Part shown: positions 1-64,000 of the stretch, piece by piece
Position numbering within the stretch: position 1 is the first letter of the stretch
Layout of the letters: every line of letters starts with the position of its first letter
Source: a virus
Length of the DNA: 64,000 nucleotides
Direction: 5' to 3' (one strand)
Virus record (IMG/VR): IMGVR_UViG_3300030012_002072
Location: 11,570 to 75,569 of that record
Position numbers and translations under genes: made by a program
The notes under the pieces: model-generated
Databases searched by the model: none
What the model was told of the DNA's origin: nothing
The model's input: only the letters and a program-made list of their open reading frames with translations

Positions 1-14
1 TTAAGCACAGTAAA

Positions 15-338
15 ATGCCACTATATATGAATGGTACAACTGATGACTTAATTGAGAAAGATTGTTTAGGATTAAAAGAAGTAGCAGATTATAATAATAT
101 GCTTAGAAAAGGTTATATGCTTAGTGTTCAACATAAGTGGGCAATGAGAGATTATACACTTACTCCTATAAGTGTTCAGTTAGGCATGCCTTGGGATTGT
201 TATACTCGTTTAATTGATAAAATACCTATGCAATGGAGAAATGCAAGATTGAATGAAAGGTTGTTGCAAAAAGCGAATAAACAGAAAGCTACTCTTGGAA
301 AGTTATTACAAACTGGATTTAAGTTAGGTAAATTATAA
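15..338 (+). CDS. hypothetical protein, probably 5'-truncated by the window edge; last gene of the convergent plus-strand block
   Basis: Frame is open upstream of the ATG at 15 back to position 3; stop overlaps the stop of the minus-strand ORF at 333. Confidence 0.6.
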   Translation: MPLYMNGTTDDLIEKDCLGLKEVADYNNMLRKGYMLSVQHKWAMRDYTLTPISVQLGMPWDCYTRLIDKIPMQWRNARLNERLLQKANKQKATLGKLLQTGFKLGKL

Positions 339-974
339 TATTTCTTCTTTTAGGTCTGACAAGATTTTCCACTCTAGTAATCCCCTATCTCGCATTTCAA
401 GTACAAGCTCTTTTTCCTTTTTAGAATGAATCTCAATCTTTTGACTACTAACTGGCATATGCCAACTAGTCGGATTGTTTTTCCCTGTTTTAAAAGGTAA
501 CTTCTTAGAAAAGAAATCAAAACCTATCAAAGTAATACTCTTACAGTTACATTTTCTTAAAAAGAATAATATTGCAACAAATCCTTGTGAAGGTCTCCAG
601 CCAACTGGCTCATTGGGAATCACTCCTAAAGTCTCATGAATATCTATAATCTCTTCATCTGAGAACATATCAATATACTCAAAATCTTCAGGTATCTTTT
701 CTCTAGGTGGTTTGTCCATATGAATACGACTACGATTTAATAAATTAACACAGTTAAAAAACTTTCTACAGTTTACACGAAGAAATCCTGTAACCCATAT
801 ATCTGTTCTCTTACCTAAACTTGCTTTATAATCGTAAGGCATACCTCTTCCAAAACGAACAATAGTATCAAAAGATTCTATGTAATCTCCATATTGATAT
901 TGTAGAATCTCAACTGAGTTTCCTACTAATATTAATCTTTTTCCTTCTGTAACTTTTTGTAAATTTGTTTCCAT
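333..974 (-). CDS. GT29-like (sialyltransferase-like) glycosyltransferase
   Basis: Sialylmotif-L-like LVGNS..L....G..IESFD.IVRF...P......GKRTD, motif-S-like PSQG.......C.C..ITLIGF, VS-like HxxxE. Confidence 0.75.
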   Translation of the reverse strand: METNLQKVTEGKRLILVGNSVEILQYQYGDYIESFDTIVRFGRGMPYDYKASLGKRTDIWVTGFLRVNCRKFFNCVNLLNRSRIHMDKPPREKIPEDFEYIDMFSDEEIIDIHETLGVIPNEPVGWRPSQGFVAILFFLRKCNCKSITLIGFDFFSKKLPFKTGKNNPTSWHMPVSSQKIEIHSKKEKELVLEMRDRGLLEWKILSDLKEEIL

Positions 975-1588
975 TCGTTTGAATATAGTATGTTATCGTG
1001 GATATTGTGCCATGGTCCGCCATCGGTGAAATGGACTGCTTTTGGACTCTTGAAGTCATAATAATTAACCATAGCATTGTATTCTGCGGGAATGTCGCCG
1101 ATTGATTCTGCCCATTCCATTTCATGTAAATCACTCGCAGGTGCATGATTTACATACTCTAAAGTAAGTGTTTGACAATCAATATTATTAAACCACATTA
1201 GAGATGACCAATATTTTTTAGGATAAGCAAGATTTATTTTATTATTCATCTTTATATCTGGTACTAAAAACTGTGGGTGTTTTACACAATATACATCGTG
1301 GTCTGTATCTGTAACTTCTACTATTTCTTGTGGGTCACATTTCCACATAAAATCACTATCACAAAATAACGCACACCCTTGGTACATTGAAAGATAAGGA
1401 ACTAGAAACCGTGTAAAAGCAAACTCTGTGCTTTCATTTTGGTACGGTCTCCAGTATAATCCTTCTCTTTCTAATTCTTCTTTTACAAGAGGTCTGATAT
1501 CATGTCTACGAGTGTATCTTTCTATAGATGCTTTACACACCTCATACGCCTCATGTTGTTTTGAATCATACCCAATGTAAATTATCAT
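932..1588 (-). CDS. GT8-like (GT-A fold) glycosyltransferase
   Basis: IYIGYD, STEFAFTRFLVP, FCDSDF (DxD), HFTDGGPW motifs. Confidence 0.8.
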   Translation of the reverse strand: MIIYIGYDSKQHEAYEVCKASIERYTRRHDIRPLVKEELEREGLYWRPYQNESTEFAFTRFLVPYLSMYQGCALFCDSDFMWKCDPQEIVEVTDTDHDVYCVKHPQFLVPDIKMNNKINLAYPKKYWSSLMWFNNIDCQTLTLEYVNHAPASDLHEMEWAESIGDIPAEYNAMVNYYDFKSPKAVHFTDGGPWHNIHDNILYSNEWKQIYKKLQKEKD

Positions 1589-1776
1589 GACTTAAGTCTT
1601 TCTCCTAAATCATTTACATAGGCTTGTCGAGCAGTCTTTACAGCGGCAAGTTCATTCTGAAGTTCTATTGTTTTAACATCACAAAATTTAACTGCTTGTA
1701 CTAAAGACCTTTGCTCATTGTCCATGTTTTCGATAAGATATTCTTTCTCATCTATAGTTATAGTTTCTGAACTCAT
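1585..1776 (-). CDS. small hypothetical protein (DUF6447-like)
   Basis: TITIDEKEY start plus coiled coil; ATGA-type overlaps with both neighbours. Confidence 0.6.
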   Translation of the reverse strand: MSSETITIDEKEYLIENMDNEQRSLVQAVKFCDVKTIELQNELAAVKTARQAYVNDLGERLKS

Positions 1777-2732
1777 TTAAAAACATCCTGCCAATTTCCT
1801 TGTGTACTAGCCTTAGCATACTCGGTAGCACGGTTTTCGAAAAAGTTGGTATGCTCAACCGCATTTATCTGCATATCAATCCATGGAAGCGGATTTTCAG
1901 TGCTATGGAATATTGCTTTCATACCAAGACCGAGTAATCGTCTATCGGCGATGTATCTTATGTATTCTTTCACTTCTCTTGCTGTTAAATCAGGTATGTC
2001 TGCTTTATCAAAACAAACATCAATAAATTTATCTTCTAATTCAACAACGCGTTCCGCTGCACAATATATCTCATATTTTAGTTTATCTGTCCATATATCT
2101 GGATTTTCTGCAATAAAAGTTCTAAAGAGTTTTGATAGTCCTTCAACATGAAGGGACTCGTCTCTTATAGACCATGTTACTATCTGCCCCATACCTTTCA
2201 TAAGGTTATGTCTAGGATAGTTTAGAAGTATAGCAAAACTACTAAATAGTTGTACTCCTTCTGTAAATCCACTATAAACTGCCATTGTTTTTGCCATTTC
2301 ATGTGGACTGTTCATATTAAAGTCAGTAAGATACTCATGCTTTTCTGACATAGCTTGTATATCAAAAAACTCTTGATACATATCATCTGACTTACCTAAA
2401 GTTTCTAATAGTAAAGAGTATGCTTCTTGGTGAACTGCTTCCATAGCAGCATAGCTCACTAACATCATTCTTACTTCAGGTTGTTTGAATGTTGGTAGAT
2501 AATGCTTTGCATATCCACAACATACATCAACATCAGCTTGGGTAAAGAACTTAAATATATTATCTATAAGTGTTCTTTCTCCGTCTGATAATTTTTGGTT
2601 ATAATCCTTGATGTCATCTTGTAGTGGCACTTCATCAGGTAGCCAATGCATTTGCTGTTGTTTTTTGTAAAACTCAAATGCCCAAGGATAAACAAAAGGT
2701 TTATAATATTCTCTTTCTTCTAATAAATTCAT
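1773..2732 (-). CDS. nrdB: ribonucleotide reductase class Ia beta subunit
   Basis: KPFVYPW, FFTQAD, EAVHQEAY, EGVQLFSSF, RDESLH, NFFENR motifs. Confidence 0.97.
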   Translation of the reverse strand: MNLLEEREYYKPFVYPWAFEFYKKQQQMHWLPDEVPLQDDIKDYNQKLSDGERTLIDNIFKFFTQADVDVCCGYAKHYLPTFKQPEVRMMLVSYAAMEAVHQEAYSLLLETLGKSDDMYQEFFDIQAMSEKHEYLTDFNMNSPHEMAKTMAVYSGFTEGVQLFSSFAILLNYPRHNLMKGMGQIVTWSIRDESLHVEGLSKLFRTFIAENPDIWTDKLKYEIYCAAERVVELEDKFIDVCFDKADIPDLTAREVKEYIRYIADRRLLGLGMKAIFHSTENPLPWIDMQINAVEHTNFFENRATEYAKASTQGNWQDVFK

Positions 2733-4508
2733 TTAGCCCTCGCAACTTAAACAATCTTGTTGTTCAAAGATTATTTCTCTCTTTGCCTGAGAAGTTACAT
2801 TATCAGCACGGCTAATAGCTTCACTCCTAAGGTAATATAATGTTTTTAAATTCTTTGCCCAAGCCAACATATGAACATTGTGTAAGTCACCTTTGTTCAC
2901 ATCTGGTGGGAAGAATAAGTTTACACTTTGTGACTGACATATAAAAGGTTGTCTAACTGCAGCATGCTCAACTACCCACGATTGGTTAATTTCAACAGCT
3001 GTTTTAAATACATCTTTCTCCCAGTCATCTAGTAAATCTAAGTGTTGTACACTTCCTTTGTTTGCAACTATACTTTTCCAAGTTTCTTCGTATGTTGGTA
3101 AATGTCCTATTTTCTGCATTAGAAGTCTATCTAAGAATTTATTTTTAACTAGATTACTTCCTGTTTTGGTTTTCTGAGTATAGGCATTTGCTCTAAACGG
3201 TTCAATACTTGGTGAAGTATTACCACAAATAATACTAGAACTTGCATTAGGAGCGATAGCTAGTAAGTGAGCATTTCGCACAGAAGCAGTATCATCATCA
3301 GGACATGCCCCTCTTTCTACTGCAAGTTGTCTAGTAGTTTGTTCTGCGTTTGACTTTATAAAATCAAACATTTCTATATTAACAGAATTAGCCATTCCAC
3401 TTTCAAATGGTATACTGTTCTTTTGTAAATAGGCATGGAATCCCATTGCTCCAAGTCCAATGCTTCTCTCCCTCATAGCACTAAACTTAGCTTTTTCTAA
3501 TTGACTTGGTGCATTCTCGATAAATGAATCTAATACATTATCAAGCATACGAATCAAGTCAGGAACAAATGAACCATGAGTTTTCCACTCGTCATAATAT
3601 TCCAAATTCACACTAGAAAGACAACATACTGCTGTTCTTTCTTCATCTGTAGCAAGAGTTATTTCACTACAAAGATTACTGTGATGTACCTTTAATCCTT
3701 TTCGTTTTTGGAAGTCTGGTAAATCATTATTTACTGCATCCTCAAACATTAGATAAGGCTCTCCTGTTTCCATTCTATTCTGTAGAATTTTTACCCACAA
3801 AGCTCTAGCACTTACTGTTTTAGTGACTCGTCCGCTATGAGGGTCAATAAGAGGCCAGCTATCATCGAAATTATCAAACTTGGTAGCACTGTGAATGAGT
3901 TCCATAAACTCATCTGGAACAACCACAGCATGATGTAAATTAAGGCACTTACGATTGGTGTCACCACCAGTAGGTTTCCTAACATCTAAAAACTCCTCTA
4001 TTTCGGGGTGGCTCATATGTAGATACCCAGCGTATGAACCCCGTCTTGTCACACCCTGACTAAATGCTAACATTTCTGCATCTACAACTTTTACAAAAGG
4101 TATTACTCCAGTAGACTCTGAGCCTTTCGATGTCTTAGTTCCTACAGAACGAACATCACTCCAAGTTCCTCCGATACCACCACCAAAACTACTTAGAAAA
4201 GCATTTTCAGTAAAATGGTCTGTAATACCCTCTCTACTATCATCAACATAATTAAGAAAACAACTAATTGGTAAGCCTCTTCTTGTACCACCATTAGATA
4301 GTACGGGAGTTGCAAACATAAACCATAGTTTACTTACATAATCATATAAACGCTGTGCATGGTCATCGTCATCTGCAAATGTTTCTGCAGCACGAGCAAA
4401 TGCTTCCTGAGGTGATGTTTCACCTGGAATCATGTATCTATCTTTTAAAGTTGCTATTGCAAATTCGCCAAGCAACTCATCTCTACTATAATCTATCTTC
4501 ACTGACAT
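2733..4508 (-). CDS. nrdA: ribonucleotide reductase class Ia alpha subunit (no ATP cone)
   Basis: ATPVLSN, PISCF, SNLCSEI, IAPNASSS, KTLYY and C-terminal CLSC. Confidence 0.97.
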   Translation of the reverse strand: MSVKIDYSRDELLGEFAIATLKDRYMIPGETSPQEAFARAAETFADDDDHAQRLYDYVSKLWFMFATPVLSNGGTRRGLPISCFLNYVDDSREGITDHFTENAFLSSFGGGIGGTWSDVRSVGTKTSKGSESTGVIPFVKVVDAEMLAFSQGVTRRGSYAGYLHMSHPEIEEFLDVRKPTGGDTNRKCLNLHHAVVVPDEFMELIHSATKFDNFDDSWPLIDPHSGRVTKTVSARALWVKILQNRMETGEPYLMFEDAVNNDLPDFQKRKGLKVHHSNLCSEITLATDEERTAVCCLSSVNLEYYDEWKTHGSFVPDLIRMLDNVLDSFIENAPSQLEKAKFSAMRERSIGLGAMGFHAYLQKNSIPFESGMANSVNIEMFDFIKSNAEQTTRQLAVERGACPDDDTASVRNAHLLAIAPNASSSIICGNTSPSIEPFRANAYTQKTKTGSNLVKNKFLDRLLMQKIGHLPTYEETWKSIVANKGSVQHLDLLDDWEKDVFKTAVEINQSWVVEHAAVRQPFICQSQSVNLFFPPDVNKGDLHNVHMLAWAKNLKTLYYLRSEAISRADNVTSQAKREIIFEQQDCLSCEG

Positions 4509-5343
4509 AATTATCCACCAATTTTGTTATTTCCTCTCCATGTCCTAGCAATGCGCCATCGACATCATATGTTAAATCCATAAGTTTGATACCGATTTCT
4601 AATCCATCACTTCCAAACTCATTTAAGTTCTGAATGTATTTATATCTTCCATCGATAGGCAAACTTGCCATAATATCAAAAACATCTCCATACTGTTCGA
4701 TTAATTGAGTTGCACGCTTTGGCCCAACTCCATCAACTCCTGGAACATTATCTCCTTTATCTCCTGTTAAGCACTTATAAGTAAGAAAGTACTCAGGGTC
4801 AAAGTCATAGTGTTCATCCCAGTTATGAACTGTTGTTTCTTTTCTTGTGACAGTCGAAAAACGACTGACTTTATCATTGACTAGTAAATCCCAGTCTTTA
4901 TCTGATGATATTAACCATATTTCATCTATACCTAAGTCTTCTCTTTGACTACAGATATAAGCTGCTATATCATCTGCTTCTACGCCTTGATACTTAAGTG
5001 TAAGATATCCCTTACTCTTAAGAGTATTCATGGTCGTTTGGAACTCCGCTAAGAACTCTAAAAACTCTTGTTCTTCTTCGGGAGTTTGTTCTGCATATCG
5101 TTCTTTACGATTTGCTTTGTACTCTGGATAGATTTCTTTACGATAGTTACTACCGCCGTCACCTAAGACTACTATCTCTCCACAGTTGTAGGACTTTGCC
5201 AAGGATTGAACTGTTCTAACATAATCATGTTCGAAGTCGTTGCGTCCTTGATGTTTCCATCGAAAAGCCAGATTGAGTCCATCAACAATCAATAAGTTCC
5301 CATTCGGGATCGGCTTTCCATGGCTCGTAAATTGTATCGCCAT
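4486..5343 (-). CDS. D15: flap endonuclease / 5'-3' exonuclease (T5 D15-like)
   Basis: IVDGLNLAFR, EYKANRK, EADD, SSDKD, GDKGDNVPGVDGVG (H3TH). Confidence 0.93.
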   Translation of the reverse strand: MAIQFTSHGKPIPNGNLLIVDGLNLAFRWKHQGRNDFEHDYVRTVQSLAKSYNCGEIVVLGDGGSNYRKEIYPEYKANRKERYAEQTPEEEQEFLEFLAEFQTTMNTLKSKGYLTLKYQGVEADDIAAYICSQREDLGIDEIWLISSDKDWDLLVNDKVSRFSTVTRKETTVHNWDEHYDFDPEYFLTYKCLTGDKGDNVPGVDGVGPKRATQLIEQYGDVFDIMASLPIDGRYKYIQNLNEFGSDGLEIGIKLMDLTYDVDGALLGHGEEITKLVDNYVSEDRL

Positions 5344-5770
5344 TTGTAAATTCTATTTCCTCGGTTTCTAAAAATTTTTCGGCAAAGGTAACATAGCACC
5401 CTAGCCAGTTTATATACATATGTTTTTTGTACTGTGGCTTTCTTGTCGTTGCCACATACCATTGAGAGTGGTTTTCTTTGAAAATAAGCAAAGGTTCTTG
5501 TTCCATTTGTTCTGCTTGTTTACAAAGTTTAGACCACCACCCAACAAAGGTATTACTTTTTTGAGTGAAGATTTTATGGTTAAAAGCCATATCACGATAG
5601 AACTTAACTTCTATTGTAAATATGTTATGCTTGTGTGGTATATAAAGGTCTCCTTTAATTTTACCACTACCACTACCTGGAGTCTGCGTGAAGGTTAGAC
5701 CTGTATGTCTATGGAGCATGCCAGCGACTTTTAATTCTGCGTCATGTCCTTTCCTTCTTGAATTAACCAA
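5282..5770 (-). CDS. D14: T5 D14-like PD-(D/E)xK nuclease (Holliday junction resolvase-like)
   Basis: NSRRKG..AE, PGSGSG, GDL, IEVK; T5 synteny. Confidence 0.85.
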   Translation of the reverse strand: MVNSRRKGHDAELKVAGMLHRHTGLTFTQTPGSGSGKIKGDLYIPHKHNIFTIEVKFYRDMAFNHKIFTQKSNTFVGWWSKLCKQAEQMEQEPLLIFKENHSQWYVATTRKPQYKKHMYINWLGCYVTFAEKFLETEEIEFTNGDTIYEPWKADPEWELIDC

Positions 5771-5990
5771 TCAACTTCTCCAGTTCTGTGTAACCTCCAA
5801 TCTTCTCGCCATCTACCACTATCTGTGGAAATGTACGAGCACCAGGGAATAATTCCCTAACATCAGCAGCAAGATAATCCTTGCCCATCATTTTATACTG
5901 TACTTCAGTTACTTCATCCGCCATGTCAGCTAAGAACTTAGCTTTTGTACAATACGGACAGTTTGGTATGCTGTAGATTTCTACTTTCAT
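5763..5990 (-). CDS. glutaredoxin
   Basis: CPYC, TFPQI, IGGY motifs. Confidence 0.92.
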   Translation of the reverse strand: MKVEIYSIPNCPYCTKAKFLADMADEVTEVQYKMMGKDYLAADVRELFPGARTFPQIVVDGEKIGGYTELEKLIG

Positions 5991-6433
5991 TCCATTGTCT
6001 CCTCAATAAATTTTCCTATTGTTTCTATTTCTTGTTCTGAGAGCATAGCTGCTTGAGCCCACATTGTAGAACTCATGCTTCCAACCTCTCCTCTGTTTTT
6101 GTATACAGTTAATCTGTCAATTATATACTCAGAACTTTGTCCTGCCAGTTTAGGAAATACTGCCATACCCTGTCCTTCATTACCGTGACAAGCTGCACAA
6201 CCAGCCCATAGACTTCTAATAGAACTGAAAGGGTCACCTTCAGCGGCTGCTTTCTTTCTTTGCTCTATCTGTGCAGGTGTGCCATGTATTTTAACATATT
6301 CTGCATAGCACTCTCCTGTGCAAGAGTGTGCACTATCATATCCTTTATAATCTAGGCTACTATAAGCAAATGTTATAGTTCCTATCATAAATGCTGTTAT
6401 TGATATAACATATCCTTTCACTCGTCTCTCCAA
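5987..6433 (-). CDS. membrane-anchored or exported cytochrome c (c553/c4-like)
   Basis: N-terminal hydrophobic helix, CAACH, PKLAGQ, distal Met. Confidence 0.88.
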   Translation of the reverse strand: MERRVKGYVISITAFMIGTITFAYSSLDYKGYDSAHSCTGECYAEYVKIHGTPAQIEQRKKAAAEGDPFSSIRSLWAGCAACHGNEGQGMAVFPKLAGQSSEYIIDRLTVYKNRGEVGSMSSTMWAQAAMLSEQEIETIGKFIEETME

Positions 6434-6720
6434 TTTTTAAGCCATTGGGCTCCGTCTCTTTCTGCGTCTAAGAATACTGCATTTGTAAATGCAACAGGTA
6501 ATATTACTGCTATGTGTACAATTATACTTGTTAATGTACTATACCCTAGCCATCCCATATAAAATGAGGCAACAAAGCCAAAGTACACACTCCACATAAC
6601 AAATAATACTAATGTAAAATAAGTTTGTAAACTTGGGTCGGCAATATGTCTAAGTGGATTATATCTATTATCCATTACTAATCTCCAAGAATCAACTATA
6701 AATAAAATAAGTTTTTTCAT
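6418..6720 (-). CDS. hypothetical membrane protein (2 TM)
   Basis: Two hydrophobic segments; packed in operon. Confidence 0.65.
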   Translation of the reverse strand: MKKLILFIVDSWRLVMDNRYNPLRHIADPSLQTYFTLVLFVMWSVYFGFVASFYMGWLGYSTLTSIIVHIAVILPVAFTNAVFLDAERDGAQWLKNWRDE

Positions 6721-6911
6721 ACTGCTAGTCCTATTAAGTAAAATGCCGCCAGCATACAGCCGAAAACAAATACCTGAACGAAAGCCATAAAAGCTACGAA
6801 AGGTATTTGTCTATCTCCATACCAATCAAGTTCCTCTTTTCGCCACTTCTCAAATTCTTCAGGAGTAGCGTCTTTAGGTTTGTTTAGTAATAACTCTAAC
6901 TGCTGAGGCAT
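6717..6911 (-). CDS. hypothetical membrane protein
   Basis: C-terminal TM segment; overlaps neighbours. Confidence 0.55.
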   Translation of the reverse strand: MPQQLELLLNKPKDATPEEFEKWRKEELDWYGDRQIPFVAFMAFVQVFVFGCMLAAFYLIGLAV

Positions 6912-8713
6912 GATATATTATCTTCTTTAATTATTTCTATTTTTTCAAGTAGTGGGTGAGTCCAACCGTGAGAAACTAAATATGTATTTAGATTTTCTTC
7001 TTTCAGCAGGACTTCAACCACTTTTTCTTTTCCTTGTTCATCTAATGCTTGATTAACTTCGTCAAGGAAAAGAACATTAATTTGACTTCTACTTATAGAA
7101 GTCATTAGCTTTCTAATGGCAACTAGAGTAGCAATATTTACTCTCGCTAGTTCCCCACTTGAAAGCGCAAGAATATCAATAATGTTTCCATTATCTGATA
7201 CTTCTACATTGAGTTTGTCGTTTTCTACAACAAAATTGATACTGAACCTGCCGTCACTAAACTCTGCAAGATATTCGTTGGTAAGTATCTCTAGTTCTTT
7301 GACAAGGGATTCGATTTTGTACGCGAGTAAACCGTTTGTACTAAATGCTTTTTTAAGTATTTCAAGTACCGTAAGTTTGTCTTCTGCACTCTGTAATCCA
7401 TTTTCGAGTGATACCAACTGCTCTTGAAACTGTGCAGTTTGTTCCTGTATGATACCAATTCTAGTATTATGTCGTTCCCTTCGTTCATTTTCTTCTACGA
7501 CCTCCGAAAGAGCTTGCCTAGTAGTGGCAATCTTCTCACGAAGCGTTTGAATCTGATTTTCCAACTCTTCTCCGTTAATGACTTGTGAAGGGAGTTCGTT
7601 GTCGATACTGCGGTAGATATCTTCCCAAGATTTGATGTTTTTGGTTGCTTCCCTATGTATTTCATTTTGCTCCTCTATTTGTTGCAGTCTTTCTCTATCT
7701 TTATCTGCAAACTTCTGACATTGTTGTATTCTTTCTTCATGCTCTTTTATCATATTACTTACGAAAACTTGGTCAATGTCTCCATCGCAAGTAGGACAAG
7801 TAGCATTTTCCATACCCGCTAGGGTTTGGTATTTTTCTAGCATCTTTTCCTCGTGCATTTGTTCTGACTTCCAAGACCCTAATCCTGTAAGATAACTAGA
7901 AGTGTCAAGAAGTTCTGGATGCTCTGCTAATAATCTTTTGTTTTCGTGCAGGTCTATTGTTTTTAACTGCTCTTTCAGATGATTATTAGTATTTATATTT
8001 TTATTCTTCTGAGAGATATTTTCAAATTCTATCTGTAAAGAACTTAAAGACTTCTCATCTTCTTCTGACTGAAATGGTAAATCCATCTTCTCAAGTAGTC
8101 TAGTATCTTCTAAAAAATTATCCTCGAGCCATTTTTCAATTGTTGCAATTTTCGCGTTGCTTGTAGTAATATCACTTGAAGCTACGCGTACTGCTTCTTT
8201 GAAAGTCTCAAAGAACGATACATATTCGTCTAATTTTAATAGGTCAATCAGGAACTTTTTCCTGTTTGTGTCTGTCGCTGTCAGAAATTGTAAAGACGCA
8301 TTAGTATTCTGATATACTAATTGACTGAATGTTTTGAAGTCTATACCTAAAACTTCTCCCAAAGTTTTGTAAGTATTCGATGCGGTATGAGAACTTATGT
8401 CCTCTCCGTTCTTTGTAAGTTTACACTTTAGTGTAGACCTACGACTAACAGAAATGCAGTAAGCATCGTTATCGACACTAAATTCAAGAGAGATATCATA
8501 TCCCTTATTAACATATCTGTTTGCAATGTCTGCCTTTTTAACATTTTTACTATTCTTATTAAATAAAACTTCCTCTAATATTAATGGTATAGAGGATTTA
8601 CCAACTCCATTAGTTCCAACTAATTGTGTAAGTGTGTCAGATGATAAATCTAACTCATTGTTTGCTCCATACGAGAAACAATTATCCCACTTCAGTTTTT
8701 GTAGAATAATCAT
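6896..8713 (-). CDS. D13: SbcC/Rad50-like recombination ATPase (T5 D13)
   Basis: GTNGVGKS, CPTC zinc hook, LSSGE, FLDE, SH motifs, coiled coil. Confidence 0.95.
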   Translation of the reverse strand: MIILQKLKWDNCFSYGANNELDLSSDTLTQLVGTNGVGKSSIPLILEEVLFNKNSKNVKKADIANRYVNKGYDISLEFSVDNDAYCISVSRRSTLKCKLTKNGEDISSHTASNTYKTLGEVLGIDFKTFSQLVYQNTNASLQFLTATDTNRKKFLIDLLKLDEYVSFFETFKEAVRVASSDITTSNAKIATIEKWLEDNFLEDTRLLEKMDLPFQSEEDEKSLSSLQIEFENISQKNKNINTNNHLKEQLKTIDLHENKRLLAEHPELLDTSSYLTGLGSWKSEQMHEEKMLEKYQTLAGMENATCPTCDGDIDQVFVSNMIKEHEERIQQCQKFADKDRERLQQIEEQNEIHREATKNIKSWEDIYRSIDNELPSQVINGEELENQIQTLREKIATTRQALSEVVEENERRERHNTRIGIIQEQTAQFQEQLVSLENGLQSAEDKLTVLEILKKAFSTNGLLAYKIESLVKELEILTNEYLAEFSDGRFSINFVVENDKLNVEVSDNGNIIDILALSSGELARVNIATLVAIRKLMTSISRSQINVLFLDEVNQALDEQGKEKVVEVLLKEENLNTYLVSHGWTHPLLEKIEIIKEDNISCLSS

Positions 8714-9635
8714 TAAAAACTCCCATAATATTTCTTATCTTGTTATCGTCAAGAGATAATATTTCTTTTAGGTACACACCTAACTCATCAGAAATAGTCA
8801 TATCTCCATGTAAGTCTAAAGTTGCTTCAACCTCTCGTTTTACAACTTTTTTATCAAGTAAATCAGAGTTTTTAACTTTTGCCAAATCTTGCACATCTCC
8901 TTCTAATTCGTATATAGTATGGTGAAAGTCTGTTTGCACCATTTCAGCTGGGTCTTCCACAGTCTTACGAATAAGTTGTGGTAAGTCAAACTGATGCCAT
9001 GTCCAATCAAAGTTATCATCAATAATTAGATACCCCGTTTGGACTTGGTTTCTATGAAAAGATGTTGTCATTGGGCTTCCTGGGTACACAATATTTCGTT
9101 GAGTATTCTCGTGAGCATGTAAGTCTCCAGCAAAAACCGTTTTGAACTTGTCAAATCTCTGTAATTCTACTTCTGGTATAACATGAGGTGGTATCTCTCC
9201 ACGCACATGAGTAAATAAGATATCTGCTTCAATATCTTCTATGTGATTCTTTTTATGCAAGTCTGCGTAGGGAAGAATCGCCCAGTTATCCTCATAGTAA
9301 GTTTCTGTTATTACTTCTACTAGAGGGTTAATATCTTTTGTGGCACGAATTAAATTACTAAAGAATGTATAATTCTTCTTAGTTGCTTCGTGATTTCCGT
9401 CATAGATAATTGTTCTTACTTTTTGTTTTGCTACAAAATCAAAATATAAAGTAAGTTCATCCATTGAAGGGACTCGGTCAAACAAGTCCCCTCCAATGAT
9501 ATGTAGAGTTACTTCGTGTTCATCTATAGCTTCTTGCACTTGTTCAAAGAACATCTGATATCTAGTACATGCCCAAGGGACAGGTACATTCTTTTGTCCT
9601 AATTTAATATGCCAATCTGCTGTAAATAAAATCAT
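8682..9635 (-). CDS. D12: SbcD/Mre11-like nuclease (T5 D12)
   Basis: ADWH, GDLFD, GNHE, GDLH, YPGS; start moved to ATG at 9635. Confidence 0.93.
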   Translation of the reverse strand: MILFTADWHIKLGQKNVPVPWACTRYQMFFEQVQEAIDEHEVTLHIIGGDLFDRVPSMDELTLYFDFVAKQKVRTIIYDGNHEATKKNYTFFSNLIRATKDINPLVEVITETYYEDNWAILPYADLHKKNHIEDIEADILFTHVRGEIPPHVIPEVELQRFDKFKTVFAGDLHAHENTQRNIVYPGSPMTTSFHRNQVQTGYLIIDDNFDWTWHQFDLPQLIRKTVEDPAEMVQTDFHHTIYELEGDVQDLAKVKNSDLLDKKVVKREVEATLDLHGDMTISDELGVYLKEILSLDDNKIRNIMGVFNDYSTKTEVG

Positions 9636-10138
9636 GCTACGAAGTCTTCTCCTGGTTGCCATTCGCAACCTGTTAGTCCACCTGCTTTGAGTGCCTGTAA
9701 AGTTCTAAGAACTTCACTTGCATTTCTGCCTGTGTCTAGTGCATTAACTGATACATGTTGAACAATGTTATCCATATCAACTATGTAAGTTGCTCTGTAA
9801 CAAACTCCCTCATTCTCATTAACTATCTCTAGTTCTTCAGATAAAGAAAGTCCGCAATCAGCTGCAAGAGTATGGTTGATGTTTTGGATAATATCATTAC
9901 TTTGTTTCCAAGCAAGTTTACAAAATTCATTGTCTCCGCTGAATCCACAAACATCTGCTTCAGATACTAACATATCCATTCCTGCGATTTCTGTTGGGCA
10001 GATAAAAGTAAAATCTTTTGGGTAGAAGTAAAATACTTTCCACTTTCTAAAATCATCTCTTGATACTGTGCCCATATTATTATCACAGTCTACACCTTGC
10101 AATTCAAAGTAAGGAAACTCTTCTCCTACTCCAATCAT
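9632..10138 (-). CDS. ahpC: peroxiredoxin (AhpC/TSA)
   Basis: FYPKDFTFICPTE, GRNASEVLRTL, C-terminal CEW. Confidence 0.92.
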   Translation of the reverse strand: MIGVGEEFPYFELQGVDCDNNMGTVSRDDFRKWKVFYFYPKDFTFICPTEIAGMDMLVSEADVCGFSGDNEFCKLAWKQSNDIIQNINHTLAADCGLSLSEELEIVNENEGVCYRATYIVDMDNIVQHVSVNALDTGRNASEVLRTLQALKAGGLTGCEWQPGEDFVA

Positions 10139-10767
10139 GATACATCAAACTCCTCTGAAACTTCCTCAGAAGGTTCATCGCCTTGATTGTTAATTCTTCT
10201 CAATAACTCTAGCTGTGCGTCAGCTGTTGGTCTTGGAAGAACATCATCCATAGACTTTAGATTTGCAACTAAGTCTTTTTCCCAATCTTCAAGTTCTCTT
10301 GGTTTGCACTTAAGAACTTGTAATTGATATTCGACATTAAACACCTGTGGGCCAGTCTTCTTTCTTTTGAAATGGATGTCATATCCTGTGACTGGGTCAG
10401 TTGGGTCTCCCAACTCTTCCATGGCGACTATAACTTGGTCGAATAATTTTCTTTTTAGATTAAGAACTTTTACAGATTTATCAGCGTAGTCTATGCACTG
10501 AACGGCATAAGACCATCCGCATTTTAAGTCTGGGTAAAAGTCTCGAACATGGTCATGTTCTTTGTTGTTAAAGGTTTCAGAATTTCTGTCAAAAGACAAA
10601 CACTCCATAGGAATGTTTTTATTATTCTCACCTTTTATCCAATACACATATCTAGGTAATAAATCACCAACAAGTCTTACATGATGGTCTTCTTTACCTG
10701 CATAGTTATAAGTATCGATTTTATCTTTTTGGGCTGAGCCCTTGGTTTGGTTGAATCCAATTGCCAT
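10135..10767 (-). CDS. D11: T5 D11-like putative ssDNA-binding protein
   Basis: RLVGDLLPRYVYW, DPTDPVTGYD, acidic tail; synteny. Confidence 0.85.
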   Translation of the reverse strand: MAIGFNQTKGSAQKDKIDTYNYAGKEDHHVRLVGDLLPRYVYWIKGENNKNIPMECLSFDRNSETFNNKEHDHVRDFYPDLKCGWSYAVQCIDYADKSVKVLNLKRKLFDQVIVAMEELGDPTDPVTGYDIHFKRKKTGPQVFNVEYQLQVLKCKPRELEDWEKDLVANLKSMDDVLPRPTADAQLELLRRINNQGDEPSEEVSEEFDVS

Positions 10768-10769
10768 TT

Positions 10770-11165
10770 TTATTTCTCCTGTTGTGTCTCCTCGAACATA
10801 AAGTGAATCCGACCTTCCTTAATATCGAGCAGTCTGTTTGCTTTTATTATGTCTATCGAAATTGGACATTCCAATAGGTCTAATGTGGTGTCTTTACTAT
10901 TAACATAGTTGTGATAATTACGAAATGATGCGACACCTGCATATTCCGCAACTTCCTTATCACTATATGACCGACCAATTTCCATCAAATCTTTCGGATT
11001 CTTCAGATATGATTTCCCACCAAAACGATACTTATAAAATTTAAAAGTCTTATCGTAATAGTTTTTCGGTTGGATTTTGTATGTAATAATTCTAAGGATT
11101 GTGATTATATCACCAACATTCCCTTTGCTTATTTTTACAATTTTATCCCAGTTATATAGTAACAT
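10770..11165 (-). CDS. conserved T5-like hypothetical protein
   Basis: Position between D10 and D11 as in T5-like phages. Confidence 0.7.
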   Translation of the reverse strand: MLLYNWDKIVKISKGNVGDIITILRIITYKIQPKNYYDKTFKFYKYRFGGKSYLKNPKDLMEIGRSYSDKEVAEYAGVASFRNYHNYVNSKDTTLDLLECPISIDIIKANRLLDIKEGRIHFMFEETQQEK

Positions 11166-11167
11166 AT

Positions 11168-11206
11168 ATTATATCAAATATTTGAGTTCGTGTCAAGAAC
11201 TATTTT
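11168..11206 (-). promoter_or_regulatory. sigma70-type promoter with AAAATAGTTC upstream element
   Basis: TTGACA (11191-11196), 17 nt, TATAAT (11168-11173). Confidence 0.85.
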
Positions 11207-12096
11207 TCTGAGCTATCATCTTCACTCTTCTTTTGGATTTTTTCTGCGTGGGCAGGGTCAATCGTAGCATGAACACCCATGAACGCCATGTCAATCATCT
11301 TACCTTCAAAAGTGTAACCACCAGAGTGTAAGAGTTCAATCATAGGTAATGCCCATATGTCAATACCTATCTTCCTACAGTATTCTGAGAACATGTAATC
11401 CTCACTTAAATATCTGTTTTGGTCGTTTATTATACAATCAAAGAAAGCATGAATCGTTTCTCCTGCTTTAAACTCTCCTTCTCTAACATGGTCAGGAGTA
11501 TATTCTAGTTCAGGATATGCTTCTGCATATTCTTCAAACACTTTTCTTTCAATCATCATAAACCCTGTTGCTCCCTCTTTGATTTTTACTGGTTCAAATA
11601 TAGGTGCTTGACCATCTGGGTATGCTTCAGGTAATGGATTGAATACCATATCTCCTGCAACCTTAGATAGTAAAGTCGGGTCATTTTCTATGTGTTCATG
11701 TCCTTGTTTTGCAACATGAAGCACTTTTTCCCAAGCGATTGTTTTCTTTGGGTATAGTCCACACATTATTCTTATGTCATCTCTTTCAGCAACATTGTGC
11801 ATCATAAACATCAAATCCATAGCTTTCCAAGCTATATCACTATCAATAAACATCAAGTGAGTAGCGTCAGATTTGAGAAAGTTTGCAACACAATAGTTTC
11901 TTGCTCTAGTAATCAAAGATTCATTAAACAAATAATAAATTTGTGACTGAATACCATGATTCATTAGCACTGCTGTAGTATCCATAAGGGACTTGGTGTA
12001 TAAACCGTGACACATACCACCATACATAGGTGTAGCTATAAATAACTTCATCTTTTGCATTTCAGGTATATTTAGTTGTATTTGTTTACTTTTCAT
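11200..12096 (-). CDS. GT-A fold glycosyltransferase-like protein
   Basis: IATPMYGG, NESLITRARN, FIDSDI, ATGFM, YLSEDY. Confidence 0.75.
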   Translation of the reverse strand: MKSKQIQLNIPEMQKMKLFIATPMYGGMCHGLYTKSLMDTTAVLMNHGIQSQIYYLFNESLITRARNYCVANFLKSDATHLMFIDSDIAWKAMDLMFMMHNVAERDDIRIMCGLYPKKTIAWEKVLHVAKQGHEHIENDPTLLSKVAGDMVFNPLPEAYPDGQAPIFEPVKIKEGATGFMMIERKVFEEYAEAYPELEYTPDHVREGEFKAGETIHAFFDCIINDQNRYLSEDYMFSEYCRKIGIDIWALPMIELLHSGGYTFEGKMIDMAFMGVHATIDPAHAEKIQKKSEDDSSEK

Positions 12097-13376
12097 TATA
12101 GTATATTTACCTCGTATCCTTGTTTCATGTAGTAGCCCATTCTAGCACTTGCTTGTCGGGCTGCTGTTTTACCTTTCAGATGTATGTCTACAACTACTGG
12201 TTGTTTCTTTCCATCTACCTTTCTTATTATTCTACCAATTAACTGTGTAAGCAATGGGTCATTGTTTACAGGTGTGCCTAATACTAGACAACTTAGTTCA
12301 TTGATAGAAATACCTTCCGAGAATATAGACTGTGTTCCAAATAAAATCTTTTTCTCATTTTTTATTTTTTGCATAGTTCTTTCTCTTTCAGCAAAATCCA
12401 TATCCCCTGTTATAGAAACTGCACTATCTCCTACTAGAGCAGCGCAACTTTTTAAAAACTTTACTCGGTCTGATACAACAAGAACTTTATGTCCTTCTGC
12501 AGCATAACGAGCAGCGGTCATTGCTACCCCATGCACATACTCTGCATCCATCGTTAAGTGATTTATGCGTTCTGCCCAAGGAGTATAACTACCATCCAAG
12601 AATCTAATCTCTGACTTGAGAATGTCTACTTTTGGAGTAAGGTAGTTTTCTTTTGGCGGCTTCATTACATTGTTACCAAAATAATCTCTGAAAACAACAT
12701 GTCTTCCGTCTTTTCTTTCAAGAGTTCCAGTAAGTCCTATCTTATAACGGGTCGGCATTTCATCCACAATCCTGGTAAAGGTTGGACTGCTGACATGGTG
12801 CATCTCGTCAAGTATAAGAGTCCCGAACTCCTTTTTTATATCGTCCATACGACGGTATAAAGTCTGAATATTCCCGCAGACGATAGGAGCATCAATATTG
12901 AACATTCCGCTACCTACTCTCCCTGCTGTATATCCAAAGCATTTTTTCACCTCTTTTTCCCACTGATTTCGTAGGTTAGTCGTGTGAGTAACTACAAGTG
13001 TCTTTTGACCAAGCTTCGCTGCGATAGCTAAACCTGTAAAAGTCTTTCCCCAACTTACCCAAGCGTTAATTATAGCGTTGTCCTGCACTTCGTCATAGAC
13101 AATCTTTTGGCTTGGTCGTAAATCAAACTTAAAGTCAGGATGTTCAATTTCATTTACCACTCGTTTATCTACTATCTCGTAGTCTGATGGGATTAAATCT
13201 TCTCTACCCATTGGTATGGAAACTAAACCTTCTCTAACAAATCTAAATGTTTTAAACACGATAGGAGGGTCACTCGGTATTCGTGGAGCAATAGTATAAG
13301 TCAGTTCTCTTTCCAATTGATTAGTTTGTTCTTTATTAACGGAAAGATATATTCTATTACTTAGTACTGCTTTCAT
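12096..13376 (-). CDS. D10: superfamily 2 helicase (T5 D10)
   Basis: LRPSQ, SWGKT, DEMH, TGT, QLIGRIIR. Confidence 0.93.
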   Translation of the reverse strand: MKAVLSNRIYLSVNKEQTNQLERELTYTIAPRIPSDPPIVFKTFRFVREGLVSIPMGREDLIPSDYEIVDKRVVNEIEHPDFKFDLRPSQKIVYDEVQDNAIINAWVSWGKTFTGLAIAAKLGQKTLVVTHTTNLRNQWEKEVKKCFGYTAGRVGSGMFNIDAPIVCGNIQTLYRRMDDIKKEFGTLILDEMHHVSSPTFTRIVDEMPTRYKIGLTGTLERKDGRHVVFRDYFGNNVMKPPKENYLTPKVDILKSEIRFLDGSYTPWAERINHLTMDAEYVHGVAMTAARYAAEGHKVLVVSDRVKFLKSCAALVGDSAVSITGDMDFAERERTMQKIKNEKKILFGTQSIFSEGISINELSCLVLGTPVNNDPLLTQLIGRIIRKVDGKKQPVVVDIHLKGKTAARQASARMGYYMKQGYEVNIL

Positions 13377-13758
13377 TTATTTTATTTCTTAGATTCGTAC
13401 TTGAAAAAGAATGGTTTCTACTTGTATAGTAGATTTCATGTAATCCTTTCCCAGTAAAATGTTTTTCTGACCAATCCTCTCCTACAAATCGTATATGGAT
13501 TGGTGTTGCCTCTAGTAAATCTAGTAGACTTTGTTCTGTGTCGTAAGGTATGATTTCATCTATATACTTTACTGCTTGTAACTGCATATATCTTTCATAT
13601 ACAGTTTGAATTGGTTGATTCTTTTCTTGTCTATCAATGCTTGGGTCTGTTTGTAATCCTACTATTAAGTAGTCGCACTCACTCTTTGCCTCTTTTAGCA
13701 TTACAATATGTCCTGCATGGAGTAAATCAAATGCTCCACAAGTAAAACCTATCCTCAT
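13357..13758 (-). CDS. cytidylyltransferase (TagD/RfaE-like)
   Basis: GAFDLLHAGH, ERY..L, SST motifs. Confidence 0.88.
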   Translation of the reverse strand: MRIGFTCGAFDLLHAGHIVMLKEAKSECDYLIVGLQTDPSIDRQEKNQPIQTVYERYMQLQAVKYIDEIIPYDTEQSLLDLLEATPIHIRFVGEDWSEKHFTGKGLHEIYYTSRNHSFSSTNLRNKINESSTK

Positions 13759-15263
13759 GTTAGTTCTTTCATGTACTGCCAATCTCTATTCCTCCATTCT
13801 ATTGCTAAAGTTTTATGGTTGTTATCCCACGGACTACTCCAACCAGTTTTTCTTTTTCTGTCTTTTATGTGGTCAGGAATCATATCGCCCATTACTTCTC
13901 TTAGTAAGTATTTATATGTGCCTGTATCCCAACCAAACTTTTGTGTAAATTTTGTCATACCATCAAACTCATAACAGTAACGCACAAAGTTTTGACCTAA
14001 ATATACAGGTCTACTTTCCATGCCGAACATACCACAAGTTTGGTCTGTTGCTAGTATATTTTGCTCTGAAGTTATCAATAAATCTGATAATAACATATTG
14101 TTCCATTTATCTGTATCTGACCACTCTATATTTGGCCACCAGTTCCAAGTTTTATACCATTCTAACTTTTCTTCACAATAGTTTTCTATCCAAAACTTAT
14201 GGTGGTGCATATATCCTGAAAATAGTTCATCTGCGCTATCTCCTGTAAGTATCACTTTACAACCATCTTTTGCTGCTTGTTCGCATAAAAAGTATCTTGG
14301 TACTCGTCTATTTCTATCTGACCAAGGAAATCTAGCATTATTTAGCCATCTTCTATCATAATCATAAATTTTATCTTGTTGTAATACTACTATTTTATGT
14401 TTTACACCCCATTGTTTACAGGTTTCTGCAGCTAATCTAGCTTCGTGTCTAAAAGTATTATGATTATGATACAGTCCACTACTATTATCATATGCACAGA
14501 TATAAACAGTTAAATCTAAATCCATGTCTTTTACTACTGAAAGAGCAAATGTACTGTCAAAACCTCCGCTTAGAAATAATCCTGTCTTTTGTCTACTAGT
14601 CGCTATCTTTTGTATATTAGCTATTAGTCTTGCCCTAAAATCTGCTTTACTAAAAGGATTACTTCTTACTTTAAAACTGTTCCAGAGATTCTTATATATA
14701 ATTTTGTTTTTATTAAAATCAAATATTACATACTCTCCTGGAGCAACTTTTACTACATCTTTATAAGGACTTTCATTACCCTGTAGTAAAGCATTAACAA
14801 TAAATCCTTTCTTATTTGCACGATTCTCTTTCATATCGCTTAAACTTCTCAAACTTGTTGTTACTGTTACATGCTTACCTTTTTTATGTATCCACAAAGG
14901 TTTTGCTCCAAAATGGTCTCTACATACAATTAGTTTATTCTTCTCAGGTTGATACCATGCTAAACTACCATGCCAATCATTCCATTCTAGAAACTTGAAT
15001 CCATAGTGTTCTAAGCCATCTGCTAAGTATTTTGTATCATTCTGTATGTTTGTATCATACATTTCTCCATTAAATACTAAATAATTATTCTTTTTTGTTT
15101 TATACGGTTGTAATTGTTTCTTGCCACTAATATCTAGCAAACCGTGTGCCATAGCTATCTTATCATTTTTCCACATAGCCATACCATCAGGCGCACGAAA
15201 TCTTTGTCGCTCCATCATTTTGCCACAATTTTCAATGTCAGTTGTAACTACAAATCCGCACAT
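13755..15263 (-). CDS. asparagine synthetase B-like glutamine amidotransferase
   Basis: N-terminal MCG, FNGE, RDHFGAKPL, LSGGFDS, GDSADELFSGY. Confidence 0.88.
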   Translation of the reverse strand: MCGFVVTTDIENCGKMMERQRFRAPDGMAMWKNDKIAMAHGLLDISGKKQLQPYKTKKNNYLVFNGEMYDTNIQNDTKYLADGLEHYGFKFLEWNDWHGSLAWYQPEKNKLIVCRDHFGAKPLWIHKKGKHVTVTTSLRSLSDMKENRANKKGFIVNALLQGNESPYKDVVKVAPGEYVIFDFNKNKIIYKNLWNSFKVRSNPFSKADFRARLIANIQKIATSRQKTGLFLSGGFDSTFALSVVKDMDLDLTVYICAYDNSSGLYHNHNTFRHEARLAAETCKQWGVKHKIVVLQQDKIYDYDRRWLNNARFPWSDRNRRVPRYFLCEQAAKDGCKVILTGDSADELFSGYMHHHKFWIENYCEEKLEWYKTWNWWPNIEWSDTDKWNNMLLSDLLITSEQNILATDQTCGMFGMESRPVYLGQNFVRYCYEFDGMTKFTQKFGWDTGTYKYLLREVMGDMIPDHIKDRKRKTGWSSPWDNNHKTLAIEWRNRDWQYMKELT

Positions 15264-15505
15264 TATTCTACTACTTTAAATTCTAGTATTGTATCAACTT
15301 GTAAATCTTCCCACTTCTGAAACTCCACATCATAACATATAAGTTTATCTCCGTTTTGTTTTTTAATATGTTTTGGAATACTCATGTATTTCTCACATAA
15401 AGTATACTCTCTATCATACACTCTCCTAGATTTGAGACTTTCAAATTTAATTAATACTATATTTGTTTCTAACTTTTGTTTAAGTTTTTCGATATCCATA
15501 TCCAT
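15263..15505 (-). CDS. hypothetical protein (WYL/SH3-like barrel)
   Basis: REYTL ... YDVEFQKW pattern. Confidence 0.55.
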   Translation of the reverse strand: MDMDIEKLKQKLETNIVLIKFESLKSRRVYDREYTLCEKYMSIPKHIKKQNGDKLICYDVEFQKWEDLQVDTILEFKVVE

Positions 15506-15675
15506 GCCTTTTCATGACCCATATATGCAAACAATTTTGCTACCATATCTAGCCATGCTATGCCTGCGGCATACTCTACTTTACCAAGTATTGCCCAAGC
15601 GATTAAAAATGTTATTGTTGTTGCAATAAATCTCCAAGTTATTGCTTTGTAAATTATTGTAAAGTTTTCTGTCAC
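15469..15675 (-). CDS. DUF2061-like small membrane protein
   Basis: KAITWR.IAT..T ... K...Y..HEKAW; this family often lies near cysC. Confidence 0.75.
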   Translation of the reverse strand: MTENFTIIYKAITWRFIATTITFLIAWAILGKVEYAAGIAWLDMVAKLFAYMGHEKAWIWISKNLNKS

Positions 15676-15926
15676 CTTCTTTTTTTCATCCTTTTCTTCA
15701 TTTTCTTTTCTCTTGCTACCCTTTTATTCTCTACTATATCTAAGTCAACTAATCCTGCCTCACATAACAGATTCATCATGGCGAGTACATCTCCAACTTC
15801 TTCTGATAAAAGTTTTCTATCTCTTTTCTTATTTCGATGTCTATATACTTTAGAGCATGCTTGTACTAACTCGCCGCACTCTTCCATAGTGACTATTAAT
15901 AAAAACGGACTTATATTTTTCGCCAT
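15672..15926 (-). CDS. MazG-like nucleotide pyrophosphohydrolase
   Basis: EECGELVQACSK, EEVGDV. Confidence 0.8.
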   Translation of the reverse strand: MAKNISPFLLIVTMEECGELVQACSKVYRHRNKKRDRKLLSEEVGDVLAMMNLLCEAGLVDLDIVENKRVAREKKMKKRMKKRR

Positions 15927-16381
15927 GTATCTTTTTTCTTTTCTTCACAGTATTCCCATATTTTCCAAGGAATACCTTTTTGATATAATACACCTGCCCA
16001 AGTGTTGCCTTCTGCTGGAGGTCTAGCCTCTACAAAAGGAAATGGCACATCTTTTAGCCATACAACTGCGGCAACTTCTTTCTTTTCTACTTTCCTTATC
16101 TTATGATATTTTAAAGGTGTAGTCTTTGTTTTTTCATCATACCAATATATACCATTGGTATCTATAAAATGTTTTCCCCTGTGTTTCATCATACCCACTT
16201 CATCATCTACTTGATATCTGAGAGGGTATATACTTTTCATTGGTGTTTGTAATCTTCTCATTCCAATAGTTTTTCCTGTCATATTCCTATCATCTACTAC
16301 TTGGTCACCTATTAACACCAAGCCATCTATTTCTTCTGGCTCTTCTGATAGTACATATATTGGAAACTCAATCTTTTTCAT
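15911..16381 (-). CDS. conserved T5-like hypothetical protein
   Basis: FPIYVL, DDRN..G.T.G.RRL; position between pol and D10. Confidence 0.7.
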   Translation of the reverse strand: MKKIEFPIYVLSEEPEEIDGLVLIGDQVVDDRNMTGKTIGMRRLQTPMKSIYPLRYQVDDEVGMMKHRGKHFIDTNGIYWYDEKTKTTPLKYHKIRKVEKKEVAAVVWLKDVPFPFVEARPPAEGNTWAGVLYQKGIPWKIWEYCEEKKKDTWRKI

Positions 16382-16856
16382 AACCCATAAACTTTTTAGC
16401 AAAATTACCTGCTAGTTCTTCGTAAGAAGTATCAAAACAAGATAATTTAAATAATACTCTTTCTGATTCTATCCCTGTAACTCTATGTTCTTTAGTTGTA
16501 TCTACTATCGCAGTATCATAATAATATGATTTATCTCTAAACTCTAACTTATCTTTGCCATGTAATTTCCACATGACTGCTGATTTTGTTCCCTTATCAG
16601 TATGCCAGTCTAACTTAGTAAAAGGTTGTAAGAATATAAACTTAAAATTATATCTTCCTCTTGGATTAAATATATTTCTAACTTCATTAAGCACTTCATC
16701 TTCCCAAGGTGCATAGTGATATCCTTCTACTAATTGTTTTTTGTAGTAAAATAACTTTCTTGGTAAAGTATAAGCTACTTTTTCAAGATATTCATAGTCT
16801 AAATCATACTTAATATGTAATAGATTATTTGGAATCTTCTCTAATCTTCGTGGCAC
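16368..16856 (-). CDS. putative 2OG-Fe(II) oxygenase-like protein
   Basis: WHTD (HxD), EHRV, RVLFKLS. Confidence 0.55.
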   Translation of the reverse strand: MPRRLEKIPNNLLHIKYDLDYEYLEKVAYTLPRKLFYYKKQLVEGYHYAPWEDEVLNEVRNIFNPRGRYNFKFIFLQPFTKLDWHTDKGTKSAVMWKLHGKDKLEFRDKSYYYDTAIVDTTKEHRVTGIESERVLFKLSCFDTSYEELAGNFAKKFMGYEKD

Positions 16857-17586
16857 TGATATCCTCTATTTCTTTGTCAAAATGTTCTTGTTCTATCGTA
16901 TATCCAACTTTTCTACCATATGTAATATTTACTATATTTGGCACTATAGATATAGATACTATACCAGCTAAATGTGCTAGTTTGTTTTTTAAATTGTTTT
17001 CAACTTCATGCACACTAAAGGGATTATTGTCACCCCAGGGCATTGTTCTTATCATAATGTCTACTTGTGGAGCTTTCTCTAAACACCTATCTAGTAACGC
17101 TTGGTGTCCGTCATGCCATGGTTGCCATCTACCTAGCATTTGTACTGTAGGCATATCATCTTGCCATATATGTCTACCTATGCTCCAACATACATCAACA
17201 GGGTCATCATCATCCCACTCATGTATATCGAAATCATACTCACTCCAATGAGGCCATTCAAATACTTTGTTAGTATCTTCATACTTACTATTTACTACTG
17301 TAGACATAAAAATAGTCAGGTCAGCATCAAACTGCTCTCTACCTGACTTGTATGGGCAGATAAAATCTACCAAAGCAATTTTACCGTTATTTTCGGCTTC
17401 CTCTGCTTTATTTACCATTCTTCTATACTGTCTCCAACGACCTTGTTCTGAGAAATCCCAGTCGTCAGCTTCTTTTCTTACTTCATCCGCGTTGATATGG
17501 GCTACTCTATCTCCCATTATCTTAACTATGTTTTTACATAGTGTAGTTTTGCCAGCTCCAGACTGACCAAATATTAAAACTTTCAC
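16825..17586 (-). CDS. cysC: adenylylsulfate kinase fused to an HxGH nucleotidyltransferase-like domain
   Basis: GQSGAGKT, NADEVR, DWDFS..GR, DFICP; then MLGRWQPWHDGH and ISATKIR. Confidence 0.82.
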   Translation of the reverse strand: MKVLIFGQSGAGKTTLCKNIVKIMGDRVAHINADEVRKEADDWDFSEQGRWRQYRRMVNKAEEAENNGKIALVDFICPYKSGREQFDADLTIFMSTVVNSKYEDTNKVFEWPHWSEYDFDIHEWDDDDPVDVCWSIGRHIWQDDMPTVQMLGRWQPWHDGHQALLDRCLEKAPQVDIMIRTMPWGDNNPFSVHEVENNLKNKLAHLAGIVSISIVPNIVNITYGRKVGYTIEQEHFDKEIEDISATKIREDSK

Positions 17587-18323
17587 TTTAATAAATCCTC
17601 GTAATTCTTTCCTATTTTTACTTTTAACATAGCTCTTTCTGCTATGTGTACTGCTGACCTATACTCAACACACTTCTTACACACTTTACATGGCACCCAT
17701 CTTTTATCTTCTTTTACTTGACTAGGGTTCATGCAAGTCCATGCATAATCTACAAGAGTAGGATGTTGTCTTTTTATAAAAGAATATATCTCCGACTTTG
17801 TATTATGCTCAAATGGAAATAACATAAGTGGTGTTCTTAGTTTCTTTTCCCAAGATAATCCATGTATTTCCCACTCGGTATTTCTAATCATTTCTATACT
17901 TCTTTGGACATTCTTTAACATTCCTCTTTGTTGTCCACTATCTTCTGTATTTGTTCCAAATATTACTGCATTTATAGCCCATTGAGGATTGCCTGCAATT
18001 ATTTTTGCTACATTATCTACACAAATAAATCCTGGTGGTATATTAATATACTTCATAGGTATAGTTTCAGTACTTAATATAAAAGGAACTTTAAAATGGT
18101 CTGCACTCTTTCTAGCTGCAAGAACTAAATTATGAGTTCCTGGTACATCTGCCACTACATAAGTCCATACTATAGGTTTTCTACCTGTATCTATAGCCCA
18201 TGCTAAAGCTGCCATGCTTTCTATCCCACCACCATGTGGAATAACACAATCTACACCATCAAAAGTGGCTTCTCCTTCTTTACTGTTTCTATCTTTGAAA
18301 TCTATGTAAGTCTTAGGCTCCAT
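17583..18323 (-). CDS. QueC-like PP-loop ATPase (divergent)
   Basis: HGGGIES PP-loop variant, PF...TKSEI, WTC, CKVCKKC. Confidence 0.7.
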   Translation of the reverse strand: MEPKTYIDFKDRNSKEGEATFDGVDCVIPHGGGIESMAALAWAIDTGRKPIVWTYVVADVPGTHNLVLAARKSADHFKVPFILSTETIPMKYINIPPGFICVDNVAKIIAGNPQWAINAVIFGTNTEDSGQQRGMLKNVQRSIEMIRNTEWEIHGLSWEKKLRTPLMLFPFEHNTKSEIYSFIKRQHPTLVDYAWTCMNPSQVKEDKRWVPCKVCKKCVEYRSAVHIAERAMLKVKIGKNYEDLLK

Positions 18324-18990
18324 AGTAAAATTCCTCAAAATCTCTCTTGTAATAATCGTATATTAACTTTCTATTCTCGTCTGTCCACTCATGAGTAGGT
18401 TGAAACTTATTTTTACTAACATTCCATTTATCGTTTTCAAATCCCTCTAGTCCTATTTCTTTAAATATGGTAAGATTCTCTAGTTTATGTATTTCTACCT
18501 CAGGTAATCTTACAAAAGTCCATTGAGGTTTCATAACAATACTAGGGTCAAAAGAAGGCTTCATAATATGTAATTCATATAGCGCATCCATATCATCTAT
18601 ACAATTATGCCATTTGCCCTCTCTCATGCTTTCTATGGCACGAGGCACCCAATCTTTGAAGGGTGTCTTTACTAAAACAAGGTCAGATAGATGACTCCAT
18701 GCACTACGAAAACGAGTATATGGATGTCTAACTTGTGCAACAAATTTCCAATCATTACCATACTGTAAAGCATACTGGTCATATGTAGCATGTAAGTTTG
18801 TCACATACATATAATGTTTACTATGACTTCTATATCCTCTTATACAAGCAGTAGCAAACCCTTGACTCCAAGTTTGACTTGCAAATTTATATTCTGATAC
18901 ACCATGTTGTCTTGCATATTGATTGACAATAGATGTACCTCCACATTTTGGTATGTGAATAAATACTGTTTTATGTTTATGCAATATCAT
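18313..18990 (-). CDS. sulfotransferase (Sulfotransfer_2-like)
   Basis: FIHIPKCGGTS (5'-PSB), VRHPYTRFRSAW (3'-PB), YKRDFEEF.Y. Confidence 0.85.
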   Translation of the reverse strand: MILHKHKTVFIHIPKCGGTSIVNQYARQHGVSEYKFASQTWSQGFATACIRGYRSHSKHYMYVTNLHATYDQYALQYGNDWKFVAQVRHPYTRFRSAWSHLSDLVLVKTPFKDWVPRAIESMREGKWHNCIDDMDALYELHIMKPSFDPSIVMKPQWTFVRLPEVEIHKLENLTIFKEIGLEGFENDKWNVSKNKFQPTHEWTDENRKLIYDYYKRDFEEFYYGA

Positions 18991-21244
18991 AGAGCTTTCC
19001 AAACTTCCCTAAGCTGTAATCATCAGCTATATCGAAGTCACACCCAATAGGTGCTCCTGGTATAGAAAGACCACGGTCTCTCTGTATACACTCTCTAAGT
19101 TTCTCTACATATAGTTCAATCTCATCTTCGGGAACTTCTGCTAATACAGAGTCATGAACAAGTGCAAATATCTTTGCTTTCATTCCTGTCTTAACAATGT
19201 ATTTCTGCATTTCAATAGCACCCAGTAAGTTCACATCTGAAGCCACAGATTGAACAAGAGCATTTACACCACTACGAACTTCATGTGATGCAATACCTTT
19301 ATCTTTACTAAATACATTCGGTAATCTTCTTTTTCTACCGAAATGACTGTATATAAATCCATTTGCTTGAATAAATTTTTGAGTATTATCCAACCATCCC
19401 TTTAGTTTAGGGAAAGCTGCGAAATAGTCATCAATCGTTTGTTTTGCTTCTGCTGGACTAAAATATTGTCCTGAGTCCTTGGTAACTTGTTCACTGATTT
19501 TTGCTGGTCCAGCTCCATACATGATACCAAAGGTAACGGCTTTTGCCTGTTGTCTTTCTGCTGTGTAATGTTCAGCGACATCGTCGACCTCACATGGTAG
19601 TCGAAATACTTGTTTCGCAATCGTACTGTGAAAGTTACCACCATCTTTGAAAACTTTTTGAAGGTTTTTATCATCTGCTAAGACCGCTGCACAATAAACT
19701 TCTGCAGTTGTCAAGTCCATTGCAACAATCTTATTTCCACTCTTTGCCTTGATACAACCTTTTACTGTGGGGTTGTCACGAGGAAGTTGTTGCATATTTA
19801 ATTTTCCGCTGGAGGATAGCCTTCCTGAAGTTGTTCCATGAAGATTAAAGTTTGTTCTTAATCTTGCATCCATGTCAAGCGCAGGAATAATCTTATCCAA
19901 GTATGTGGTTTTAATTTTTACTTTCTGTCGAATCTCAAGAATTAGTTCAGGTATCTCGTGTTCACTCGCAAGTTTCTGTAAACTCTCTGCGTCTGTGCTA
20001 TCAGCTCCTGTACCCGTTTTCTTACCCGTTGGGGCTAAGCCTACATAATCGAATAATAGACTTCGTAATTGTACTGTTGAGTTTGGATTGAATCCGTCTT
20101 TGTCTTTGATAAATTGTCGCACTTCTGGATAACCATTTAGTTTCTCTACTGCTGCGTCAATATCTTCTTGCATACGCTTTTGACCAAACTCTAGTCTTGT
20201 CTTGTCGAATGGTACACCGTTGCTTTCTACTTGTGTCAAGAATCTGCACCCTTCAATAAGAATATTTTTATATACCCAATATAGTTTTTCATTTTTGAGT
20301 ATTGCCTTTTCAAACTTTTGGAATAGCAAGAAGGTAACAACTGCGTCCATTGCAGCATAGTTCTTCATAACATCAAAAGGAACTAAATCCCAACTAAATG
20401 ATTGTTTAAGTATTCCTGTTCTTTTACGATAGTCTGTAATCCATGTGTCAAGTTCTGCTTCATAATCACCGTAGTCTGTATGTTTGATAGCAAGTTGTTT
20501 CAGACCATGTGTGCCTGGGTTCTCGTCAAACATATAGTGCATAAGCATTGTATCTTCAAAATGAGGAAACTCAAAGTTGAAATGATACTGAAACCATTGT
20601 AAATCAAACTTAGCATTATGAAATACTACTCTTTTCTTGTTGAATATTTGTTGCATAAGTGCTTCACAAGTTTGGTCAATAGCATCGCAGTCTACATAAA
20701 CGCCATGCTCTGGCTCATAACTCATTGAGAAGCCTAGCATATAACCATCTCTACAGTATAACGCTGATGTCTCGGAGTCAAGTCCTATAAAGTCATAATC
20801 TTCACAATCTCTTGCTTTGATAAGAAAACGACTTAGTTCTTTACTATCTGTGATACCATAACATTTATCTTCACTCAAGGTTTTTTGTGTGAGTTCTCCG
20901 CTTACATATCCCGATATACTCTCGACAGCTTCCTCGAATGACTTCTTTGCCTCTGGTCTGAACTTTATCATAGCAGGGTTAATTAGTGCCAAAAACTTAT
21001 CATCAATTATTTTTCCATTGTACTCAGTTATTGATGTCTTTCTCGTAAAGTTTTTGAAAGGCTCTGAACCTACTAGAATCAGCCAATCATACGAGTCGGT
21101 ATCGATTTCAATATCAACATCTCGTTTCAAAATTTTTCTTTTGCTCGAATCACTACATAACGCAAATCTATCAAACTCAAACTTAAAATATTTGTCAAAG
21201 TTTGTAGAACTTGGTGTAGTTTCTATTAGTGCTACTTTAGCCAT
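18977..21244 (-). CDS. family A DNA polymerase with 3'-5' exonuclease (T5-like)
   Basis: LDSET, HNAKFD, YAAMD, GRLSS, DLTTAE, R..AKAVTFGIMYG, VHDS. Confidence 0.97.
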   Translation of the reverse strand: MAKVALIETTPSSTNFDKYFKFEFDRFALCSDSSKRKILKRDVDIEIDTDSYDWLILVGSEPFKNFTRKTSITEYNGKIIDDKFLALINPAMIKFRPEAKKSFEEAVESISGYVSGELTQKTLSEDKCYGITDSKELSRFLIKARDCEDYDFIGLDSETSALYCRDGYMLGFSMSYEPEHGVYVDCDAIDQTCEALMQQIFNKKRVVFHNAKFDLQWFQYHFNFEFPHFEDTMLMHYMFDENPGTHGLKQLAIKHTDYGDYEAELDTWITDYRKRTGILKQSFSWDLVPFDVMKNYAAMDAVVTFLLFQKFEKAILKNEKLYWVYKNILIEGCRFLTQVESNGVPFDKTRLEFGQKRMQEDIDAAVEKLNGYPEVRQFIKDKDGFNPNSTVQLRSLLFDYVGLAPTGKKTGTGADSTDAESLQKLASEHEIPELILEIRQKVKIKTTYLDKIIPALDMDARLRTNFNLHGTTSGRLSSSGKLNMQQLPRDNPTVKGCIKAKSGNKIVAMDLTTAEVYCAAVLADDKNLQKVFKDGGNFHSTIAKQVFRLPCEVDDVAEHYTAERQQAKAVTFGIMYGAGPAKISEQVTKDSGQYFSPAEAKQTIDDYFAAFPKLKGWLDNTQKFIQANGFIYSHFGRKRRLPNVFSKDKGIASHEVRSGVNALVQSVASDVNLLGAIEMQKYIVKTGMKAKIFALVHDSVLAEVPEDEIELYVEKLRECIQRDRGLSIPGAPIGCDFDIADDYSLGKFGKLYDIA

Positions 21245-22076
21245 ATAATTTTTCCTTTAATCTTTCTATCTCACTAGCAACAAGGTTGCCAGGGTCTACA
21301 TTGTCTCTTAATTTTACTATTCTTGCAGACATTTCTAATTTCTCTGCAATCTCTTTCGCTTTTTCACTAGCTTGTCTACCCGCCTCATCCCCGTCAAACA
21401 TGATGTCAATACCTTGTACGCCTTGTAGCTTCAGTAAGCTCAGTTTGACCCAATTCACTTGTTGTGTACCAAAACAGCACACTGTATTTTTGAGACCTTT
21501 GTCCCAAAGGTTGAGAGCATCAAATATACCCTCCACCAGTATAACTCTATTCTGTATAGGTTTTACCTTTGCTGGACAAAAGGGCATTTCTGCACCTTGT
21601 GGATAGATGTAATACTTCATCTTACTAAAGTCGTCCAGACTTCTACCTATCAATGAAACTGTTTTTCCTGTAATGTCACGAATTGGAAAGATGATACGGT
21701 TTTCGAACTGAGGTACATTCCAAGTGAACGCATCCCATATATCAAGAGTTTCCTCAGATATGTTTCTAAAACCACCACCTTTCCATTTCAGTCTATCCTT
21801 CGGGAGTTGGATTCCGACAGTTTCGCTTTTAACTTTTTGTATCTTTTCTTTTATTCTGTGTATACGAACTTCTGTTGGAGAAGCTGGTGCACCAAAATAG
21901 GTAAATAAATTACCTTTGTACCCACATGAGAAACAGTGAAATATACCTGTTATTCTATCTACTCTCATAGATGGGTTAGTATCATCATGCTCTGGATTAA
22001 GGCATGATATGACAGCGTCCTTTCCACTAAGGCGATACTGTATTCCTTTGCTTTGTAGTAGTTCCTCTGCTATCAT
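21237..22076 (-). CDS. DNA primase (zinc finger + TOPRIM)
   Basis: C...H.D..PS, HCFSC, VEGIFD, FDGDEAG. Confidence 0.93.
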   Translation of the reverse strand: MIAEELLQSKGIQYRLSGKDAVISCLNPEHDDTNPSMRVDRITGIFHCFSCGYKGNLFTYFGAPASPTEVRIHRIKEKIQKVKSETVGIQLPKDRLKWKGGGFRNISEETLDIWDAFTWNVPQFENRIIFPIRDITGKTVSLIGRSLDDFSKMKYYIYPQGAEMPFCPAKVKPIQNRVILVEGIFDALNLWDKGLKNTVCCFGTQQVNWVKLSLLKLQGVQGIDIMFDGDEAGRQASEKAKEIAEKLEMSARIVKLRDNVDPGNLVASEIERLKEKLYG

Positions 22077-22086
22077 ATTTACATAT

Positions 22087-22125
22087 ATTATATCAAAATT
22101 TTAAGTTGATGTCAAGAACTATTTT
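22087..22125 (-). promoter_or_regulatory. sigma70-type promoter of primase/polymerase
   Basis: TTGACA (22110-22115), 17 nt, TATAAT (22087-22092). Confidence 0.85.
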
Positions 22126-22612
22126 CCACATTCTTGGCTTTTACCTTCCAAGTGTAGCCGTTCCTAGTTATTGTATACTGTCCGCCATGACAATTAATTA
22201 TATCCTTACCTGTGTACTTAGCTACAGCTACTGCTGCTGTACCACAACTTTGAACATATCCTACTCCTCTTTCGAATACAATCATAAATACACTACCATC
22301 ATAACTAGACCAGCACAGTATTTGATTTTCATCTAGTGAATCATCTATATTATCCACTATTGTATGTGTTGTGCACTCTCCATTTCTCCAACAATCTATT
22401 ATATTATCAGTAATAAGTGTTGGAGAAAGAATATCTATTTCTCCTTGTGCTTCAGATATATCTGCGTTATAGCAAACATTGGCTCTACTACCATCAACAT
22501 TCCAAGTGTCGCCAGTTTTTACTAGACGCCATTGGTCATATCCATGATGGTATAAAGGTTTAGTGTCTGCTAGAATTATAACTTGCCCATTAACTTTGAC
22601 TTGTGTTTCCAT
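22112..22612 (-). CDS. miniature diaminopimelate epimerase (DapF)-like protein
   Basis: WNVDGSRANVCYN and ERGVGYVQSCGTA mirror the two DapF catalytic-cysteine motifs. Confidence 0.7.
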   Translation of the reverse strand: METQVKVNGQVIILADTKPLYHHGYDQWRLVKTGDTWNVDGSRANVCYNADISEAQGEIDILSPTLITDNIIDCWRNGECTTHTIVDNIDDSLDENQILCWSSYDGSVFMIVFERGVGYVQSCGTAAVAVAKYTGKDIINCHGGQYTITRNGYTWKVKAKNVENSS

Positions 22613-23058
22613 TCTAACTCATCTCCTAGTGCTTCGTGTTCTAAAAATGTGGGGTCGTCTTCATAATACATTGACTTCCACACTAATTCTGCCATTTGAA
22701 ACCAAACAGCAACCGCTTTGTCTCTAAAATCTGTGTCACCCCATAGATAATATAAAAGCCACCACTCTTCATCAAATCTACAAACTCTTACTTCTTGTTC
22801 GTGCAACTCTGGTAATTCTGTCAATACTCTTAATCTTTGACTCCCTGCGATTGGGTACCAGTTAGGCATACATAAAAAGGGTGAGCGTATGCCTTCATTT
22901 TTTAGTGCTTCTTTTAGTGGTTCATTTGCTGGAACATTCTTTATATTTTCTTGCACTTTTTCTTGTTCTAGCAACCACCCTACTGTTCTTACATACCAAG
23001 TATGTGGTGGAAGTGGTATTAGTTCTGCCGTTTCTCTACTAACTCTATCATTAGCCAT
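22576..23058 (-). CDS. hypothetical protein, ParB/Srx-like motif
   Basis: L..EGIRSP, GSQRL. Confidence 0.55.
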   Translation of the reverse strand: MANDRVSRETAELIPLPPHTWYVRTVGWLLEQEKVQENIKNVPANEPLKEALKNEGIRSPFLCMPNWYPIAGSQRLRVLTELPELHEQEVRVCRFDEEWWLLYYLWGDTDFRDKAVAVWFQMAELVWKSMYYEDDPTFLEHEALGDELEWKHKSKLMGKL

Positions 23059-23236
23059 CTTCATCACTCCAAAAATCATCATGTAAGATTTCTTCCCAAC
23101 CAGGTTCAAATATTTCTCTCCTATATTCTTCTAGGCTAGGTATTAATCTTATCCCCAATACTGGGGGTAGTTGTTTTATTGCAACAAGAAACTTTGCATA
23201 TGACTCATTTAATTGTTTTTCTGTGTACATTATCAT
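23051..23236 (-). CDS. hypothetical protein
   Basis: Overlaps both neighbours in operon. Confidence 0.55.
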   Translation of the reverse strand: MIMYTEKQLNESYAKFLVAIKQLPPVLGIRLIPSLEEYRREIFEPGWEEILHDDFWSDEDG

Positions 23237-24591
23237 AAATCGTATGTATCTTCTCCTGTTGTCATTGTTTCTTTTAGTTCTGCTTTTTCATCTGGGTCAA
23301 GAGCAGTGTGTGGTCCAATCTTTAGTGTCTCCCAGTTCATTTCTGATACGAATGTTTCTGCTTTTCCATTTCTCATTTTATCACATTTGAACTTAATACA
23401 AGGCTCTGCATCACCCCAGTGCTGAACAGAGTAAGCTGCATCAACAGCATCCAAGATACCTTTTGAGAATCTTGCCTCGCCTTTTTCATTTGTTTGGAAA
23501 GCAGATAGAACTAGAACTTGATTCTCCTGCGCTAAAGATTTTAGACCTTTTGATATCTCTATCTGCTCAGTCCAATCATATTGACCTGAGCGACCGGGGG
23601 CGTTATGGCGTCTAACTTGGTTTAGATAGTCTACTATTACTATACCTAAATCGGGCAGCTGTGCTTGTTTCTGCCTTACTGTGCTAATAATTTTAGCAAG
23701 TGTAAGTGCAGGGTCATAGAACACATCAATCTGAGGTTTGTCTGCCAACTTATTTCTTGTAAGTTGATAATGGAACTTGTCAAAGTCACGATGACCTTTG
23801 AACTCAGTTAGACATTCTTGTCCGTTATCAAAACGGTCTGCCCACCACTCCGCAACCTTTTCCCACTCCAAAGGAGATAGGTTTTTGGTTTTAATACGAT
23901 TGGTAGGCACTCCCGTAGCAACGGCACATACTCTTTGTAGTATTTGTCTACTGTCCATTTCTATAGTAAAATATAGAACAGACTTATCTTTCATGTGTGC
24001 TGCCTGTGCGATGTTACAGCAAGTAAAAGACTTACCTCCACCACGCTGTCCGCCAATAACGACCAGGTCTTTGGGAGAGAAAGTGTAGTCTAAATCGTAC
24101 TCTTGATTTAGACCAAGTGGCAAAAACTTTTTCAAGTCTTCTTCACTATCAAATAACTCTATCGTTTCCATACTTTCATTATCGTCTGAGGTCTCGACTT
24201 GGTCTTCGACCTGTACTACAATCTCTTGTAATAAGTCAATGTTCTCACGAGCATCGCCTATCGCAATTTGATTTTCTACGAAGTATTCGACTTTAGTAAG
24301 TATTTCTGATTGAGTAAATTGATTCTTGAGATAGTCCAACAACAAAGGTGCTGGAACATCCGTTTCGACTGTTTCGATAGCATATATCTTCTCCTGAAGC
24401 TCTCTAGAACGAACTTCTAGTTTGAGGTCTTCAAAAGAAGGTAAAGCATGATACTTGTGAACATGTTTGTCTACTATTTTCCACAGTTTTCGGTACTCAC
24501 CTTCAGGGAAATAGTGTTCCTTGAGACTATTCCATGTCCCAAAGTCTGTGTTCGTAAGTATTTGCTTAAGTAATGCTGATTCTAAAGTCAA
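23233..24591 (-). CDS. D6: DnaB-like replicative helicase (T5 D6)
   Basis: GQRGGGKS, TIEM, IVDYL, Q motif; TTG start at 24591 after GGGAGAG. Confidence 0.92.
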   Translation of the reverse strand: MTLESALLKQILTNTDFGTWNSLKEHYFPEGEYRKLWKIVDKHVHKYHALPSFEDLKLEVRSRELQEKIYAIETVETDVPAPLLLDYLKNQFTQSEILTKVEYFVENQIAIGDARENIDLLQEIVVQVEDQVETSDDNESMETIELFDSEEDLKKFLPLGLNQEYDLDYTFSPKDLVVIGGQRGGGKSFTCCNIAQAAHMKDKSVLYFTIEMDSRQILQRVCAVATGVPTNRIKTKNLSPLEWEKVAEWWADRFDNGQECLTEFKGHRDFDKFHYQLTRNKLADKPQIDVFYDPALTLAKIISTVRQKQAQLPDLGIVIVDYLNQVRRHNAPGRSGQYDWTEQIEISKGLKSLAQENQVLVLSAFQTNEKGEARFSKGILDAVDAAYSVQHWGDAEPCIKFKCDKMRNGKAETFVSEMNWETLKIGPHTALDPDEKAELKETMTTGEDTYDL

Positions 24592-24608
24592 GTTGTCTCT
24601 CCCAAAAC

Positions 24609-24642
24609 AAAAAAGGGCAAGTGAACAGAAGCCCACTTACCC
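24609..24642 (-). terminator. intrinsic terminator after D5
   Basis: GGGTAAGTGGGC-TTCT-GTTCACTTGCCC followed by T6. Confidence 0.8.
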
Positions 24643-24657
24643 ATGCGAAATTAGTTA

Positions 24658-25374
24658 TTAACCTATTTCTTTTCTAGCTGCGCCATTGTAGTCAGCACAT
24701 TGTAAGCCTCTTCTAGTTAGCATTGTTTTAACACCTCTAACTGTTTTGCCGATTTGGTCAGCAATTTCTTCAACAGTCATACCGTCTATTTCAACATCTG
24801 CTAATGGGTCAGCTTTGCTGCTACCTTTAGTTTCTTTTTGCTTTGGAATAGCATTGATTTCACCAGCTCTAAGTAGTGATAATGCTTTACCTCTGATTGA
24901 GTTAACGCTTCTGCCCATAGCTTCTGCGATGTCCTCAATAAAAGCTCCATCGTTTACTAGAGAAACGAATTGGCTTTCCTCATCTTCGCTGTAAGTTTTT
25001 ACAGTTTCAACTTTAGGAGCAGGTTTAACATGCTCTGTTAGTTGCATAGATAAGATTTTACCTTGAATTGATTTAGCAGAGAAATGTCCGCCTTCAAAGT
25101 TTTCAGCAATCTCTGCGTATGTGTAAACACCTGAGTTATCAGTTACAAAGTTGCTTAAAGTAGCTTCTTGCTCGTCTGAAAAAGACTTAGAAGCATTTGC
25201 TGATGCTAATTCAACATCATATCCCATTTTTCTCAATTTAGAACTTACACTTCTAACTGAAGTTTCAAGTTCGTCAGCTGCGTTTGCAACTGTATCTTGA
25301 GAGATAGGGCTTTCAGAACCTACAAAGTCTACAAGAGCTTGGGTTCTTTCATCTGTCCATTTTGGTAATGCCAT
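24658..25374 (-). CDS. D5: T5 D5-like DNA-binding protein (repeated HTH units)
   Basis: KWTDE, SVSSKLRKMG, SIRGKALSL, TVRGVKTMLTRRG. Confidence 0.88.
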   Translation of the reverse strand: MALPKWTDERTQALVDFVGSESPISQDTVANAADELETSVRSVSSKLRKMGYDVELASANASKSFSDEQEATLSNFVTDNSGVYTYAEIAENFEGGHFSAKSIQGKILSMQLTEHVKPAPKVETVKTYSEDEESQFVSLVNDGAFIEDIAEAMGRSVNSIRGKALSLLRAGEINAIPKQKETKGSSKADPLADVEIDGMTVEEIADQIGKTVRGVKTMLTRRGLQCADYNGAARKEIG

Positions 25375-25379
25375 AATGA

Positions 25380-26135
25380 TTATTCTCCTAAAAATAAATT
25401 TAAATTGTTTATAATTTGAACACCTCGGTCACGAGCTGTTTTCGTTTTTGCTGATTCAATTCCAGACTCATTTATAAGATGAGTACAGTCTTTAGTCAGC
25501 GATGATTTAACTACATATCCATATTGATTAAGTACTTTTTCTGCGTGGGCTTTGGTGGAATAACTTTTCAGTTTACCACTGATACAAACAACTCCATTGA
25601 CCTCTTTCTTCTTACTAATTTTATTTTTCCATTCGAAAGGTAATGTTGTCTTGTAATCACTAGGGTAGTATTCAGTCTCTAACCATTTAAGTAAGTTAGC
25701 TGTCGCTTTTGGACCGATACCTGCTTCAGTACAACTTTTCTCGCTAATATCTTCGATGTGTGATATTCTATCGCATAATTTTTGAGAAGCCGACCGACCA
25801 ATAAGGGGTATGCTGAAAGCTGGTATCAAATCGACCAACTTAGAACTCTTTGACTTTTGTATTTCATCATAGAGTTTCACAGCCATTTTCTCACTACCTA
25901 GTCTATCCTGTATTTCACTTACAGACAGTTCATATATTTCACAATAATCTTGAACTTGTAGTTTGTTTATAGTTGCAGGGCCGAAGCCCTTTATCTTAAG
26001 AGCTGAAACAAAAGATTCAACTTTCTTATCCCATTGTGCAGAACATTGACTGTTTCTACAAAATAATTGGTCGTTTACTAAGTCCAACTTGTCTTGACAA
26101 GCTGGGCAAACGACTGGTGGAATAATTGCTATCAA
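25380..26135 (-). CDS. ligB: NAD-dependent DNA ligase subunit B (Zn finger, HhH, BRCT)
   Basis: CPAC..C...C, IKGFG, GIGPK, VCISGKL BRCT; TTG start. Confidence 0.9.
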   Translation of the reverse strand: MIAIIPPVVCPACQDKLDLVNDQLFCRNSQCSAQWDKKVESFVSALKIKGFGPATINKLQVQDYCEIYELSVSEIQDRLGSEKMAVKLYDEIQKSKSSKLVDLIPAFSIPLIGRSASQKLCDRISHIEDISEKSCTEAGIGPKATANLLKWLETEYYPSDYKTTLPFEWKNKISKKKEVNGVVCISGKLKSYSTKAHAEKVLNQYGYVVKSSLTKDCTHLINESGIESAKTKTARDRGVQIINNLNLFLGE

Positions 26136-26165
26136 ATCTGTTTCTCTCTCTAAAATATATAATAT

Positions 26166-26206
26166 ATTATATATAATTTTTGGGCTTGTGTCAAGAACTA
26201 TTTTTT
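26166..26206 (-). promoter_or_regulatory. sigma70-type promoter of ligB-D5
   Basis: TTGACA (26189-26194), 17 nt, TATAAT (26166-26171). Confidence 0.85.
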
Positions 26207-26236
26207 GATTGCCACCTACGAGAAGAGATTAAAATT

Positions 26237-26341
26237 TTAATCATCCTCGTAGATGTGGGTATCTTCTTCATACGACCAACGATTCATTAGATAGAACCAT
26301 AGAGCTCGTATTTTATTTACTAAAGAGTTTATCCAGTTCAT
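26237..26341 (-). CDS. 34-aa small protein MNWINSLVNKIRALWFYLMNRWSYEEDTHIYEDD (below ORF-track cutoff)
   Basis: Translated by hand; overlaps the end of the upstream gene and fills the gap. Confidence 0.45.
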   Translation of the reverse strand: MNWINSLVNKIRALWFYLMNRWSYEEDTHIYEDD

Positions 26342-27065
26342 ACTTGTATATATCTCCTATTATTCTATTTGCCATCAACTTATGACCTTCCTCTAGTGGA
26401 TGGTCTCTCGGTCCGAATGGCACCTTTGCTTTCTTACACATATCATAGAAAGGTTCTTCTTCCAAGCACGGAAGCTCTCTTATGTAATCCTCTTTCTTCA
26501 TGTGGGGAACTTCCCACACTATGTTTGCTCCCTCTAATCTATCTTCATCAAGATAGTCTAGCATATTTGTTAATTGTCCACTAGACATTGTGTAGAACAA
26601 ATAAGGTATTCCTTTTGCTTCTAAAAAATGTTTGGTAGACATCATATAGTGTAAAGTGTAAATTAAATTCATCTTTGGATTTCTTACTTCTTTTGCATAT
26701 CCATTCAACCCTTGCCATTGTTTGAGGGATAGGTCTGGATGAAAATGCACTTCACTATCATCTGTTAGTTTGAGAGTTGCTCTATTGAATCTATGTGAAA
26801 CCCAAACAGCACTTCTCCAAATATTGGTAGATAGGTTAAGAAACTCAAATCTATTTGGACCTGACCACAATATTACTACTAGTGGCATTGGAGTCCTGGT
26901 CATATCATCCATGGTAGTTCTCCATATTCTATCATTACTACCACCGACTTTGGAGTTTCTCCAAGTGTCTTGTTTGAAATGACTTCCAACTAGATAAGGG
27001 AATTGGTCTTTCCGCTGTTCGACTTCCATTCCTTGAACAAAACTACAACCATTCCAATATATCAT
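26313..27065 (-). CDS. SGNH/GDSL-like protein
   Basis: NGCSF..G, GGSNDRI, DHP...GH. Confidence 0.7.
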   Translation of the reverse strand: MIYWNGCSFVQGMEVEQRKDQFPYLVGSHFKQDTWRNSKVGGSNDRIWRTTMDDMTRTPMPLVVILWSGPNRFEFLNLSTNIWRSAVWVSHRFNRATLKLTDDSEVHFHPDLSLKQWQGLNGYAKEVRNPKMNLIYTLHYMMSTKHFLEAKGIPYLFYTMSSGQLTNMLDYLDEDRLEGANIVWEVPHMKKEDYIRELPCLEEEPFYDMCKKAKVPFGPRDHPLEEGHKLMANRIIGDIYKYELDKLFSK

Positions 27066-28384
27066 AATACTTTTACTCTATACTTTTTCATAAAATCTTC
27101 TGCGTCTTCCCATGTATTTACCATTGGTTGTCCTTTTATATTTAAACTTGTGTTTAATAACATAGGACAGTTTGTTACATCATACCAACACTCTAAAATC
27201 TTTCTCATGTTGCTACCATCATCTTTAACAACCTGTACTCTGCTAGTTCCATCTACATGAGTTACGCTTTTATAATCATGCTTTGCTTTACATACAAACT
27301 GCATAAATTCATTCTGTACTCCATCAAAGTAAGAATCAAAATGTTCTTCTAATATTGCAGGAGCAAAAGGTCTAAACTTTTGTCTACGCTTGATACTATT
27401 AACATAATTCTTAACATCTTTACGAGGGTCAGCAAGTAAAGAACGATTACCTAACGCTCTTGGACCAAACTCTGCTCGTCCATTTGCTACGCCTACAACT
27501 TTCTTGTCTAGTAATTCTTTTACTACTTCATTGATATTTAGTTTTCTTTGTATGTTATATCCCCAAAAAGTATGAGGGTAATGTAATCTCTTTTTAGTTT
27601 TTGCTAGAATACAACCCAATGCTGAGCCTGAATCTCCAGGGTTAGGGAATATCCAAAACTTATCAAACATAGGAGCTAGCTTTGAGTTTGCAACACAGTT
27701 GAGTGCAACTCCGCCAGCATATGCAACTTTGTTTCCATACTTACGAGCTTCTGTAAATATTTGTATTAACTCGTGTTCTAGTTGCATTTGTGCACTTGCT
27801 GCTATATCCTCTGGTTTATGCCAAAACCATTTCTTTAGAGGTATGCCTGTATGTAAGTATTCATCTAATACATCTTCCATATTTATACAAGGTTTACCAA
27901 ACGCTGCCATGCCCATTGTGATATATTCATCTTCATTAGGTTTTAATCCTACACGCTTAGTTATAGCACTATAGAATAATCCTAGTGACCATGGATATTG
28001 TCTACTCCAGACTTTCTCATGGTTTACCCAAATACTTGCTGTATCATACTCTCCAATAGCATCAATTACTACTGTAACATCTGGAACAAAAGGAGCAGTA
28101 TAATATGCTGCAGCCATATGGCTTTCGTGATGTAATACACACTCTACATCTTCAAAGTAGTGTATCTCTCTTTGTCCATAGGTTTGCCTTCTTTGATTCT
28201 TTAATCTCCAGTCTTCGTAGAATATATGTTCATCACAAGGAATCCGTCTTAGTTCATCACAAATTCTTCTGTCGTTCTTTTTTCTACTAAATCTTTCTGA
28301 AGATGATGCAAATAATAATTTATCTCCTTCCATTACAGCTACAGCTGCATCATGAAAGTTTTCACTCATACCTTTTATTACCAT
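27062..28384 (-). CDS. carbamoyltransferase (NodU/CmcH family)
   Basis: HDAA, ERFSRKK, HHESH, GGVALN, EFGPRALGNRS, HVDGTSRVQ, LNTSLN. Confidence 0.93.
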   Translation of the reverse strand: MVIKGMSENFHDAAVAVMEGDKLLFASSSERFSRKKNDRRICDELRRIPCDEHIFYEDWRLKNQRRQTYGQREIHYFEDVECVLHHESHMAAAYYTAPFVPDVTVVIDAIGEYDTASIWVNHEKVWSRQYPWSLGLFYSAITKRVGLKPNEDEYITMGMAAFGKPCINMEDVLDEYLHTGIPLKKWFWHKPEDIAASAQMQLEHELIQIFTEARKYGNKVAYAGGVALNCVANSKLAPMFDKFWIFPNPGDSGSALGCILAKTKKRLHYPHTFWGYNIQRKLNINEVVKELLDKKVVGVANGRAEFGPRALGNRSLLADPRKDVKNYVNSIKRRQKFRPFAPAILEEHFDSYFDGVQNEFMQFVCKAKHDYKSVTHVDGTSRVQVVKDDGSNMRKILECWYDVTNCPMLLNTSLNIKGQPMVNTWEDAEDFMKKYRVKVL

Positions 28385-28902
28385 GTTATATCTCCATAAC
28401 AAAATATATTCATACTATATCTAGTTCCTTTTGTTATCACATTTACATTATGAGGAGTAACTGCGTGGAATATATGTAAATCTCCCATGCCTCTACTCAT
28501 CTTTTCTCCACTTACTATCAAATCTCCACCTTCATAATCTGATGGGTCACTTAGTTGTATTGCACAACTTATCTTTCTAACTTGTCTTTGTCCTAGCATT
28601 GAATCATTAAATATAATATCAATGTGTGTATCAAAATATTGTCCTTCTCCATACTTATTTACAGCACATTGTAAGTCTCCACTCAAAATCATATTGTGAT
28701 GTTCTGAATTAAACTCTAATATATGCTTCGCAATATCAGGCAATCGAAGTGGACTAGCTTTGCCTATTTCAGCATTTCTATATCCATCTACTTTTGGTTT
28801 GCCATCTATTCCAATAGAATGTGACTTAGAGAAGTCTTTTGCACTTTCTCTAATCTTGATACACTCCTCTGGTGTATAAAAACTTTTAACTGTATGTTTC
28901 AT
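28378..28902 (-). CDS. 2OG-Fe(II) oxygenase (prolyl-hydroxylase/PKHD-like)
   Basis: HID, RKIS, YEGGDL, H.V..ITKGTRYS. Confidence 0.85.
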   Translation of the reverse strand: MKHTVKSFYTPEECIKIRESAKDFSKSHSIGIDGKPKVDGYRNAEIGKASPLRLPDIAKHILEFNSEHHNMILSGDLQCAVNKYGEGQYFDTHIDIIFNDSMLGQRQVRKISCAIQLSDPSDYEGGDLIVSGEKMSRGMGDLHIFHAVTPHNVNVITKGTRYSMNIFCYGDITW

Positions 28903-29263
28903 GTTTCTTTGGGAATGATTCTAGTATCTTTGATTTCATACTAAAACATTCCGTGTGTCCTCCAAACTTGTGGGCAGTTTTATGTCTATCTTTCTGATAC
29001 ATCTTGTGAAGTTTCTGTTCGAATCTCCAGCAGTCGTATAGATTCCCCTGCCATAGTCTTTGTATTCTGATGTCGTAGTTTGTGAAGCCACGCCCTCTTT
29101 TTACTGCGTCTTTGAATGTTCGCCCTTTTGCGATGCCTACTTTTATAGTTTCTCGTTCCCATGTTAATTGATTTACCAATACAATTCCATAAAGAATTCC
29201 GTCCACCTCTTTTTCTTCTGGGTAGTTTTTAAAATAAGTTTCGTTGTATATGCCGCCTGCCAT
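28886..29263 (-). CDS. T5orf172/GIY-YIG-like protein
   Basis: GILY, IKVGIA, EQKLH, GHTECF. Confidence 0.55.
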   Translation of the reverse strand: MAGGIYNETYFKNYPEEKEVDGILYGIVLVNQLTWERETIKVGIAKGRTFKDAVKRGRGFTNYDIRIQRLWQGNLYDCWRFEQKLHKMYQKDRHKTAHKFGGHTECFSMKSKILESFPKKHETYS

Positions 29264-29559
29264 TATAATGGACCAAACATTTTGGTTAGTAGTCCAGTTA
29301 ATAGTATAAAACAAGCGATAGCATTAAGCATAATTAATGCTCTATCCTTCCAAGCAAATGCTACGAATAACCAACCTAAGCACCCAAGAAACGAAAGTAT
29401 TGTATCAAGAGTGTTTGATATGTCGGCTGACCTAACAACCATAGCTGTAAGAAGGACAAGGCTACTAGCCCACTTAACATACCAGTCAACAGTTTGTTTC
29501 GGTGTAGCACTTTTATATATTCTTTTACTGTTTTCAACTTCTTCCTTAGTATATTTCAT
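29263..29559 (-). CDS. small membrane protein (3 TM)
   Basis: DWYVKW, W.DRALIMLN, hydrophobic helices. Confidence 0.65.
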   Translation of the reverse strand: MKYTKEEVENSKRIYKSATPKQTVDWYVKWASSLVLLTAMVVRSADISNTLDTILSFLGCLGWLFVAFAWKDRALIMLNAIACFILLTGLLTKMFGPL

Positions 29560-30226
29560 ATTTTCCTTCCTGTACTTTATACAAAGACTTAGCTGCTACA
29601 TGCTTAGCATACTTCCATTCTAGACACTTTGTACAAACACCGCACGGTCCTTCATCTGTGAAGTCTCCGCTACAAGTCCATACCATTTCTAGTATTCCTG
29701 GATTGTCTTTCATGATTAGACTTACCATTTCTGATTTAGTCATCCACTCAAAAGGAAATAAACTTATTGGAGCAGATAATAAATGTCTAGGATTTAATCC
29801 ATGTAAATCTAAACTTCTACTTCTACCTGCCATCATAGCTCTCAAAGGATATCTCAACTGAAGTCTTTGTCTAAAAGAATCATCAGCATTTGCTCCCCAG
29901 ATGTGCCATTTAAATTTTATATGTCTATTACCTTGTATCAGCATAGCGATAGCTGATTGTCCTTGTAATACAGAATAATTATTAACATCTGTTTCTTGTG
30001 GCAAACTTGATTTATCATCCACTACTAATGGAACTTTAAAATACTTTGCCTGTAATTTTGCAGCTCTTAGTTCTGCATCTGCGAATCTTCCTTTCGCATT
30101 AGGATTATAAAGAGCTAGGCATACTGGTTTATAACCTTTATTTATTGCATACCACAAAGCGGCAAGGCACTCAAACCCTCCACTTAAATTAACTATGCAG
30201 TCTGTGTCTTGTGGGATTTTAACCAT
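29546..30226 (-). CDS. second QueC-like PP-loop protein (divergent)
   Basis: LSGGFEC, PF...TKSEM, WTC, CGVCTKC. Confidence 0.7.
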   Translation of the reverse strand: MVKIPQDTDCIVNLSGGFECLAALWYAINKGYKPVCLALYNPNAKGRFADAELRAAKLQAKYFKVPLVVDDKSSLPQETDVNNYSVLQGQSAIAMLIQGNRHIKFKWHIWGANADDSFRQRLQLRYPLRAMMAGRSRSLDLHGLNPRHLLSAPISLFPFEWMTKSEMVSLIMKDNPGILEMVWTCSGDFTDEGPCGVCTKCLEWKYAKHVAAKSLYKVQEGKYEIY

Positions 30227-30969
30227 TTTAATCTTTCTCTATCTCTTTTATCTAGTCCTCTGTTGCACATACTACAGGTCTTACTATATCGCCTGTTTCC
30301 TTGCAGTAAATTGTCTTGTAATTCCTTAAATGCTTTGCTGTGCCAAACATCTAGGATATTGTCTGTTTCTATGTTGCCATAAATTTCTGAGTTAGTCCAG
30401 TCATTGCAACACTTTTGTATTGTTCCATCCCAATGTACCCATATTTTTACTGATGGAAAGGTACAGGGTGTATCTATTTCGGAAGTATCAGTTGCGATTC
30501 GATTATAAATATCGGCTCGATTACTAACTATGACTTCTGTTTCTCCCCATTCCTCTGGTTTCATATTCTGATTCCAATATCTATGTTTTGCACGAGGCAT
30601 TAACTTTTTTCTTTCTTCCATCATTTCTTCACTATCATAACTATTTATGATTAGATAATCAAACTCATCAAAATAATGTAGTCTTTGTTTTAACTTATAT
30701 CCATTAGTTATTATACGAGTTGTGTACTTTCTATTCGGATGGTGTAGTAATTTTACTAATAAACCAAACTCGGGGTGTAAACTATTTTCTCCCCTGCCTG
30801 TAAAACATACTGTGCCTGTATAATCATCTAAGTCTTGTACAAACTTTCTAAATAGTTCCCAAGACATATACTCTTTTTCATTAGGGTATCCTTGGCTTCT
30901 TGGACAGTAATTACAGGTTTTATTGCAGATGCCACAAACATCTATATTAATGAGGCCTGGCTGTTTCAT
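30193..30969 (-). CDS. radical SAM protein with SPASM/twitch domain
   Basis: CNKTCNYC, ITNG, C..P ... DG....CC.DW, GN, CSMC. Confidence 0.88.
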   Translation of the reverse strand: MKQPGLINIDVCGICNKTCNYCPRSQGYPNEKEYMSWELFRKFVQDLDDYTGTVCFTGRGENSLHPEFGLLVKLLHHPNRKYTTRIITNGYKLKQRLHYFDEFDYLIINSYDSEEMMEERKKLMPRAKHRYWNQNMKPEEWGETEVIVSNRADIYNRIATDTSEIDTPCTFPSVKIWVHWDGTIQKCCNDWTNSEIYGNIETDNILDVWHSKAFKELQDNLLQGNRRYSKTCSMCNRGLDKRDRERLKWLKSHKTQTA

Positions 30970-31477
30970 ACTCCCACCCTGGTGCTTCTTCGTCCATGAC
31001 AAACACCCAGTTCTTTCTACCTGCTGGGTCAATATTTGTTCCTATTTCTCTACAACCTAAATCGAAAAAGACTTGTCTGCCTTTTTCATAGGTTATTTCT
31101 AACATCCTTCGTGGTGTACCTAATTGTTTTATAAGAAAGTCTCCTCCAGTATTAAAATCATGTATGGACATGCCACCTTTGTAGGCATCCTCACATGCTT
31201 GCCGTCTAGCTGCTGGGTATTGATATTCTCTGCCATCGTCTCCTGTAAAAGTTTTATTTAAACACCATGAGATACAGCCAACCATATTTTGTGGCTCTAA
31301 TCCTAATACTGTATCATAGTTCATCATCCAATAACTATTTTTGTCATAGTGTGCTTCTAAGTCTTGATAACATACTTGATTTCTTACTATGAAACCTTGT
31401 ATTCGTAACTGTATAATTCTATACAATTCATTTGTAGTCAACTCGTCATAATGTTTTACTACTGTTAATATTGACAT
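30947..31477 (-). CDS. ElaA-like GNAT acetyltransferase
   Basis: YDELTTNELY.I..LR...F.V....YQDL. Confidence 0.65.
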   Translation of the reverse strand: MSILTVVKHYDELTTNELYRIIQLRIQGFIVRNQVCYQDLEAHYDKNSYWMMNYDTVLGLEPQNMVGCISWCLNKTFTGDDGREYQYPAARRQACEDAYKGGMSIHDFNTGGDFLIKQLGTPRRMLEITYEKGRQVFFDLGCREIGTNIDPAGRKNWVFVMDEEAPGWEYETARPH

Positions 31478-32004
31478 ATTTCTTCTATAATCTCCCAACA
31501 TCTTTCCTCTGGTGTCACAAAGTCTGCTATTGGACACAGAGGACTTTTATTAATATCATAAACTGCCATACCTGGAGTTTCTTCGCCTCGTTTTCGAACT
31601 AGTTTGGTAATAGTAGGTTCTTTAACCCATGCTTTGTGCATATCTCTTGAATCCATAAAGTAGGATTCTCCTTCCTCTATTACTTCAGTTTCAAACTCAT
31701 GTATTCCTATTTCATCTTTTATGACTGGAAAATCTGGACTCTCTCCTTTCTTTAGATAAGAGATACAGTCTATTGTTCTCATGACTTGTTCGCCAATTAC
31801 TATTAGTCCTCTTTTATTATAGAGTTTACCTTTTATAACTGTACTTTCAAAGCTAGTTCTATGATTATGATATTCATTTACTACTACTGGAGTAAGAGTA
31901 GGATGATAAAAATTCCATCTTTCTCTTGGCGATTTGTTTAGCCAAATAAAACCAAGCCCATTCATCTGTGGTTTACGATTCCACTTTTTAAGTGTTTCAA
32001 TCAT
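31465..32004 (-). CDS. hypothetical protein (cupin-like)
   Basis: HNHR..FES..I.G.L, GESY.M....MH. Confidence 0.55.
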   Translation of the reverse strand: MIETLKKWNRKPQMNGLGFIWLNKSPRERWNFYHPTLTPVVVNEYHNHRTSFESTVIKGKLYNKRGLIVIGEQVMRTIDCISYLKKGESPDFPVIKDEIGIHEFETEVIEEGESYFMDSRDMHKAWVKEPTITKLVRKRGEETPGMAVYDINKSPLCPIADFVTPEERCWEIIEEICQY

Positions 32005-32948
32005 ACCCGTTTGACTATTCTTGGAATTATCTCTCCACTTCGTATAACTTCTACCATGCACCCGATTTCTAATCCAAGTGCCTCTATATAACCCATATTA
32101 TGTAGTGTAGCTCTACTAACTGTAGCTTCTCCTATAACGCAAGGTTCTAAGATAGCAACTGGAGAAACTGCACCAGACTTGCCGACATTCCATTCAACAT
32201 CTAACAATTTAGTAACAACTCCTGCCTGTCTTGTTTTTATAGCAAATGCGCCACGAGGATGGTGTGATGTGTAGCCTAACGATTCAAATATACTGTTAGA
32301 GTCGACTCTTACAACTTTACCATCATTTGGGAACATGGAGTAATCACTTAGTGTGATTGACTCAATGCCGCTGTCAGATACAAGTTTCATATCTTCTACC
32401 CAACTATCAGTTGGACACGGCTGTACACCGTAAGCTATAAAATCCAGCTCACGATTTTTAAACTCATCTACATCTTTTAGGTTAAGTGCGCCAGAAGCAT
32501 AATTTCTGGCATTTGGAATAGACTTGGGAGCTACAACCTCTCCTGTGATTTGGACTAGTCCTTCAATACGAATGTATCTAGGCACAAGAAAGCGCATCTT
32601 ATCTGTGATGTCTAGTCCTTGTTTACCATCGCCTCTAGTAAGTGCTTGATGTAACTCTCCGTCTATATAAGTTAAAGAAACTGCAGCACCATCTAATTTA
32701 GTTGTCATTATATGTGCGTGTTTAGTAGTCCACTCGGGCTCTTTGTCCTCGCCCACAAATACTTTCTGCAAAGAATACATTTGATACGGATGTTTGTATC
32801 TTTGCTCGCCAACTTCAATATGCCCAACTTCATTTTCCAACTCAGTATTTTCTACAAGTCGGTCATATACTTCGTCAGGGATTAATGGGTTGCCTTCGGC
32901 ATATGCTTGATTGCATAGGCGAAGATATGCTTCTAGTTCTTTATTCAT
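32001..32948 (-). CDS. ligA: NAD-dependent DNA ligase subunit A (adenylation + OB)
   Basis: MYSLQK, KLDG, TRGDG, GEVV, RNYASG, ATLHN, RSGEIIP. Confidence 0.95.
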   Translation of the reverse strand: MNKELEAYLRLCNQAYAEGNPLIPDEVYDRLVENTELENEVGHIEVGEQRYKHPYQMYSLQKVFVGEDKEPEWTTKHAHIMTTKLDGAAVSLTYIDGELHQALTRGDGKQGLDITDKMRFLVPRYIRIEGLVQITGEVVAPKSIPNARNYASGALNLKDVDEFKNRELDFIAYGVQPCPTDSWVEDMKLVSDSGIESITLSDYSMFPNDGKVVRVDSNSIFESLGYTSHHPRGAFAIKTRQAGVVTKLLDVEWNVGKSGAVSPVAILEPCVIGEATVSRATLHNMGYIEALGLEIGCMVEVIRSGEIIPRIVKRV

Positions 32949-32954
32949 ACATAT

Positions 32955-32994
32955 ATTATATACGATTTTAAACTTGTTGTCAAGAATTATTTTT
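32955..32994 (-). promoter_or_regulatory. sigma70-type promoter; leaderless start of ligA
   Basis: TTGACA (32978-32983), 17 nt, TATAAT (32955-32960); ATG 6 nt downstream. Confidence 0.85.
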
Positions 32995-33292
32995 GATAGA
33001 TGTTGTCGAGGGTCTCTTTGAAATAAGTTGACAGAACATCTTTTACTTCTGATATAGACAAGATTTCTACTAAAGAATCGAATAGTGCACGAGTATTCTC
33101 AAAGTCCATGCGAATAGCTATACCATCTCTCGTTGGTTTCCATTCTTCGTCAAAGTCTTGATAATATTTTCTTATGTGTAGATACTCCTCTCCTCGAAAA
33201 GTATTTATCATAACAAATATTTTCTCGTGCTTGTCTTCGTTATAGTTTATTTCTTTTTCGTAAACTGGTGGTGCGCTATGTAATTCTATCAT
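32987..33292 (-). CDS. PC4/p15-like ssDNA-binding protein
   Basis: INTFRGEEYLHIRKYY ... WKPT..GI. Confidence 0.8.
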   Translation of the reverse strand: MIELHSAPPVYEKEINYNEDKHEKIFVMINTFRGEEYLHIRKYYQDFDEEWKPTRDGIAIRMDFENTRALFDSLVEILSISEVKDVLSTYFKETLDNIYQK

Positions 33293-33548
33293 TCTTCAGT
33301 ATCTTTGCTAAAGGCACGATAGAAGTTACATTGCTTGGTTGTAGTAATCTAAAAGAATCAGTATCCCAACAAAATAATAGTACTTGACTATTATTTGGTC
33401 TTGCTCTATTCTTTTTAGACTGTATATACTTATTATCAAAATCCATAGTGCAAACATTATATTTCAGTCTGCGACTATTTTGACTTCGATAGGTGATTAT
33501 TGCATCACCTGCATCGTTTACTATTTTAGTAAAGTCGTCTTTCTTCAT
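33276..33548 (-). CDS. conserved T5-like hypothetical protein
   Basis: YNVCTMDF..KYI, FCWDTD; synteny after D3. Confidence 0.7.
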   Translation of the reverse strand: MKKDDFTKIVNDAGDAIITYRSQNSRRLKYNVCTMDFDNKYIQSKKNRARPNNSQVLLFCWDTDSFRLLQPSNVTSIVPLAKILKNDRIT

Positions 33549-33626
33549 CCGTATCCTTGTGGGTGGTTAATATCTATTAGCGTCCCATCAATGGTTAGGT
33601 TGTTGAAAGCTCCTTTTTAAAGATGC

Positions 33627-33659
33627 AAAAATAGTGGAGAGCAGTTTCCCACTCCCCAC
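33627..33659 (-). terminator. intrinsic terminator after D3
   Basis: GTGGGGAGTGG-GAAA-CTGCTCTCCAC-TATTTTT. Confidence 0.75.
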
Positions 33660-33671
33660 ACTCAGGGGTAG

Positions 33672-34118
33672 TTAATCGTTTAACTTATTTAATAATTCTG
33701 CGAAATACATGGCGGCTTTCCCTGTGAGCCTACCAATAATAGCGCTGTCTGGTTCTTGTCCCATATCGCTAATCGCATTAGTCAAGGTTTCTTGAGCTGC
33801 GGCAACATTAACTCTGCCACCACCTGTCGAACCTCCACTAGATTTAACAGCAGGTGTTTTTCTGACATATACACCAGCTTTTGTCAATATCATGCGAACT
33901 CCGTTTGGGCTCTCGCCTAACTCTTCTGCAATCTGTTTGACTATCTCCATACTATTTTCTGGAGTGGGTTCTTCTGCAGTATACATCTCTACTGCTTGAG
34001 CCTTTGCTTCATCAGTCCAAGGCATTTTTCTTCTCCTTTTATTTTGTTTGTAAGACTCAGGTAGACCTGGTGCCCAACCTGTAGCCTCACGCATTTGCAT
34101 ATAAAATCTGTCACTCAT
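33672..34118 (-). CDS. D3: T5 D3-like DNA-binding protein (alternative in-frame start at 34025)
   Basis: WTDE, SPNGVRMILTKAGVY, LTGKAA. Confidence 0.85.
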   Translation of the reverse strand: MSDRFYMQMREATGWAPGLPESYKQNKRRRKMPWTDEAKAQAVEMYTAEEPTPENSMEIVKQIAEELGESPNGVRMILTKAGVYVRKTPAVKSSGGSTGGGRVNVAAAQETLTNAISDMGQEPDSAIIGRLTGKAAMYFAELLNKLND

Positions 34119-34144
34119 AGACTTCTTTCCATTAATATAAATAT

Positions 34145-34185
34145 ATTATACAAGATGTTTAAGCATGAGTCAAGAACTATTTTTT
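34145..34185 (-). promoter_or_regulatory. sigma70-type promoter of D3
   Basis: TTGACT (34168-34173), 17 nt, TATAAT (34145-34150). Confidence 0.82.
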
Positions 34186-34540
34186 AGAAGCTATAACCAT
34201 AGGTCATTATATCATCTTTAAATAGTACGGCAACATAAGTTTTACTCTTAATAGTATACCACCTTCTCCAATCTTCTATTATCTTAACATCATCTAAAAT
34301 TGATGTATCTTTTGGATGTAGTTTAAACTCTTTTAGTTCTTGTTGCCAATCATTAAAATTTACAATGTAGTCGCAATCTTTATAAAGCTCTACTTGTGAT
34401 TTAGGAGCATGGTCTGTTAGCCACTTATCGAAACCTATATAATTAAAAGAGTAGAAGTATTCTGTCACTACTCTTTCGTATGGATTTCTTATCACTCCTA
34501 TACTTTTATTATCGCAGGTTAGTAATAAAGCGTGATTCAC
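34184..34540 (-). CDS. short sulfotransferase-like protein lacking the 5'-PSB loop
   Basis: IRNPYERVV.EY and C-terminal D....GY.F; GTG start. Confidence 0.55.
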   Translation of the reverse strand: MNHALLLTCDNKSIGVIRNPYERVVTEYFYSFNYIGFDKWLTDHAPKSQVELYKDCDYIVNFNDWQQELKEFKLHPKDTSILDDVKIIEDWRRWYTIKSKTYVAVLFKDDIMTYGYSF

Positions 34541-34679
34541 TTTTTAACTCCCTTGCCAATTCTTTTGCATTGTCTACACGATATGGCAATGTATTTGAGT
34601 TGAATCTATCTATTCTTTCAACAGCGTCTATTAACGCTATAAGTTTTTTAGTACACTCCTGTATTTGATGCTCACTCAT
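34509..34679 (-). CDS. 56-aa hypothetical protein MSEHQIQECTKK... (not in ORF track)
   Basis: Translated by hand; ATGA overlap and GAGGA RBS. Confidence 0.55.
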   Translation of the reverse strand: MSEHQIQECTKKLIALIDAVERIDRFNSNTLPYRVDNAKELARELKSESRFITNLR

Positions 34680-34879
34680 ATTAATTCCTCTAGTGCTTCT
34701 AGTTTATCTTTAGCCTCAGCTAGTACAGCTACCCATTTATCAAACTCTGGTAGTAATTCTGAATGTTCTCCAATACCAACAGAGTTCTTGAAGTATGTGC
34801 CTAGCACTGCTTCTGCTTCTGCAATTTCAGCTAGGTATTTAAGTTTTAGTGCTTCAAAATAAGCATTTCCTCTATACAT
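34676..34879 (-). CDS. hypothetical protein
   Basis: VGIGEH motif; GGAG RBS. Confidence 0.65.
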   Translation of the reverse strand: MYRGNAYFEALKLKYLAEIAEAEAVLGTYFKNSVGIGEHSELLPEFDKWVAVLAEAKDKLEALEELI

Positions 34880-35150
34880 CTTTTTCTCCCATTAGTGAGG
34901 GTATAAACCCACTCATAAATCTTTCCTTCCTCTTGTCATCAAGAAGAACTGTTATTAAAAATGGTAATAAAAATAAAGTAAAGAACACCCAAATTACTGA
35001 GCATAACCAACTCCATTTTACTACTATATTTTCAGGTTGTAGTTTTTTCACTATTTGTATTGAAGGTATATAGACTTGAAAAAATAACAAGACTACACCT
35101 GCTAACCAAAAAGCAAAAATAACATTATATATTGAATACGTCCACTCCAT
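34872..35150 (-). CDS. hypothetical membrane protein
   Basis: Two TM segments; follows D2. Confidence 0.6.
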   Translation of the reverse strand: MEWTYSIYNVIFAFWLAGVVLLFFQVYIPSIQIVKKLQPENIVVKWSWLCSVIWVFFTLFLLPFLITVLLDDKRKERFMSGFIPSLMGEKDV

Positions 35151-35844
35151 ATTTTTCTAAGTGTCTTAAGCTTCCTAAGTCATAAGCTAGTGCTGTGCTG
35201 TACTTCCCTGCAAATCGTAAGTTTGGAAAAAAGGTATTACTTAAGTCTGTGCTCTCGATTGTATATATTAGATACATCTTTGCTCCATACTTTTCTTCAT
35301 AGTTAACTGCCTTTTTAGGGTCGCCTTGACAAGCATACCCTGCATTTTCAACTTGATGTTGAACAGTTATCTCTCTTTTTATTATTGCTGGGTAATTCTG
35401 TCGTATCGCCCAAACTATTTCGCCTTCTTCAAAACTATCAGATACGCACTGCTCTGGAAGCATTGCATTTCTTATTCCTTCATAGTCGCTTTCTGGGAGT
35501 TTCATTGGAACTCCGATTCTTTCGATAATTGACTTAACAAAAGCAGGAGAACGATATATTCTCTGTGCTATGTTAGACACATTATCCCCTTGTAAATATC
35601 CCTGCACTACAAACTTTATGTCTGATTCTGATGCAGGAGTACCTCTGAGTTTGGCTTTCATCCTAGCAGTTCTTTCTATATCTTGTTTATGTTCTGCTAT
35701 AATATTTCCAAGTCTTGTAGTATTATAAGTTATATTTAATATACCACAAGCCTCTTTCTTTGTTATCGGCTTATCTGCCTCTAGCAACTCAATAACTTTT
35801 GTTATGTTTTGCTTAGTCAGATTTTCATGTTTTTTGATTCTCAT
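35125..35844 (-). CDS. D2: T5 D2-like protein
   Basis: TKKEACGILNI.YNTTRL, YRS..FVK. Confidence 0.82.
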   Translation of the reverse strand: MRIKKHENLTKQNITKVIELLEADKPITKKEACGILNITYNTTRLGNIIAEHKQDIERTARMKAKLRGTPASESDIKFVVQGYLQGDNVSNIAQRIYRSPAFVKSIIERIGVPMKLPESDYEGIRNAMLPEQCVSDSFEEGEIVWAIRQNYPAIIKREITVQHQVENAGYACQGDPKKAVNYEEKYGAKMYLIYTIESTDLSNTFFPNLRFAGKYSTALAYDLGSLRHLEKYGVDVFNI

Positions 35845-36103
35845 TTTCTACCCCTAGTAAAATAATTGCGTAATGTATTATCTTTAACAAATCGTCTTGG
35901 CTCTTTCCATTCTTCTTGCCATATCTTTGGGCATACTTTATGATATTTCCTAAGCAAAACCCTTCTCCATGACCTGCATCAAATATGAACTCAGTCGATT
36001 GTATTTTATTCATGCTGTAATGAGCATGATATGTTTGTATTATATGATTTTGTACTTGTTGTAATGTTTCAAGTTCATTAAATTTATATTTATTATCACT
36101 CAT
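35825..36103 (-). CDS. DUF3310-like protein
   Basis: HY, GFCLGNIIKYAQRYGKK, DLLKIIHY. Confidence 0.75.
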   Translation of the reverse strand: MSDNKYKFNELETLQQVQNHIIQTYHAHYSMNKIQSTEFIFDAGHGEGFCLGNIIKYAQRYGKKNGKSQDDLLKIIHYAIILLGVENENQKT

Positions 36104-36735
36104 TAACTTTTCTCAGTCGTAAAAAAGCAGACTTGCACTAGTCTGCCTGATTTCTTATCATGCCCCCAACCTGCATTGAAAGGTGCATGCCAATATTTTG
36201 CTGGATACATAACCAATCGGTTATACACATTACCAACATAAGTGTGTAATTCAAACTCCTTTGAATTATCAGACTCCCAGAATCCTCTGAAAGATTCCAT
36301 ACTTATTTTTAAATCTTCTGTTTTTTCAACACTTTGTGTTTTAGTATCTCTAAACAACCCTGTTCCATGAGTTACAGGGGCATTAGGAGTAAGATATATT
36401 ACACTAGCCCATGCTTCTCCATCAATTTCATCAGTTACTTTTTCGATGTAATTAGAGAAGTCATGATGTACCCAATTAGTATAGTTTTTTGTCTCCAAAC
36501 CAAGCGTGAACGCAGTATTGCTATTCTTCTTGGGAAACCAAACAGCTTGTCTGTTTAGTATGTGTTGTAATCTATTCTTTAAATAAACGAAGTTCTCATT
36601 AGAAAAAGAACTTATAGTTCTTTGACCTGGGAACATAATCTTTTTACCTTTCCGTCCTGGATAGAAAAACTCTTCAAGAGCTTTCTCCCTTATCTCCTCG
36701 GGATTAGGATAAAAGTCGTCCTGAATTACAATCAT
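36103..36735 (-). CDS. 2OG-Fe(II) oxygenase (DUF6445-like)
   Basis: DDFYPNP, PGQRT, WVHHD, YLTP, YNRL, WH, RLVQVCFF. Confidence 0.78.
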   Translation of the reverse strand: MIVIQDDFYPNPEEIREKALEEFFYPGRKGKKIMFPGQRTISSFSNENFVYLKNRLQHILNRQAVWFPKKNSNTAFTLGLETKNYTNWVHHDFSNYIEKVTDEIDGEAWASVIYLTPNAPVTHGTGLFRDTKTQSVEKTEDLKISMESFRGFWESDNSKEFELHTYVGNVYNRLVMYPAKYWHAPFNAGWGHDKKSGRLVQVCFFTTEKS

Positions 36736-36947
36736 TTCTGTAATTCATCAAGTACATCTAATCCGCCCTCAATCTTTGCGAGGTATTCTCTTTTGTCTGC
36801 TAGTTGTTTCTCTAGCAATCCCACTTCAGCACTTGTTTTCTCGTGCTGAATTTTTAAATTATTACGAAGCATATCACTGTGAGACATAGTCTCAACTGGT
36901 TCTTTTGTTATTCCTAATAATTTATCAAGAGGTATGTCGTTTGCCAT
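36732..36947 (-). CDS. hypothetical coiled-coil protein
   Basis: GGAG RBS, operon packing. Confidence 0.6.
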   Translation of the reverse strand: MANDIPLDKLLGITKEPVETMSHSDMLRNNLKIQHEKTSAEVGLLEKQLADKREYLAKIEGGLDVLDELQK

Positions 36948-37119
36948 GTTTTCTTACTCCTGTGCCTAAATGTGTTTCTGTTCCATTAGACTTTCTTAAT
37001 ATTAATTGTCTACGATGGTTTAGAAATTCCATTCTTGATTTTAAATAATTTTCTAGTTCTGTGCTTTGTAAATTACTTGGCACAAAAAATGTATACTTCC
37101 CTGATTCTACTTTTTTCAT
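36925..37119 (-). CDS. hypothetical protein
   Basis: ATGA overlap with upstream gene. Confidence 0.5.
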   Translation of the reverse strand: MKKVESGKYTFFVPSNLQSTELENYLKSRMEFLNHRRQLILRKSNGTETHLGTGVRKHGKRHTS

Positions 37120-37715
37120 TTTGCTGTTATTCTTTTGTCATACCATGCGAGACCTTCATCCCACCAATCGGGAGTGTCTCGGTGTGACCACTTGGCAAAT
37201 GTTGCTTTGTCAGTATGGTAGTATAAACGATAACTACCGACTACATCATCTTCGTCTTTCAACTCATCTGGCATAGCCATACCAAAGGGTGTTTGCCCCT
37301 TACGAGGCATATTCTTTGGCTCAGGTAATTTATTTATCACTTCCATAACTGACTTGTGCAACTTACCATAACGATAATAATACTCATCATTGAGTGCGTT
37401 TGCATAGCAATGCACCCATTCAAAGTTGTCGAGGCTAGACCTTGTCCATATCGTGCAAGGATGATTATACATCATTGGTAAATATGGAGTTATTGGTCTC
37501 TCCTCTAGTGGCAAATGTTTAATCTTTGCCTTTTCTTCATTCAGAATTTTACTTTCTTCTTTGTTCAATGCACGAGGCACAAAACCAAGAACTTCATCTA
37601 CCCACACCGCTGTGCACAATAGCTGTGCTGCCTCGAGAGGCATCTTAACTATATGCTTATCTACATGGTACTGTGCAGATTTATCAAAGTCTTCATCTAA
37701 ATAAAATAAATTCAT
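37116..37715 (-). CDS. pyrimidine-dimer DNA glycosylase-like protein
   Basis: MNLFYLD, DKHIVKM.LE.AQLL, NHPCTIW, AMPD, YR.YY. Confidence 0.75.
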   Translation of the reverse strand: MNLFYLDEDFDKSAQYHVDKHIVKMPLEAAQLLCTAVWVDEVLGFVPRALNKEESKILNEEKAKIKHLPLEERPITPYLPMMYNHPCTIWTRSSLDNFEWVHCYANALNDEYYYRYGKLHKSVMEVINKLPEPKNMPRKGQTPFGMAMPDELKDEDDVVGSYRLYYHTDKATFAKWSHRDTPDWWDEGLAWYDKRITAK

Positions 37716-37915
37716 GATATCCAACACTTGTATTTGGGACATTCTCCAGTTCGTTCATCGACTGGTGTGCAACAAAAATCACACTCTCCCATATACCATT
37801 TTTCAAATTCTCTTGTATCTGAGTTCCACATCTGGAAAGAACGAACCGATTCTTTTGGTAAGTCTTCGACCCAGTAGTTGCCAACTCGTTTTAGTTTTGT
37901 ATTGTCATTTTTCAT
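37712..37915 (-). CDS. hypothetical Cys-rich protein, leaderless
   Basis: ATG 6 nt after the -10 hexamer; CDFCC...CP.YKC. Confidence 0.6.
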   Translation of the reverse strand: MKNDNTKLKRVGNYWVEDLPKESVRSFQMWNSDTREFEKWYMGECDFCCTPVDERTGECPKYKCWIS

Positions 37916-37921
37916 AATAAT

Positions 37922-37960
37922 ATTATACTAAATTTTTTACTTATTGTCAAGAACTATTTT
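37922..37960 (-). promoter_or_regulatory. sigma70-type promoter
   Basis: TTGACA (37945-37950), 17 nt, TATAAT (37922-37927). Confidence 0.85.
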
Positions 37961-38322
37961 CCAAATGCTCTTCCTGCTTCACTGATACCAAATGCTCCTA
38001 ATGTGACCACTACTAATGAGGTATAGATTGTATCTGAAAATAACAAATCTTGTCCCATAAATGCAGTAATCAAGTCGCAAATGGCAAAAATCATCATAAA
38101 GCCGAAAGAGATAAAACCTATAATGGCTTTCTCGTTTACATCATTGTCATCTAAGAATAAATCAATAAACTTTCTTTTAGGAGGTGCAAGTCTTTTCTTA
38201 GCTTCTGCAGCTTCGAGTTGCATTTCCTTAATAGTATCTTCTGCATTATCGAGTTTTTCGATAAGCGACATATACTTATCTAAGTCTATCTCTACTTCAT
38301 TCCTGTCATTATCCTTTCCCAT
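37954..38322 (-). CDS. membrane protein (coiled coil + 2 TM), possible holin-like
   Basis: NEKAIIGFISF, two hydrophobic helices. Confidence 0.55.
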   Translation of the reverse strand: MGKDNDRNEVEIDLDKYMSLIEKLDNAEDTIKEMQLEAAEAKKRLAPPKRKFIDLFLDDNDVNEKAIIGFISFGFMMIFAICDLITAFMGQDLLFSDTIYTSLVVVTLGAFGISEAGRAFGK

Positions 38323-38330
38323 AGTATCTC

Positions 38331-39029
38331 CTATGGTTTCCAGTCGTACCACTCCCTTCTTCTGTAAGGCTTCCCTGGGGTTGCCTCTTGAAAATGAAAC
38401 GAGATTGATATTCGTGGGCTTAGAGTATCAACTCTATGAAATTTTCCTTTCGGAATATATAGCAAATCCCCGTCATCAAGCTCCACAACCTCTTCTAATG
38501 TTGCGTCTCCTAGCCTTTGATGACCGAGGTCTTTGCTAAACTCTTCATAAATGTACCAGCGTATTTTACCTGATACATGAAATAAAAAATTATCTGTTGA
38601 ATCTGCGTGTATTGGAAAGCAGTGTGCATCTTTACGCTTACTGCAATATATGTTTGCCTGTCCTATACCATAAACCTTTTCAAACTCTTGGCATTGTTTC
38701 CACATATTTCCATTCAAAAACTCACTTAGTGTGAGTATGAAACTACTTCCTTGATTCCAAAAATCTAATATCTGTTCTCTACTATATTGTTCTTTATGTT
38801 TCTTTTTACACCACTTATTACCATTTGGTAATACTACTTGTAGTTGGGGAGTTCTATCCCATTGTCCGACTTTTATCTGATTAAGATAGTTATCAAACTC
38901 ATGCCAACTAAAATGGTGTTTAAATATATTAGTTTTTGACTTTATTACAAAGTGCTTCTTGCCTTTAAACTCATCAAAGAATCTTTCACGAGTTATTGGA
39001 TTAATTAAGTTATCAAAGGGAATTGGCAA
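38331..39029 (-). CDS. JmjC/cupin_4 2OG oxygenase (YcfD/RoxA-like)
   Basis: HAD..D.F..HVSGKIRW, GDLLYIPKG.FH. Confidence 0.82.
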   Translation of the reverse strand: MPIPFDNLINPITRERFFDEFKGKKHFVIKSKTNIFKHHFSWHEFDNYLNQIKVGQWDRTPQLQVVLPNGNKWCKKKHKEQYSREQILDFWNQGSSFILTLSEFLNGNMWKQCQEFEKVYGIGQANIYCSKRKDAHCFPIHADSTDNFLFHVSGKIRWYIYEEFSKDLGHQRLGDATLEEVVELDDGDLLYIPKGKFHRVDTLSPRISISFHFQEATPGKPYRRREWYDWKP

Positions 39030-39801
39030 TTTTTGCTAACCTCCACCACTCTCTCATTAAGTCAGGTCTAGGGTGAGTAGCCTTTGCATGAGGTGTGTAC
39101 TTTGGATGCCATGGCTGATAACTTAACGAAGTTAAATGTAGTTGCCAAATCATATCCAATTCTAAATGTTCTTTATCTTCCCACTTTGGACTTTCTTTAC
39201 TCCATAAATCATATCCTCTAGGGATTGCTGCTGGATTAGTTCCATCAAAAGAGTTCCATCTAGCGTCTAACATATGTACTAACTCTTTTGTCTTTTCTTT
39301 ATGTGGACTGCCTAACTTTCTCATAACTTCCCACTTGTAAGAATAATTCCTATTCCAGTTTATTATATCATCTATGGGGTCTACAAATTCTTGTGCTTTC
39401 TCACAATCAATCAAAAGAACACTATCACACCAGAAACCTCTAGGGTATCCTTCTTTTGCACCAGCTTTACCATTATCCTGTAAAGCATCCCATACCATAC
39501 CAAATGCTTTCCCTTCTAAATCAGTTTTATACAATGCAGCGATATCTCTAAAGTTTACCATATCTACATCAGTATATAAAGCTCTTCCTTTATATCCCAT
39601 TAGATGAGGTACTGCATATCTATAACAAGTAAAAGGTGTTCCCCAAGTTCTTCTATTCCAACCTGGAAAATCTTTTGGTCGTAAATATACTATATCAATA
39701 GGCATACTAGCATTTTTAAACAAGGTATATAAATATATCTTCTGTGCTAAATCGTCATGGTTATCACTTGTTCCGATAAATAATTTAACCGTATCTTGCA
39801 T
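39013..39801 (-). CDS. GT8-like glycosyltransferase
   Basis: WGTPFTCYRYAVP, ALYTDVDM, WN, HLT....QPW. Confidence 0.78.
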   Translation of the reverse strand: MQDTVKLFIGTSDNHDDLAQKIYLYTLFKNASMPIDIVYLRPKDFPGWNRRTWGTPFTCYRYAVPHLMGYKGRALYTDVDMVNFRDIAALYKTDLEGKAFGMVWDALQDNGKAGAKEGYPRGFWCDSVLLIDCEKAQEFVDPIDDIINWNRNYSYKWEVMRKLGSPHKEKTKELVHMLDARWNSFDGTNPAAIPRGYDLWSKESPKWEDKEHLELDMIWQLHLTSLSYQPWHPKYTPHAKATHPRPDLMREWWRLAKIANSL

Positions 39802-40291
39802 GAATAACCTCTTGTCCTTCTTCCATATGCAATGCATGAGCAAACCTATTTCCTATTACAAAGAAGTCTCCCTCTTTTATAATATTTAGAGTTATCTTTC
39901 TATTACTCCAATTAAATAAGTCATAATCATGTATTGCCATTACATAATTAAGTCTATCTCTATTTTCACATACTAATAATTTTATATCACCTTTTAATGC
40001 CCATATAATTGATGTATTCTTTTGTGGTATATGTACACCTCTATTTGTTTGTTTAGCAAATATAATTTCTACTGGGTCAATTCCCCACTCTTTTTGTCCT
40101 ATTGTATCAAAGAACTTATGAAACTCTTCTTTGTGGTCTTGATACTCAGGAGTTGATGTGTAGTAATTATCTCTTGAATCTCTTTTAAAGAAAGGAAAAG
40201 AATCCATCCAAGGAAATGATTGTTCATGTTGCCACACTCCATAATCATGTAAACTATTAAATATATGTTTTATTTCTTTAGTAAGCTGCAC
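39785..40291 (-). CDS. hypothetical protein (cupin-like)
   Basis: Operon packing; EGDFFVIG...AH. Confidence 0.55.
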   Translation of the reverse strand: MQLTKEIKHIFNSLHDYGVWQHEQSFPWMDSFPFFKRDSRDNYYTSTPEYQDHKEEFHKFFDTIGQKEWGIDPVEIIFAKQTNRGVHIPQKNTSIIWALKGDIKLLVCENRDRLNYVMAIHDYDLFNWSNRKITLNIIKEGDFFVIGNRFAHALHMEEGQEVIHARYG

Positions 40292-40934
40292 CTTTTCCTC
40301 TCATAAATCCTACTACTATATCTCTTTTACCCCACTCTAGTGGTTTGCTTTCATGTTCGTGTATGCTAGTAAAAATAGTTAGACTTCCCTTTTTTCTCAT
40401 TGTTGGGAAACTATGTCTAAAATCTTCTCTAACTTTCATTGTTTCTGGTAAGAAATTACTGTCCATAAATACATCAGGAACAGTATAACTTTCTACTATT
40501 TCTAAGTCTCCACCACCATATTCTTCCGAGTGGCTCAATTGTATACTTAAACTTATCTTCCTAACTGTAGGCGATGACATCGCTTCTAAACTAGGTCTAT
40601 GGTCACGATGTGGGCAGAAAAACATACCTTTCTTATCGTATCTAACCATATTTATCTCATGCCTTCGTCTTTCTTGATGTAGATGAAACTTATAAGTTCT
40701 ATCATTATAAAGATTAACTGCTTGCATTAGTCTATCATAGTAAGGAAACTTTATATTACTTCTTTTCTTACAACTTCTTATCTTAGTATTATACCCAGAC
40801 CATCTTGTTCCTGCAAGTTTCCATGGCATATCTCCGTTTAGTTCAAATAAACTATCACATTCTTCTTCAGTCATAAAGTCTGGAATATGACCTACTATAT
40901 CATGTGTTTTATACTTACTCACTAATAATTTCAT
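40278..40934 (-). CDS. 2OG-Fe(II) oxygenase (PKHD-like)
   Basis: HRD, RKIS.SIQLS, YGGGDL, HE..P...GKR. Confidence 0.82.
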   Translation of the reverse strand: MKLLVSKYKTHDIVGHIPDFMTEEECDSLFELNGDMPWKLAGTRWSGYNTKIRSCKKRSNIKFPYYDRLMQAVNLYNDRTYKFHLHQERRRHEINMVRYDKKGMFFCPHRDHRPSLEAMSSPTVRKISLSIQLSHSEEYGGGDLEIVESYTVPDVFMDSNFLPETMKVREDFRHSFPTMRKKGSLTIFTSIHEHESKPLEWGKRDIVVGFMRGKGAAY

Positions 40935-41358
40935 TGTTTATCACTCCATCTTGTAGCGTAAGCTGATATGAATGTGCCCAATGCACATCTTCTGCTATGA
41001 TACAAGTTATCGTATCATATCCTAACTTTCTTGCTAGTGTTAATCTTTGGTTGCCTGTATAGGCGAGAAGTGGATAAGACTTTAGCCAAGGAGTATGACT
41101 TTTTACTCCTCTTACTGCTTGCATCCAATTACCATATGTATTTGGTATTACAATAATCGGGTCTAATAATCCTTGTTCGTTGAAGGACTTTGTGAGAGAT
41201 TTATGAACTCTCTCATGCGTTACTGCTCTGCAAATGAGGTTTATCGCAGCATCCATTGGTATAAAGGTTTCATCCTTTAGTCCTTGTTCTGTCATTAAAT
41301 ATGTAGTTATTTTACTACTATTCTTCGCTATTAACCTTCTCGGCTGTGGCTCTTCCAA
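40915..41358 (-). CDS. ParB/Srx-like hypothetical protein
   Basis: SF.EQGLLDPIIV, GNQRL..ARKLGY. Confidence 0.6.
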   Translation of the reverse strand: MEEPQPRRLIAKNSSKITTYLMTEQGLKDETFIPMDAAINLICRAVTHERVHKSLTKSFNEQGLLDPIIVIPNTYGNWMQAVRGVKSHTPWLKSYPLLAYTGNQRLTLARKLGYDTITCIIAEDVHWAHSYQLTLQDGVINNEIISE

Positions 41359-41596
41359 TTTCCTCCCTTGCTAATTTTCTAATTGTTTCTAATAATTGTG
41401 GGTAGCTTTCAAAGTTTTCTATGTCCTTTGCTGGATGAGCAATCTGCTCCAGTTCATCTACCCTTTCTTCTAATTCTTCTAACCATTCTTCGTTTTCTTC
41501 GAATCTTGCTTGTGCTGGTTCATGTTTATCAAACCAACGAGAGTGTTTGTCCATCTCGTTTTTCCACAATAACATTTTGAATAAGTTTCTAAACAT
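41318..41596 (-). CDS. hypothetical protein
   Basis: Operon packing, coiled coil. Confidence 0.55.
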   Translation of the reverse strand: MFRNLFKMLLWKNEMDKHSRWFDKHEPAQARFEENEEWLEELEERVDELEQIAHPAKDIENFESYPQLLETIRKLAREEIGRATAEKVNSEE

Positions 41597-42185
41597 TTCT
41601 TATTATTTCTTTTGCTTTCTCCCATTCTGCCACATTTTTGTTTGGAATGGATATTTCAAGTATAAACCTAGGAGTATGCAGTCCTGTATTTCTATCACAT
41701 AACCACTGCTCTCCTGTCATTTCTCCAGCTAATATTGTCCAGTTATTCCCTTGATGTTGGTCTGGTATTTGTTTACTCTCACCATTATCTACCCATAAAG
41801 TATAACCTGTGCTTCTATTATATATAAATCTAATAAATTTTCTACTTTTTAGATGACTATTGTTCCATGCAGTCCATCCCCATTTCTTAGGTTGCACTGA
41901 AAACTCACTTACATACCAGTTTTCTGTATTAGTGCTTTTATTCATTGCCCCTACAAAAGACAATACTGCGTCTTTTATCTGAAAGTTAGGGTATCTTTCT
42001 GTATAGTCAATAGTATTTGTTCTGTCTACTGTTGGCGTTGCCATCGCCATCTTTTCTCTTAATCTTCTAAAAGAAACATCTGGCTGAGGTTTTGGGTTAT
42101 ATAATGCTATTTGTTGAAATAAATACATTGCACAATAGTGCAACTTCCCCTGCATTACTCCGTTATTTAGTGTTATCTTCTCCAT
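41589..42185 (-). CDS. hypothetical protein
   Basis: 198-aa ORF in operon. Confidence 0.6.
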   Translation of the reverse strand: MEKITLNNGVMQGKLHYCAMYLFQQIALYNPKPQPDVSFRRLREKMAMATPTVDRTNTIDYTERYPNFQIKDAVLSFVGAMNKSTNTENWYVSEFSVQPKKWGWTAWNNSHLKSRKFIRFIYNRSTGYTLWVDNGESKQIPDQHQGNNWTILAGEMTGEQWLCDRNTGLHTPRFILEISIPNKNVAEWEKAKEIIRNV

Positions 42186-42537
42186 CTGTTGTCGTTACCT
42201 CACGATAATATATTACTACCTCTTTGAGTTCACGAATATATCGTTTTAACTCTTGTGTGTTGTATGCCATTAACTCATAGTCTGGCACACTCATGGCAAA
42301 GAATACTACTTGTCCATGTTCTTTTTCTACTCTTGCTAAAAACTCTTCCAAGTTTTTATCACTAACCACATACCAATATGGTTCTTTTAAATCTATCTCT
42401 CTTGGAAGAACTGGTTGTGCTATCTGCCTATCTATAGGCTTGGCACTAACCTCTAATGTCTTCGTTGGTAACAGGCTGCACGATGAGGTCATCATCAGCA
42501 GCATCGATGTCACGGCTATCTTGTTCAATTCCATCAA
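42163..42537 (-). CDS. o-spanin-like lipoprotein
   Basis: Signal peptide with lipobox-like TSSC; overlaps the i-spanin 3' end; lysis cassette. Confidence 0.65.
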   Translation of the reverse strand: MMELNKIAVTSMLLMMTSSCSLLPTKTLEVSAKPIDRQIAQPVLPREIDLKEPYWYVVSDKNLEEFLARVEKEHGQVVFFAMSVPDYELMAYNTQELKRYIRELKEVVIYYREVTTTDGEDNTK

Positions 42538-42856
42538 ATACCTCTTTGGTTGCCTTGTTCACTCTTGGCTCTATTAGTCCAGGCTTTGCTGCTGCTAACT
42601 TAGTCAAGTTGTGTCTTTTAAATATATCTAAATAACGATTCATTTCTAACTCTATCTCGTTATTCTTACTTTGTAAATTGTTTAATGCTTTTGTTTGATT
42701 TGCAAAATCGGTTTGCAAGGTGCTGATTGTTTCTTCTTGCATTTGTACTGCACCTTCTAATTTAATATTGTTTGCTTTTAGTGTTTGGTTTTCATTCCAC
42801 AGATACCAAGAGCCTAGTCCTAATACTAGAATGATTGCCATAAAAAATTGATTCAT
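42446..42856 (-). CDS. i-spanin-like protein
   Basis: N-terminal TM then coiled coil, AKPGLIE; downstream of endolysin. Confidence 0.68.
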   Translation of the reverse strand: MNQFFMAIILVLGLGSWYLWNENQTLKANNIKLEGAVQMQEETISTLQTDFANQTKALNNLQSKNNEIELEMNRYLDIFKRHNLTKLAAAKPGLIEPRVNKATKEVFDGIEQDSRDIDAADDDLIVQPVTNEDIRG

Positions 42857-43077
42857 AATTGTTTAATCCTGTAGTTCAATCCTTCTGCTCCTCGGATTTC
42901 TACCACTTCCTTGTCCTCTGTGAGAAAACTAAGATATTTATCTTGTTTTTTGTAAAATTTACGAACTATATAACTTGTGTCGTCAGCGTCTCCCCATGTG
43001 TGATTATAACTAACAGTTAACTTATATCTTGGCGAGAAATAATACTTTATTTTCAACCAAAGTTCTTTCACTTCCAT
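42853..43077 (-). CDS. hypothetical protein
   Basis: Between endolysin and spanins. Confidence 0.55.
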   Translation of the reverse strand: MEVKELWLKIKYYFSPRYKLTVSYNHTWGDADDTSYIVRKFYKKQDKYLSFLTEDKEVVEIRGAEGLNYRIKQL

Positions 43078-43505
43078 TCCTTTCCCACGAACATATCTGC
43101 TTCGGCTTGTCGTCTTCGAACTAAGCCTTCAAGCACTTTACCCCCTGCTTTATTCCATCTCTTGATTTGATTTGGAACTTCTTCATAATCGCCTGAGTTT
43201 AGTACTTTTAACATGGTTGACGCTTTTAAGTTGCCTCCACCTAAATTGTAAGTCCAACTAACTAAAGCATCAAATTGATTCTGTCCAAGAGGAACATCTA
43301 CTAATGTATTTACATAGTTTTCATACTCCTCTAACTCTACTAATAGCATATGGTCTGCGTGGTCTTCACTCCACTCATCTCCTTCTTGCACACCCTTTGT
43401 ATGACCATATCCAATAGTCCATACACCAGCTGGGCATTTATACGCCTTTAGTTCACAACCTTCAAAATGCTTTATTAGGTCAATTCCATACTGTGATATT
43501 TTCAT
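43068..43505 (-). CDS. endolysin, GH24 lysozyme
   Basis: FEG...AY.CPAGVWTIGYGH, QFDALVS, GLVRRR. Confidence 0.93.
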   Translation of the reverse strand: MKISQYGIDLIKHFEGCELKAYKCPAGVWTIGYGHTKGVQEGDEWSEDHADHMLLVELEEYENYVNTLVDVPLGQNQFDALVSWTYNLGGGNLKASTMLKVLNSGDYEEVPNQIKRWNKAGGKVLEGLVRRRQAEADMFVGKEWK

Positions 43506-43567
43506 AATTCTCCTTGAGAGTGAGGGGTTTTCACTCTTGAGAAACACCCCTCGAAAAACTTGACAGT

Positions 43568-43699
43568 TTATGTTAATGCCTGTAGGTTTAGCACTATTAC
43601 ACTAGCACCAAAACTTAACAAAAAGAGTTGACTAACTGTGTTACAAAACTCTCCATTTTCACATATACTATCACGAACTTGCATCATTAATGCTTTCAT
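43568..43699 (-). CDS. 43-aa small membrane protein MKALMMQVRDSICENGEFC... (not in ORF track)
   Basis: Translated by hand; starts just after the Hsp20 stop; C-terminal hydrophobic helix. Confidence 0.5.
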   Translation of the reverse strand: MKALMMQVRDSICENGEFCNTVSQLFLLSFGASVIVLNLQALT

Positions 43700-43700
43700 T

Positions 43701-44081
43701 TTATTTTATCTCCAAGATTTTCCTCTTAGAATTTGGAGTTCGTGACAGAGTGATTGTCAGTAATCCGTCTTGTAGATTTACTTTATCTACTTGTAAGTCA
43801 GCATTAAGAATAAATCTTCGTTCAAAAGACTTTAGACTTAATCCTTGATGAACAAAGCGTTCATCTCCGACTAGTTTGTGTTCTTTTTTACCCTTTAACT
43901 GAAGTTCCTCACCATCAGCGATTATCTCCAGCTCTTCTTTTTGCCAGCCTGGTAAAGCAATTTCTATACGATAATTACCTTTACTTTCGATTATATTATA
44001 TCTTGGATAACTTGTCTCCGTATAAGTTGGGAGCGTTGGCATATCCAATCCAAGCCAAAATTTACTTAAATCAATACTCAT
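43701..44081 (-). CDS. small heat shock protein Hsp20 (IbpA-like)
   Basis: YPRYNII, IEIALPG, HQG....FERRF, DGLLTI. Confidence 0.92.
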   Translation of the reverse strand: MSIDLSKFWLGLDMPTLPTYTETSYPRYNIIESKGNYRIEIALPGWQKEELEIIADGEELQLKGKKEHKLVGDERFVHQGLSLKSFERRFILNADLQVDKVNLQDGLLTITLSRTPNSKRKILEIK

Positions 44082-44175
44082 AATATTTTCCTCCAAAATT
44101 CCTTTTCAGTAAATTTCCATGCCTCCTTTCGGTAGACATACTAAAACGCAAGTGAAACCTATCACTTACATACTA

Positions 44176-44215
44176 ATTATACTAAATTTCTAACCTTATG
44201 TCAAGAACTATTTTT
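44176..44215 (-). promoter_or_regulatory. sigma70-type promoter of the Hsp20-lysis operon
   Basis: TTGACA (44199-44204), 17 nt, TATAAT (44176-44181). Confidence 0.85.
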
Positions 44216-44354
44216 CGGAGTCATCGAAGGTAAGGATTCCTTCTTCTTCCAAATAGTCAATTGTGCCTCTTATTCCAGTTTGTTTTCCAAAATAATAAGC
44301 ACCAGTAACACTAAAGAATAGAAATATTAGATAGCTTATATCATTTTCATTCAT
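44208..44354 (-). CDS. 48-aa membrane protein, leaderless
   Basis: ATG 7 nt after the -10; one TM. Confidence 0.6.
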   Translation of the reverse strand: MNENDISYLIFLFFSVTGAYYFGKQTGIRGTIDYLEEEGILTFDDSEK

Positions 44355-44361
44355 AGATAAT

Positions 44362-44450
44362 ATTATAACCAATTTGCCACCAAAAGTCAAGACAAAAATT
44401 ATAGTTAACCAAAAATAGTTCTTGACTTTTATCCGAAATTCGAATATAAT
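44362..44450. promoter_or_regulatory. back-to-back divergent sigma70 promoters
   Basis: Minus: TTGACT 44385-44390 / TATAAT 44362-44367. Plus: TTGACT 44422-44427 / TATAAT 44445-44450. Both have 17-nt spacers. Confidence 0.85.
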
Positions 44451-44456
44451 ATATGT

Positions 44457-44633
44457 ATGAATAAAAGATGGACTGATACAGAGCGTGATTTTCTGAAGCG
44501 ACATTATAACGACTTGTCGACAGAGGAAATTGCACTCAAACTAGACAAAACAAAAGAACAAATACATTCACAAGTTTACTACTTGCGAAAGCGAGGATGG
44601 ACTTTCAATCGGAGGAAAGATGCCGTCAGTTAA
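44457..44633 (+). CDS. 58-aa Myb/HTH-like DNA-binding protein MNKRWTDTERDFLK..., leaderless (not in ORF track)
   Basis: WT..E..FL...Y.....EEIA..L.KT pattern; ATG 6 nt after the -10. Confidence 0.7.
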   Translation: MNKRWTDTERDFLKRHYNDLSTEEIALKLDKTKEQIHSQVYYLRKRGWTFNRRKDAVS

Positions 44634-44856
44634 TTGTAAAGGAATGTCCTTCGAAAAATCTATGCGTATATTCCGTAGAAAAGTCGAGAAAGCAGGAATC
44701 AAAGATAGAATCCGAGAGAAACAATACTATGAAAAACCTGCGTCTGCTAAAAATGATGCGAATAACTATAGGAAACGCAAACGCAAATTAGACAAACAAA
44801 AGGAACACGAACTCGATTTAAAAAGAAGATTGATAATGAGACATGGAGGTCGATAA
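44620..44856 (+). CDS. rpsU: ribosomal protein bS21
   Basis: FEKSMRIFRRKVEKAGI...REKQYYEKP; GGAGG RBS. Confidence 0.9.
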   Translation: MPSVNCKGMSFEKSMRIFRRKVEKAGIKDRIREKQYYEKPASAKNDANNYRKRKRKLDKQKEHELDLKRRLIMRHGGR

Positions 44857-45265
44857 AATTTTCTTGAACAACATAACTAAATTTTACAACTCTCATTTAT
44901 CCACTAAAATATTTTTTCGTATCTAAATCGAACTACAACCCACCAACACATATACCTATGAAAAACAGTTCTTGCATTCTGCTAAAAGTTATGGTAAAAT
45001 AATACTATAAATTATGATAGTTAACCAAAACAAATCACTGATTAGAGTCGCTTATCTAATCCATGCTGAGAGCCGAGAGGAGCGAAGCGGGAACGAGGCG
45101 AGCATCTAATATGATAAATATAGACTCTTAATTGTGTTAACAATATCATTCAATGAAACCAAACAACCCCGTTCTGGGGTTAATAAATTCCAATATAACA
45201 ATTAAATTACTAAAAACTTACCCTCAATAACCACAACTTGCGCAAACCGAAAATTTTTTAAGCAA

Positions 45266-45290
45266 TAAAAAAGGGAGCAAAATACTCCCC
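45266..45290 (-). terminator. intrinsic terminator of the early operon
   Basis: GGGAGT-ATTTT-GCTCCC followed by a T-run. Confidence 0.75.
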
Positions 45291-45311
45291 TCTCATACAA
45301 GTTTCCCTTAG

Positions 45312-45515
45312 TTAGAACCAACCATCTTTAGACCTAGGAACATTGTCGTCCTGTAGCACTCTTATTCTTTGTGTTGCTACAACTTCTCTATGTCCACTAG
45401 GAAATCTTAATCTAGCTTTTACACCCGTTGGGGTTTCGATTAAACCCATGACTTCGGCGTATCTACCATGTTTCTCCACTAGCTCGTCAATCTTGCTTAG
45501 CTTACATACTCTCAT
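45312..45515 (-). CDS. hypothetical protein
   Basis: Last gene before terminator. Confidence 0.6.
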   Translation of the reverse strand: MRVCKLSKIDELVEKHGRYAEVMGLIETPTGVKARLRFPSGHREVVATQRIRVLQDDNVPRSKDGWF

Positions 45516-45810
45516 ATAATCTCCTTAGCACAGTCTTTGGTGCTTTCTCTAAACCCGCTAGGGCTTCGTTAGGTATTCCTAATTTTTCAGCTAGATTTTC
45601 TACTATTTGTATTTTTGTTATCGGTTTTTCACCAGTTTTGGTAGTATATTCAGTCTTTTTATATACTCCTTCCCTACTTAACTTACCTATAATCGATTTT
45701 ACACTTTTGTTTAGTTCATCTGCTAACATTTCTACTGTTTCTCTATTAGGGTTGAGCCTATATTGATTAACAATGTATTCTACTTGGTCTTGTGTATAGT
45801 TTACAGCCAT
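45502..45810 (-). CDS. T5 A2-like DNA-binding protein (paralog 2)
   Basis: NYT...RETV..LA.EL.KS..SIIGKLSREGVY...TTKTGE; close paralog of 50186-50497. Confidence 0.75.
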   Translation of the reverse strand: MAVNYTQDQVEYIVNQYRLNPNRETVEMLADELNKSVKSIIGKLSREGVYKKTEYTTKTGEKPITKIQIVENLAEKLGIPNEALAGLEKAPKTVLRRLYESM

Positions 45811-45953
45811 AGCATATCCTCCCATCTTCTGACTAACATTTCTACTTGGTATACTGACATACCCCATTCTTCACTAGCAATTCGTATTGCTTCTTCACGA
45901 CCATGAATCTTCTCCCAGTCGTAGTATTCAAACTCTCTATCGTCTTTCTGCAT
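45801..45953 (-). CDS. 50-aa hypothetical protein MQKDDREFEYYDW... (not in ORF track)
   Basis: Translated by hand; fills the gap with overlaps. Confidence 0.5.
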   Translation of the reverse strand: MQKDDREFEYYDWEKIHGREEAIRIASEEWGMSVYQVEMLVRRWEDMLWL

Positions 45954-46221
45954 TGTGTCTTTCAAACTCCATAACTAATTCTTCACCAGTTAATTGCTTA
46001 CCGATATATACTATTGCTCCGTTGTCTAGTGTTCTTTCCACTAAACCATCATTAAACATTCTATCACAAACGGACTTACCATTTTCAGTATCTTTAGGTC
46101 TGGTATCATACCACATCGAACTTAAACTATGACAATGAATACCTTTTACACCTTTTGCCCATTCTTCTGCTTCTAGAAGTAATCGTTGTTTTTCTACTTT
46201 ATCACTAAACTGTCCCATCAT
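45937..46221 (-). CDS. hypothetical protein
   Basis: GGAG RBS, operon packing. Confidence 0.6.
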   Translation of the reverse strand: MMGQFSDKVEKQRLLLEAEEWAKGVKGIHCHSLSSMWYDTRPKDTENGKSVCDRMFNDGLVERTLDNGAIVYIGKQLTGEELVMEFERHNAERR

Positions 46222-46343
46222 GTATTGTCTCCATCTCTATACTCTACTGAATGTTTAGCAAATATTTTGTTCGCTTGTCTTTGGAATGACTTTTCTATAA
46301 TTCTATCAATCCATTTCCTTAGTATCTGCCTAAATTTCCCCAT
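46218..46343 (-). CDS. 41-aa hypothetical protein MGKFRQILRKW... (not in ORF track)
   Basis: AGGAG RBS; ATGA overlap downstream. Confidence 0.5.
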   Translation of the reverse strand: MGKFRQILRKWIDRIIEKSFQRQANKIFAKHSVEYRDGDNT

Positions 46344-46968
46344 TCAATTCTCCTGTATCAAAGAAGTTATACACAACTTCGTCTAGCCACTCCTGTGGAA
46401 CTATACCTGTGTCTTTGTATTCTTCCCACCAGTCAAAGTCATCACTAGATAGGTCACATTTCAACTTATCTTCTAGCATTGCATTTAAATCGCCACCATC
46501 AATATATTCTTCACTATGACAGCAATACCACTCATCATCTTTATAAGTTTCAAAGTTATCTCTACCTATGAAGTTTCTGAACTCATCTTCATATGTCATA
46601 ATTGCACTTAGTTCAACATTAAATCTATTACTTGCATACTCCAATAGATTTTCTACCATAGAAATAGGTGCTGACCATGCACTGTAGCCTTGTAGTCTAG
46701 GATAATCCCATTCATCTACACTTACCCACTTTGCACCACAATTATTTACATACCACATATAAGAATCTTCAATCCAACCCTCTTTGTCGTATGTTCTGTC
46801 CACTTTAGACATGAAAGGTTGCTCATGAATCTCTACGAGTTCTTCATACTCTATTTCTTCCTTGCCGTTCCAATGTGGTCGTTTTACTACTTCACTTTTG
46901 AACAAGCATGTATGCTGTTCTTCAGTTAAACCATCAATTTCGATGTTAAAATACACATGATTTGCCAT
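46330..46968 (-). CDS. DUF1281/YubB-like hypothetical protein
   Basis: MANH, W...N.GAKW, SAWSAP, YEDE. Confidence 0.6.
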   Translation of the reverse strand: MANHVYFNIEIDGLTEEQHTCLFKSEVVKRPHWNGKEEIEYEELVEIHEQPFMSKVDRTYDKEGWIEDSYMWYVNNCGAKWVSVDEWDYPRLQGYSAWSAPISMVENLLEYASNRFNVELSAIMTYEDEFRNFIGRDNFETYKDDEWYCCHSEEYIDGGDLNAMLEDKLKCDLSSDDFDWWEEYKDTGIVPQEWLDEVVYNFFDTGELNGEI

Positions 46969-47402
46969 TATATATCCCCCTTTTCTCTGACTTCACTTCT
47001 TATTACCTCAAAACCATTAGGATATCGCTTTTCTAGCTTCCTAATGTTTTCATCCATTACTTCATCAGGTGTAAAACCTAATGCTTTGCATCCTTGAACC
47101 CAATACCATAATACATCACCGAGTTCTCGTTTCATATGGAAAATTTCATCGTTTGAGAACTTACTATCTGCTTGAAATACCTTTTTCTTTACAACTTCAG
47201 CAAATTCTCCACTTTCTGCCATCATTCCTATCAATGCAGTCATCAATCTTGCCATATCTACCTCTTGTTCGAGGACTTCATTACCTTTCATTGAGTAATT
47301 ACCTCTTAAATAATCCAATCGTTCACACATTTTAGAGGTATCCTTAGATGTGTTTGAGGTGCAATGGTCAACGAACATAGCATATTCGTTTATTTTACTC
47401 AT
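46968..47402 (-). CDS. MazG-like nucleotide pyrophosphohydrolase
   Basis: ESGEFAEVVKK, RELGDVLWY, NIRKLEKRYP. Confidence 0.88.
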   Translation of the reverse strand: MSKINEYAMFVDHCTSNTSKDTSKMCERLDYLRGNYSMKGNEVLEQEVDMARLMTALIGMMAESGEFAEVVKKKVFQADSKFSNDEIFHMKRELGDVLWYWVQGCKALGFTPDEVMDENIRKLEKRYPNGFEVIRSEVREKGDI

Positions 47403-47620
47403 TTAGCACCTCCTATTACGATTTTAAACTTGTTTTCTGGTATCAAAACTTCACTACTGATAACTTTACCATTAGCAAGTTCTACATCCATGTGTGGAAC
47501 ACAGTTCCTAGCAGGACAACCATTGAATTTAGACTTTGGTTGAGTCCCTTCAGGATATCGAATTGCTACTATAGTGCTACCATTTGCTTTCATACCTACT
47601 TTATAATGTTTACTTGCCAA
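47399..47620 (-). CDS. hypothetical protein
   Basis: TTG start, operon packing. Confidence 0.5.
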   Translation of the reverse strand: MASKHYKVGMKANGSTIVAIRYPEGTQPKSKFNGCPARNCVPHMDVELANGKVISSEVLIPENKFKIVIGGAK

Positions 47621-47888
47621 TGTCTTTCACTTCTCCTTTTGGTATCACTTGGTATGCACCTTTGTTGTAAGCAATCGATACCGTGTATTGCTTACTGATG
47701 TCTTTCTTGTATGAAGTATCTTCAGGCACAGTATATTCTCCAACTGGTGCACTTGGATAATCTTCACTCTTTTTAAATTGTTTACTTTGTTGCTTAGTAA
47801 AATTTGGTTTCGCTTTTTTACTTCGCTTTCCTACTTGTTTGCGTTTACGACCATGAATGTCGTATCCTAGACTGCCTTTAATTATCAT
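47610..47888 (-). CDS. conserved phage hypothetical protein
   Basis: Basic N-terminus, AYNKGAYQV; GGAGG RBS. Confidence 0.65.
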   Translation of the reverse strand: MIIKGSLGYDIHGRKRKQVGKRSKKAKPNFTKQQSKQFKKSEDYPSAPVGEYTVPEDTSYKKDISKQYTVSIAYNKGAYQVIPKGEVKDIGK

Positions 47889-48084
47889 AATCCTCCAAAC
47901 TGATGTTATATATTTCACACAGTCGATTTAACATTGTTTCATATTCAACTGTCAACTCGACTATATGTTCGTTAAGATGTTGTAAATCATCAAGGCATAA
48001 CTTGATTTCTTCTTCGTGAAGTTTAAGTTCTGCCTTGATTTTCTGCCCCTCTGTAATGGTAGGGAATTGTATGACCTTACCCAT
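47878..48084 (-). CDS. hypothetical coiled-coil protein
   Basis: MGKVIQFP start motif. Confidence 0.6.
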   Translation of the reverse strand: MGKVIQFPTITEGQKIKAELKLHEEEIKLCLDDLQHLNEHIVELTVEYETMLNRLCEIYNISLEDYDN

Positions 48085-48160
48085 ATTTATTATTGTCGTT
48101 GTTGTCAAAATACATATAGATTAAGAACATTGCCACTAGAATTAATACTGTTAAGTCCAT
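48077..48160 (-). CDS. 27-aa single-TM peptide MDLTVLILVAMFLIYMYFDNNDNNKYG
   Basis: Translated by hand; TAATG overlap. Confidence 0.45.
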   Translation of the reverse strand: MDLTVLILVAMFLIYMYFDNNDNNKYG

Positions 48161-48336
48161 TATCCACACACCTCGTCCCATTTCTTTGCATCGATTGGTG
48201 TATGCATTGTTACTTTTACTTTCTTGTGGTTAGGTTTTGCTACTGAATACTCTAATTCAATACCTGCACCTCTTAGAATTGCTACTTTCTTTTTGAAAGT
48301 CTGAAAGTCTTTTTGTGATAGAATTGCTACTGTCAT
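48160..48336 (-). CDS. 58-aa hypothetical protein MTVAILSQKDF...
   Basis: Translated by hand; ATGA and TAATG overlaps. Confidence 0.55.
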   Translation of the reverse strand: MTVAILSQKDFQTFKKKVAILRGAGIELEYSVAKPNHKKVKVTMHTPIDAKKWDEVCG

Positions 48337-48470
48337 TTGCCTTGCCCCCTGTATTTCTTGTAAGAACGCTTTTTGTTCTTGTTCATATTGATACTAAATG
48401 TGCCACGACCATTGCCTTGTGAAGTTTTCTTCTTGTGCGACACATGATTATTTCCCCATGCTTTTGCCAT
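48333..48470 (-). CDS. 45-aa basic protein ending KKRSYKKYRGQGK
   Basis: Translated by hand; AAGGAG RBS, TAATG overlap. Confidence 0.65.
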   Translation of the reverse strand: MAKAWGNNHVSHKKKTSQGNGRGTFSINMNKNKKRSYKKYRGQGK

Positions 48471-48688
48471 TATGCACTCTCCTTAGTATTCCATACCACT
48501 TTTATACCTCGTCTTGCGAGTTCGTTTAGGCACTTCTGCCTTTGCTTTGGTTTCACATTAGATTTGTTAATCTCTGCGAATAATTCTTCCTTTGGTGTAT
48601 TCTTGAGATAGTAGTGTCTTACAGGTAGTTGACTTGCAGGAACACCTCTCTTATACACTTTTTCTGATGGTTTAAACTTTGCTGGCAT
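48470..48688 (-). CDS. 72-aa basic hypothetical protein MPAKFKPS...
   Basis: AAGGAGG RBS before ATG at 48688. Confidence 0.7.
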   Translation of the reverse strand: MPAKFKPSEKVYKRGVPASQLPVRHYYLKNTPKEELFAEINKSNVKPKQRQKCLNELARRGIKVVWNTKESA

Positions 48689-48823
48689 TATGCCCTCCTT
48701 ATAAATAAAAATTGTTAATCTAAGTGTAGTGTCTACCTCCTCCACTACTGCTGATTGTCGGTATCAGAACCCCACACTCATTAATCTAGGAAAATGTGGT
48801 TTCCTTTTTCTTTTTATACATAT

Positions 48824-48862
48824 ATTATACTCACTTTTATACTGATTGTCAAGAACTATTTT
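48824..48862 (-). promoter_or_regulatory. sigma70-type promoter with a ~130-nt structured leader
   Basis: TTGACA (48847-48852), 17 nt, TATAAT (48824-48829). Confidence 0.85.
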
Positions 48863-48903
48863 GAATTAAGGTAGGAAATTTCGTGTGTCTACTTTTTGAA
48901 GAT

Positions 48904-48936
48904 AAAAAAAGAGGGAAGCGTTGATTAACTTCCCTC
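48904..48936 (-). terminator. intrinsic terminator ending the large ncRNA
   Basis: GAGGGAAG...CTTCCCTC followed by T7. Confidence 0.85.
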
Positions 48937-49880
48937 CAAAAAACTGTTTGTTTTTTACTTGAAGACTTACTGCCCCACTAAGTAGTTTACTCTGGGAGGG
49001 GGACTTGCCCACCAAACCAATCTTTCAACTATCCTCGCAGTAAGTGTGGAGTTCTCTATACGCCACTCAGTCTGCAATTAGATTATAAGCATCGCTTCCT
49101 CTAATCTCGTGATGTGGCTCTATAAACTCCTTCGCCCATGACACCTATGCTCGCATTTACTTGAGGGTGAGGATTGAAGACTTGGGGTGTTCACATCGAA
49201 ATGCTACTTACTGGTATCTTCCAAATCACATCACTTGCACACTGAAGTGTCGTTTTTCTACTTTGACAGGTAAACCATGAATCGCCGTAGAGTTAAGTGC
49301 TGTCCGTTCACAGTCGACAGCATACTGATTGCAATAAGTGTGTTGCAATCCACATTGAGTTTTCTCCTTGTATCCACTCTTTATACATCAGTCGCTCTAC
49401 CTAAAGTATATGCTGTTGTGTATAAACCCTGTTTCGTGTCAGCGTGGTTTCTTCACTCTATCTGATATTATCGTAGTATCTGATGTCAATCACGGTGTAA
49501 TTTTGGATTTGCACTTGCTAATATACACTAACACAAGGTTTTTAAGTGCCGACACACTCCTGAAGGGGTTTCTCTCTACGCTACTTACCACCAGTGGACT
49601 ACAATCATGGGTGTTGACCTATGTAGTTTGGCATTACTGATAAGAGTAGAATCCTTACTTCTTTACCGACCAGTCAATCGAATATGCACTCCCTTTTATG
49701 TTCGCAAAATATGTCTGCATACGACTATCAAAACTACGCATATTATCTCTCTGTTACTGCACCTCTCAATATGTTTTGAGCATCAGGCATTTTTTATGTG
49801 ATGCCTCACGAAGTAGCAATCCTTTGTCGTGGTAAAACATTACGCACTTGGTTTGCTTTATTTGTTTCTTTTCAGAATAT
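48904..49880 (-). ncRNA. candidate large structured non-coding RNA (~975 nt)
   Basis: Own promoter and terminator; no minus-strand ORF of 60 aa or more; many local and long-range complementary segments. Confidence 0.75.
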
Positions 49881-49886
49881 AAGTAT

Positions 49887-49915
49887 ATTATATCCGCTTT
49901 TTAACCTTTTGTCAA
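49887..49915 (-). promoter_or_regulatory. promoter of the large ncRNA
   Basis: TTGACA (49910-49915), 17 nt, TATAAT (49887-49892). Confidence 0.87.
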
Positions 49916-50014
49916 GAAAAATTTTGATTTATTTCTTGAAAGGTGGGGTCGAGTTGCTACCATCAAATTGGTCTGTTATCTCGACCCCTTCTCTCTTTTC
50001 TCAAATATATGTAT

Positions 50015-50043
50015 ATTATACATACTTCAAGACCAGTTGTCAA
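50015..50043 (-). promoter_or_regulatory. gene-less promoter reading into a 9-bp hairpin and on towards the ncRNA
   Basis: TTGACA (50038-50043), 17 nt, TATAAT (50015-50020). Confidence 0.82.
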
Positions 50044-50073
50044 TAGAAAATGTGATTTATTTTCTACTTAACT

Positions 50074-50156
50074 CACTTTTAAACTGGGTGTAGGAGTCGA
50101 ACCTACCACCACCCCAACGGGTATGCTTCCATAGACACTTCCCCAGTTTAAAAGTG
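50074..50156 (-). ncRNA. tRNA-like element with truncated anticodon arm and 15-bp closing stem
   Basis: T-arm GTAGG-TTCGACT-CCTAC, D-arm with GG, ACCC-GTTG-GGGT mini arm, no CCA. Confidence 0.6.
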
Positions 50157-50185
50157 GATTACTTAGGGTAATCACTCCTTGACAC

Positions 50186-50497
50186 TTATTGTGAGATTGC
50201 GTCAACTAATCTTTGTAGGTCTTGCTTACCTGCTTTGACAAGTGTTGGAAGTTCAATTCCAAAGTGTTCTGAGATAGTTGCTACAAGTTCTGCCTTTGCT
50301 ACAACTGGTTCGCCAGTTTTAGTAGTTCTTGGTTGTGCCTTGTAAACGCCTTCTCTTGAAAGTTTAGCAATGATACTTCTTGTAGTTTTGCCAAGTTCTC
50401 TAGCAAGTTCATCTACTGTTTCCCTAGTAGGGTTTGCTGTGTATTGCTCAGTCATTTGAGCAACCATTTCGTCTGTATAATTTTTAGCGTTTGCCAT
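50186..50497 (-). CDS. T5 A2-like DNA-binding protein (paralog 1); longer in-frame isoform from 50602
   Basis: NYTDE..., SIIAKLSREGVY, C-terminal K..LV ... L.KA.K..L; GGGAG RBS. Confidence 0.78.
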   Translation of the reverse strand: MANAKNYTDEMVAQMTEQYTANPTRETVDELARELGKTTRSIIAKLSREGVYKAQPRTTKTGEPVVAKAELVATISEHFGIELPTLVKAGKQDLQRLVDAISQ

Positions 50498-50524
50498 TTT
50501 GTTTTTTCTCCCGATTAAAATAAT

Positions 50525-50659
50525 ATTATATCCAATTTGTCTTGTTTTGTCAAGAACTTTCTTGAAAAACTTTGATTTATTTTTTTGCTTTGATTTTTTC
50601 ATCTGTTCTCTCCTCATTCAATATACATATATTATATACGCTTTGTCGAGGATAGTCAA
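50525..50659 (-). promoter_or_regulatory. two tandem sigma70 promoters of the A2-like gene
   Basis: TTGACA 50548-50553 / TATAAT 50525-50530 and TTGACT 50654-50659 / TATAAT 50631-50636. Confidence 0.85.
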
Positions 50660-50672
50660 GAAAAACTTTGAT

Positions 50673-51290
50673 TTATTTTAGATTTTCTACTACTTTGTTA
50701 ATCAAAGCAAGACGACCTTCTGCTTTCACATTGTAGTCAATGCTATGCCATTCTCCAAGTGTAGTGAACACTCTCTCCTTAAGAATTGTCATCTGGTCAT
50801 ATTTTGACAGTGCTATCGCATCGTTGGGTGAGAACTTCCACTTTGTTAGTGGTGAACTCTGTCTTTTGTCGATGCGATACTCCTGTTCTTCTTCGGAAAT
50901 TGACAACCAGCATTTGATAAACTTTACACCAGACTGTCTGCTTTCCCATTCTAGCACATTGTCCATGAACTCATTGTATTGATACTCTGTGCACCAACCA
51001 TTGAGGTATTGAACCATTGCTCTTGAATACCAACTTCTGTCGAAGAATACGATTTGATTATCACTTGGCAACTTATGTTCCCAACTTTCCAACCAGTTCG
51101 CCATTTCTACTTCTGTCGGTTTAGAACTGAATGACACGCTGTATTTACTTGTCGGCAAATAGTGGGTAAGTTCACGGATTGTCCCTGTTTTACCTGCTGT
51201 ATCACGACCTTCTAGTATTACAGCAACTCTGCCAAAGTCATGCTCAACGATTTGATTGAGTTTGATTTGTGCTTGTTGTAGTTGTGTCAT
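50673..51290 (-). CDS. ppk2: polyphosphate kinase 2
   Basis: EGRDTAGKTG, FDRSWYSR, WKFSPND. Confidence 0.92.
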   Translation of the reverse strand: MTQLQQAQIKLNQIVEHDFGRVAVILEGRDTAGKTGTIRELTHYLPTSKYSVSFSSKPTEVEMANWLESWEHKLPSDNQIVFFDRSWYSRAMVQYLNGWCTEYQYNEFMDNVLEWESRQSGVKFIKCWLSISEEEQEYRIDKRQSSPLTKWKFSPNDAIALSKYDQMTILKERVFTTLGEWHSIDYNVKAEGRLALINKVVENLK

Positions 51291-51313
51291 GTCGTTCTCC
51301 TAAATATGTATAT

Positions 51314-51342
51314 ATTATACTCGCTTTTATACTCATTGTCAA
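51314..51342 (-). promoter_or_regulatory. promoter of ppk2
   Basis: TTGACA (51337-51342), 17 nt, TATAAT (51314-51319). Confidence 0.85.
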
Positions 51343-51765
51343 CAAAAAATGCGAAGTATTTATAAAAAACCACAGTTTAATTCGGGGGGCGGGACGCGAA
51401 ACCTGTTCGGGTGCTTCGCAAAACTTCCAAAAAACGCAAAAAACTTGCATTAATTGTTGACAACCCCGCAAAAGCGTGTTATACTATAATTAACCTAATT
51501 ATAGACTAGTGCATCACTTTGACACTTCGTTTTAGCACTCACGCATCACTTTAGCACTCATCACTTTTGCACTCTGGCGCGGTTCGCGCAAACGATTCGA
51601 CCTATAAAACCGCTGTTTTAGCGGGGTTAGGCGAATATTGGGGAAACGATGTGGCTAATAATGGAATACAGCGCAGGCAAGACTTAATAAAGTGAAATAG
51701 TGATAAAAAATTAAAAAAACGCTTGACACCCGCAAAAGATTGTGATATAATCGGCGCGATTTGCC

Positions 51766-51785
51766 TGTGGATAACTTGTGGATAA
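51766..51785 (-). promoter_or_regulatory. two tandem perfect DnaA boxes
   Basis: TTATCCACA on the minus strand at 51766-51774 and 51777-51785. Confidence 0.8.
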
Positions 51786-51848
51786 ATATTTTTAAAATAA
51801 TTTGCTTTTCCTATTGACAATGCTTGAAAAATCATTATAATAGATAGC

Positions 51849-51989
51849 ATGAAAAACGAAAAGAAAGTTGAAAAAACAAAAGCAACATTAGTTCGTGAAG
51901 TAGAAGTAAAATTCAAAAAGGACAAAGGTTTCTTTGACTCCTTAGAAAGAGCAAACAAAGAAACAATCGTCAAATTACTCTCTCTTTAG
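51849..51989 (+). CDS. 46-aa leaderless protein resembling the isolated C-terminal domain of A2-like proteins
   Basis: MKNEKKVEKTKATLVREVEVKFKKDKGFFDSLERANKETIVKLLSL; TTGACA 51814 / TATAAT 51836 upstream. Confidence 0.65.
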   Translation: MKNEKKVEKTKATLVREVEVKFKKDKGFFDSLERANKETIVKLLSL

Positions 51990-52079
51990 TCGACAGTTGT
52001 TAATAGTTTCCGAAGTGTAAGTTACTTTGTTCCTCAAAACTAATCATCTGTTCCTATTGGCACGGAGCAGGTGGTCGCC

Positions 52080-52125
52080 AACCCGACAGATGTCCTAGAG
52101 GAACGGACAAATGTCGGGTTTTTTT
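52080..52125 (+). terminator. long terminator-like hairpin
   Basis: AACCCGACA..TGTCC-loop-GGACA..TGTCGGGTT plus T-run. Confidence 0.75.
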
Positions 52126-52209
52126 GTTAAAAAATTTTAAAAAACCTCTTGACAAATGTGAAAAAGCGTGCTACAATACTAGGGTGGCGGGCGGGATACC
52201 CACGAGACT

Positions 52210-52229
52210 TGTGGATAACCTGTGGATAA
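52210..52229 (-). promoter_or_regulatory. two tandem perfect DnaA boxes
   Basis: TTATCCACA on the minus strand at 52210-52218 and 52221-52229. Confidence 0.8.
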
Positions 52230-52457
52230 GTCGGCTTCGCCCAGGTAGACTTTGCACTTGCTTCACTTTTCCACTCTGGCGCAGACGCATCACTTTAACA
52301 CTCATCACTTTTCCACTCTGGCGCAGGGGCGCGCTGTAAATCGCTGTAATTTTATATCACGCAGGGGGTGTCCCTCAAAATTAATTGACGAAAAAAAAGT
52401 GGTGGAAGAATCCAGCAATCTTTGATATAATCTCAGTATGAGTTTTCTTCCACCTTG

Positions 52458-52553
52458 CTAGAGGTCGAGACTTCTAGCTATGACTGTGAGGGGTAGCTTA
52501 GTGCGAGTTCGTTATCCCTTCCCCTAGAGGTCGGTTAGTGCGAGTTCGTTATC
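52458..52553. repeat. interleaved direct repeats TTAGTGCGAGTTCGTTATC (52498-52516, 52535-52553) and CTAGAGGTCG (52458-52467, 52524-52533)
   Basis: Exact matches read directly. Confidence 0.88.
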
Positions 52554-52679
52554 GCTGTTTCCCTCTCAATCAATAAATATATTATCGGTGATGTTGCCCA
52601 AAAAGTCAAGAAAAAAATGAAAAAAAGTTAAAATATTTTTTTAATTATTTTTTCGAAAAGACTTGACAAAACTCAAACG

Positions 52680-52716
52680 CACCTTTAAACTTAAACTATG
52701 TTTAAGTTTAAAGGTG
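52680..52716. repeat. perfect 17-bp inverted repeat with 3-nt loop
   Basis: CACCTTTAAACTTAAAC-TAT-GTTTAAGTTTAAAGGTG. Confidence 0.92.
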
Positions 52717-52738
52717 TGTCAAGTTTCTTGACAAGGAC

Positions 52739-52772
52739 AAAAAAAAAGGGGGCAAATTGCCCCCTTTCTTTT
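52739..52772. terminator. bidirectional intrinsic terminator ending the putative pre-early operon
   Basis: A-run, GGGGGC-AAATT-GCCCCC, T-rich tail. Confidence 0.85.
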
Positions 52773-52785
52773 CGCATACTCCCCT

Positions 52786-53292
52786 CTAAAAAAATCGGTC
52801 ATTCCATTCTTTAGCGTTAATGGATATGCCCCCCATATCTTGAATTGCCCCAAGATTTAATTGGTTATCATCATAGAAAAATTTTTCTAAATGCTTGAAT
52901 GGTTTAAGATTAAAAAAGGGATTCAATAACCTCTTTTTTAATTTCCAATCAACAGTTGTTTCGCCAATCTTCCTAGACTTAACATAATCATAGTAAATAC
53001 CCATTGAATGAATATACTCCCAATCCCATTTGCCAAGCTCTCTAGCTGTGCATAAGATAATGATATGCCCTTGCTTGTAGTCCATTTCTAATTGCTTATA
53101 CATAGGCAACAAATCATCTTTAAAAATGTTTTCCTTAGTATTGTTAGCTTTCCAATGTTCAAGGTCTAAGTTTCCATTTTCATCATGCCTTGCTCTATGG
53201 CTAGAATCTATTATTGTGCCATCTAGGTCATAAATCATAATTTTCGGATTCATGTTCCATAGTCTAGGACAAAATTCAGTTTTCTGTTTCAT
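52786..53292 (-). CDS. HAD-family phosphatase (PNK-phosphatase / nucleotidase-like)
   Basis: YDLDGTI, CTAR, K, YDDN motifs. Confidence 0.82.
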   Translation of the reverse strand: MKQKTEFCPRLWNMNPKIMIYDLDGTIIDSSHRARHDENGNLDLEHWKANNTKENIFKDDLLPMYKQLEMDYKQGHIIILCTARELGKWDWEYIHSMGIYYDYVKSRKIGETTVDWKLKKRLLNPFFNLKPFKHLEKFFYDDNQLNLGAIQDMGGISINAKEWNDRFF

Positions 53293-53567
53293 ATCGCCCC
53301 CCATTGATTAAGCAAATTTGTTGCTTGTGCGAAGAACATAACAATAGTAAGAAACATTAATTTTCTCTTGTTCTCATTCCATGCAACCCAATAGATAGCA
53401 AGGTTTCCAGAAAAAACCATAAACCAAGCATAAAGAGGGGGCAAGGGCAATAGCCCTTGAATCCCCAACGCTATCAAAAATGTTGAAAGAGTAAAAACAA
53501 CATTATTAATATCTTTTCTTTTTTGATAGTGAACATCACGAAGATAATTTTGATCCGATTTAAACAT
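53289..53567 (-). CDS. membrane protein (3 TM)
   Basis: Hydrophobic segments; GGGG RBS. Confidence 0.6.
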   Translation of the reverse strand: MFKSDQNYLRDVHYQKRKDINNVVFTLSTFLIALGIQGLLPLPPLYAWFMVFSGNLAIYWVAWNENKRKLMFLTIVMFFAQATNLLNQWGAI

Positions 53568-53757
53568 CTTTCAACCCCTTTTTCATTTGGATTTTATTCA
53601 TCTGTTCCATGTGTCGCCATGCTCTATCTTCTGCTTTCGCCTTTTTCCAATCTTCATCTGACTGAAATCCATGCCTTTTGAAATCAGGAATTTCTTTTTT
53701 CAGTTTTCTGATTATCTCGGAATCAGGTTTAAATTCTAACTCTAATTGTTTAACCAT
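53560..53757 (-). CDS. hypothetical protein
   Basis: GGGGG RBS; operon packing. Confidence 0.6.
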   Translation of the reverse strand: MVKQLELEFKPDSEIIRKLKKEIPDFKRHGFQSDEDWKKAKAEDRAWRHMEQMNKIQMKKGLKDV

Positions 53758-54634
53758 TTTTACCCCCTATTAGTTTCAATTCTTTTTGAGTTGGATATTT
53801 TTTCAATACCTCTTTATTACCTAATCGAATCTGTCTTTTATCTTTAGCTGTCAATCCTCTTTTAATATAAGAGTTATGAACAGGTTTAATATAATTAACA
53901 TATTCTTTTTTAATTATATTTTTCCATTTACCCCAAAACAATGAGAGTAAACCAAATTCAAGTTTACTATCTCTCAATGCTGTATGAGATTCAACATAGG
54001 AAAAATCTTTTGTTCTGTATCGTTGGACACATTCAGCCGAATAAGAGTAATTTCCCCCCTCGGTCATTACTTGCTCTTTTAAATCATCATCAAGGTTATC
54101 AACATAATTTTGATAATCTCGATTCATATATAAAGAACTAGCAATATCCATGATACATAGAATATCAACATTTCTTGGCATATACCAAACATCATCTGTT
54201 AATTGAGAATGAGTGTGTCTAATTACTCCCCCTTTTTCTGATGATGTTCCAATGTCAAATTGAAAATTATAACTAGCCAAATAATCAACGCCCATTGTTT
54301 TGCACATTGTGTTGAATTCTAACATTATATCTTTCCAAGGTTTAACCTTATGAGGATTATCAATAGCGTCTTGCAACGCCCTCTCCATAGACTTGTTATA
54401 GGTATAACCTTGCTTATCCTTGAATTTTCCCTCAATCTTTTCTTGATGAAGAAAATATTTCAATTCTCGAATTACCTCTTTTGGATAATAATCCATAGTA
54501 AAAACCTCGAAAGAATCAGACTGTTCAAGGTCGCCAAAGGTCGCCCCGAAATGATAAACATATCGGGGATTCCCATTTTTCCAAGAGGTTTCTGTGTCTA
54601 TGACACAAGCAACAGTATGATTATTTTTGGTCAT
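53750..54634 (-). CDS. DEDDh 3'-5' exonuclease
   Basis: IDTET, YNFQFD, HTALRD. Confidence 0.8.
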   Translation of the reverse strand: MTKNNHTVACVIDTETSWKNGNPRYVYHFGATFGDLEQSDSFEVFTMDYYPKEVIRELKYFLHQEKIEGKFKDKQGYTYNKSMERALQDAIDNPHKVKPWKDIMLEFNTMCKTMGVDYLASYNFQFDIGTSSEKGGVIRHTHSQLTDDVWYMPRNVDILCIMDIASSLYMNRDYQNYVDNLDDDLKEQVMTEGGNYSYSAECVQRYRTKDFSYVESHTALRDSKLEFGLLSLFWGKWKNIIKKEYVNYIKPVHNSYIKRGLTAKDKRQIRLGNKEVLKKYPTQKELKLIGGKNG

Positions 54635-54815
54635 ACTTTCGCCCCTCTTTTTCAAAATAATATTTTGCTAGGTCAAGAATAATTTTCATTTGGTCAACCT
54701 TGGCTGTTCCTCTCTCGCAAGATTCAAACTTAGTTGAGCCATTTGAAATATATTCATTAACATCATTAACAAAAGATTTTCTTGAAAACGCTTTTTTATT
54801 TTCATCTTTAGCCAT
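54621..54815 (-). CDS. 64-aa hypothetical protein, weakly A2 C-terminal-like
   Basis: SRKSFVNDV ... FESCER; start at ATG 54815. Confidence 0.55.
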   Translation of the reverse strand: MAKDENKKAFSRKSFVNDVNEYISNGSTKFESCERGTAKVDQMKIILDLAKYYFEKEGRKYDQK

Positions 54816-54883
54816 ATTAAATATTCCTAAATATTGGGGCAATTTTGAAAAGGTATTGCCCCTTAAACCCACGAAATGAAAAC

Positions 54884-55099
54884 CTATCCATTTCTTAGTT
54901 TTTGTTTGAGAGAACGAATTAAACCATTATAAGCATTTATTCGTTTTTCAAACGCTTTATATTCAGCCCCAAGTTGTTTAGTTAGTTTAACATTTCTGTT
55001 AGCTTTTCTAAAGAGGTCTAGTTTTTGCTTTTCGGCTAGTCTATCCCTTTCAGCTTGGTGTTTAGCTTTCAATAAGTGCATATATAATCTATCGTGCAT
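54884..55099 (-). CDS. hypothetical basic helical protein
   Basis: GGGGGC RBS; TAATG overlap. Confidence 0.6.
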   Translation of the reverse strand: MHDRLYMHLLKAKHQAERDRLAEKQKLDLFRKANRNVKLTKQLGAEYKAFEKRINAYNGLIRSLKQKLRNG

Positions 55100-55182
55100 T
55101 ATCTCGCCCCCAAATATGCAATGACCATAACCATTGCGAATAATGAAAGCATTGCCATTATCGGATTAAATATAAATTCCAT
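55099..55182 (-). CDS. 27-aa single-TM peptide MEFIFNPIMAMLSLFAMVMVIAYLGAR, first gene of the putative pre-early operon
   Basis: AGGAG RBS, upstream promoter, coupled to next gene. Confidence 0.6.
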   Translation of the reverse strand: MEFIFNPIMAMLSLFAMVMVIAYLGAR

Positions 55183-55216
55183 ATTTTTTCTCCTATAAAA
55201 TTAAATATGAAATATA

Positions 55217-55383
55217 AGTATAAACATTTATTGAATGTTTTGCAAAACATTTGCGAAATGTTGCGAAAAAATTGTTGCAAAGAATTCACAGAAATTGCTT
55301 GAATTTTTGTTCAAATTCGTGTAAGAAAATTCTCAAAAAAAGTGTTCACAAAAGTTGCAAAAACTTCGTGCATGGTTTAAAAT
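55217..55383. promoter_or_regulatory. divergent TTGCAA-type promoters separated by TTGCRA repeats
   Basis: Minus: TTGCAA 55240-55245 / TATACT 55217-55222. Plus: TTGCAA 55355-55360 / TAAAAT 55378-55383. 17-nt spacers. Confidence 0.65.
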
Positions 55384-55462
55384 TACTGTAAGTAATTTTA
55401 AACCACGATCGATTTTATCTAGGTTGGTTGAATCGAAAAGGGAAAAGGAGTAAAATAGAATT

Positions 55463-55654
55463 ATGAAAAATGAAGAAAGATATAGAGTTGAATTGAGTCT
55501 GAATGTTTGGGCTGAATCTGATGAACAAGCAAAAGAGATTGCTGAATCTATTGTTGAAGAACAAAAGAAAAGATTTGATAATCGTTGCATGATAATCGGA
55601 TTATGGGAAAGTCCATTCGGAAGATTGCAAGAAAGACAATTAGAATTATTCTAG
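55463..55654 (+). CDS. hypothetical protein
   Basis: AAGGAG RBS; V.AES.E.AKE.A motif. Confidence 0.65.
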   Translation: MKNEERYRVELSLNVWAESDEQAKEIAESIVEEQKKRFDNRCMIIGLWESPFGRLQERQLELF

Positions 55655-55818
55655 TCTAGGCATATGCTAACACGCTCTCTGAGAGGGCGTGTGAGCGTTC
55701 TAAAATCGGCGCCAACTATACATTGAGGGTGGTTATAAGCGCTTCATACAGAGCGTCTCTGTGCGTCCTATGGCATATTTATTGTCAGAGGTCGGTCAAT
55801 GTAGAGGTGAAAATGCTA

Positions 55819-55837
55819 AATGCGAATGATTATCATT
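55819..55837. promoter_or_regulatory. Fur box-like site
   Basis: AATGCGAAT-G-ATTATCATT matches 16/18 of the 9-1-9 consensus AATGATAAT-N-ATTATCATT. Confidence 0.65.
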
Positions 55838-55924
55838 TACAAAAAAGTAAGTGCTTACTAACATTGCATGGCTCAGCCAATCCTGTATAATATACCCATG
55901 ATTAAGAAAAAAGGAGTAAATATT

Positions 55925-56158
55925 ATGGAATTTGAAAAAACCGACATCTGCCTTATAAATGACGTGTGGGCGTTTCTAAGCGCCTGTGAGGACGGCTATT
56001 TGGTTGATGATTGTTTTAGCATCTCTTCAAAAAAAGAGCTTGCTGGGTGGCTTCTCTTTGAGTCTCAGAGCATCAAGAAGGATTATTATTGGAAGGATGC
56101 GGATATTTGGGAGCAAGCATTATTTGTAAAAAAAGGAGTTGAAAAATATGGTAAGTAA
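55925..56158 (+). CDS. hypothetical protein
   Basis: AAGGAG RBS; promoter TTGCAT 55864 / TATAAT 55886. Confidence 0.6.
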   Translation: MEFEKTDICLINDVWAFLSACEDGYLVDDCFSISSKKELAGWLLFESQSIKKDYYWKDADIWEQALFVKKGVEKYGK

Positions 56159-56393
56159 ATTATTTCAAAAACAATTAACTATTAAAACCAAATTCAATCC
56201 TGCTAACCTTGAAGATGTTAAGGCATTTGAAAATGCTTGCAGTATCTTAGAGGAACAAGGAGTAGAATTTGAGAAGGGTATCGAAACAGTAGCGACAGAA
56301 TTTGCTAAGAAATTATATTTTAGATATTCGCTAGTTACTGACATCATCATTTGGATAGTGATACCTCTAGTTAGTTTAATTATACTCTTATAG
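56148..56393 (+). CDS. hypothetical protein with C-terminal TM anchor
   Basis: AAGGAG RBS; hydrophobic tail. Confidence 0.6.
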   Translation: MVSKLFQKQLTIKTKFNPANLEDVKAFENACSILEEQGVEFEKGIETVATEFAKKLYFRYSLVTDIIIWIVIPLVSLIILL

Positions 56394-56523
56394 GGTAGGG
56401 CGGTTAGTTGACTAGTCAACTGCCGTCAGCTCTGACACCCCCACGCGTACAACTTTTGAAAAATTCGCGAACTCATAAAAAGACGCGTCGTATGCATCAT
56501 GATGATGCTCCCATAAATACTTC

Positions 56524-56552
56524 TTGACACGAGGATGAAAATTTGATATAAT
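56524..56552 (+). promoter_or_regulatory. promoter of the terS operon (leaderless start)
   Basis: TTGACA (56524-56529), 17 nt, TATAAT (56547-56552); ATG 6 nt downstream. Confidence 0.85.
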
Positions 56553-56558
56553 TCAAAT

Positions 56559-57017
56559 ATGAAGAATGAAATTGTAACCAAAATGAGTCCAGAGGGATTA
56601 GAAATCGCAAATGCCTACTTAGAGCTGGGGAACGCCCAAGCTGTATGCATTAAATTAGGTGTAGATGAAAACACCATACAAGAATACTTAGGTAAAAGAG
56701 AAATCAAACAATACATAGACCAAGTATATTTAGACACAGGTTACAGAAATAGATTTAAACTAGCAAATACTCTGGACGACTTAATTGATAAAAAGCTAGA
56801 AGAAGCAGATGAAAGTCAGATTTATACTAACAAAGACCTAGCGGACTTGATACAAATGGCACACAAGATGCGTATGGATGAAATCAAGGCTATGGCAGAG
56901 TTAGAAAAGGCAAAAGCCTCTAATATTAAAAACCAAACTAATGTGCAGATTAACAGCGAGTTACCATTCGGACAAGGGAATTATGGTAAACTTATGGAAA
57001 AACTACTCAATAAGTAA
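56559..57017 (+). CDS. terS: terminase small subunit (T5-like)
   Basis: MSPEG....AYL, GYRNR, KKLEE, AHKMRMDE, NQTNVQ resemble T5 TerS. Confidence 0.82.
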   Translation: MKNEIVTKMSPEGLEIANAYLELGNAQAVCIKLGVDENTIQEYLGKREIKQYIDQVYLDTGYRNRFKLANTLDDLIDKKLEEADESQIYTNKDLADLIQMAHKMRMDEIKAMAELEKAKASNIKNQTNVQINSELPFGQGNYGKLMEKLLNK

Positions 57018-57244
57018 TGTACGCTTATATGAGACTATTAGAGGAGGAAGGTATGGAAGTAATATCCACCTATGTTAATGAACCGCTTAGAGCGGATGTA
57101 ATTGTAAAAAATGGAGTATTCGGTATAAAGATGTTTGACAAGTACGGAGAACATATCAAAACCGAACTTTATAAAGGACATAGTGAAATCTATGCAGAAA
57201 ATGCAGCGGAGAACTATGTCTTCGGAATAAAAAATGCCCTATAG
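57017..57244 (+). CDS. conserved phage hypothetical protein
   Basis: HSEIYAENAAENYV. Confidence 0.6.
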   Translation: MYAYMRLLEEEGMEVISTYVNEPLRADVIVKNGVFGIKMFDKYGEHIKTELYKGHSEIYAENAAENYVFGIKNAL

Positions 57245-57647
57245 TAAAGAAGTAGTCAGAAGGTTTGAAGAAGTACTAAATAGTCCTAAGCAATTTAGTG
57301 TAGGACGCTTTGACCCTAATGACCCCGCTGTAGCTACTGGAATGACAGGAGCACCAGCGTGTGGAGATGTAATGAAACTCCAACTCAAACTTGACGAGGA
57401 CAGTAGAATAATAGATGTTAAGTTTAAAACTTACGGATGTGGGAGCGCTATCGCGTCATCCACAATGTTTGTAGAAATGTTGAAAGGCAGGACTATAGAA
57501 GAGGCAAAACTCATAAAGGATAAGGATATAGCAAAAGCATTAGATTTACCACCAATTAAACTTCACTGCTCAGTTCTAGCAGAGGATAGCATAAAGAAAG
57601 CTATCGCTAACTGGGAAGAAAAATGTTTAAACAAATCAACAAATTAA
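57234..57647 (+). CDS. iscU: Fe-S cluster scaffold IscU
   Basis: GAPACGDVM, FKTYGCGSAIAS, LPPIKLHCSVLAE. Confidence 0.95.
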   Translation: MPYSKEVVRRFEEVLNSPKQFSVGRFDPNDPAVATGMTGAPACGDVMKLQLKLDEDSRIIDVKFKTYGCGSAIASSTMFVEMLKGRTIEEAKLIKDKDIAKALDLPPIKLHCSVLAEDSIKKAIANWEEKCLNKSTN

Positions 57648-57689
57648 TGAAAGCAGGAAGAATCCATAGAGTATGGAATGCAATGGAAA

Positions 57690-57860
57690 ATGGGAAAAGG
57701 AAGCAAAAGAAGACCAAAGCTAATAAGTCAAGAGCAGTTTGAAGATAACTGGGATAAAATCTTTGGTAGAAAAATAACACCGAATCATGGAAAAACTCAG
57801 CGTCATACAGATAGAACCAAAGTTATACCAAGAAAACAAAAGTATAATAGAGTTAACTAA
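57690..57860 (+). CDS. small basic hypothetical protein
   Basis: MGKGSKRRP ... NWDKIF. Confidence 0.6.
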   Translation: MGKGSKRRPKLISQEQFEDNWDKIFGRKITPNHGKTQRHTDRTKVIPRKQKYNRVN

Positions 57861-58161
57861 TGAAGCGTATTCTCGACTCCATCAAAGAGCGGAAAAGGAG
57901 AGCTGCAGTGCTTTCCGAGTTGCTCTTGTTGGTGGTGGTTGTGGGGGCTATAAGTATCTTTTCGATTATTGTAGGTCTCTTGAGCCAGGAGATGTTACTA
58001 TTGATTACGGACAAATAAGTTTAGTACTAGATAAACAATCTGCGCCATACTTACGAGGAATGACATTGGATTATGTAATTGAAGGACTTAATGAAGAATT
58101 TAGATTCATAAATCCAAATGCTACTTACTCATGTGGTTGTGGCGAAAGCGTAGGGTTTTAA
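57787..58161 (+). CDS. iscA: A-type Fe-S carrier IscA/HesB (true start uncertain)
   Basis: GGGCGG..Y, LDY, F.F.NPNA..SCGCGES. Confidence 0.92.
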   Translation: MEKLSVIQIEPKLYQENKSIIELTNEAYSRLHQRAEKESCSAFRVALVGGGCGGYKYLFDYCRSLEPGDVTIDYGQISLVLDKQSAPYLRGMTLDYVIEGLNEEFRFINPNATYSCGCGESVGF

Positions 58162-58463
58162 TGGAAGAATATACAATATTTAATTTTATTAGTGATGTAG
58201 GAGCACCAATCGCGGCAGCGGTATTTATGGGTGGTTTTATATTTATCATCATACGAAAAATTATGGAAGATGTCGTAGGAGATACTGAAGAATTAAAAGG
58301 AATTTGTAAAATGTTGATTACTCGTATAAAAGTTATGAATAACGACATGATACGAATAGATGTAAGCGTTAGTTCTGCACTTGAGCTTGCACCTGATTTA
58401 GATAGAATATCAAGAGCAGAAAACTTTGTAGAGGACGGCACTATAGACGCTAGAAGAGATTAA
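58161..58463 (+). CDS. membrane protein (YvrJ/holin-like), paralog A
   Basis: VGAPIAAA TM, MNNDMIRI. Confidence 0.65.
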   Translation: MEEYTIFNFISDVGAPIAAAVFMGGFIFIIIRKIMEDVVGDTEELKGICKMLITRIKVMNNDMIRIDVSVSSALELAPDLDRISRAENFVEDGTIDARRD

Positions 58464-58717
58464 TGGAAGACATCGCAGAAATTATACAAATGTTTGGATT
58501 CCCGATACTAGCTATGCTAGGACTCGGATATTTCGTTTATTTTGTTTGGACTACAATTACGGAGAAGATTGACCCAGCAACCGAAGAAATGAAAATGACT
58601 GTTCTTAAGTTAATCGACCAGATTAGACTTATGGACAATGATATGATTCGCTTGCAAAAGAAACTGGATACAGTTTTACAAATGAAAGAAAATGCAAAAA
58701 AGAAAGATGACAGATGA
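58463..58717 (+). CDS. membrane protein (YvrJ/holin-like), paralog B
   Basis: FGFPILAM TM, MDNDMIRL. Confidence 0.65.
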   Translation: MEDIAEIIQMFGFPILAMLGLGYFVYFVWTTITEKIDPATEEMKMTVLKLIDQIRLMDNDMIRLQKKLDTVLQMKENAKKKDDR

Positions 58718-59180
58718 TAGAGTTGCAAATGGCGTAGTAGGAGCTTTAATAGTTCTTTGTATAGTAGCCATGGGAACATCTCTTCAAGCTGATGAAATTA
58801 AATTTGGATTCAAGAATCCTTCTTTTAGTGGTGTAGGTACATCTTCACACTACTTAACCATTGACTCACAAGAGATGTCAAGAAAAGACGCAATTAAAGC
58901 AGAAATTAAAGCACTCAAAGAAGCAGCGGAAAGAGAGGAAGCGAATAGCACTCTCGCTAGATTTATAAAGAACTTTGAGAGTAGAGTATACGCACAGTTA
59001 TCTCGACAGCTGGTAGACCAGTTATTCGGAGAGAATCCTGCAACGGAAGGGTCATTCCAACTATTTGATAATCTCATTACATGGACTTCAGATGGTGTTT
59101 CAATTACAATGACCATATTTAATGAGAGCACAGGTGAGACAACCACTATTACTATTCCTATCGGCGATTTTGGTTTCTAG
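58692..59180 (+). CDS. csgF: curli assembly protein CsgF-like
   Basis: Signal peptide, F.FKNPSFSG, QLSRQL...LFG, TGETTTI.IP. Confidence 0.85.
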   Translation: MQKRKMTDDRVANGVVGALIVLCIVAMGTSLQADEIKFGFKNPSFSGVGTSSHYLTIDSQEMSRKDAIKAEIKALKEAAEREEANSTLARFIKNFESRVYAQLSRQLVDQLFGENPATEGSFQLFDNLITWTSDGVSITMTIFNESTGETTTITIPIGDFGF

Positions 59181-59979
59181 TTGCGCAAACTGGACACATT
59201 ATAGTTATGTGTCTCCTTGCGTAACAAACCCAGACGGCGACTACAAAGATGTAGTAACTATTATCGGAAAAGCGCAATGCTTTTCTGGGGATGCTATCAT
59301 CAATGAACCCGTTACAGATGCAATTCAAAATGTTCCACAACCATCACGATATCCTGTGGTGGCCGTATATAAATTTACAGATTCAACAGGACAAAGAAAG
59401 AGTGTCGATGGTATTGCTAGTTTCAGCACTGCTGTTACTATGGCTCCCGAAACATACCTCATAAGGGCACTCAAACAGTCTGGCTTTTTCAAGGTTGTGG
59501 AAAGAGGTGGTCTAGACCATCTAACAAGAGAAAGACAACTTATAAGACAGACTAGACAAAGTTTTAATGATGAAGACGAGCAACTTCCACTACTGTTCGC
59601 TGGATTAATCATTGAAGGGGGTATAGTGGATTATAACACTAATCTATTAACAGGAGGTATAGGTGCTAGATATTTAGGCATTGGTAACTCCAAGCAATAT
59701 CGTGAGGACACCGTAGTGGTCTCATTAAGACTAGTTTCTGTGAGTACAGGAGAGATCTTAATGGAAATCCTTACGTCAAAGAAAATACTCTCTGTCGGAG
59801 TATCAAATGATTTCTTTAGGTTTATAGCAGAAGGCACAAAGCTCGTAGAGTTTGAAAGCGGTACTGCAATGAATGAAAGTAAATCTATTGCAATACAAGC
59901 AGCGCTTGAAACTGCAGTAGTTCAAATGATAAAAGACGGCAAAGAGAAAGGGTACTGGAAGTACTGGGGAGAGAAGTAA
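59122..59979 (+). CDS. csgG: curli secretion channel CsgG-like lipoprotein
   Basis: Lipobox SSC, VAVYKFTD.TGQRK, FSTAVT, VER.GLD.L.RERQLIR, GGIGARYLGIG. Confidence 0.93.
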   Translation: MRAQVRQPLLLFLSAILVSSCANWTHYSYVSPCVTNPDGDYKDVVTIIGKAQCFSGDAIINEPVTDAIQNVPQPSRYPVVAVYKFTDSTGQRKSVDGIASFSTAVTMAPETYLIRALKQSGFFKVVERGGLDHLTRERQLIRQTRQSFNDEDEQLPLLFAGLIIEGGIVDYNTNLLTGGIGARYLGIGNSKQYREDTVVVSLRLVSVSTGEILMEILTSKKILSVGVSNDFFRFIAEGTKLVEFESGTAMNESKSIAIQAALETAVVQMIKDGKEKGYWKYWGEK

Positions 59980-60692
59980 TGAGAATATTACTCTTATTAT
60001 TATCCTTTGGTTTATATGCAGACAACGAAATTTACATAGACCAGACTGGAAACAATGTCGCAATTGACATAGAGCAACTTGGATCAAACAACCTTATTGG
60101 TGGTGACGATGCAGTAAGCGGCACTATGACAAAAGCTATCTTAAACGGTGGCACATGGGCATTAGATATTAACCAGATTGGTTCTTCAAATAAATTTCTA
60201 ACTGACGGTATAATAGGTGAAAACTTTACTGGTTTCTTCGAATTTGATGGAGATTCAAATACATTCGAGTTTTCTATGGATACTACAGGACTAAATACAG
60301 TTGACTTTGCAAACATCAATGTAGATGTCACAGGTAGCTCAAACGTTTTTGATTGGGATATCGGTGAGGATGCAGGAGCAAGTTATTTAGACTTAGATTT
60401 AATACTAGATGGAGACAGTAACGATTTAACATTCGATATAGACTCCGACTATTATACTTCGTATATAGACATCCTAGGGGATAGTAATACAATGGAACTA
60501 ACCAAAAGTGGTTACGGAGACTCATCAAGTGATGCAGGTTATTTTTACTTAGACTTAAATGGTAGTACAAATACTATTGAGATACAACAAAAATCAACAC
60601 TCGCACTTGATTGGTTAAAAATAGAAAGTGATGCGTCAAACAGTAACATCTGTGTTATTCAGTCTGATGGTGGTACATCCACTAGCTGCTGA
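59979..60692 (+). CDS. secreted curlin-like repeat protein (CsgA/CsgB-like)
   Basis: Signal peptide; repeated I.Q.G..N / V.G.SN units; acidic beta-solenoid pattern; follows csgG. Confidence 0.7.
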   Translation: MRILLLLLSFGLYADNEIYIDQTGNNVAIDIEQLGSNNLIGGDDAVSGTMTKAILNGGTWALDINQIGSSNKFLTDGIIGENFTGFFEFDGDSNTFEFSMDTTGLNTVDFANINVDVTGSSNVFDWDIGEDAGASYLDLDLILDGDSNDLTFDIDSDYYTSYIDILGDSNTMELTKSGYGDSSSDAGYFYLDLNGSTNTIEIQQKSTLALDWLKIESDASNSNICVIQSDGGTSTSC

Positions 60693-61734
60693 TATAGGAA
60701 GCATTACAGAACTACGCGGGCAAGGTGCCGTCATTCGTGATGACACCTTCCCTGCAACTTTAGAACAAGACATTCAACAAATGGATGATGTACGAACAGC
60801 TAATGGGCGACTCGGAATCACATTCATAGATGATAGTCAAGTTCGACTCACAGAGCATAGCAAACTTGTTATAGACGAAGTAATCTTTGACCCTAATCCA
60901 AATAAGTCAAAGATGACAATGCAATTTGCAAGTGGTACTGCTCGATTTATCACTGGTAAGATAGGACAGATAAACAAACAGAATATCAACATCAGTACAC
61001 CAACAGCACAAATCGCAATTCGAGGAACAGATTTTACTGTTACCGTTGATGAGTTCGGTAAGTCATTGGTGATACTCTTACCAGATGCAAACGGACTGCC
61101 CTCTGGCGAGATTGTAGTAGCAACCGCTTTAGGACAGGTAATATTAAATAAACCGTATCAATCTACTGTTACGACTGTATGGGAACAGAGTCCTACTAAA
61201 CCTGTTATCCTCGACCTAACACTAGATCTGATAGACAATCTTTTGATTGTATCACCACCAAAGAAAAATGAAGAATTACAACAAACTGAGGGATCGTCTG
61301 GAAGTGACAGCTCTAGTACTAATATTCTTGATATCGACTACCTCGCTTACGACGGGCTCGATGTAGACTTATTAGAATACGAAGATGAATTTGTAGAACT
61401 AGACATAGATTATCTAGGAACAAACTTCTTAGAAGATTTACTTGAAATAATAGAACAAGTAGATGAACTTGATAATAATGAACTGGCTTCAGTCGGAGTA
61501 GCGCCTGTAGATTTAAAAGGTACTACATTCGGACAAGATGCAAGCACACAGATAACAACTTTTGGAGATGCAGAGTTCTTTACTCTGATTCGAGAAGTAA
61601 ATCAAAGTGTGAGATTAGACATAAATGGACAAACTGGATATAACATCATATTGGAACAAGATGGTAAAAGTTACAATGTTGTCATTGGCAATGGTGCCGA
61701 TGTCACTATTAGCATCAAGCAATCAAGCGGCTAA
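60628..61734 (+). CDS. secreted FecR-domain protein
   Basis: D.VRT..G...I.F.D.S...L...S, TPTA.IAIRGTDF. Confidence 0.85.
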   Translation: MMRQTVTSVLFSLMVVHPLAADIGSITELRGQGAVIRDDTFPATLEQDIQQMDDVRTANGRLGITFIDDSQVRLTEHSKLVIDEVIFDPNPNKSKMTMQFASGTARFITGKIGQINKQNINISTPTAQIAIRGTDFTVTVDEFGKSLVILLPDANGLPSGEIVVATALGQVILNKPYQSTVTTVWEQSPTKPVILDLTLDLIDNLLIVSPPKKNEELQQTEGSSGSDSSSTNILDIDYLAYDGLDVDLLEYEDEFVELDIDYLGTNFLEDLLEIIEQVDELDNNELASVGVAPVDLKGTTFGQDASTQITTFGDAEFFTLIREVNQSVRLDINGQTGYNIILEQDGKSYNVVIGNGADVTISIKQSSG

Positions 61735-62161
61735 GTTAGATTTAACACTACCTGAGATTCCATTTAACTACGAACAGATAGAACAAGATTCTTTACGAAT
61801 ACAAGAAGCAATAAATAAGCGTGCTAGATTTGTACAAATAAAGAATGAACCAAGTAAAAGAACATTAAGAACTTATTACATTCTTAATTTTATTGATATG
61901 ACAACTTCATATCATATGACTAACAATCATCCGAATATAAAGGAAGCTAACTTTCTATTGCCGGAAAAGCCTACTGCTGCAGAATTTTTAATACACAAAT
62001 CTGTTACAGCCCCTTTTGCTGCAGCTAATTTAGAGGAGGGGCAAATGGTATTAGTAAACTGGTTGCTTGCAGGAGTAATAGTAAGAAACTTATACTTATA
62101 TAAAACAACTTGCAAACAATCTGCTAACTATGACATTACAGGAAGAAATATAAATTGTTAA
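61625..62161 (+). CDS. hypothetical exported/membrane protein (start uncertain)
   Basis: Signal-like segment, D..TS and EAN motifs; operon packing. Confidence 0.55.
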   Translation: MDKLDITSYWNKMVKVTMLSLAMVPMSLLASSNQAAKLDLTLPEIPFNYEQIEQDSLRIQEAINKRARFVQIKNEPSKRTLRTYYILNFIDMTTSYHMTNNHPNIKEANFLLPEKPTAAEFLIHKSVTAPFAAANLEEGQMVLVNWLLAGVIVRNLYLYKTTCKQSANYDITGRNINC

Positions 62162-63939
62162 ATAAAATTATCACAATAGTACTATTTATGGGATTGCTAA
62201 TATGGAATCCTGGTATCATGCAAAGAGTCGAACTAATTGGTTACGACTACTTAATTATGAATACTGAACCAGTACAGAACGAAAACATTCTTATTGTAGA
62301 CCTTGATGAAGATTTACTTAAGACTTACGGGGGTTGGCCACTACCAAGGTCTCTCTATGGAGATTTGATAACAACTACAAATGCCATAGCGGGATTTACA
62401 GTACTGATGCCAAACCCTGACATTCGTGGCAAAGACTATGATAAATACTTTGCCATGAGAATGGAATACCAAGCAACAGTCCTTGCTTCAGCAGCATCGA
62501 CACAAGTTACTGGGATTAATCCTCATGTAGGAACTGCCCAGATAGGAGAAGACCCAACACCATGGCTATATCAATACCCAGGAATTTTACCTACCGCGTC
62601 TACGCTGGAGTCAAGCGCAAGGGGACTCGGACTAGTAACCGCTACACCGGAACTAGACGGGGTTACTCGTCGTATTCCCCTAGTCGCAAGCGTAGAGTCA
62701 AAACTTTACCCAAGCTTCGCACTAGAACTCTTAAGAGTCGCCGTGTCAGACCCGTCGTACCAGTTAAAAACAACAAAAGAAGGCGTTTCTTGGGTTAGAA
62801 TACCAAACTACCCATTAATGAATACAGATGCGAATGGTCGTATCTTTTTGAACTGGAATACTAAATTTTACAAACAAACAGGATTGGAGTTTTTAGAAAA
62901 CCCTATAGATGCTCCCTTTGTTATATTCGGCACGACTGCAGAGGGTATAACAAATCCTGTGCCGACCCCTGCGGGGGCTAAATACCCACATGAAATACAA
63001 GCAAACGTTTTACATAATCTTATTACTGGGACTGCTCCTAGCCAACCAACTTGGGCACCAGGAGTTGAAATACTTGGAACCTTCCTCGGATTACTACTTC
63101 TCGCCTTTGCCACAAGGAGTGTGTATCTCTCAATCCCAACCCTCGGACTTATTATCGGCGGTAGTTTATATGGAGCCTGGCATTTATATAAATCTTCCTA
63201 CTTGTTCGATGTTAGCGGTATCGTAATTATCTGCATTGGGTTTTGGAGTATTCATACATTCCTGAGTTTCTTATCCGAGTATCGTCAGAAACTTCGAATC
63301 AAACAACAATTTGGCACGTACGTTAGTCCCGACCTGGTTAAAAAACTCCAGGAAGACCCATCATTACTGAGATTGGGTGGGTCGACAGAACGACTCACTT
63401 TTCTTTTTTCGGATATACGAGGATTTACCCCCATCTCTGAAAAATACCAGAAGAATCCACAAGGACTTACTAATCTGATAAATCGATTCCTCGACAATCA
63501 GACTCAGATAATTCTCAAGCATGGAGGTACAATAGATAAATACATGGGAGACTGCATCATGGCATTTTGGGGTGCTCCTCTTCCAGATGAAAATCATAAA
63601 CAAAATGCAACAGCAGCACTTGTAGAAATGAGAAGTGCTTTGGAGGAATTAAATGAAAGACTCAGAGAAGAAGGCTTGGATACGATTAATACAGGAGCGG
63701 GAATCAACTCGGGGCTATGTGTCGTCGGAAACTTTGGTAGCAGTAATCGTTTTGATTACAGCGTCCTTGGCGATAGTGTCAATCTGGCTGCTAGGTTAGA
63801 ATCAAGTTGCAAAAATTATGATGTAGACAATGTGATTTCTGAGTACAGTTTGGTTGATGGTTATGATTACGACTATCTTGACGAAGTGACTGTAAAAGGT
63901 AAGTCTGAACCTGTAAAAATCTATACCATACGAAAATAG
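62155..63939 (+). CDS. CHASE2-domain class III adenylate cyclase
   Basis: GGWPLPR, DGVTRR.PL, 3 TM, FSDIRGFT, DKYMGD, DYSVLGDSVNLAARLE. Confidence 0.93.
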   Translation: MLNKIITIVLFMGLLIWNPGIMQRVELIGYDYLIMNTEPVQNENILIVDLDEDLLKTYGGWPLPRSLYGDLITTTNAIAGFTVLMPNPDIRGKDYDKYFAMRMEYQATVLASAASTQVTGINPHVGTAQIGEDPTPWLYQYPGILPTASTLESSARGLGLVTATPELDGVTRRIPLVASVESKLYPSFALELLRVAVSDPSYQLKTTKEGVSWVRIPNYPLMNTDANGRIFLNWNTKFYKQTGLEFLENPIDAPFVIFGTTAEGITNPVPTPAGAKYPHEIQANVLHNLITGTAPSQPTWAPGVEILGTFLGLLLLAFATRSVYLSIPTLGLIIGGSLYGAWHLYKSSYLFDVSGIVIICIGFWSIHTFLSFLSEYRQKLRIKQQFGTYVSPDLVKKLQEDPSLLRLGGSTERLTFLFSDIRGFTPISEKYQKNPQGLTNLINRFLDNQTQIILKHGGTIDKYMGDCIMAFWGAPLPDENHKQNATAALVEMRSALEELNERLREEGLDTINTGAGINSGLCVVGNFGSSNRFDYSVLGDSVNLAARLESSCKNYDVDNVISEYSLVDGYDYDYLDEVTVKGKSEPVKIYTIRK

Positions 63940-63942
63940 TAC

Positions 63943-63971
63943 TTGACATGAGGTACGATTTTTGATATAAT
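63943..63971 (+). promoter_or_regulatory. sigma70-type promoter of the next operon
   Basis: TTGACA (63943-63948), 17 nt, TATAAT (63966-63971). Confidence 0.85.
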
Positions 63972-64000
63972 TAATCATGTATAAAGTTATACAAAGAAAA

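Follow-up and report, generated by a model that had tools for sequence, protein, structure and literature searches.

A gene for a structured non-coding RNA of ~977 nt lies on the minus strand at 48904..49880 of the window, by which we mean the whole 64,000-nt stretch of viral DNA analysed here. The gene is recognized from its promoter and terminator, its homologs, the covariation among those homologs and contigs assembled from RNA libraries, and its product represents a new class of giant phage RNA that is of the GOLLD and ROOL kind and a member of neither family. A preliminary description of this DNA had read the region as a large structured non-coding RNA of no known class, and that overall reading is supported by the conserved unit, the lack of a conserved open reading frame, covariation, a null result with Rfam and the occurrence of the RNA in metatranscriptome assemblies. 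The element occurs as a single copy in the 75.6-kb IMG/VR virus record that contains the window. All positions in the lists and in the structure are window coordinates, and an RNA position is 49881 minus the window coordinate. The features of the region are as follows.

50015..50043, minus strand: promoter P2, perfect consensus, reading into the RNA unit, 128 nt upstream of P1
49887..49915, minus strand: promoter P1, a perfect TTGACA-17-TATAAT
48904..49880, minus strand: gene for the ~977-nt structured non-coding RNA
49821..49880, minus strand: A-rich 5' leader with AAN/ARN-like repeats
49798..49809, minus strand: hairpin GUGA/UCAC, 100% paired, 3 of 4 pairs changed on both sides
49739..49773, minus strand: loop-to-downstream pseudoknot-type pairing, 49769-49773/49739-49743
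49666..49722, minus strand: 5' domain helices, 49716-49722/49682-49688 with a nested UUU/AAA (CCU/AGG) helix
49666-49681, minus strand: 5' domain hairpin with the conserved loop UUGACUGG
49545..49558, minus strand: hairpin AGUGU/GCACU with loop NUCG (helix 4 of alignment A1), in 20 of 23 homologs, 8 variants
49440..49542, minus strand: conserved core with two predicted pseudoknots
49253..49439, minus strand: variable region with clade-specific hairpins, for example 49327-49350 and 49298-49322, differing in length and sequence by clade
49140..49251, minus strand: module E, closing stem GACAC/GUGUC (49247-51/49140-44)
48957..49139, minus strand: 3' domain, conserved within sub-clades only (alignment A5)
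48904..48956, minus strand: conserved CAAGUAAAAAAC...GUUUUUU hairpin, then the intrinsic terminator, 15 pairs, terminator stem with compensatory changes

Judged from its sequence, the stretch from 49880 to 48904 on the minus strand is an independent transcription unit with a sigma-70 consensus promoter of the host type. The preliminary description had called a perfect TTGACA-17-TATAAT promoter and a strong terminator, and both calls hold, with the promoter P1 at 49915-49887 on the minus strand and a terminator stem at 48937-48910 of 10 pairs (5 G-C) that is followed by TTTTTTT. The predicted RNA start is at ~49880, and the U-run of the terminator ends at 48904 on the same strand. Three more promoters had been said to point into the unit; the one at 50043 (P2) is indeed dedicated to it, but those at 50553 and 50659, further upstream, are the ones driving a 143-aa gene. 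The gene downstream of the RNA has its own perfect promoter at 48852-48824. The order of promoter, RNA and terminator is conserved in position across homologs: every one of the 19 homologs extending to the 5' end has a P1-like promoter 32-39 nt ahead of the profile start, 17 of these 19 have a second promoter 140-341 nt upstream, and the terminator is followed ~50 nt later by the next promoter in nearly all homologs, while the length of the unit ranges from 886 to 1221 nt among relatives (977 nt in the window). Having its own promoter and an intrinsic terminator, the RNA would therefore be made as a discrete molecule and not as the leader of the next gene. The 10 kb of window 44000-54000 contain eight perfect 12/12 sigma-70 consensus promoters: six precede early genes and the RNA on the minus strand, and two, at 51723 and 51814 on the plus strand, are oriented the opposite way. 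Between P2 and P1 lies a hairpin, GGGGUCGAG...CUCGACCCC (49945-49995, minus strand), which is covered by the RNA-library contig X6 49609-49980 and could belong to the RNA as a 5' extension or be a small transcript of its own.

Metatranscriptome mapping had been proposed as a check on transcription, and the RNA is present in RNA-library assemblies of four studies, as assembled contigs for which strand is not given. These contigs, from which strand, ends and level cannot be read, cover 48937-49980 with no or few differences: X10 spans 48978-49241 and 49212-49894; X6 spans 48997-49288, 49259-49638 and 49609-49980; X19 spans 49293-49850; and X20 spans 48937-49125. They overlap across the whole molecule and share no break point. 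Contig depths over the RNA are 30-215, which are values for assembled contigs and not a true level, and RNA libraries can carry DNA. The rest of 47000-52000 is mostly without cover from RNA contigs, and its uncovered parts are not proof of silence. Nine RNA runs contain at least half the words of a 1.6-kb query, which is approximately the RNA's share of that query. One contig of X6 (49609-49980) runs through P1. This pattern of cover fits an abundant discrete RNA together with some read-through from P2.

Nothing in the region behaves as a protein-coding gene. It had been noted that no sense ORF of 60 aa or more is present, and the longest in the 977 nt are in fact 49 and 40 aa; several homologs have no sense ORF of at least 35 aa over ~940 nt. 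A conserved reading frame was sought on both strands across homologs and was not found, nor is any small ORF conserved. Frames are open across the conserved blocks in a minority of homologs at most, whichever strand is considered, and the lengths of these blocks fall into all three classes modulo 3. ORFs of 82-90 aa overlap the RNA on the plus strand but show no conservation of frame. Long ORFs are to be expected by chance on the antisense strand, where stop codons are scarce because of the purine-rich sense strand (56% A+G).

The carriers of the RNA are a lineage of uncultured marine T5-like phages. In the phage of the window, the family A polymerase is 47% identical to those of Salmonella and Escherichia T5-like phages, and there are other T5-like replication genes (a DnaB-like helicase, an NAD-ligase piece and RNR) and D5/A2-like helix-turn-helix proteins in the early region. 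The RNA occupies a fixed place in that early-gene region, between the A2/D5-like gene and a 91-aa gene, in an invariant gene order: ppk2 - p143 - RNA - p91 - p45 - (p58) - p76 - p102 - p73 - mazG - p212. Among the auxiliary genes of the window are a PPK2 polyphosphate kinase (50673-51290, minus strand), a MazG pyrophosphohydrolase (46968-47402, minus strand) and a 594-aa cyclase-like protein (62155-63939, plus strand) that is ~36% identical to homologs in pelagimyophage HTVC008M and Methylophilales phage Melnitz. Immediately after the RNA, 48333-48745 on the minus strand encodes a basic protein of 91 aa (probably 72 aa) and a 45-aa protein that is very rich in Lys and Arg (PHROG 17967), and both small proteins are present in every syntenic locus. 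These two are no more than candidate RNA-binding partners, and comparison of the neighboring small proteins with Pfam, PHROGs and a protein atlas returned no informative family.

T5 itself has a large tRNA cluster. The suggestion that the RNA sits beside tRNAs, as large phage RNAs often do, did not stand: ARAGORN finds no tRNA or tmRNA in the 64-kb window, Rfam gives no tRNA match, and the complete 105-kb relative has no tRNA gene. Across that relative (G001, 105,272 bp with terminal repeats) and G000 and G002-G004, the number of tRNA genes is zero or one. An anticodon-less tRNA-like element does occur at 50074-50156 on the minus strand, in the 3' untranslated region of the 143-aa gene and ~190 nt upstream of the RNA start. 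An extended acceptor-like stem of 15 bp and a perfect T-arm (GGUUCGACUCC) are recognizable in it, and a short hairpin replaces the anticodon arm; its fold has -36.8 kcal/mol (z = -3.6), and it gives a weak match of 20 bits to tRNA-Sec and is not called by ARAGORN. The T-arm motif is found upstream of the RNA in 7 of 19 homologs, and the equivalent region of the distant homolog L032 has a weak match to a Y-RNA-like element (YrlA, E = 3.7).

With the 143-aa upstream protein, 58 related syntenic viral loci were retrieved, and an iterated nhmmer search with the 977-nt query detected the RNA in 46 of them. A scan for conserved motifs added ~14 further loci, and one exact 24-base core subtype is present in 31 marine metagenome contigs. 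Exact searches for this core motif and the module E motif found neither in 185,579 prokaryotic species, one genome each, and blastn of the RNA region against 50,697 phage records gave no match, so there is no cultured relative with a close copy. The sequence profile left the RNA undetected in 11 loci of the most distant syntenic clade (L045-L056). The same gap is present in these loci as a promoter-to-promoter stretch of 690-1070 nt (most about 870-1070), and a covariance model of the core gives weak matches at the equivalent place, with E = 2e-4 for L045, 17 bits with filters off for L046 and marginal results for four others.

As a single sequence, the 977-nt transcript folds modestly better than its shuffles (MFE -250.7 kcal/mol, z = -2.0); this is weak evidence of folding, and the case for structure therefore rests on comparison with relatives. 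At least 14 predicted helices are supported by compensatory changes, three pseudoknot-type pairings among them. Controls were made by sliding the pairing partners and, for the covariation score, by 500 shuffles. The alignments gave the following values.

A1, 5' domain: 25 sequences, 20 pairs in 4 helices, 95.8% of cells paired (slid 33-47%)
A6, hairpin 49798-49809 and loop pairing 49769-73/49739-43: 21 sequences, 12 pairs, 98.7% of cells paired (slid 21-58%)
A3, core 49440-49542: 14 sequences, 24 pairs, 88.7% of cells paired (slid 26-50%)
A4, core, model-aligned: 39 distinct sequences, 23 pairs, 87.3% of cells paired (slid 26-45%)

Covariation in these alignments is strong and strand-specific, with 87-99% of cells paired against 21-58% when slid, and none of the 500 shuffles matched the observed covariation score in A1, A3, A4 or A6. 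Changes affecting both partners are seen for 16 of the 20 A1 pairs, in 115 cells compared with 14-24 in the slid controls; in A4, changes on both sides were found for 19 of 23 pairs. The core pseudoknots were first read by eye and then tested on A3 and A4. Helices S1 and S3 of the core stand outside the covariance model, yet 89-90% of their A4 cells pair, and S1 exists in at least seven Watson-Crick variants (CUUG/CAAG, CCUG/CAGG, CUUC/GAAG, CGAG/CUCG, GGAG/CUCC, CAUC/GAUG, CGAC/GUCG, GGAA/UUCC). A1 and A4 contain ~90 G-U cells; read from the opposite strand these would turn into A-C mismatches, and the fold is therefore that of the minus-strand transcript. The structure supported by covariation covers part of the molecule, the variable region and the 3' domain being resolved within sub-clades only.

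Several automated approaches to the fold were set aside. Global RNAalifold on the profile alignment returned few pairs because variable hairpins were misaligned, and RNAalifold on the core alignment A2 returned only 3 because the core is pseudoknotted. A column-wise stack search and a slack-tolerant stem search were discarded after a decoy pairing rule produced 28 "conserved" stems compared with 29 for the real one, and averaged base-pair probabilities gave local hairpins only.

The predicted architecture is modular: a 5' domain with its pseudoknot is followed by a core, a variable region, module E (a self-contained junction module) and a 3' domain. The first ~20 nt of the A-rich leader are conserved (alignment columns 1-20, mean identity 0.85 over the corresponding columns). 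The GUGA/UCAC hairpin is kept in 18 of 18 homologs in 8 variants, and its invariant loop GGC is complementary to an invariant GCC at 49786-49788. The pairing 49769-49773/49739-49743 is 97.9% paired, with 4 of 5 pairs changed on both sides, and is found in 17 of 18 homologs in 11 variants, while the 5' domain helices are kept in 22 of 22 and 22 of 23. The core of ~100 nt is almost universally conserved, and its two predicted pseudoknots have near-invariant joining strands (GAUUGAC, AGAUAC and UAAAACAG). In the first of them S1 (49534-37/49514-17) is crossed by S2 (49524-28/49495-99), in the second S3 (49492-94/49472-74) is crossed by S4 (49477-84/49460-67), and S5 is a hairpin at 49441-49459. 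Besides its closing stem, module E has a GUGC/GCAU helix (49237-40/49147-50), a hairpin that varies and, left unpaired, a conserved CAAGUAA(A)UGNGA strand; its pattern is UCAGWGUGCRAG - hairpin - CAAGUAAUGNGAGCAUAG. The closing stem has at least 4 bp in 31 of 33 distinct copies, compared with 26% for shuffled partners, and exists in 12 or more variants. The 3' domain holds a 39-nt inserted module that is specific to the window (with the GGGCAAGUCCC hairpin).

It is this comparative analysis, and not the base pairs listed in the preliminary description, from which the supported structure comes. Its nine listed helices were tested in homologs outside the window's own clade, where eight do no better than shifted controls, being kept in 0-7 of 8-33 homologs, and two of these eight (49681-87/49738-44 and 49511-16/49544-49) clash with helices that covariation supports. 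The ninth, 49785-90/49801-06, shares an invariant GGC/GCC core with a real feature but competes with the covarying hairpin GUGA/UCAC. L002 and L017 alone keep 49327-34/49343-50, through a compensatory change from G-C to A-U, and it is not kept beyond the closest relatives. The two alternative long-range partners offered for 49811-18 are not conserved. A 10-mer said to recur is real, and it turns out to be part of the 39-nt module, which is placed differently in the closest relatives.

That module is one sign of traffic within the family. It corresponds to RNA positions 855-893 (window 48988-49026) and is 97% identical to a segment placed elsewhere in L017 and L002; in L017 it lies at 1427-1465, and in these closest relatives it is just upstream of module E. 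The mini-hairpin GGGCAAGUCCC is the module E hairpin of other relatives and is also found in the terminator loop of L030. From the shifting 39-nt segment and this mini-hairpin, it appears that small modules move around within the RNA family. Module E also occurs alone, in a ~380-nt intergenic region of the unrelated phage contigs L063, L075, L077 and L110, and looks like an independent RNA motif of ~75-100 nt with no match in Rfam. In L063 it is at 2960-3060, in the gap between two same-strand genes; L060 has two copies, at 3588-3658 and 3912-4065, ~330 nt apart; and lone copies are found in L088 and L109 as well.

Comparison with known RNAs returned no family to which this one could be assigned. 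Neither the window nor any of 12 homologous loci matches Rfam 15 at gathering scores, and nothing relevant appears at E <= 10 for the RNA region or at E <= 5 for the distant homolog L032. The searches that had been suggested, for GOLLD, ROOL, introns, RNase P and tmRNA, all came back without a match: the GOLLD (RF01998) and ROOL (RF03087) models find nothing in the window, the 12 loci or L032, tmRNA was ruled out by the lack of both an ARAGORN call and an Rfam match, and group I and group II introns and RNase P RNA were ruled out by the lack of a covariance-model match. A literature search found no description of this RNA. Fremin et al. (2023) reported structured-RNA candidates in IMG/VR based on covariation, 8,495 of them from DNA viruses and 67 nt in average length (PMC10690425). 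A transcription unit of ~1 kb or an architecture of this type is not described in the parts of that report that were searched, and short pieces of the RNA may be among its candidates, which were compared by description only (PMC10690425).

The closest parallels are GOLLD and ROOL. GOLLD is a phage-encoded RNA of >800 nt with many pseudoknots, marine representatives and high expression during infection (PMC12286853), and it shares with the RNA described here its large size, phage origin, many pseudoknots and division into a conserved and a divergent part (PMC12286853). The conserved part of GOLLD is its 3' half, whereas here it is the internal ~100-nt double-pseudoknot core together with the junction module. 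Unlike GOLLD, moreover, this RNA has no adjacent tRNA genes, is carried by T5-like marine phages and displays no oligomerization signature in a scan for palindromic loops. ROOL is an ornate RNA of phages and prophages with multiple pseudoknots and no known protein partner (PMC12286853). The window RNA is likewise phage-encoded and ornate with multiple pseudoknots, but it is ~1.6 times longer, lies in no tRNA island, has different helices and conserved sequences, and has no Rfam match.

What such an RNA does for the phage can be approached from its unpaired sequence. Across 15 RNAs, AGUAA occurs 80 times where 36 are expected, with at least four copies in 12 of the 15, and its complement UUACU occurs 0-2 times per RNA. 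Conserved AGUAA-type copies are found in module E and the 3' tail as well as in 5' domain joining strands, and the approximately two-fold enrichment could partly reflect structural motifs (GNRA-like GUAA, loop-E-like AGUA). Our best guess, in which we have slightly more confidence than doubt, is that this stand-alone, previously undescribed large structured RNA acts in trans as an early scaffold or decoy, a function we infer. As an architectural RNA, it would be at high copy number and act early in infection, and its several unpaired (C)AAGUA(A/G) copies, A-rich leader and U-tail would bind or titrate a protein, which may be a host RNA-binding factor or a small basic phage protein encoded just downstream. 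In this way the phage would be helped to gain control of RNA metabolism or translation in the host. Like the sponge RNAs (CsrB/RsmZ, or 6S RNA as a decoy), it is predicted to be an abundant stand-alone transcript with a strong promoter and terminator and a repeated short unpaired motif; unlike them, it has (C)AAGUA where they have GGA, is far larger and has a conserved pseudoknotted core with no counterpart there, and the likeness is one of functional speculation only.

The repeated AGUAA motif, the leader of A-rich AAN repeats and the U-tail are the reason that a protein-binding scaffold or decoy is favored, ahead of an assembly of RNA only and, in third place, a ribozyme. In the second of these, kissing loops and A-minor contacts would join folded monomers into a closed homo-oligomer of the GOLLD and ROOL kind with no protein. 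The size class, phage origin, pseudoknots and modular build of conserved and divergent parts recall those two RNAs (PMC12286853), the neighboring genes point to no protein partner, and the RNA appears highly abundant in RNA libraries as judged from contigs. However, it matches neither GOLLD nor ROOL in sequence or structure and has no tRNA island nearby. In GOLLD and OLE, symmetric kissing loops leave a signature of loop tetramers or hexamers that stay palindromic while changing (PMC12286853), and our scan of the alignment for such loops gave only invariant ATAT and TATA. We regard a protein-free particle as unlikely, if worth keeping in mind. A large ribozyme, or a catalytic RNA that binds a ligand or another RNA, with the double-pseudoknot core as its active site, is a more doubtful proposition. 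Near-invariant joining strands held by covarying helices are a pattern typical of catalytic and ligand-binding cores, but no Rfam ribozyme (group I and II introns, RNase P, small self-cleavers) matches, there are no flanking exons or mobile-element genes, and the RNA contigs overlap across the whole molecule with no shared break point.

Readings in which the region works in cis or as DNA fare worse still. The position of the RNA directly upstream of a conserved same-strand gene, and the plus-strand ORFs of 82-90 aa that overlap it, would suit a cis-acting role, either as a very long leader or attenuator of the 91-aa gene or in antisense control of a gene on the plus strand. Such a role is highly improbable given the strong terminator, the downstream gene's own consensus promoter ~50 nt later in nearly all homologs, and antisense ORFs that are expected by chance and not conserved in frame. 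A further alternative, of an element acting as DNA (an injection-stop region or replication origin) or a set of tiny protein genes, has precedent: non-coding DNA rich in repeats is found in early regions of T5-like phages, and phage early genes are often very small. Yet the covariation is strand-specific with ~90 G-U cells, no small ORF is conserved, and the region is covered by RNA-library contigs and counted as transcribed, and we give this explanation hardly any credence. A bolder version of our own conclusion, that the RNA is the founding member of a third giant phage RNA class, with protein-free assembly or a catalytic core and with module E as a free-standing functional unit, is tentative and to our minds rather doubtful as a whole. 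If it is true, other phages would be employing module E by itself, and a third class would stand after GOLLD and ROOL.

Large bacterial and phage RNAs without known function are very few (OLE, GOLLD, ROOL, HEARO and raiA), and each of them has led to new structural biology. The RNA described here is longer than most of those and combines unusually clear covariation, at least three predicted pseudoknot-type pairings and a modular build with an abundance sufficient for assembly from small ocean metatranscriptomes, making it a candidate for cryo-EM and chemical probing. The lineage that carries it is widespread and, unlike T5, has few or no tRNA genes. The RNA may therefore offer a route to the roles of giant phage RNAs outside the tRNA islands of GOLLD and ROOL, among early genes and their sigma-70 promoters.
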